A DNA stretch of 33,020 bases from a virus (lineage: Duplodnaviria; Heunggongvirae; Uroviricota; Caudoviricetes): positions 1 to 33,020 of the IMG/VR virus record IMGVR_UViG_3300017613_003292. One strand, given 5' to 3'. The translations under genes and the position numbers were made by a program. Positions within the stretch are counted from its first letter, which is position 1; every line of letters starts with the position of its first letter. The notes under the pieces were generated by a model. That model searched no databases and was not told the origin of the DNA. It saw nothing but the letters and a program-made list of their open reading frames with translations. Below are positions 1 through 33,020 of the stretch, piece after piece.

Positions 1-238
1 AATGTCCGTATAAGATTTTATAGTCCAGCTTTTTAAAGATTGCGTAGGTCGCTGTGTAGGCCGCGACGTATTTACAGGCTCCGATTCCGTCATAAATTTG
101 ACGAGTGTCCTCCTCTGATGTCTCGTCTAAGATTATAGCGGAGTCTGACGTTCCGTTGAGATCTATGTCCGGTATAATCTGTTCACATCCTGGTAATGTC
201 ATGGCAAGTATGATGATGATAAGGGCGATGCGTTTCAT
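1..238 (-). CDS. Putative lipoprotein, truncated at the window edge (not in the ORF track)
   Basis: Manual translation MKRIALIIIILAMTLPGCEQ..., open to base 1. Lipobox-like LPGC; AAGGAG RBS just upstream. Confidence 0.6.
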   Translation of the reverse strand, partial: MKRIALIIIILAMTLPGCEQIIPDIDLNGTSDSAIILDETSEEDTRQIYDGIGACKYVAAYTATYAIFKKLDYKILYGH

Positions 239-249
239 GGCTGTTCTCC

Positions 250-540
250 TTAGTTTGGATAGCACCATCCGTCAGCTTTTGAGACTTGTCCGTAGGGCGG
301 ACAGTCACCGCATGCGTTGGGTCGGCATCTGAGCATGTTCTCGTCACCGTATGGTTCACATCTGACTTGATCCCATGGGACTAAGTCTTCCATGTTCACA
401 AGGATTCGCCCGTCGTATTCAGTCGGCATTGTTGAGCCTGTCGATTCAGAAATGATAGCGCCGCAAAGTGTGCCGATTGCGAATGCGATGAAGATTGCGA
501 TGGCCATGTATACAGGTACGTTGTCATTGCTTCGTTTCAT
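250..540 (-). CDS. Hypothetical membrane-anchored Cys-rich protein
   Basis: Probable start MKRSND at 540 (ATGA overlap with the upstream gene's stop); N-terminal TM segment; Cys-rich C-terminus. Confidence 0.6.
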   Translation of the reverse strand: MKRSNDNVPVYMAIAIFIAFAIGTLCGAIISESTGSTMPTEYDGRILVNMEDLVPWDQVRCEPYGDENMLRCRPNACGDCPPYGQVSKADGWCYPN

Positions 541-911
541 AGGATTTCTCCTTTCAAGGCCCCTATTTTGATGAGGGCCTTTGCTAAAATTAGCCGGTGA
601 CAGAATGCCCCGGTTTTGCAAAAACAGATGAGTCTGATGCGTCTGGTATGTTCGCTGTCGATGTATCTGGTGATTTCATGCCAGTTTTTCTGATAGTTTT
701 TATATGATTCTCGAAGTCGTTTCATGTATGCTTTCTGATATTGCGCTTCGTTGATTTCGTTTTGTTTGTAGGCCATGACGATGTCCCAGCCTGGTCCAAA
801 AAGTTTAGTCCACTTTTTGGTCTTGGATTTCATGGTTATGTCCATGATATGTTCGTATGCATGGACACAGCCAAGTTCATACATTGGTCCGGTATTGACG
901 AGTAGTGGCAT
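537..911 (-). CDS. DUF488-family-like protein
   Basis: FGPGWDIV...YQKAY..RL and C-terminal RLICFCKTGAFCHRLILAKAL match the LxCxC...CHRxxLA pattern of DUF488-type proteins. Probable start MPLLVNTG at 911. Confidence 0.6.
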   Translation of the reverse strand: MPLLVNTGPMYELGCVHAYEHIMDITMKSKTKKWTKLFGPGWDIVMAYKQNEINEAQYQKAYMKRLRESYKNYQKNWHEITRYIDSEHTRRIRLICFCKTGAFCHRLILAKALIKIGALKGEIL

Positions 912-916
912 TTTTT

Positions 917-1075
917 TTATCCGTGGGTAGCCCAGATGAGTGATGATATGCACCATGCAAGACTTGATGCCCATACGAGAATTCTCTCTGTGTCTTTTTC
1001 AAATATGTTCTGTCCGATGCCGAATGATGATGTGGCTATCCCGATAGTATGTATGACAATTATAAGAGTTTCCAT
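917..1075 (-). CDS. Small hypothetical membrane protein (52 aa)
   Basis: Manual translation METLIIVIHTIGIATSSFGIG...WASSLAWCISSLIWATHG*; fills the gap between neighbouring genes. Confidence 0.45.
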   Translation of the reverse strand: METLIIVIHTIGIATSSFGIGQNIFEKDTERILVWASSLAWCISSLIWATHG

Positions 1076-1094
1076 TTTTTTATTCCTTTTTTGC

Positions 1095-1262
1095 CTATTC
1101 GTAAAAGTCTGGGTCAGTCATGGCAGATTCTTCCGCTAATTCTTCTCTACATCTGACAAATATTACGTCATACCAGTACTGGTCTTCCTCGTCCCAATAT
1201 TGTAGGACGGGGTTTGATTCGTCGCCCCATTTATCATATGTTTGAAAAAGTCTGAGTTTCAT
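1095..1262 (-). CDS. Small acidic hypothetical protein (55 aa)
   Basis: Manual translation MKLRLFQTYDKWGDESNPVLQYWDEEDQYWYDV...*; fills a gap co-directionally. Confidence 0.5.
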   Translation of the reverse strand: MKLRLFQTYDKWGDESNPVLQYWDEEDQYWYDVIFVRCREELAEESAMTDPDFYE

Positions 1263-1279
1263 TTTTTCTATCTTCCTTT

Positions 1280-1624
1280 TTAGTCGATGTCTTTTTTAAG
1301 TTCTTTTTCTATTTCTGATATATTTCCGATGAATCTGCCACAGTCATGACATTCCCAGCCGATTCCGTTGGGATGCGGCTTGAGCGTCCTGTGGTCACAT
1401 GGTTCCCTCCCATCGGAAAATTCAAGTTTGATGTAGACTTCCGGATCTTCGAATTTTCTGGCCAGTTTTAGCATGGCCTGAGCCAGTTTGTCGTCGTCGA
1501 GATCCGTAACGTCATAGCGTTTTAGAATTTCATGATTCCATTCTTCTCCAAACTGTTCATGTTCGCCGTTCCAGTAATATCCAGCCTGGAGCTGTATTTT
1601 TTCTATGGCTAGAATGCGTTTCAT
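1280..1624 (-). CDS. Hypothetical protein with C-terminal zinc ribbon
   Basis: CDH...WECHDCG motif; start overlaps the upstream stop. Confidence 0.65.
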   Translation of the reverse strand: MKRILAIEKIQLQAGYYWNGEHEQFGEEWNHEILKRYDVTDLDDDKLAQAMLKLARKFEDPEVYIKLEFSDGREPCDHRTLKPHPNGIGWECHDCGRFIGNISEIEKELKKDID

Positions 1625-1836
1625 TTTTTATTATTCTCCATATATCCAATTTTGTCTTCGAGGCTGGATATTTTGTCAGCGAGTTTTTTGATTAGTTTGA
1701 AGGCGTTGTAAATAGTTTGGTCTTCGATATCTACATCGAATTCATTGTGTGACTGCCAATAGCCACATTCTGTACAATAATATTCCGCGTCTGGGTATCC
1801 GCAACGTTTACAAGGGTTCATTTCGTGTCCCTCCAT
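1621..1836 (-). CDS. Small zinc-finger protein
   Basis: CKRCG...YYCTECG followed by a short coiled coil. Confidence 0.6.
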   Translation of the reverse strand: MEGHEMNPCKRCGYPDAEYYCTECGYWQSHNEFDVDIEDQTIYNAFKLIKKLADKISSLEDKIGYMENNKK

Positions 1837-1847
1837 GAAAAATTTTT

Positions 1848-1886
1848 TGGGACGTGATTAGCCTTAATCTGCCTAATCACGTCCCA
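1848..1886. terminator. Perfect 14-bp inverted repeat; possible intrinsic terminator or RNA processing hairpin
   Basis: TGGGACGTGATTAG (1848-1861) / CTAATCACGTCCCA (1873-1886), 11-nt loop, intergenic, with A/T tracts on both sides. Confidence 0.5.
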
Positions 1887-1935
1887 TAGTTTTTAGAGTT
1901 ATGCGTTAACTCCGGACGGTCAAGTTGTCGTCGGT

Positions 1936-2262
1936 TCAGTCGAGAAGCGTAATGACTGAACAGCTGGTTCGACCTTTGTAATTGGTTTCGGATACGATGG
2001 CGTTGAGTGAGTCGCCCTGTTTAAGATTTTTCATTTCAGAGGCGACAGCTCCAAATCCCATGATGGGTACGCTTTTCTGATAATTCACGCCGTTGAGTTC
2101 GTAGTCCAGTGTGCCGATGACTCGGACGTATTCGTTTCCGTTTTTGTCGGTCGAGACCGTTACTTTACTTACGGTCGTTGAAATTTGCCGGTCGTTTGCG
2201 ATGGCGAGACCGGTCATAAAAAGTATGGCCAGGATTGAGACGATGGTTGCGAGATATTTCAT
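1936..2262 (-). CDS. Secreted protein, possible OB-fold
   Basis: N-terminal signal peptide, then alternating beta-strand pattern with MGFGAVA...LKQGDSLNAIV. Confidence 0.65.
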   Translation of the reverse strand: MKYLATIVSILAILFMTGLAIANDRQISTTVSKVTVSTDKNGNEYVRVIGTLDYELNGVNYQKSVPIMGFGAVASEMKNLKQGDSLNAIVSETNYKGRTSCSVITLLD

Positions 2263-2332
2263 GCTGCGTATTCTCCTTTTCAGTAAACTGTAAAGTTTGG
2301 TTAGGCCCGCTTGGGTAGGTCGGGCCGTGGGT

Positions 2333-2746
2333 TTAGATCAAATCTACATCGTCTTCAAGTGAATCCAGGTCAGTCGGGTCGGGATCGGGTGGCGCTGCGT
2401 AGCGTTTTCGTTCGCCGTCAGTCAAGAGACCTTTCTTGACCGGTTTGAATTCCCTGATGATGACTTCCTTGGATTCTATAACCTTGTCTTCTTCGGTTAC
2501 CCAGTTGTTGTCTCTGGGCTGGCCGCGTTCGATTTTGAAAGACCGGTAGCCGTCGTTCCAGGCGTCTCTGAGTTCACACGCGGTAGGTCCAAAGGCCACG
2601 AACCGTGTGATCGAGCCTGTAAAATTCTCGTGCCCGACCATATGGACTGGGAGAATCCGAGCGTTGTCGGTCTTTCTGTTGTTCTCACCTTTTGGTAAGA
2701 ATTCAAAGCCAGTGTCGGCAACCCGACGGGTTCTATCGATGATCAT
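2333..2746 (-). CDS. Hypothetical protein, possibly SSB-like (OB-fold with acidic tail)
   Basis: RFVAFGPTA motif; acidic C-terminus PDPTDLDSLEDDVDLI; GGAGG RBS upstream. Confidence 0.55.
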   Translation of the reverse strand: MIIDRTRRVADTGFEFLPKGENNRKTDNARILPVHMVGHENFTGSITRFVAFGPTACELRDAWNDGYRSFKIERGQPRDNNWVTEEDKVIESKEVIIREFKPVKKGLLTDGERKRYAAPPDPDPTDLDSLEDDVDLI

Positions 2747-2889
2747 GTTTTGCCTCCTTTCGTTTGGTTTGGGGTTTTTTCTGTGGTTTCAGTCAGCCCA
2801 ACGCCATCTAAAACCACTACAAAAACAAGATCATAATAATACAAAAAATCAATACGGACTTCCTAACGGAGTGAGGCCAAGCGTCAAAG

Positions 2890-3010
2890 TTCTGATAGGT
2901 TCTGATAGGTTCTGATAGGTTCTGATAGGTTCTGATAGGTTCTGATAGGTTCTGATAGGTTCTGATAGGTTTTGATAGGTTCTGATAGGTTCTGGTGGGT
3001 TCTGGTAGGT
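2890..3010. repeat. Tandem repeat, 12 x 10 bp (TCTGATAGGT)
   Basis: Directly visible: 8 perfect copies at 2891-2970, then TTTGATAGGT, TCTGATAGGT, TCTGGTGGGT, TCTGGTAGGT. Confidence 0.95.
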
Positions 3011-3136
3011 TAATCCCGATAAGAAAAGTACGGATTGGATAGTCGCGTTGATTTGTTGCCAAAGGCAACCGGCCTTTCCGTCCCGGTGGTTTTCCTGCGG
3101 GGGTGGGTTTGATTTATTGAGAAAAGAAAAGGGGTT

Positions 3137-3445
3137 TTAGATGCTGATGCGTTTATAGTTTTTAAGTACTGCTTTATTTATGACGATTCTGTCATTCACG
3201 AGCCATTGTTCCCATTTAAATAGACCGTCTTCATTCATTGGTACTGTCGCGTGTGTTATGTCTTCTTCTGTCGGTGGCTGCGGAGTGTGGTCTATGATGA
3301 CGTTGTTTTGATATATAAAAAATCTTGCTGTTTTGTAGTTTTTAAAATTAAAAATAAAGTAAGTTTCGAGTGGTTTGATGTTTCCTTTTATGGCTGCGGT
3401 TAGGATGCTTGCCGGGATAGTATTTTTGATGGTTACTGTTTGCAT
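3137..3445 (-). CDS. Paralogous family protein (IPxxI...KPLE family), tandem copy 1
   Basis: IPASILTAAIKGNIKPLETYF...WLVNDRIVI. Confidence 0.75.
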   Translation of the reverse strand: MQTVTIKNTIPASILTAAIKGNIKPLETYFIFNFKNYKTARFFIYQNNVIIDHTPQPPTEEDITHATVPMNEDGLFKWEQWLVNDRIVINKAVLKNYKRISI

Positions 3446-3449
3446 GGTT

Positions 3450-3791
3450 TTATTTTTTTAGTACTATGTCTGAGTATGCACGCTCATCTCTTGTTATCAT
3501 GTAGTAAGAGTAGTATGATGTTATGACCTTGTCCTTTATGAGCCATAGTAGTTTGTTTTCTAATATAAATTTTTTGTTTATTGGATTATAGTTATTCATA
3601 TTATGGAAGCGTTGGCATATTATTATGCGTGCCGAAATGTATTTCACAGAGAAGACGTGCCCCTTGTGTTGGTTGTAATTTAGTGCGATGAATACTTCTA
3701 ATGGTTTTATATTATGATTATAGAATATTTCGGTTATTATAATTTTTGGTATTTTTATGTCATCTGATGAATATTTAGGAATATCAACCAT
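3450..3791 (-). CDS. Paralogous family protein, tandem copy 2
   Basis: IPKIII...NIKPLEVFIAL...WLIKDKVI. Confidence 0.75.
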   Translation of the reverse strand: MVDIPKYSSDDIKIPKIIITEIFYNHNIKPLEVFIALNYNQHKGHVFSVKYISARIIICQRFHNMNNYNPINKKFILENKLLWLIKDKVITSYYSYYMITRDERAYSDIVLKK

Positions 3792-4101
3792 TTGATTGCT
3801 CTTTTTTCGATTTTATATGTTTACATAGTGCTTTGTGTGCCATTACCTTACCATAGATTATCCATTCTTCGTGTGGAAGTATTAGTTTTGATTGATGGCC
3901 AAGATAAATATAGTAGTATTGATTGTGTTCTTTTTGAATTATGATTGATGTTTCTATGTTTATTTTATTTAGTTTCACATAGACTTCGAGTGGTTTGGTA
4001 TTCCCAAGGATGGCTGCCTCGACAATCAATGCTGGAATTGCACGGGCGTCTACGAAATGTTTTTCCATCTTTTTGTTTGCTTTTTTGAATTCTTTAGACA
4101 T
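3784..4101 (-). CDS. Paralogous family protein, tandem copy 3
   Basis: IPALIVEAAILGNTKPLEVYVKL...WIIYGKVM. Confidence 0.75.
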   Translation of the reverse strand: MSKEFKKANKKMEKHFVDARAIPALIVEAAILGNTKPLEVYVKLNKINIETSIIIQKEHNQYYYIYLGHQSKLILPHEEWIIYGKVMAHKALCKHIKSKKEQSNG

Positions 4102-4364
4102 TTATCGTAAGCATATCTTGAGATTAAAATTTTTCCGTATATTATCCATACGTCTGGATTTGGTGGATTTAGGATATTTACGACTTCTTGTTGTAGGCTT
4201 GTGCCTTTATAAATTCTAATGTATTCATACCCTTCGTTAAATTTTACAATGTATGCGATATTTTTTTTAAAATTGATTTTGTTTAAAATAAAAAAAGTGT
4301 CGAGCGGTGTGATATTTTTATTAACTACGGCTAATGTTACAATGTTTTCAGGGATTATTGTCAT
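4050..4364 (-). CDS. Paralogous family protein, tandem copy 4
   Basis: IPENIVTLAVVNKNITPLDTFFIL...WIIYGKIL. Confidence 0.75.
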   Translation of the reverse strand: MTIIPENIVTLAVVNKNITPLDTFFILNKINFKKNIAYIVKFNEGYEYIRIYKGTSLQQEVVNILNPPNPDVWIIYGKILISRYAYDKCLKNSKKQTKRWKNIS

Positions 4365-4738
4365 AGTATTTTTGATAGATGGTCATGCCAGTCTGGTGTT
4401 TCGTATACTGCTATTTTATCTTCAACGATCCAGCGTTCGTGTGGAATCAGTGACGTTCTTTTTATATCTCCAAAAAGTTGTTTGGGAAATGTCACGAACA
4501 TGAATCCCCCTTTGGCTGTGAAGATTGTTGCCATTTGATTTCTATGGTCATGGCCGTGTATTTTTAAGAATACTTCGAGTGGTTTTGTTTCTCCGTTGAT
4601 GGCCATGCGCATGATATTGTCTGGTATAATGCTGTTCATATTTTTAGGGTCTGTGAATTTTTGTAGGTAAGATGTAAAGGCCGCCATCAATAGACAATCA
4701 GCGATTATTGTCTTTGGTGTATTTTTATTTGTTTCCAT
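4361..4738 (-). CDS. Paralogous family protein, tandem copy 5
   Basis: IPDNIMRMAINGETKPLEVFLKI...WIVEDKIA; start uncertain (4738 or a later ATG). Confidence 0.7.
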   Translation of the reverse strand: METNKNTPKTIIADCLLMAAFTSYLQKFTDPKNMNSIIPDNIMRMAINGETKPLEVFLKIHGHDHRNQMATIFTAKGGFMFVTFPKQLFGDIKRTSLIPHERWIVEDKIAVYETPDWHDHLSKIL

Positions 4739-5022
4739 ATTTTGAGGCTGTTTATAAGTTGTTTGTCTATGACTATTTTTTCGGGAACTATCCAGTCTTC
4801 CCATTCATATAAATTGTTTATCGTTTTTGGAGTTTTTTTGAGAGGTGTACAAGGCTTCCATTCACATCCTGAATGGCAATTTGGCAATGTGGTGTTGAGT
4901 TCATATATATATATAAGAGATTCTTTGTAGCCTTTCATTTTTAATGTTAGGAATACTTCGAGTGGTTTTGTTTTGCCGATAATTGCGTTTATTAATATTG
5001 TCTGAGGTATGTACAGGAACAT
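4705..5022 (-). CDS. Paralogous family protein, tandem copy 6
   Basis: IPQTILINAIIGKTKPLEVFLTL...GCEW...WIVPEKIV; probable start MFLYIP at 5022. Confidence 0.7.
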   Translation of the reverse strand: MFLYIPQTILINAIIGKTKPLEVFLTLKMKGYKESLIYIYELNTTLPNCHSGCEWKPCTPLKKTPKTINNLYEWEDWIVPEKIVIDKQLINSLKIWKQIKIHQRQ

Positions 5023-5074
5023 TTGAAATACGGTTCCCCATCTTTTGTTGGTTTTAATTAATGGTTTGTATCGT

Positions 5075-5398
5075 TTATATACTATTATTTGTGTTTGATG
5101 GTTTTCCAATTTTTATAATTTTATTCCATGTGCTGAGTTTGTTGAATATTCTTAAGTTGACGGCAAATTTTTTGCCGGGCATCCATTCACATCCTGGTAA
5201 TGGCGTTGGAAGGGGGCGGTTTTTGATTATAACAGCATACGCGATGAAATTGTTGATTTTTATTCTTGTGTCTATACCGTAGACGCTGGTTTTATAGTCC
5301 TTGTCTGTAAGTGCCAGGAATGTTTCGATTGGTTTCATGTTGCCGATAAAGGCATGGTATACAATGTCTTCCGGTATTTTTATTTCTAGTGCAAGCAT
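5075..5398 (-). CDS. Paralogous family protein, tandem copy 7
   Basis: IPEDIVYHAFIGNMKPIETFLAL...GCEW. Confidence 0.75.
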   Translation of the reverse strand: MLALEIKIPEDIVYHAFIGNMKPIETFLALTDKDYKTSVYGIDTRIKINNFIAYAVIIKNRPLPTPLPGCEWMPGKKFAVNLRIFNKLSTWNKIIKIGKPSNTNNSI

Positions 5399-5400
5399 GG

Positions 5401-5988
5401 TTATAGTTTTATGTGAATTTTGGGCTGATTATCTAATGAGTGAATATAATCATTTATGTTGCCGATCTTTTTACATTGTTTTATCAGCCCGTCTGATACG
5501 TACCCACGATGTTTTCGTTTTAGATCATAGCATTCCCAGTATCCTTTTGAGTAGGAATCAGTTTTTGGATCAGCTGCTGTTTCCCGTGCTGTCTTTATAA
5601 TAAACCATTCGGTATAGACTTTTGAGTGTAGGATTCGTCTGACGATGTCTCCTCGCTGGAAAGTTTTTTTGTATTTAATGTAGCCCTTTTGTTGAAGCCA
5701 ATCGATCCAGCTTTTATCTATGCCCAAAATGAGTTTTATTTCTTCCGGGGTGACGATGAATTCACCAGATTGGTTTAGATTTCTGGATTGTACTCTGTAT
5801 GCAAAGTGTATAATTGCGGCAGGGCAGGCCTCGTCTGCCATTAATCTTCTAATGCTTACCTGTTTGATACATTCCCAGTCTTCGGGGAGGAATCCGCTAT
5901 GCCTGAAAGTCGTGTCGGGGGAAGCATGTGGGTTTTCGTAATTTACGTCGGTGTTGTTTCCTTGTGCGTCGTAGGTTTCTCCAGACAT
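5401..5988 (-). CDS. Hypothetical protein, possible winged-helix DNA-binding domain
   Basis: TPEEIKLILGIDKSWIDWLQQKGYIKY resembles a wHTH; 195-aa ORF. Confidence 0.6.
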   Translation of the reverse strand: MSGETYDAQGNNTDVNYENPHASPDTTFRHSGFLPEDWECIKQVSIRRLMADEACPAAIIHFAYRVQSRNLNQSGEFIVTPEEIKLILGIDKSWIDWLQQKGYIKYKKTFQRGDIVRRILHSKVYTEWFIIKTARETAADPKTDSYSKGYWECYDLKRKHRGYVSDGLIKQCKKIGNINDYIHSLDNQPKIHIKL

Positions 5989-5991
5989 TTT

Positions 5992-6762
5992 TTATTTTCC
6001 TTTGTTATTTTGGAAATTTAATTTTGTTGTTTTTTTACTGTCTGTAATTCTCGCGATGTCACTGAATTTGAACGTGTCAGCTTTTTCATCTTTTTTGTTA
6101 AGACGGTTTTCCATTTTATGCATGGTTTGATTCATGTCGGATATACGACTGTTGAGACGTTGCAGTTGATTGTTCTGTTCAGTGATTTTGTTTGCCAGTG
6201 ATTTGTTTTCTTTTTTGTAATGATCCAATTCTCTGGCAATGGCAAGCATGTTGAGTTCCTGTTTATTTAGGGCAATCTTTCCTTCCTCGTCGGTTTTCGT
6301 TACCTGGTCTTCCAGGTCTTTCATGTGGGCCATGATACCACGGCCGATGGTTACGTAGCCGATTCTGACATCAGCTGGGTCTTGGTGTTGCTTGTCAGGG
6401 GTAGCTTGAGAATTGTGGTTTCTTTTATTATCATCCGTAGTTTTCGATTCCTGCGCAGGCTGGGATGGAGTCTCCTTTTCCGTAACCTGCGGTTTTTTTT
6501 CCTGTGGTGTGCCGGGTTCTTTTGTTTGTCGTTTGAATGTATAAAGGGCATGTCTGTCGATATCTCGACCGACATTGACGATATGGGCGTTTGTTGCTTT
6601 CGTCTGGCCGCCAAGAAAGACACGCACTTGTTGAAGCGTCACACCCATTCCGCGCCGTCTGCAATTGTTATAGAAGTCCAGGGCTGTGAAATTTTTACGT
6701 TCGCGCATGTCATAGAGTGGTACCCAGTACTTTGATCTTTTTGAAATTGGTGTTTTTACCAT
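5992..6762 (-). CDS. Hypothetical protein with C-terminal coiled coil
   Basis: 256 aa; low-complexity linker, then heptad-like segment; GGAG RBS. Confidence 0.75.
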   Translation of the reverse strand: MVKTPISKRSKYWVPLYDMRERKNFTALDFYNNCRRRGMGVTLQQVRVFLGGQTKATNAHIVNVGRDIDRHALYTFKRQTKEPGTPQEKKPQVTEKETPSQPAQESKTTDDNKRNHNSQATPDKQHQDPADVRIGYVTIGRGIMAHMKDLEDQVTKTDEEGKIALNKQELNMLAIARELDHYKKENKSLANKITEQNNQLQRLNSRISDMNQTMHKMENRLNKKDEKADTFKFSDIARITDSKKTTKLNFQNNKGK

Positions 6763-6958
6763 GATGGTCTCCTTTTTTGTTTGTTTTTAAATGGGTGTCT
6801 CCATGTTTATGTTTTTGATGTTCTGGGTGGCTTTGACTGTTTGAATAGTTTGGAAACCTTATGCTGCCTGAGTTATTTTTTTTAAAGGTTTTCTGGTTAT
6901 CTTCATCTCATTGTTTTTTGCTTTTACTGCTTGGGTATATAGGTTTTACTGGCTTATA

Positions 6959-7267
6959 CTATTCGGTTTCATCTTCTATCATTGATAAATCCTGTTCCGG
7001 TGCTGGTGGTCGACCTTTATACCATTTCCCTTTCGGACATCTTTGGAGTTCGAATATAGACACGGGATTTGTCCCCGCTGTGCATATCGTCACATCCGGA
7101 AGGATATCATCAGATGATAACTCTTTAATACAGTAGTCACAGACATGGTCGAGTATTAGGCATTTGTAACCTGTGTCTTTGGACTCAATTTCTTCAGGGA
7201 TACCAATTGACACTTCTCCGTCTGAAATGTTGAGTGATATGCCTTTGGTTTTTGGTATGTCGTTCAT
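6959..7267 (-). CDS. Hypothetical Cys-containing protein
   Basis: C..HVCDYC...C...CP pattern; 102 aa. Confidence 0.65.
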   Translation of the reverse strand: MNDIPKTKGISLNISDGEVSIGIPEEIESKDTGYKCLILDHVCDYCIKELSSDDILPDVTICTAGTNPVSIFELQRCPKGKWYKGRPPAPEQDLSMIEDETE

Positions 7268-7436
7268 AATTTTTAGGGATGTTGGTTGCCTATTTTTGAA
7301 TGAAATAAAAAATTTGCGACTTTACGGGTGTCTCGGGTCTGGTGTTTTTAAATTTATGTTTTTTTTGTGAATGCCTATGGCACGATGGTTTTTTAACTAT
7401 TAGCTCTTGTGTGGTGGGTGTCTGCAAACAAATGGC

Positions 7437-8264
7437 TTAAATTTTTTTGCCCTGTCTTTTAATCTCCTTTATTATCATGTTGTTTAATCGTTTATTTCTT
7501 TTCATTTCGAGGATTTTTGATAAATCTTTTGAAGATTGACGGTAATGAACGTTTTTCTTTTTTAACATTTTGTTCAAGGCTTCTTCAATTTTGTAGTGAC
7601 TATGATATTCGAATAACCTTAGAATGGTGCCACAATTCCTATTAATTCTGTCTTTAAGTGTCTCTTCGGAAAACACTTTGAAATTTTTTTTATTGTAGTC
7701 TTTTAATGAATGTTCGGTTATCCTGAGATTTTTTATGAATGTCCATATTATGTCATAATAATATGCTAAATAGTCAGGATTGTTAGCTTTTTTTAAATGG
7801 ATTGAAATTTGGGTTTCTAAGTTAAAAATAGCTTTGGCGTTATTTTTTTGTAGTGATATCTTTTTAGATAGAAAACTTTTCAATCCAGGCACTGGCTTGA
7901 TTTTTTTGTTCTTTTTTGTTATTTCGAAATAATCAAGAAGTGATAACCTGGTATAATTTGCAATGACTTCCATGATGTCTATCCACCAGAGGACTTTTCT
8001 GGCATTTGAAACCATTTTATCGTAAGATTTTGATATGTACTCATCATTTAATTCTACTCGGCATAAAATTGTGCCCGGTGCGTAAAAGTATGCATCGAGA
8101 ATCCTTTTTGACGCATGCATGCCGTTGTTGCATAGGATAATTTTCCCTTCTGAGTAAAACCATTTGTTCAGTTTTACTTTTCGTCCATCTTTGTATCCTA
8201 GTCGTTTGGTGTTTCGTAAGAAATGCCATGCTTTAATTTTTTTTCTGATTGGTTTGTTTGCCAT
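7437..8264 (-). CDS. Phage hypothetical protein; N-terminal domain possibly ADP-ribosyltransferase-like
   Basis: AWHF...CNNGMHAS...DAYFYAPGTILCRVEL...DKMV motif series, followed by a basic helical domain. Confidence 0.7.
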   Translation of the reverse strand: MANKPIRKKIKAWHFLRNTKRLGYKDGRKVKLNKWFYSEGKIILCNNGMHASKRILDAYFYAPGTILCRVELNDEYISKSYDKMVSNARKVLWWIDIMEVIANYTRLSLLDYFEITKKNKKIKPVPGLKSFLSKKISLQKNNAKAIFNLETQISIHLKKANNPDYLAYYYDIIWTFIKNLRITEHSLKDYNKKNFKVFSEETLKDRINRNCGTILRLFEYHSHYKIEEALNKMLKKKNVHYRQSSKDLSKILEMKRNKRLNNMIIKEIKRQGKKI

Positions 8265-8790
8265 TTTTGTTTTCCTGTTTTTGGGATACTTTCAAGATTA
8301 GTCTGCCATTTACTTCTTCAAGGATGCCTGTCACTGAATTATTTTCTAAAAACGTTTGGTTTTCTGTCAGTATAATGGTAATTTTGCCAGCATGATATTC
8401 ACGGTTGCCATTTTTAATGTCATAAGATTTGTTTTTTACAACTAAGGTTATCTTGTCCCCTTTGAACAATTCCGGCGCGTTTGCCATGACTTTTGATGTT
8501 AATGCATCGACGTAGTAATCAGCTGATCTTCCGTATGCCCGGTATGCGAAGAATGCTAATGGTTGTATGTAACCGACGCTGTAGTTGATCAGTTTCATTG
8601 TATTGTTTGCTGCCACCATGACCCGGATGCCTCTTTTCACGGTCACCCAGTCTCTCGCATCTTGTGCGGGCCAGGTGCCGAACATTGCGGTTTGGAACGC
8701 TTCTTCACATATGAACAGACTGAATGTGACGATGCCTGCAATTGTAAGATAGGCAAATAGAACTTTGAAGAAATTTTTAAGGACGGTCAT
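8233..8790 (-). CDS. Hypothetical membrane protein
   Basis: N-terminal hydrophobic segment VLFAYLTIAGIVTFSLFIC; 185 aa. Confidence 0.75.
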   Translation of the reverse strand: MTVLKNFFKVLFAYLTIAGIVTFSLFICEEAFQTAMFGTWPAQDARDWVTVKRGIRVMVAANNTMKLINYSVGYIQPLAFFAYRAYGRSADYYVDALTSKVMANAPELFKGDKITLVVKNKSYDIKNGNREYHAGKITIILTENQTFLENNSVTGILEEVNGRLILKVSQKQENKNGKQTNQKKN

Positions 8791-16137: not shown

Positions 16138-17052
16138 TTAATTCTCTTTAAACGGATGATTGATTGGCAATCCCTCTAATGTTCGCCATTGTATGTATAA
16201 ATCAACCAGGAATGCTTTGACCATGTATCGTATGGACATACGGTATTTGTGAATTTTGGTTTTCTCTCTGTGCCTGTCACTTGTGTCAAGCCATTCGCGA
16301 TATTCTCTATACACACCTTCATACTTTGACCGGCTGCCCTGTTTCAAGAAGCTCGGCCCGAGCACGCCGCATAGTTTCGTTTTCAAGAATGGATTGAATG
16401 TAATTGATTTTTTGGTGGCGGTTTTGCCTTCTTTTGTTGTGTATTCAACATCGATAAGATGGCTTGCCTTTTTACATCGTCCCTCTCCAACGACCTCGCC
16501 ATTCTCTCCTTCGGTCAGGACTACATCTAACCCTGCGTATTTCCAAAAGCTGGCGGCAAAGTCAGCTTCTTTGGGATTCAATTCGCTGATGATTACAGCC
16601 GCAATGGCTGGGCCGATGCCCTGGACACCTGATAGAAATTCTGTCCAGATTGGGAAGTCGTCGAGAATATCAACGAGGTCTTTGAATTGCCTTTGTTCTG
16701 TGGATGACAGGCGCATGTAGGTGCTGACCATGCTTAGTTCTGCACGGTTGGTAATGAGGGGATTTTCTTTTGGCGGGAATTTATCTTTTAAGGGGCTGTC
16801 CGGATCGACAATTCCTTCAGTGATGTTTTTGTATGCAAGTTTGATGTTTTCGAGCAGTGTTTTATCTTTTTTACTGATACTGCTCTCGGATTCTTTTTCG
16901 CTGGGCTTGATACCCAGCTTACTTTTGAATGCTGCGACAATACGATTGCCGGTTTGAATTCTTAATTTTTGGAGGGCATACACTCCCCTTACGATAGTTT
17001 TTAGTTCCTGTTGCAATGCCACTTGATCCTGTTTGTTTGTTTGTGAGGTCAT
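16138..17052 (-). CDS. tasA: Second TasA-like Nop/IS110-C-terminal-domain protein (no nuclease domain)
   Basis: LQKLRIQTGNR, PIWTEFLSGVQGIGPAIAAVIISE, SFWKYAGLDV, TFNPFLKTKL, HKYRMSIRYMVKAFLVDLYIQWRTLEGLP; no DEDD RuvC domain. Confidence 0.8.
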   Translation of the reverse strand: MTSQTNKQDQVALQQELKTIVRGVYALQKLRIQTGNRIVAAFKSKLGIKPSEKESESSISKKDKTLLENIKLAYKNITEGIVDPDSPLKDKFPPKENPLITNRAELSMVSTYMRLSSTEQRQFKDLVDILDDFPIWTEFLSGVQGIGPAIAAVIISELNPKEADFAASFWKYAGLDVVLTEGENGEVVGEGRCKKASHLIDVEYTTKEGKTATKKSITFNPFLKTKLCGVLGPSFLKQGSRSKYEGVYREYREWLDTSDRHREKTKIHKYRMSIRYMVKAFLVDLYIQWRTLEGLPINHPFKEN

Positions 17053-17053
17053 T

Positions 17054-17146
17054 TGGTTTTGCTCCTTCTTCTTTGAGGGATTCTATAGCGTGATGGTTAT
17101 TTTGAGTTCATCTCCTTTTTATTCATGGGTGTCTAAAGTCATTTGG
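17054..17146 (-). repeat. Possible degenerate TIGR-like units upstream of the second tasA
   Basis: Minus strand: CCA-aatgacttt-AGACACCCA-tgaataaaa-AG (17146-17115) and CCA-tcacgctat-AGAATCCCT-caaagaaga-AG (17096-17065), i.e. 9/9/9 spacing. Only two units, 50 nt apart. Confidence 0.3.
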
Positions 17147-17165
17147 GATTTAGAGTTATGGCTTT

Positions 17166-19118
17166 CTATATTTTGTTGTTTCCATATATTAAATCTATAA
17201 TGGTCGTTTTGTCTAAATTTTTGGGGCTGAGATCAATGAAACGATTATTTTCTTTGCATATTTCAAATTCCTCTTCGTTCATAAAACTCAGAGTCTCTTC
17301 CATGTTGCTGACAACCTTGCCGCCTGCGGATACAATCATATCGTTGAGTGATAATGTTCCGAGCATACTGCTCACAAGATATTTCCGGCTGTGCATTATA
17401 CTTGATGACCTACTGGCAGTCATGCCGCGATCAACAGACATGTGTGTAAAATAAAATCGCAGTTCTTCTTTAACTCGGACGATCATGCCGATAATGCATT
17501 GTTGGTTATTTATGATGATATTTTCTGCCATTATGATATTGTTTGGATTAACCATGTAATTTTTTGCAAGGCTTTTAAAATTTTTACCTATCTTTTCATT
17601 GCTTGCAATGATTTTACATGGAATCTCTTCATCTCCTTCATATCTGTTATAATGATTGACTATTACGATTTTTGCGTCTTCATTCACATTGTTGCGCACA
17701 TAAAATAGTTCTGTCGCGCCCTTTGGCTGTGGTGCGTCTGTCAGATCACCAGAAAATAAAATCCTTCCGTCTTTACTCCGATAGTTTGCATCCCAACCGA
17801 ACTTGGTAGACACATCAATCATTGATATATCAAGATCAACTCTTGTTTTTTCAGTATTGGTCCAATGGATGCCGCATACCAAGTCGTCTAGTACTGTGAC
17901 ATAACTATTTGTTGGAACGTTACCGACGAATTGTTTTTCGGTGGCAGGCATGGCATATCGGATGCTTTGTGGAATTCTAAAAATACGGCCGTTTACTCTT
18001 TCTGCCATATCGGCAGCAATAGCGTCTGTGACAACACATAACGCATCGGTTGCTTCAGTATTGCAGACTGGATTCCATGGCATATCAGTTGCGTAACCTT
18101 TTCCGTTACGAACGCGATAAACAATTGATCCGAGACCATTTATACGATTTATGAGTGCTTGTGCCAAGCGAATTTTACGATTCATCGGCGCGTTTGTAAT
18201 TTTATTCTCTAATCGGGTCAGAGACAGTGTGCCCCTTATGATACTTGCCGTTACGTTATTGAGATAATCTTCCGGCAGTGGTTTATGGAATTTTGTGGCT
18301 TTTTTTCTGAGCTGATTGAAGACAGTTTTGTTTTTTGCAGCTGATTTCATGGCCAGGAAAATCGGTTTATACCTGTAAAAAATAGATGCCAGATTGTTTG
18401 GTGCTCGGCTCATGAGCATATCGATGAATTTTCCATTGGAATTTTTTATTTTGTTGATCAGATAATCGTTTTTGATAACCAAGGATTCATCTGTAAGCTT
18501 CACAATGGCGTACCGTAAAAATTCTTCAGGATCGGATGGTGCCATGTTGTAATGGTCGTAAAGTCGAATCTTGAATTCTCGGTTTGTAATCAAATCTATA
18601 AAATTTGGTTTAAATTTTAGGTCATAAACCAGATCCATCATGTCCTGTAATACTTTTTCCGACAGGGCGATGCCTGCACTGCCCAGTTTGATGATTTCAT
18701 CACGAATATTCTGGGTTGACATGGCTTTGATGTATTTCAATTCGAAGCTTTCCTTGATTTCTGGAATATCCAAGCGTTCATGAGGAATAAAGACCGTTGC
18801 CTCATTGTATATACCCAGCGTTTCAAAACCATAAGTGGTCATATAATGCATAATCTGCTGAAAAAATAAGACTTCAAGGGGGGTATCCCGAACGACGTCC
18901 CAGGATTTGTGGAATGTGGCATTCATGCGTTCGCCAGATGTACTGAGTACTTCTTCGATCATGACAAGAAGAGTTTCTGTCACGGGAATGCGGGGGTCAA
19001 TGATGAATCCATTTTTGACAGTCCTGTCCAGGATGGCTTCATTGAATTTCGGAAGAATTTCTGAGAATTCAGGAACATGTACACCTTTGAATAGTCTTAT
19101 CGTAGCGATCTGTGCCAT
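17166..19118 (-). CDS. Large phage protein with C-terminal TerD-like domain
   Basis: C-terminal GIHW...VDLDISM...GWD...LFSGDLTDAPQPKGATELFYV resembles TerD/TerZ-type domains; helical N-terminal part with QQIMHYMTTYG. Confidence 0.7.
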   Translation of the reverse strand: MAQIATIRLFKGVHVPEFSEILPKFNEAILDRTVKNGFIIDPRIPVTETLLVMIEEVLSTSGERMNATFHKSWDVVRDTPLEVLFFQQIMHYMTTYGFETLGIYNEATVFIPHERLDIPEIKESFELKYIKAMSTQNIRDEIIKLGSAGIALSEKVLQDMMDLVYDLKFKPNFIDLITNREFKIRLYDHYNMAPSDPEEFLRYAIVKLTDESLVIKNDYLINKIKNSNGKFIDMLMSRAPNNLASIFYRYKPIFLAMKSAAKNKTVFNQLRKKATKFHKPLPEDYLNNVTASIIRGTLSLTRLENKITNAPMNRKIRLAQALINRINGLGSIVYRVRNGKGYATDMPWNPVCNTEATDALCVVTDAIAADMAERVNGRIFRIPQSIRYAMPATEKQFVGNVPTNSYVTVLDDLVCGIHWTNTEKTRVDLDISMIDVSTKFGWDANYRSKDGRILFSGDLTDAPQPKGATELFYVRNNVNEDAKIVIVNHYNRYEGDEEIPCKIIASNEKIGKNFKSLAKNYMVNPNNIIMAENIIINNQQCIIGMIVRVKEELRFYFTHMSVDRGMTASRSSSIMHSRKYLVSSMLGTLSLNDMIVSAGGKVVSNMEETLSFMNEEEFEICKENNRFIDLSPKNLDKTTIIDLIYGNNKI

Positions 19119-19324
19119 TTTGTCACCCCATTTGTTTGTTTGTAAAAACAGGCGGAAAGTAATTCGAAGCCGGGTCTTCAGCCCGGAGATTTTTCAAGGA
19201 ACCTTCTATGCCTGTTGGTTTTAATCGAGACGGGAAGTATTTTATTGTTTTCAAGTCAATGTTTTGAGGAACTTCCTGTGTCCCAATATGTTTTGAGGCG
19301 GGGAATATTATTTTGCTGGTATAA

Positions 19325-19711
19325 TTAAGGAATTTCCTTTGCCTCAATTTTTTTGTATGGAATTGTAACGATGCCATATGCCGGATGGTGCTCGGCTATT
19401 TTTGTTATTTCTTTTATATTAATGTATTTTGATTTTATTTTTTCTATTTTTTTTTGAATATCGCTCATTGTAATATTTTTTGAATCGATTATAAATTCTG
19501 TTATATTCCATTCATTTCTTAATACTGCATAATATTCTTGTGTGGCATATATATCAAGATCCATAGTTTCTAAATTAAATCTTGTTTTAAAACTTATTGT
19601 TTCATTAAGATCAAATTTGTTTAAAGTCAGCCATACAACCAGTGCTTTATTTTTTGGACTGATTTTTAATTCTAAAATATTTTTAGGAATTTTTTTAAAA
19701 TTTTCAGTCAT
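19325..19711 (-). CDS. Dispersed relative of the IPxxI...KAL family
   Basis: KKIPKNILELKISPKNKALVVWLTLNKFDL; start MTENF at 19711. Confidence 0.7.
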   Translation of the reverse strand: MTENFKKIPKNILELKISPKNKALVVWLTLNKFDLNETISFKTRFNLETMDLDIYATQEYYAVLRNEWNITEFIIDSKNITMSDIQKKIEKIKSKYINIKEITKIAEHHPAYGIVTIPYKKIEAKEIP

Positions 19712-19722
19712 GTTTGTAATGT

Positions 19723-19832
19723 TGGAGGAGGCAGGACTCGAACCTGCAACACACAGTCCCAAATTGAAGGAACTTTTTATGCCAAAGGCGAAAAGTAATA
19801 TCTGTTGCCTCTACCAGTTGGGCCACTCCTCC
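19723..19832 (-). tRNA. tRNA-like gene (110 nt) with about 36 extra nt in the anticodon arm; pseudo-tRNA, intron-containing tRNA or tRNA-derived ncRNA; isotype not assignable
   Basis: Acceptor GGAGGAG/CTCCTCC+A; D-arm GCC-CAACTGGTAGA-GGC; T-arm GCAGG-TTCGAGT-CCTGC; anticodon stem ACAG/CTGT encloses 45 nt instead of 9. Confidence 0.7.
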
Positions 19833-19837
19833 ATATG

Positions 19838-19993
19838 TTATTGTTCGGGACGGGTGGATGCTTTTATTTCTATCCCTAAAAGTACAATCATGAAAAAAAC
19901 CCACCAATCGACAACACCTATAATACATAAAATAGCTGCGATGGGAAACGATATGAAATCAAAATAGTTAACAGAAAACCTTGGTATTCTCAT
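19838..19993 (-). CDS. Small membrane protein (51 aa)
   Basis: MRIPRFSVNYFDFISFPIAAILCIIGVVDWWVFFMIVLLG...; AGGAGG RBS. Confidence 0.55.
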   Translation of the reverse strand: MRIPRFSVNYFDFISFPIAAILCIIGVVDWWVFFMIVLLGIEIKASTRPEQ

Positions 19994-20011
19994 CTCACGC
20001 CTCCTTGTGTG

Positions 20012-20118
20012 TGGGGATAGTGGCCAGGTCGCTATGTCTGTTGGATGCGTCACCGTTCGCTGCCGTTCTGGAAAGGCGGAGGGTAATTATAGGCGCTCTA
20101 CCCCTGAGTTACATCCCG
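20012..20118 (-). pseudogene. Degenerate tRNA-like element (clear 5' half, no canonical T-arm)
   Basis: CGGGATGTAACTCAGGGGTAGAGCGCCT is a typical tRNA 5' half; possible 3' acceptor strand TATCCCC+A ends at 20012; no TTCGA loop. Confidence 0.4.
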
Positions 20119-20177
20119 ATAAAGATTCAGGCGGCGGGTAATTGTTTGCTCCATATGCATTTTATTTAAGGAACCCG

Positions 20178-20528
20178 CTATGCCTGAAAACCGTGTTGTC
20201 TAAGAATTTCTTTTACGTCGTTTATTGATCTATACACACCGGTAATGGCTCCCACTGATGCCCACTTGTTTAACCAATAAATTTGTTTTTTGGTTGGTGT
20301 GTTATCCCTGACTTTGCCTTCAAGTTCGAGACGTCGACCTTTGATACATCCTGTAACATCAACCCGTCCCTTTCGGCCTTGCTGGGAAGGTCTTTTTTCT
20401 GCGTAGCATTCTGGCAATGTGTTCAGGAATTTGACTACCTTTGAATTCAGTTTATTTTCGTTTTCCTGTGGTTCAATCTTTTTTGCCAGTTCAATAATAT
20501 CGATATCTAAGATATCTGACATGTGCAT
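20178..20528 (-). CDS. VRR-NUC-like PD-(D/E)xK nuclease
   Basis: GRVDVTGCIKGRRLELEGKVRDNTPTKKQ...GAITGVYRSINDV. Confidence 0.8.
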   Translation of the reverse strand: MHMSDILDIDIIELAKKIEPQENENKLNSKVVKFLNTLPECYAEKRPSQQGRKGRVDVTGCIKGRRLELEGKVRDNTPTKKQIYWLNKWASVGAITGVYRSINDVKEILRQHGFQA

Positions 20529-20847
20529 ACTCCGGTTTTAAATATATCTTTCGTAACACTTCCAATTCTTTCTTGTCAAATGGTTTCTTTCTTTTTGTCG
20601 AACGATAAAAAACAAAATCAGAATAAAACAAAGAAAAATTCCACATCGGACAAGAGTCTTTTTGCGGCCTGAAATTTGGTATTCTTATTTGAATGGCACT
20701 CAAGTCTGGGTAGAAAGACACTGCCTGCTTTAAATCAAATCCGTTTATTATAAGCCATACCACCAAAGCTTTATTTTCTGGCCATATTTTTTTCGCGGCG
20801 ATTTTATGTGGAATTTGTTTTTCTATGAAAGTTGATTTTTCCTTCAT
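20491..20847 (-). CDS. Dispersed relative of the IPxxI...KAL family
   Basis: KQIPHKIAAKKIWPENKALVVWLIINGFDL, closely similar to 19325-19711. Confidence 0.7.
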   Translation of the reverse strand: MKEKSTFIEKQIPHKIAAKKIWPENKALVVWLIINGFDLKQAVSFYPDLSAIQIRIPNFRPQKDSCPMWNFSLFYSDFVFYRSTKRKKPFDKKELEVLRKIYLKPEYAHVRYLRYRYY

Positions 20848-20848
20848 G

Positions 20849-22753
20849 TTAATGCACGGTAACACTTTCTAAAAGTTCTGAATCTTCAAAATTTTCAGGA
20901 GTCTCAACATAGCCCTGCGCTGCAAGTGCATCAGTCATGATGGCATTCGGTACGCGCCATACCCTGAGCGTTGTTCGACTCTTGGGATCTCCTTTTATTC
21001 TTTCCACATTCATTCTTGTCTTTGTACATTTTAAATCGCGTAATGTTTTTTTTACTTCATGGGAACGCTCTTCTTCGCCTTTTAGATTTCTGAGCCATTG
21101 ATAAAAATTGTCAAAATTTATATGCCAGTGGTTGTATTCAATGAATGGCCGTTTGTCTATCAATGCGTCTTCCTTGCGTGAATTCGATGACCCGACCGTA
21201 TCTAAATAGTCCACTATGCAATGTTTTATTCTATGTAAAATTAATTCATCCGCGTCGAGCGGGGTGTCTTTACATATTTGTGAAATCAACCATAGAATAT
21301 CATCCCATTTTTTTCGGTCAAATTTTATAACTTGTTTTGTACATTCAAAAACTCTATTTTTTAATCTTGATGGAGACGTCAATTCATCTGTATTTCGTAA
21401 TGTTATTTTACCCTTTGTTGAAAAGATGGCATATGTTGGAGAGTCCGCTAAATATTTTTCGATTTTTATAATGTTCAACCCGAGCAGTACCTTCAGGCTT
21501 TCCTTCAATTCTTCTTCTGTGTAAATATTTTCATATTGCGTCCCTAATGTTTCTCCACCAACGCTTGACGTTTGATCTGCGCTTTTTTTTTCCTTTTCTT
21601 TTCGAGCTTTTATGAGGGTATTGAGCATGTAATCTTTACGAAGACCCTTATGGGGATCTCGTTCGTGCAATCGTCTGTTTGCTATGACCATGTTTGCAAT
21701 TTCCTGGTCGTTCCATCCGAGTTTCACAACTTGATGGCACAGGCTCATATCATACCCGCTCTGGGACTGGTCTTTCAAAAGACTGTTCCTGCCATGCCAT
21801 GTCTGGGCAAATACAGGATCTATTCTAACCAGGGCGATTAATTTCCGCAATGGGGGTTGTGATTCAAGGTCCAGGATTATAGATCCGTCTTCCTGTGGCA
21901 TTATGGGAGGTTGATTTTCAATTTCTTTAGTCGTAAAATTTTTGAGGTCTTTGGGGGGGAGGAGATTGCCGTCTTTGTCTTTCGGCGGCTCTTTAACGAT
22001 GACCTTTGCCTTTGATTCGGTCTGTGGCTGTTGTGGCATGTAGTTTTCAATTTCATCGAACGTCATGTCAATGAGAAAGTCTTCAAAATCTTCAGGATTA
22101 TAACGATATGAAGTTTCCTTCATCACGTATACCTTTTTGATGTCGAGGGGATTTTTGACATTGCGGGAACCAGGCGGCCGTAATATGCGCGCCATATCCT
22201 GTACACTGTCAATGTGCCATCCCCCTTTTATCCCCGCTTTTTCCCCCGCTTTCTCGGCGTTTGCCTTCAATGTCGCTTTGAGGTGTGCGAGAAGCCGCAT
22301 GCATGCCAGTCGTAATTCTGGTGTTCTGAGTTCCCATGGCTCCTTAAAAATCCAGTATGCTTGCAAACCATGCCCAGAATGGACAGTAACTGACGGATCG
22401 AATCCGAACCCTTCTATAATAGTCAGGGCCTGTTCAATTGTTTCGGGGAGGTTCTCGTGTTTGTGGACTTTGTCTTTGATGTCGATGTCACAGAATAAGG
22501 CGGGCATTGAGATGACTGGTCTGTGTTTTGCTTCAATTGTTGAACAACGATAGCTAGCACCGTGCGGTCGTCCAGCCATTCCGACCTGAAAATAGACGTT
22601 CTGTTTTTTTCTTTTTGCTATAAATTTTGTGGCCTGTTGGATATTTTTAAACCAGGTAGATTTTCCGCCACGTTTTGTCGGTACCCAAACCAGGATATGA
22701 TCATTTTCTTCCTTGTTGTCGTACAGCGCAGTCATAAATTTGCGAAGATTCAT
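20849..22753 (-). CDS. AEP/RepB-type DNA primase with primase C-terminal helical domain
   Basis: LFCDID, PSVTVHSGHGLQAYW, DMARILRPPGSRNVK, then DQSQSGYDMSL...GWNDQEI; start MNLRK at 22753 with GGAG RBS. Confidence 0.82.
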   Translation of the reverse strand: MNLRKFMTALYDNKEENDHILVWVPTKRGGKSTWFKNIQQATKFIAKRKKQNVYFQVGMAGRPHGASYRCSTIEAKHRPVISMPALFCDIDIKDKVHKHENLPETIEQALTIIEGFGFDPSVTVHSGHGLQAYWIFKEPWELRTPELRLACMRLLAHLKATLKANAEKAGEKAGIKGGWHIDSVQDMARILRPPGSRNVKNPLDIKKVYVMKETSYRYNPEDFEDFLIDMTFDEIENYMPQQPQTESKAKVIVKEPPKDKDGNLLPPKDLKNFTTKEIENQPPIMPQEDGSIILDLESQPPLRKLIALVRIDPVFAQTWHGRNSLLKDQSQSGYDMSLCHQVVKLGWNDQEIANMVIANRRLHERDPHKGLRKDYMLNTLIKARKEKEKKSADQTSSVGGETLGTQYENIYTEEELKESLKVLLGLNIIKIEKYLADSPTYAIFSTKGKITLRNTDELTSPSRLKNRVFECTKQVIKFDRKKWDDILWLISQICKDTPLDADELILHRIKHCIVDYLDTVGSSNSRKEDALIDKRPFIEYNHWHINFDNFYQWLRNLKGEEERSHEVKKTLRDLKCTKTRMNVERIKGDPKSRTTLRVWRVPNAIMTDALAAQGYVETPENFEDSELLESVTVH

Positions 22754-22805
22754 TGTGTGTGTCTCCGAACACTCACCCCATGAGAAATTGTGGATTAGAT
22801 CTGGA

Positions 22806-24464
22806 TCAAATCTGTATTGCTCTGCTTGGCATCCCTTTACGCTTCGAACCCATTGGCTGTGCAATGATCAGCTCTTCTTTTGCTCGCGTAATCCCAACGT
22901 AGAACATTCTGTAAATCGCATCCATACCTGTAATTGTCGTTGCTTCTTCTTCTGCGGCAGATGATATATCTGGAAAAAGATATACGATGTCCGCTTCCCC
23001 TCCCTTGACACTATGAATTGTGCCGATGATAATTTTAGGGGTCTGTGATAACGCATCAAGACCGTGCCGATCATATACTGAAATTGGATATGTCATTGTG
23101 GTCTGGCGTCTTCCGATAAGATTATCGTACAACCAATTAAGATTGCGATCAAGTGCTTTTTGAACCGCAACAGGTGATAATATCTGTGGCAATACCTCTC
23201 GGCAAGTATGTAGTCCCGGTAGATTCTCTTCTACTGCCTGTTCTAATTGTTTAATGGCTTTTTTCCCAACCTTTCGAATTAATCCTTCATCTCCGACCTT
23301 TAAAAACTTTGCCCATTTAATAAATTGTGGTATGTTCCAGTAATTATCATCCATACCATGATCAGAAAAATTGATGATTAAATCCTTCGCTGATGTGCCC
23401 GTCATATTAGATTTGAGGGGGTTCCAATCGCCACGTTTCATTCGATACGGGTTATGAAATGGCAATGATCGTTCTCTTAATCTTTTCTTGAGAACATTGA
23501 GCATATAATCACAGGTTGACAGGAACATGACGGTCTTGCCTTGTTTTGCATATGCTTCGGCTTCTACAATTGCTGTTTCCGGTGCTCGAAAATTTGCCAT
23601 TGACATTCGTACTATACCGTCAAGATCTTTTGGCTTATATTCTTTTGGTTCCCGGGTCCTGACATTTTTGATAATGGACATGGCTTTTTGATGAACAGCC
23701 CTGGGTATCCGGTAAGACTGGGACAAGACAGTCTTATGTTTGTCTGGTATTTTTGGATGTATGAGAGACATGGGATCACATCCGGTAAACGAGTACAGAC
23801 ATTGGTCATCGTCTCCAACGAGTACAATCCATTTTGCTGATGCTCCCCATGACCGGACAAGAGACAATTGAAGCTTGGTAAAATCCTGAGCTTCATCGAC
23901 AAAAATTACTGATGGACTGCCGGGTGCATATGGATGTTTGTCCCTGCATACCTCAATCAGATCTGTAAAATCCATGATCAGTTTTTTCTTCTTAAACTTG
24001 GACCATTCTTTCATGAATTCGATAGACGGTCTGTCCCAAGTATCCATGGGCTGCATTTTTGCTCGATAAATATCCGTGATGTGAAGATAATTGGGTTGGT
24101 TTCCCATGGTTGATTCTTTATTGTCTTTGATCCCCTCATCCATGGCTCCGAGTGATGCCGGTGGAATGTAATATCTGGGAAACCTGTCGTTCCATTCTGG
24201 TATGTGTTTTATAACGAGTTCCGGCCGACCCAGGGCATGGTAACATAAACTATGAGTGGTGCCTACATGTTCCGGGTTGACCGGGATAGTCTCTCCTGTG
24301 TCACGACTCTTTTTGTTCGACACTTCTCTTGCAGCTGCCCGAGAAAAACTGGTCACGACAACCCGGTCGGGTCCAAATTTATTTACCGCACGGGGAATGT
24401 CTCTCGTTGCAAGTCTGGTGGTCTTGCCGGTTCCGGGCGGTCCATAGACCCTGAATTCAGTCAT
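22806..24464 (-). CDS. UvrD/Rep-like SF1 DNA helicase
   Basis: GPPGTGKTT, VDEAQD, VGDDDQ, QSYR, TIHSVKGGE, YVGITRAK; start MTEF at 24464. Confidence 0.93.
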   Translation of the reverse strand: MTEFRVYGPPGTGKTTRLATRDIPRAVNKFGPDRVVVTSFSRAAAREVSNKKSRDTGETIPVNPEHVGTTHSLCYHALGRPELVIKHIPEWNDRFPRYYIPPASLGAMDEGIKDNKESTMGNQPNYLHITDIYRAKMQPMDTWDRPSIEFMKEWSKFKKKKLIMDFTDLIEVCRDKHPYAPGSPSVIFVDEAQDFTKLQLSLVRSWGASAKWIVLVGDDDQCLYSFTGCDPMSLIHPKIPDKHKTVLSQSYRIPRAVHQKAMSIIKNVRTREPKEYKPKDLDGIVRMSMANFRAPETAIVEAEAYAKQGKTVMFLSTCDYMLNVLKKRLRERSLPFHNPYRMKRGDWNPLKSNMTGTSAKDLIINFSDHGMDDNYWNIPQFIKWAKFLKVGDEGLIRKVGKKAIKQLEQAVEENLPGLHTCREVLPQILSPVAVQKALDRNLNWLYDNLIGRRQTTMTYPISVYDRHGLDALSQTPKIIIGTIHSVKGGEADIVYLFPDISSAAEEEATTITGMDAIYRMFYVGITRAKEELIIAQPMGSKRKGMPSRAIQI

Positions 24465-24723
24465 TATTTTCACCGTTAAATGTCTCATCAAATTCTGTGG
24501 ATGTATAATCTGCTGATGCCATGGCATCGAATGTCAATTGTTGAAGTGTGCCTAATAGATGTACACGGTCGCACCCATTTTTATATGTGCATGTTGATCC
24601 ATCTTTTTTTCTTGTAAAAACGAGTGCAAGGGCTGAAATTTTACCCATTTTTATGTCGTCTATCAATTCATATAAGGTGCTCAGTGCGCCAGTCGCGTCT
24701 TCAATTGGAAACCGTTTTATCAT
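24457..24723 (-). CDS. Hypothetical protein
   Basis: 88 aa; overlaps both neighbours by a few nt. Confidence 0.65.
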   Translation of the reverse strand: MIKRFPIEDATGALSTLYELIDDIKMGKISALALVFTRKKDGSTCTYKNGCDRVHLLGTLQQLTFDAMASADYTSTEFDETFNGENND

Positions 24724-24902
24724 TTTTGCTCCTTCAGGATTGAGAGTACCGCATCAAGAGTGTCGGGGTAATTATCATGGAAAAATATTAGCTCTTCAAT
24801 GTTGATATCAATTGCAACTTGTACATCGTTTACAATGCTTTTAATTTCATTGTCATATGGGTTGACAATTTTTTGTGGAGTTGATTTTACGGTGATGTTC
24901 AT
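24720..24902 (-). CDS. Hypothetical protein
   Basis: 60 aa; AAGGA RBS; ATGA overlap with the downstream gene. Confidence 0.55.
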   Translation of the reverse strand: MNITVKSTPQKIVNPYDNEIKSIVNDVQVAIDINIEELIFFHDNYPDTLDAVLSILKEQK

Positions 24903-24924
24903 TTAATTTCCTTTTGTATAATTG

Positions 24925-24957
24925 AAAGTAAAAGGCAGGGACTTTCGTCCCTGCCTT
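24925..24957 (-). terminator. Rho-independent terminator
   Basis: Minus strand AAGGCAGGGAC-GAAA-GTCCCTGCCTT running into TTACTTT, downstream of 24999-25811. Confidence 0.8.
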
Positions 24958-24998
24958 AATGCTGACACTGCAAAATTAACTACTGTCGGAGGAAGTTA

Positions 24999-25811
24999 TT
25001 ATGCCGCAGTGTCAGGTTGGCTGTCAAAGAGTTTTTCAACCGGTTCTGTATATGGTTCCGATTCCGATGAAGTCTCTCCGTTGTTGCCTTCTCTGGAAAT
25101 AGCTGAAGCGGCGTTGTCGAGTGTTGGCATGATTCCATTCAGGTATTCATCAACCCGTCCCTTTGCTTGGTCATCCAAAAGCCCGGCTTGTTTGAATATC
25201 ACCTTGCTGTAATCGATGCCATCCCGCGATTTGTCTCGGGATAATGCAATCTCTGTCACAACATGACTCATCTTTACATAAGGCGGTTTAGTTGCCAGAT
25301 CGATCAGATATTTCTTGGCATTTTCAAGACTTGTCGGGGGTACGCTGATTACGATCGGTAATAACGATCCTTCCGTAAGCATGAATACCAAACGTCTTTC
25401 GGCGCAGGCTTTACCGTGTCCCTTGCCGTCGTTTTTTGTCTTGAATTGATTAAAATGGCATTCAAGACATTTCCCACCTGGATTTCCAGATCCATTGATG
25501 CAATCTTCTGAACTGCAATCTGGTGGTGTTCCGCCTCCAGTATATTCGTCTTTCCAATATGATCTGACCATTTTTGTCATGAGAATCACGCCCTCTATGG
25601 ACTTGACCTCTCCCTCTTCCCCGTTGACGTCTTTTACCGTCCAGAATGTACCGCCGCCTGTCGGGATTTGAATGCGTTCCAAATCTTTAAATGTAATGGA
25701 CTCACCACCGATATTGTTAGACACCAATTCTCCAATATTTACATCAGTGGTGGCCAATGCATAGTTTGACAGGTCGATTGGCACAAGTTCCTTTGTCTCT
25801 TTTTTCGTCAT
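24999..25811 (-). CDS. Putative ssDNA-binding/recombination protein (Cys-containing phage family)
   Basis: PPDCSSED...CLECHFNQF...GKACAERR...VPPTS motifs; acidic C-terminal tail; replication-module context. Function inferred. Confidence 0.6.
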   Translation of the reverse strand: MTKKETKELVPIDLSNYALATTDVNIGELVSNNIGGESITFKDLERIQIPTGGGTFWTVKDVNGEEGEVKSIEGVILMTKMVRSYWKDEYTGGGTPPDCSSEDCINGSGNPGGKCLECHFNQFKTKNDGKGHGKACAERRLVFMLTEGSLLPIVISVPPTSLENAKKYLIDLATKPPYVKMSHVVTEIALSRDKSRDGIDYSKVIFKQAGLLDDQAKGRVDEYLNGIMPTLDNAASAISREGNNGETSSESEPYTEPVEKLFDSQPDTAA

Positions 25812-25931
25812 GGTTTTACTCCAATTAAAATGTTTTTGATACTGAATTCTGGTTCTGAGCGTTGATTCTGAGTATTATTTTTTAGAAATTCTTTAGAATT
25901 TTACCACCCCCTTTCTTTAGCCTGCCAACAT

Positions 25932-26321
25932 TTACTTACTGAGTAAGCGCAAAGAAATCTTGTCATGGAATCCGATGACATCCCGGAACTGTTCTGGCAG
26001 TTCTTCGCCGGATTTTATAATCTCTCTGATGTATGCAGACAGGCTTTGATAATTTAATGTGATAATCGAATCCAGACCGAGTTCTTTGAGAACTTCTTTT
26101 GCTTTCTCTTTCTGTCCTTCTGCAATTTTGGCCCAGATTTGGCTTGATGTCGTGATGGTTTTTCCATCAATCTTGATGGAATTAACCCCTTCATTTGCGA
26201 ATGAATTGATGATCATGTCTTCGAGTAGCTTAATTTCACCTTCGATAAATTTTAACTGCTCATTCAACTTTGTTTTTTCTTCTCTTTTTTCCTTGTACTG
26301 CCTTAGAATATTAAAATCCAT
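25932..26321 (-). CDS. Coiled-coil phage replication-module protein
   Basis: N-terminal coiled coil, then GVNSIKIDGKTIT; typical of helicase/SSB clusters. Confidence 0.7.
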   Translation of the reverse strand: MDFNILRQYKEKREEKTKLNEQLKFIEGEIKLLEDMIINSFANEGVNSIKIDGKTITTSSQIWAKIAEGQKEKAKEVLKELGLDSIITLNYQSLSAYIREIIKSGEELPEQFRDVIGFHDKISLRLLSK

Positions 26322-26543
26322 TTTGTTCCCCCATTTATATTGTTTAAGTACACCGGTGTGCGCCCAATATTTTTCGTCATGGCATACCGGCAGTCCATCG
26401 ACGGAAGGATTTATTGCCTGCCCAAGACCGTTTTACGAAGAGGAGACAGGCAAAATTGTTACTCTATTTCATGTTGAACGCGACACAGTAATAGGTTAAC
26501 AAGAAATGAAATTACCCTCTTCAACCCTTGCGGGATCAATTGG

Positions 26544-26921
26544 TTATTTATCTTCCATGCGTGTGTTTCCTGGCGCGCCAGGCACGGTTTCTCCGAGCGC
26601 GGGCAGGGTTTGTCCCGGGGGGACGAAAGATCCGCGTGTCCACACAATGGGATCTGATGCTTTTGAACCTGTAATATTATAGGCATAGATTGTGTACGTT
26701 ATCACAACATCATAAGGAATGTTTAAATCATTAATGGGGAATTCGGTAACGTTACCGAGGGGACCGGAATTATAGGAAGTTGTGCCGTCTGTGAATTCGA
26801 TGTAATAACCATCGGGTACACCACCACTTGCTGGTGCATCCCAGACAACGAAGTCAGCGCCCTGTGCTGGGCCGCAAAAAACCATAATCATAAAAATACA
26901 AAAAATAATTGCGTGTTTCAT
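26544..26921 (-). CDS. Secreted single fibronectin type III-like domain protein
   Basis: Signal peptide; VVWDAP, DGYYIEF, YTIYAYN FN3 hallmarks; C-terminal VPGAPGNTR. Confidence 0.75.
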   Translation of the reverse strand: MKHAIIFCIFMIMVFCGPAQGADFVVWDAPASGGVPDGYYIEFTDGTTSYNSGPLGNVTEFPINDLNIPYDVVITYTIYAYNITGSKASDPIVWTRGSFVPPGQTLPALGETVPGAPGNTRMEDK

Positions 26922-26945
26922 GTCATACACTCCTTTGGAATAAAA

Positions 26946-27101
26946 TTATTCATCCCGTGATTCGATTCTGACATTCTCAGGCTGTCCCGGCACGTTAATT
27001 TTAACCACGCCCGGCCCCCCTACAGCATGAGCTTCATATACAAAAATAAAAAGATGACCCGCTGCCGAGCCTATCATAAGTGCCATTAAAAAAATTATCA
27101 T
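26946..27101 (-). CDS. Small membrane/secreted peptide (51 aa, not in the ORF track)
   Basis: Manual translation MIIFLMALMIGSAAGHLFIFVYEAHAVGGPGVVKINVPGQPENVRIESRDE*. Confidence 0.55.
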   Translation of the reverse strand: MIIFLMALMIGSAAGHLFIFVYEAHAVGGPGVVKINVPGQPENVRIESRDE

Positions 27102-27112
27102 TTTTTTTATCA

Positions 27113-28624
27113 TTAGAATGGTATCTCCTCTTTAACCCAATCGGGTTCATTTTCCATCTTAACATTGTTATAGATATCATTCAACATATTACGTTGCGCG
27201 TTCTTTGTCATTTCGGCAAGGCGATTGTCATCTATGATGCTACTCGCCAACTTTAATTTTCTTTGGATGGCATTATAAATGGATACATCCACGGTTTTCT
27301 GTGCATGAAAATGATAATAAATTACATCCATTGTCTGTCCTGGTCGCAGTACTCGTCGGATGCTCTGCATAAATGTACCAGCGCTGTGTCCAGTAGACAT
27401 ATAGAACACATACCTCGCTTCTGTCAAATCAATTCCCTCACTGCCGCTTCTGATCTGGACAACCAGTGCATTGGCGAATCCTTTTTTCCATTTTTCGTAA
27501 TCATTTTCCCGGCCGGATATTTCACCGACAGTTCGGCCTAATTTCTTGAGTTGGGCCTTGAGGAATGTGATTTCCGCTCTGAACCTGCAAAAGATAACGA
27601 TGGGTTCATTTTGTGGCAAATCCTGTACCTTATCTATCAATGCGTCGAGCTTGTTGGAATCAATTTTTTTGACATTACCGCCAGCCTCGCTCTGATAAAA
27701 CCCGGATGTAAACTGGGATAGCCTGAGCAGTTTAACAAGAGCATTATCAACTGATACCTCTTCATTATCAATCCATGTTACGAACTCTTTTTCAAGTTCT
27801 TTGTATTTTTTCATGGCTGAGTCTGATAATTTAATAGGAATGACTTCATGCATATGATCCGGCAGATCGAGCACGTCTTCAGCCTTGACTCTGTGTGCCA
27901 TTGAAAAAAATTTGTCTCTCATTTCATTTAAATTAACATGTTTCACAACCTGTCTGTTTTCATACCCGCCCATGACACAATATCGTGCCTTGAATTGCTG
28001 GAATGACCATCCGAAAATTTTCTGGTTAAGAAATCTGAACTGGGCATAGATGTCGATAGGACTGTGAGGCATCGGCGTTCCGGAAAGGCCGACACGGCGA
28101 CTGGCCGCTCTGCCGATCTTGGCTGCTCCCCAGGATGCCTTGCCATTTGGTGACTTGATACGGTGGATTTCATCAAGCACCATGAGATCCCATGGCAGTC
28201 CCATGAGCAATCCGGGGTGTTCGAGTTTATATTTTTTGCCAATGACCGGCCCGAGTGGCGGTCGCCAGAAAGTTTCATAATTCAGGACAGCCGCATAAGG
28301 CTCGTCGTTTATTTTGCATTCTTTGATGAACTGTTGGAGTTCTTCGGCTTTCTTTATGGTGTCGACGGCACCATTCGGTGTGTAAATTTGGAAATTTTTG
28401 TGGCTGTGGAGATCAAACTGGAGGGGCCAGACGGGGATGACAGCTTTGGGACAAATAATCAAAATTGATTTCGCATCATGTCCGTTGGCGTAATCAATAG
28501 CTGCCTTTGATTTGCCTGTTCCCATATCGAGCGCAAAATAAAAATTTTTATGATTTTTGGATAGATTCCAGGAGTCGACCTGGTGTTTCCATGGCTCTGT
28601 TTTTGACTGGGGATAATTTTCCAT
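27113..28624 (-). CDS. SNF2-family SF2 helicase/ATPase
   Basis: DMGTGKS, DEIH, GLSGTP, GSEGIDLT, QSIRRVLRPGQ; C-terminal EEIPF. Confidence 0.92.
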   Translation of the reverse strand: MENYPQSKTEPWKHQVDSWNLSKNHKNFYFALDMGTGKSKAAIDYANGHDAKSILIICPKAVIPVWPLQFDLHSHKNFQIYTPNGAVDTIKKAEELQQFIKECKINDEPYAAVLNYETFWRPPLGPVIGKKYKLEHPGLLMGLPWDLMVLDEIHRIKSPNGKASWGAAKIGRAASRRVGLSGTPMPHSPIDIYAQFRFLNQKIFGWSFQQFKARYCVMGGYENRQVVKHVNLNEMRDKFFSMAHRVKAEDVLDLPDHMHEVIPIKLSDSAMKKYKELEKEFVTWIDNEEVSVDNALVKLLRLSQFTSGFYQSEAGGNVKKIDSNKLDALIDKVQDLPQNEPIVIFCRFRAEITFLKAQLKKLGRTVGEISGRENDYEKWKKGFANALVVQIRSGSEGIDLTEARYVFYMSTGHSAGTFMQSIRRVLRPGQTMDVIYYHFHAQKTVDVSIYNAIQRKLKLASSIIDDNRLAEMTKNAQRNMLNDIYNNVKMENEPDWVKEEIPF

Positions 28625-28746
28625 ATGATATGATGCCCAACGCGGAGTACCGCTTCAAAAAAAAATCAAAAAATCATAAAAGAAAAAAATAACTACCTGC
28701 CGGTTCATGCTGGAAATTTTATTATGTCATCAGATGTCAGGTTATG

Positions 28747-29208
28747 TCAAGTGCTTTCTAATTTTTTTTCAAGTCCTTGACGAAAACCTCGGAGAGCGTA
28801 TTCCATACGCTTCAGATACTTTTGAATTTCAGCATTTTCCATGACGGCAATGTCATCCGGAAGCGTCGTGAGCTTCATGAGTTCAAAGAGATCTGTCAAG
28901 TCGTCTCTTAAATAATCATCCATGCATAATGACAATAGATAATTTTGACCCATTTTTATCATGGATACATTTCCTTTTTCGGCCTGTTGGATCATGGCGT
29001 TTATCATGGCAGATACTTGTGGAAATTTACTGTAGCAATCGGTCTGTTCACATAATTGCTTTGCGAATTCTCTGGCGCTCATTTTTATTACGATAAGAGT
29101 CGCCTGCTCCTTTGCCTCTTCGTCCTCAATAATACCATCCATCATTCCGGAGCATCCGAGAATGAATGCCATGGTGATTATTAATGATGTGATATATTTC
29201 TTATTCAT
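28747..29208 (-). CDS. Putative lipoprotein
   Basis: Signal peptide with lipobox ILGC. Confidence 0.7.
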   Translation of the reverse strand: MNKKYITSLIITMAFILGCSGMMDGIIEDEEAKEQATLIVIKMSAREFAKQLCEQTDCYSKFPQVSAMINAMIQQAEKGNVSMIKMGQNYLLSLCMDDYLRDDLTDLFELMKLTTLPDDIAVMENAEIQKYLKRMEYALRGFRQGLEKKLEST

Positions 29209-29383
29209 TGACTACTACCTCCATTTTGCTTTCTGCTATCTCGGCTCTGAGATTGCGTACTTCTTCTTCGAGCCTGGTTATTTCTTTTTGCATTATGGCA
29301 ATTGCAATCTCTTTTTTTCCCAGAAGTTCGTGTACTTCATTTATCGCCAGCCCTTGCTGGTTCTGCGTTTGCTGTTGACTCAT
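29201..29383 (-). CDS. Small coiled-coil protein
   Basis: 60 aa with heptad pattern; GGAGG RBS. Confidence 0.6.
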   Translation of the reverse strand: MSQQQTQNQQGLAINEVHELLGKKEIAIAIMQKEITRLEEEVRNLRAEIAESKMEVVVNE

Positions 29384-29402
29384 TACTACCTCCTTTGCAT
29401 GG

Positions 29403-29765
29403 TTAATATTCTATTCTTATGCCAGCTACGGCATAGTTATGCGTTATTGTAAAAGTACTACCCATTATTAACGCTCCAAGGAAAACTTTTCGATATCCTC
29501 CTGGAAGTGCGTCTGCTATAAAATATTTCATTATGTTTATTGTTACGCCGTATGTCGCAATTTGTCCTGTCGATGGCGTACCGCCAGCAATCATGCGGAT
29601 TGGCATAGCTCCTTCTTCCCGTCCCTGTTTTATTGCAGAGTCAGTTTGAATACAGTCGATAGTGTTCAATGCGACCGATGTTGTGAATAGAATTTTATCA
29701 GCAGTGTCCCACCCGGCACAGGATGCAAGGGCTGAGATTGATATAATTATTAATATTTTTTTCAT
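29403..29765 (-). CDS. Putative membrane lipoprotein
   Basis: Lipobox LASC and several hydrophobic segments. Confidence 0.7.
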   Translation of the reverse strand: MKKILIIISISALASCAGWDTADKILFTTSVALNTIDCIQTDSAIKQGREEGAMPIRMIAGGTPSTGQIATYGVTINIMKYFIADALPGGYRKVFLGALIMGSTFTITHNYAVAGIRIEY

Positions 29766-32700
29766 GTTCCAAGATATATCAAATCAGCATAAACAGTTCC
29801 AGTAAAGCCTGTCATATCATCATAAGTCCCATCATCTCCTTCAAAGGCTGCTATAATAAGACGACCGTCTTCAGCGCGTAATTTTAAATCAATCCCAGCT
29901 GTGTTTCCATAGTTTCCGCGTCCGTGTATTGATAATCCCATATATGCATCGTCTCCAAGCGCACCCGGTTTTATATATAGACCAGAACCACCGGTAGTTA
30001 AATATGCATATGTGTTTGAATTCGCTGAACCTTTCCCAAGATCATTGATGAGTGTTGTATGTAGACTTGCGTGGGCATTCTGTCTATCTTCTAAAGTAAC
30101 ATCGAGAGTAGCGCCTGTTCCTTGAGCAATTGTTATTTTTATTATTCTGAGGGCTACATATGAAAGCGCTCCTGTATATGGAAGATTAATTACACCTTGA
30201 AACGCTGCACTGTTGAAGTCTATATTGTCAGCTACAATGTCTAATTTTGTAGTATTCGCGCCTGTATATTCAAGAGATATTTGTCCATATGTACTATCAA
30301 ATCCACAGTAAAGCTTTGAATGACATTCAGAATATGTTTCTCCTGATTGTAAGTCAAGGTCTGAATAATTTAATGGAGAATCATTGTATGTTGACGTTAG
30401 TATTGTTGATGCACGGTCGGAAACATTACATGAGTCCATGTAAAGTGTAGACCTTCCACTTGTGTCAAAAACACCAATTGCAAAATAATCTTTTGCTTCA
30501 ATATATATATCTTCAAATTTTTGAGTGTTTCCTTCATGGTTGTAACCAATACGAAAAGAAGTATTACTCCCTTCGCTTGGATAGATTGCAAACGTTTCTG
30601 CATTGAAATCTGCGGCAATTCGAATATCTCTTGAATTGCTGACAGCAAAAGCAATTATTGCCCTGTCCCCAGCTGTTGATTCCATATTGATATCTGCACC
30701 GACACCCATATTAATGGTACCGTCAATGTCCATGGTCTTGCCTTTACCAAGCTTCATTGAAAAACCATCTGTCGTACCGAAATTCAAATACGACAACGTA
30801 GCACCAGTCGTACCATCTGATATGCTGAGGCCGTACTGGCCTGAATCGTATCCATAGAATACACCGGCTTCTGAATTGCTGCCGATTTCTGTTTTAGCGG
30901 TTGAACGCAATGCGCCGCCTGCTGACATAACGATACCACCGTCCGTGATTGTCACACCATCTTCAATTTCATCGACAGCTCCGTACATTTCTTTTACGCG
31001 ATCACGTCTGTAATTATAAAGCGCTAACACTTCGTCGTGGGTAAGAGCTGTTGAGTAGACCCGGCAGTCTGTGATGCATCCATCGAATTCGTAACCGGAA
31101 CTGATGTGTCTATTGCCCCATTCAATAGCACCATTATTCTGCGAACTGTTGGACCCCGTAAATGTTGTGATTCTTGAATTTGCAACACCATCGAGGTATA
31201 AACGAAGACCATTTGTATAGTCGGCAACCATGGCGAGGTGATGCCAATTGCCGTCCCACATACGCAACTCTTCATCTGCTTGGAAATAATGGTATCCGTC
31301 ACTGCCGTTATTGTTGTGTTCAATGAACATTACAAATCTTTCGTTGTTATATTCATATCTGAATTCAAGTCTGTCTTCTGTTGAACTGTCGTCCTGTTGT
31401 TTGCTGAAAAAATTTATTGATGAAGTCAAGGTTGATTCGTCTGTTGTATCAGGCTTCACCCACATACTCAGTGAAAAACTGTCGCTACCGATACATGCCG
31501 TTGAGCTGCTTGACGCAGCAAGCACATAATGGTCGGTACCGTTCAGGTGCAATGCCTGCCCCATAATTCCAGATTCAAAATCAGATGCTATCGGTGTCGT
31601 ACCGCCTATTGTCGCGTCGTTTCGATGACGAGATGCATCTTTAATGATTGTCGAACCTGCCGGGTCGTCGAATGTTAAATGCTGTACCAGATATTCGTCG
31701 GACGGAAGCAAATAGGCGTACTTAAACTGATCCGGAGTTATGCTGGGCGGAGAATTATAAAGTGCTTTAATTTGAGACGTCGTTAAAGCCTTGCTGTAAA
31801 TTCGAATGTCGTCCATCTTGCCGTCAAAATACCCGACAGCGCTGTTCATGTCCCGGCCGATGTATATTTCTGAATCGAGAGAGGCATCGTCCGGTTGATC
31901 CCATAGATTGGAACCTTCATAATCGTCACTCTTCAGTTCACCATCCATATAAAATCTGAGATATCCATCTGTACGAGCGATTACAAATGCAATCTGATGC
32001 CACTCACCATCATAGAATTCAACCCCGTCAAATCCTGTATGATTTTCGACGGCATTTGTATTTGAAGATTCATGTAGAGTCCTGAAGTAACCTTCAGTAT
32101 GATGCCACATATGATAGGTACGGTCTTCCGCGCCCTCATATCGAGAGAAAAAGTATTCATAGTTGGACGGCACACCGACAGTATTCGCCTTGGCCCACAT
32201 CACGACCGTCTGCCCTGTCGATCCATCTGCCATGAGAGCAGAAAGCGCGCTGTCATTTGGTACCCGGATATAATCTGTCGATCCGTCAAGTTCAAAGGCA
32301 TTTCCATGCATGCCCTGGCTCCACTTGGACGCAGATGACGGATCAGTCCCTCGGATTATGGCATGGATACCGTTTGGTGAGCTATCAAAGCATTGGGTTG
32401 TATTGACTTCATCAAGCTTGTAATAAATCAGAAGATCTTCATCTGTCGGAAGGGCTGCCGGTTCTTCAGATGGATATCCATGGCCTTTAGGGTTGGTGTA
32501 AAGGGCCATCATTTCGTTTTCAGTTAATGTCTTGTTGTATATTCTTAATTGAGATATTTTCCCACGAAGACCTTGCCCTATGGTGCGTGATGTCCCGATG
32601 TAAAGCGTGTCTGTTGAAGATGTTGCGTAGTCGACTCCATTGTAAGAACCGTCAAGTGCACCATTTACGAATATTCTTGCCCTTGTAGAATCAAGCGTAA

Positions 32701-33019
32701 CACCCACATGATACCATGTGTTTGACACCAAAAGTGTCTCTCCTGCATTGGAATCACGATCCCCCGCCTGGTTTGTTCTAAATTCAACATATCCATCATC
32801 ATTGACACGAAAACAATACCCATTAGTATCTAACGTTTCCCTGGAGATAATATGCCAGTTATCAGAAGCTGGATTTGGAAATGGACTGTCTTCTATTTTT
32901 ATCCATGTAGATATACTTATATCTCCTGTAAGATCAAGTGTTGAAATTGTGCCGCAATTTACATAGGTACTTTGAAGATAAATAGATGGCCCAACCGGAC
33001 CGTCGGTAAAACTTCTGGA
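29762..33019 (-). CDS. Tail fibre/receptor-binding-like protein with at least three LamG (concanavalin A-like) domains; N-terminus lies beyond the window
   Basis: Repeated W(Y/H)(H/Q)...DG...(F/L)xGxIxxxRxYxxALT LamG motifs. Manual translation shows the frame open from 32731 to the window edge (…TGDISISTWIK…), so the track's start codon is internal. Confidence 0.85.
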   Translation of the reverse strand, partial: SRSFTDGPVGPSIYLQSTYVNCGTISTLDLTGDISISTWIKIEDSPFPNPASDNWHIISRETLDTNGYCFRVNDDGYVEFRTNQAGDRDSNAGETLLVSNTWYHVGVTLDSTRARIFVNGALDGSYNGVDYATSSTDTLYIGTSRTIGQGLRGKISQLRIYNKTLTENEMMALYTNPKGHGYPSEEPAALPTDEDLLIYYKLDEVNTTQCFDSSPNGIHAIIRGTDPSSASKWSQGMHGNAFELDGSTDYIRVPNDSALSALMADGSTGQTVVMWAKANTVGVPSNYEYFFSRYEGAEDRTYHMWHHTEGYFRTLHESSNTNAVENHTGFDGVEFYDGEWHQIAFVIARTDGYLRFYMDGELKSDDYEGSNLWDQPDDASLDSEIYIGRDMNSAVGYFDGKMDDIRIYSKALTTSQIKALYNSPPSITPDQFKYAYLLPSDEYLVQHLTFDDPAGSTIIKDASRHRNDATIGGTTPIASDFESGIMGQALHLNGTDHYVLAASSSSTACIGSDSFSLSMWVKPDTTDESTLTSSINFFSKQQDDSSTEDRLEFRYEYNNERFVMFIEHNNNGSDGYHYFQADEELRMWDGNWHHLAMVADYTNGLRLYLDGVANSRITTFTGSNSSQNNGAIEWGNRHISSGYEFDGCITDCRVYSTALTHDEVLALYNYRRDRVKEMYGAVDEIEDGVTITDGGIVMSAGGALRSTAKTEIGSNSEAGVFYGYDSGQYGLSISDGTTGATLSYLNFGTTDGFSMKLGKGKTMDIDGTINMGVGADINMESTAGDRAIIAFAVSNSRDIRIAADFNAETFAIYPSEGSNTSFRIGYNHEGNTQKFEDIYIEAKDYFAIGVFDTSGRSTLYMDSCNVSDRASTILTSTYNDSPLNYSDLDLQSGETYSECHSKLYCGFDSTYGQISLEYTGANTTKLDIVADNIDFNSAAFQGVINLPYTGALSYVALRIIKITIAQGTGATLDVTLEDRQNAHASLHTTLINDLGKGSANSNTYAYLTTGGSGLYIKPGALGDDAYMGLSIHGRGNYGNTAGIDLKLRAEDGRLIIAAFEGDDGTYDDMTGFTGTVYADLIYLGT

Positions 33020-33020
33020 A

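What the first reader, a model, noticed from the sequence alone, without database searches (positions are those of the whole stretch)
16138..17052. Second, divergent TasA-like gene 4 kb from the first
It is clearly the same Nop/IS110-C-terminal family but only distantly similar to 11217-12107. It has a longer N-terminal helical region, no zinc finger and a different insert (GEGRCKK...TFNPFLKTKL), and no long array beside it. Two nuclease-less Tas paralogs in one phage could be orthogonal systems with different RNA motifs, share one array in trans, or form a heterodimer (inference; Tas proteins are described as dimers).
Basis: partly seen in the sequence, partly recalled or inferred. Interest (0 to 1): 0.72.

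Follow-up and report, generated by a model that had tools for sequence, protein, structure and literature searches.

The report
Orphan second TasA without processing tail
This uncultured 97-kb phage carries a second, genuine RNA-guided DNA-binding protein (TasA) that, unlike about 200 relatives checked, has neither its own guide-RNA array nor the two tail residues that cut guide RNAs, so it probably borrows guides made by the complete TIGR-Tas system 3 kb away.

Summary
Window 16138-17052 (-) is an intact 304-aa ORF with a Tas Nop fold. Its family profile hits solved TaTasR 9mty (E 9e-20) and SpTasH (E 4e-14), and Foldseek ranks TasR and TasH first. It has no nuclease domain, no zinc ribbon and no array beside it.

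Three points are new:
- **Family.** Its "different insert" is the conserved core of a family of more than 1,396 proteins. That family is ordinary dual-repeat TIGR-TasA: at least 73 of 80 viral relatives have a 36-nt array next to the gene.
- **Missing tail.** Of 199 relatives checked, 119 of 119 proteins and 78 of 80 loci keep a C-terminal Tyr and His. These align with the SpTasH tigRNA-processing residues Y289 and H296. This copy has Phe in place of Tyr and stops before the His. The 97-kb genome holds only the tasA1-linked arrays.
- **Conserved pair.** A 6.8-kb metagenomic contig (L083) carries the best homologues of both paralogs (58% and 57% identity). There tasA2 is intact and directly abuts the array-helper-array-tasA1-array cassette.

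The core of the protein appears conserved. The best reading (about 0.4) is an orphan effector loaded in trans with guides matured by TasA1. A recently disabled relic (about 0.25) and a TasA1 heterodimer (weak modelling support) remain open. This is a new variant of a known kind. The scan had already noted the array and tasA1 in this same window.

The parts
16138..17052 (-). tasA2: a 304-aa nuclease-less Tas (Nop-domain) protein of the dual-repeat TIGR clade. It has no array of its own and has lost the C-terminal Tyr/His processing tail.
   Evidence: ORF. Family profile against PDB: TaTasR 9mty E 8.8e-20, SpTasH E 4.2e-14. AF2 model pLDDT 87.3, pTM 0.81. Foldseek ranks TasR and TasH first, then IS621 and ISCro4.
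16138..16170 (-). Truncated 3' end of tasA2. It reads ...LEGLPINHPFKEN*, whereas relatives read ...LEGLPVxxxYxEAKLGxxHxxAA*. The Tyr is replaced by Phe and the TAA stop lies at the position of the conserved Lys codon.
   Evidence: Alignment A1. C-termini of 80 loci and of 119 proteins. Alignment to SpTasH Y289 and H296 (residues from PMC13421893). No downstream frame encodes KLG..H.
16074..16137 (-). A 64-nt spacer between tasA2 and the next gene. It contains no repeat unit. In relatives an array usually starts here.
   Evidence: Sequence. Arrays of relatives start 20-250 nt after the stop codon.
15864..16073 (-). A 69-aa gene directly downstream of tasA2. In contig L083 its homologue lies after the whole TIGR cassette, so it marks the shifted position of the cassette.
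   Evidence: tblastn of L083 genes on the genome.
12193..12846 (-). A 217-aa helper gene of the tasA1 cassette and a candidate TasParB. Homologues accompany tasA1-family genes in most related loci.
   Evidence: tblastn finds a homologue beside tasA1 relatives in about 35 of 53 loci. AF2 pLDDT 91.8. The best VIA match is the ParB DNA-binding domain 6s6h_B, Z 6.1, rmsd 3.7, 96 residues, which is weak. Pfam and PHROGs give nothing.
12136..12180 (-). A short TIGR array segment (about 1.5 units) between the helper gene and tasA1.
   Evidence: Motif hits TTAAATTCA, TATAAATCA and TTAAAATTA spaced 18 nt apart.
11217..12107 (-). tasA1: a 296-aa zinc-ribbon TasA that keeps the Tyr/His pair (Y268...H275, GLYMEIIKGH). 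It is the likely tigRNA maturase.
   Evidence: Alignment A2: H275 is invariant and Y268 nearly invariant. PHROG 4285.
10816..11200 (-). Dual-repeat TIGR array of about 11 units of 36 nt. Repeats TATAAATCA and TTAAAATCA alternate with 9-nt spacers. It is the only guide source found in the genome.
   Evidence: TRF period 36. Register laid out. Whole-genome scans.

Best explanation
tasA2 is a genuine TasA of the dual-repeat TIGR clade: a coiled-coil dimerisation hairpin plus a Nop RNA-binding domain, with no nuclease. In the lineage of this phage it lost the array that its family normally carries. In this phage it also lost the flexible C-terminal tail with the Tyr/His pair that cuts pre-tigRNA. 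The fold itself is untouched, because the last helix ends at residue 293 and only the tail is missing. The protein core has been kept by selection. I therefore think it most likely works as a second, trans-loaded effector. TasA1, which keeps its Tyr/His pair, matures the 36-nt tigRNAs of the neighbouring array-helper-tasA1 cassette. TasA2 dimers pick up some of these mature guides and bind the same DNA targets, probably acting as a cleavage-free blocker or repressor like other TasA proteins.

What is shown and what is inferred:
- Shown: the family, the fold, the missing array, the missing tail and the conserved pairing of the two genes.
- Inferred by homology: loss of processing activity.
- Inferred only: loading with TasA1-type guides and the repressor role.
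For: - **Family and fold.** The profile hits TaTasR (E 8.8e-20) and SpTasH (E 4.2e-14). Foldseek ranks these first. The AF2 model has pLDDT 87.3.
- **Arrays in relatives.** 65 of 80 IMG/VR relatives show a 36-nt dual-repeat array next to the gene by a strict scan, and at least 73 of 80 by a looser one. The nearest outgroups, P0025 and P0020, have their own arrays with A-first repeats.
- **No second array here.** The genome has no second array and no A-first units above chance: 11 scattered pairs against 5.25 in shuffles, none near tasA2.
- **Missing tail.** The tail Y.EAKLG..H aligns to SpTasH Y289/E292/K293/H296. Those residues are catalytic or required for pre-tigRNA processing (PMC13421893). 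78 of 80 loci and 119 of 119 proteins keep the Tyr and His. This copy has Phe and a stop before the His, and no frame downstream restores it.
- **TasA1 keeps the pair.** It has Y268 and H275.
- **Selection.** Contig L083 holds the best homologues of both genes. Protein divergence is equal (dN 0.36 and 0.35). WIN and P0002 are sisters with support 0.97 and equal terminal branches of 0.60 and 0.57. Outside the tail, tasA2 keeps 81 of 91 columns that are at least 90% conserved, and most changes are conservative.
- **Shared repeats.** In L083 an array with the same UAUAAAUCA/UUAAAAUCA repeats begins 70 nt after the tasA2 homologue, which is where this family's own array normally sits.
- **Rarity.** Two Tas genes in one phage are unusual. 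Nineteen other Tas-bearing phage records of 56-237 kb each have exactly one.
- **Published function.** TasA proteins act as RNA-guided repressors (bioRxiv 10.64898/2026.09.09.750476).
Against: - The cassette repeats start with U (UA...UCA), like the tasA1 family (UG...CCA). The tasA2 family uses A-first repeats (AG...CCA or AA...UCA). Cross-loading would therefore need a change of specificity, and nothing here shows that it happened.
- No RNA data exist for this phage.
- tasA2 is the most deviant of 80 family members at conserved columns: 15 changes against a median of 3, five of them in the tail.
- It shares with its L083 sister a change in the pan-Tas motif HRHNMA, which reads HKYRMS in both. 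This could mean new specificity, but it could equally mean relaxed function.
- The tail loss may be recent. A weak out-of-frame remnant, IKKHQQ*, is visible in the +1 frame. If so, it says nothing about long-term tolerance of the loss.
- Seven per cent of the genome is missing and could hold an array.
Confidence: 0.4

Rival explanations
1. Recently disabled relic. tasA2 lost its array when the tasA1 cassette arrived or the region was rearranged. The tail truncation is then the first visible lesion of a gene now drifting towards loss, and it no longer does anything.
For: The array and the catalytic tail are both missing, a combination seen in none of about 200 relatives. tasA2 has the highest number of departures at conserved columns in the family. 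The cassette sits at a different place than in L083, so the region has been rearranged right at the 3' end of tasA2. A possible out-of-frame remnant of the old tail suggests a recent indel.
Against: The 304-codon frame is otherwise intact and has a good ribosome-binding site. The terminal branch is no longer than that of the intact sister (0.60 against 0.57). The 10 non-tail departures are mostly conservative, and all 37 columns invariant in the 31-sequence alignment are kept. The truncation removes only a flexible tail and no part of the fold.
Confidence: 0.25
2. Heterodimer. TasA2 pairs with TasA1 through the coiled coil and forms an asymmetric dimer on one tigRNA. Only the TasA1 protomer then needs the processing residues.
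For: The complex prediction of TasA2 with TasA1 scored 0.60 (runs 0.57-0.70) against a best control of 0.01. The verdict was 'weak support'. The runs agree in at least 71% of contacts and the partner pLDDT is at least 77. In the calibration the mark was reached by 58 of 80 solved complexes and 2 of 110 mismatched pairs, but at 0.60 or under by only 7 of those 80 and by both mismatches that passed. Tas proteins are obligate dimers (PMC12045711).
Against: Solved Tas homodimers exist, so the pass may come from likeness alone, and a homodimer was not tested for comparison. The coiled-coil arms differ by about 60 residues in length. The edge and loop repeats of the array carry the same box motifs (U..AAAUCA), which fits a symmetric dimer (rule from PMC12045711). 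In 19 other phages one Tas protein suffices.
Confidence: 0.12
3. Orthogonal system with guides encoded elsewhere. TasA2 would use A-first tigRNAs from the missing 7% of the genome, from the host, from a co-infecting phage or from single non-tandem units. One version of this is a guide sponge that soaks up the mature tigRNAs of rival phages, so that it needs no processing activity.
For: The tasA2 family as a whole recognises A-first repeats. Xu et al. found arrays at only 6,685 of 20,096 tas loci and leave open an 'alternative guide RNA source' for array-less Tas proteins. The genome is 93% complete.
Against: No A-first units above chance occur in 97 kb. In L083 the only arrays near the homologue are U-first. 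There is no precedent for guide capture between phages.
Confidence: 0.1

Closest known systems
TasA of dual-repeat TIGR-Tas systems (e.g. FpTasA; Faure et al. 2025, PMC12045711), with the solved relatives TaTasR (9mty) and SpTasH (9w03, 9w04)
   Same: The same Nop-domain fold with a coiled-coil hairpin, recognisable by sequence profile and by structure. There is no nuclease domain. Almost all members of its own family sit next to 36-nt dual-repeat arrays.
   Different: This copy has no array of its own and lacks the Tyr/His pair (SpTasH Y289 and H296) that matures tigRNA. It also carries HKYRMS where Tas proteins have HRHNMA.
TasParB-TasA operons (Faure et al. 2025, fig. S14 and methods)
   Same: The neighbouring cassette (217-aa helper, zinc-ribbon tasA1, arrays between and after the genes) matches this published layout. 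tasA2 is linked to it in two phage lineages.
   Different: The published operons are described with one tasA gene. Here a second tasA from a different Tas family rides along. Likeness of the helper to ParB was only weakly seen here (VIA Z 6.1).
Stem-loop-clade Tas proteins lacking the Y/H loop, and the array-less compact TasR branch (Xu et al. 2026, bioRxiv 10.64898/2026.09.09.750476)
   Same: These are natural Tas proteins without the processing residues or without a detectable array. They imply that guide maturation or supply can come from elsewhere.
   Different: Those are whole clades with short CTD5 regions. tasA2 is a single member of a Y/H-bearing dual-repeat family that lost the tail secondarily.
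CRISPR effectors that use crRNAs from another system's array (type III complexes using type I arrays and Cas6; own knowledge, not checked here)
   Same: The proposed logic is the same: one locus supplies and matures the guides, and a second effector without its own array or processing enzyme uses them.
   Different: The protein families are unrelated. Sharing is experimentally shown for CRISPR and only inferred here.
IS110-family recombinases (IS621 8wt6/8wt9, ISCro4 9t56)
   Same: The C-terminal RNA-binding domain is shared (Pfam PF02371 near threshold; Foldseek E 2e-3 to 4e-2).
   Different: There is no DEDD/RuvC-like catalytic domain, no bridge RNA and no element ends. The PHROG label 'transposase' is misleading.

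Membership tests
TIGR-Tas, TasA subtype (dual-repeat clade) | Nop-type RNA-binding domain with a coiled-coil hairpin, homologous to solved Tas proteins | tested here: met
   hmmsearch of the family profile: 9mty E 8.8e-20, SpTasH E 4.2e-14. AF2 pLDDT 87.3. Foldseek top 11 hits are all TasR or TasH, E 4e-7 to 5e-4.
TIGR-Tas, TasA subtype (dual-repeat clade) | No HNH or RuvC nuclease domain | tested here: met
   The 304-aa protein is all helical before the Nop core. Pfam gives no nuclease domain.
TIGR-Tas, TasA subtype (dual-repeat clade) | A TIGR array (alternating 8-12-nt repeats, 9-nt spacers, 36-nt unit) beside the gene | tested here: not met
   No array lies within the flanks, and the 97-kb genome has none other than those at tasA1. 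The feature is met in at least 73 of 80 relatives.
TIGR-Tas, TasA subtype (dual-repeat clade) | C-terminal Tyr/His pair for pre-tigRNA processing (SpTasH Y289 and H296) | tested here: not met
   The protein ends ...PFKEN*, with Phe for Tyr and a stop before the His. tasA1 keeps Y268 and H275.
TIGR-Tas, TasA subtype (dual-repeat clade) | Binds processed 36-nt tigRNA and through it an 18-bp DNA target | not testable with these tools
   Needs RIP-seq or EMSA. No sequencing run holding this phage was listed.
TIGR-Tas, TasA subtype (dual-repeat clade) | Dimer through the coiled coil | tested here: inconclusive
   Only the TasA2-TasA1 pair was modelled: 0.60 against a control of 0.01, 'weak support'. 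The homodimer was not modelled.
IS110-family transposase | N-terminal DEDD (RuvC-like) catalytic domain (Pfam PF01548) together with the C-terminal PF02371 domain | tested here: not met
   Only PF02371 is seen, at E 6.6e-4 over residues 139-179. There is no PF01548 hit, and the N-terminus is a helical hairpin.
TasParB-TasA operon (for the neighbouring cassette) | A ParB-like gene in an operon with tasA, with arrays upstream, between or downstream | tested here: inconclusive
   The gene order and arrays fit. The helper recurs beside tasA1 relatives. The ParB fold is seen only weakly: VIA rank 1, 6s6h_B, Z 6.1. Foldseek, Pfam and PHROGs find nothing.

The most novel reading that the evidence does not exclude
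A phage runs two different Tas effectors on one pool of guides. TasA1 (with its helper) is the maturase and first effector. TasA2, which gave up its own array and its catalytic tail, is loaded in trans. This would be the first natural case of guide sharing and division of labour between Tas paralogs. The clade-specific change HRHNMA to HKYRMS would then mark the switch of repeat specificity from A-first to U-first repeats.
Probability: 0.3. Interest if true: 0.7.

Novelty: new variant of a known kind. Interest (0 to 1): 0.5.

Why it matters
TIGR-Tas was described in 2025, and about two thirds of known tas loci have no detected array. Where array-less Tas proteins get their guides is stated as an open question (Xu et al. 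2026). This locus offers a small, testable natural case. It contains one complete system and, beside it, an array-less paralog from an array-bearing family that also lacks the processing residues. If TasA2 is loaded in trans, that would show three things: Tas proteins can be separated into maturase and effector roles, repeat specificity can shift between families, and some 'orphan' tas genes are not orphans functionally. If it is a relic, the locus documents how a resident TIGR system is displaced by an incoming cassette. Either result is useful for annotating TIGR-Tas loci and for engineering minimal Tas effectors that do not process RNA.

Tried and rejected
- **Hidden arrays.** k-mer periodicity scans of the whole genome found only the tasA1 arrays. 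The 66-nt periodicity at 44.4-46.9 kb is a coding Ser-Pro-Ser-Glu repeat in a 916-aa protein, not an array.
- **A-first or generic box-motif units.** Counts were at chance level and none lay near tasA2.
- **Intragenic or stem-loop tigRNA in tasA2.** Nothing periodic was found, and Rfam and ARAGORN found nothing in the window.
- **Self-targets.** I searched both possible 18-nt geometries of the nine clean tigRNA units against the 97-kb genome. Only low-complexity A/T-rich hits at 2 or more mismatches appeared, and none lay at tasA2.
- **Close relatives.** The phage collection gave no DNA match at blastn sensitivity. The exact protein is not on record elsewhere.
- **Sequencing runs.** None was listed for 10700-17200, so expression could not be examined.
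- **Promoter and terminator scans.** Counts were near shuffle level and there was no terminator on the coding strand.
- **dN/dS between the window and L083.** dS is saturated, so only dN is usable.
- **Frameshift or sequencing error as the cause of the truncation.** No frame restores KLG..H. The +1 frame reads RLKRIKKHQQ*, which is too short to be significant.
- **ParB identity of the helper.** Pfam, PHROGs, a PDB sequence profile and Foldseek gave no match. VIA gave only Z 6.1 to a ParB DNA-binding domain.
- **A tasA2-type gene near other tasA1 relatives.** None was found within 10 kb in 53 loci or in the P0124 contig.

Full report
**1. The observation**

Window 16138-17052 (-) is an intact 304-codon ORF with an AAGGAG ribosome-binding site 8 nt before the ATG. 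I call it tasA2, and I call 11217-12107 (-) tasA1.
- Both proteins hit PHROG 4285, which is labelled 'transposase' (E 2.5e-25 and 1.7e-20).
- tasA2 touches Pfam PF02371, the IS110 C-terminal domain, just under threshold (20.4 against 21.3 bits).
- Pairwise BLASTP aligns only 45 residues around the GIGP helix (42% identity).
- Profiles of the two families match at probability 99.5%, E 3.6e-23, with 21% identity over 212 columns.

**2. What tasA2 is**

It has more than 1,396 homologues at E below 0.001. Most are about 287 aa, 45-58% identical, and come from metagenomes and viral contigs.
- A profile of 31 of them finds the solved TaTasR (9mty, E 8.8e-20) and SpTasH (9w03 group, E 4.2e-14) by sequence alone.
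- The AlphaFold2 model is confident (pLDDT 87.3, pTM 0.81). It shows a long helical hairpin (residues 7-45 and 103-130), the GIGP helix, a four-stranded sheet (177-216) and a helical C-terminal bundle that ends at residue 293.
- Foldseek ranks TasR and TasH chains 1-11 and IS621/ISCro4 recombinases next.

It lies at a different site from the tasA1 zinc ribbon. There is no nuclease domain.

**3. What its family normally looks like**

I fetched 80 IMG/VR loci that encode relatives.
- 65 have a 36-nt periodic array directly beside the gene by a strict k-mer test.
- A looser box-motif scan recovers arrays in most of the rest, so at least 73 of 80 have one.
- The units are textbook dual-repeat TIGR: AGACAACCA and AACGAGTCA (or AGCGAGCCA, AGAAACCCA, AGTGAACCA) alternate with 9-nt spacers.
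- The second base of each repeat covaries with the third-from-last base (AG...CCA against AA...UCA). This matches the box D/box C pair described by Faure et al. (PMC12045711).
- 78 of the 80 encoded proteins, and all 119 other proteins of the first search, carry a Tyr and a His in a C-terminal tail with consensus Y.EAKLG..H.
- In the HMMER alignment this tail lies on SpTasH L-Y289-V-Q-E292-K293-L-G-H296. Y289 and H296 are the catalytic residues for pre-tigRNA maturation, and E292 and K293 are also required (PMC13421893). [quoted passage not shown]

**4. What is different in this copy**

- **No array.** The 64 nt after its stop codon and the 113 nt before its start hold no repeat unit. The window's repeat words occur only at 10816-11200 and 12136-12180. 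The window is bases 1-33020 of a 97,020-nt IMG/VR virus record that is 93% complete. A scan of that whole genome finds no other array. The periodic signal at 44.4-46.9 kb is a coding Ser-rich repeat. A-first repeat pairs are at chance level: 11 scattered against 5.25 in shuffles.
- **No processing tail.** The protein ends ...LEGLPINHPFKEN*. Phe stands where the Tyr should be, and the TAA stop falls where relatives have the conserved Lys, so K, L, G and H are all absent. None of the three frames downstream encodes KLG..H. A single base-calling error therefore cannot explain the loss. The +1 frame reads RLKRIKKHQQ*, which might be a remnant of an older tail, but it is too short to be significant.
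- **TasA1 is intact in this respect.** It keeps Y268 and H275, which are nearly invariant and invariant in its family.

**5. The pair is inherited, and the cassette has moved**

The best homologue of tasA2 (P0002, 58% identity) and the best homologue of tasA1 (P0122, 57% identity) lie on the same 6,780-nt JGI contig, L083.
- The order there is: tasA2' (tail PYHVAKLGLRDHRKAA intact), a hairpin, 3 repeat units, a 200-aa helper, about 11 units, tasA1', about 10 units, then a homologue of the window's 69-aa gene.
- In the window that 69-aa gene follows tasA2 directly. The helper-tasA1-array cassette lies 3.3 kb further on, after radical-SAM-like and phosphoesterase genes.
- All L083 arrays use the same UAUAAAUCA/UUAAAAUCA repeats as the window.
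- The tasA1 family (53 loci) normally uses UGCGAGCCA/UGAAACCCA and is usually followed by a homologue of the helper. No other tasA1 locus has a tasA2-type gene within 10 kb.
- A PHROG 4285 search of 19 other Tas-bearing phage records of 56-237 kb, 14 of them at least 90% complete, found exactly one Tas gene in each and two only in this genome.

**6. Is tasA2 still under selection?**

- On a maximum-likelihood tree, tasA2 and P0002 are sisters (support 0.97) with equal terminal branches of 0.60 and 0.57.
- Between the window and L083, dN is 0.36 for tasA2 and 0.35 for tasA1. dS is saturated.
- At 96 columns that are at least 90% conserved, tasA2 departs at 15 against a median of 3. Five of these are the missing tail, and most of the other ten are conservative.
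- The two sisters share a change in a motif conserved across Tas families: HRHNMA becomes HKYRMS at residues 268-273.

The core therefore looks maintained. The tail loss is specific to this phage and is possibly recent.

**7. Mechanism**

The truncation removes only the flexible tail after the last helix. By homology with SpTasH mutants this should abolish guide maturation, and the core RNA-binding fold is not visibly affected (inference). The genome has one guide source and one Tas protein with an intact Tyr/His pair. The most economical reading is that TasA1 matures the tigRNAs and TasA2 uses them in trans, acting as a cleavage-free DNA binder or repressor as shown for other TasA proteins.

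The main obstacle is repeat specificity. The tasA2 family uses A-first repeats, whereas the cassette uses U-first repeats like the tasA1 family. Nothing here shows that TasA2 can bind them.

The rival readings are:
- a recently disabled relic;
- a TasA1-TasA2 heterodimer. The model scored 0.60 against a best control of 0.01, rated 'weak support'. The runs agree in at least 71% of contacts and partner pLDDT is at least 77. The pass may come from likeness to solved Tas homodimers;
- guides supplied from elsewhere.

**8. Comparison with what is known**

tasA2 belongs by fold and sequence to TasA of the dual-repeat clade, but it fails two features of that clade: the adjacent array and the Tyr/His pair. 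The neighbouring cassette fits the published TasParB-TasA layout. I could only weakly see ParB likeness in the helper (VIA rank 1, 6s6h_B, Z 6.1, rmsd 3.7, 96 residues; Foldseek, Pfam and PHROGs found nothing). Neither the Science paper nor the 2026 preprint mentions paralogs, orphans, heterodimers or trans use. Earlier notes of this scan had already described the array and tasA1 in this same window, and my results agree with them.

**9. Verdict**

This is a new variant of a known kind: an orphan TasA paralog that lacks the processing tail and is linked to a complete TIGR-Tas cassette in two phage lineages. Interest is moderate (0.5), because it gives a concrete natural test case for how array-less Tas proteins obtain guides.

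Noticed in passing
window 16240-16257 (tasA2 residues 268-273): The motif HRHNMA at the start of the last helix is conserved in the tasA2 family, the tasA1 family (GHRHNMA), TaTasR (HAHNRA) and SpTasH (HRHGAA). It reads HKYRMS in both tasA2 and its L083 sister. It might mark a change of RNA specificity, but its role is not described in the papers I read.
   Followed up: partly
window 16100-16150 (-), +1 frame after the tasA2 stop codon: The +1 frame reads RLKRIKKHQQ*, which faintly resembles family tails such as KLGIKHRAA*. It could be the remnant of a small frameshifting indel. It is too short to test.
   Followed up: partly
L083:990-1035: A perfect hairpin (GATCAGCTT...AAGCTGATC) lies between the stop codon of the tasA2 homologue and the first repeat unit. 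This suggests that tasA2 and the cassette are separate transcription units there.
   Followed up: no
L083:1036-1160: The three units just after the tasA2 homologue carry variant repeats (ACTAAATCA, TTACAACCA, TGAAAACCA). These look intermediate between the cassette type and the tasA2-family type (AGACAACCA, AGAAAACCA).
   Followed up: partly
window 11165-11173 and 10879-10887 (-): Two spacers of the array are near-duplicates shifted by one base (TCGGGCTGG and TCGGCTGGA). This hints at unit duplication within the array.
   Followed up: no
window 12193-12846 (-): The 217-aa helper of the tasA1 cassette folds confidently (pLDDT 91.8) into a helical N-terminal domain plus a 50-residue C-terminal coiled coil. 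No sequence library recognises it. The best structural match is a ParB DNA-binding domain, and it is weak.
   Followed up: partly
window 14616-15164 (-) and 13603-14223 (-): A small radical-SAM/4Fe-4S-like protein (182 aa, CNRNCEGCC motif, Pfam Fer4_12 E 5.7e-6) and a calcineurin-like phosphoesterase (206 aa) lie between tasA2 and the cassette. The first has a homologue in L083.
   Followed up: no
window 2889-3011: A perfect 10-nt tandem repeat, GTTCTGATAG, present in 12.3 copies (TRF score 218), inside or beside an 83-aa ORF.
   Followed up: no
window 17166-19118 (-): A 650-aa protein directly upstream of tasA2 has no Pfam or PHROG match.
   Followed up: no
L001-L080 arrays: Across arrays of the tasA2 family, the second base of each repeat covaries with the third-from-last base (AG...CCA against AA...UCA). 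This is an independent confirmation of the box D/box C pair in a TasA family.
   Followed up: partly
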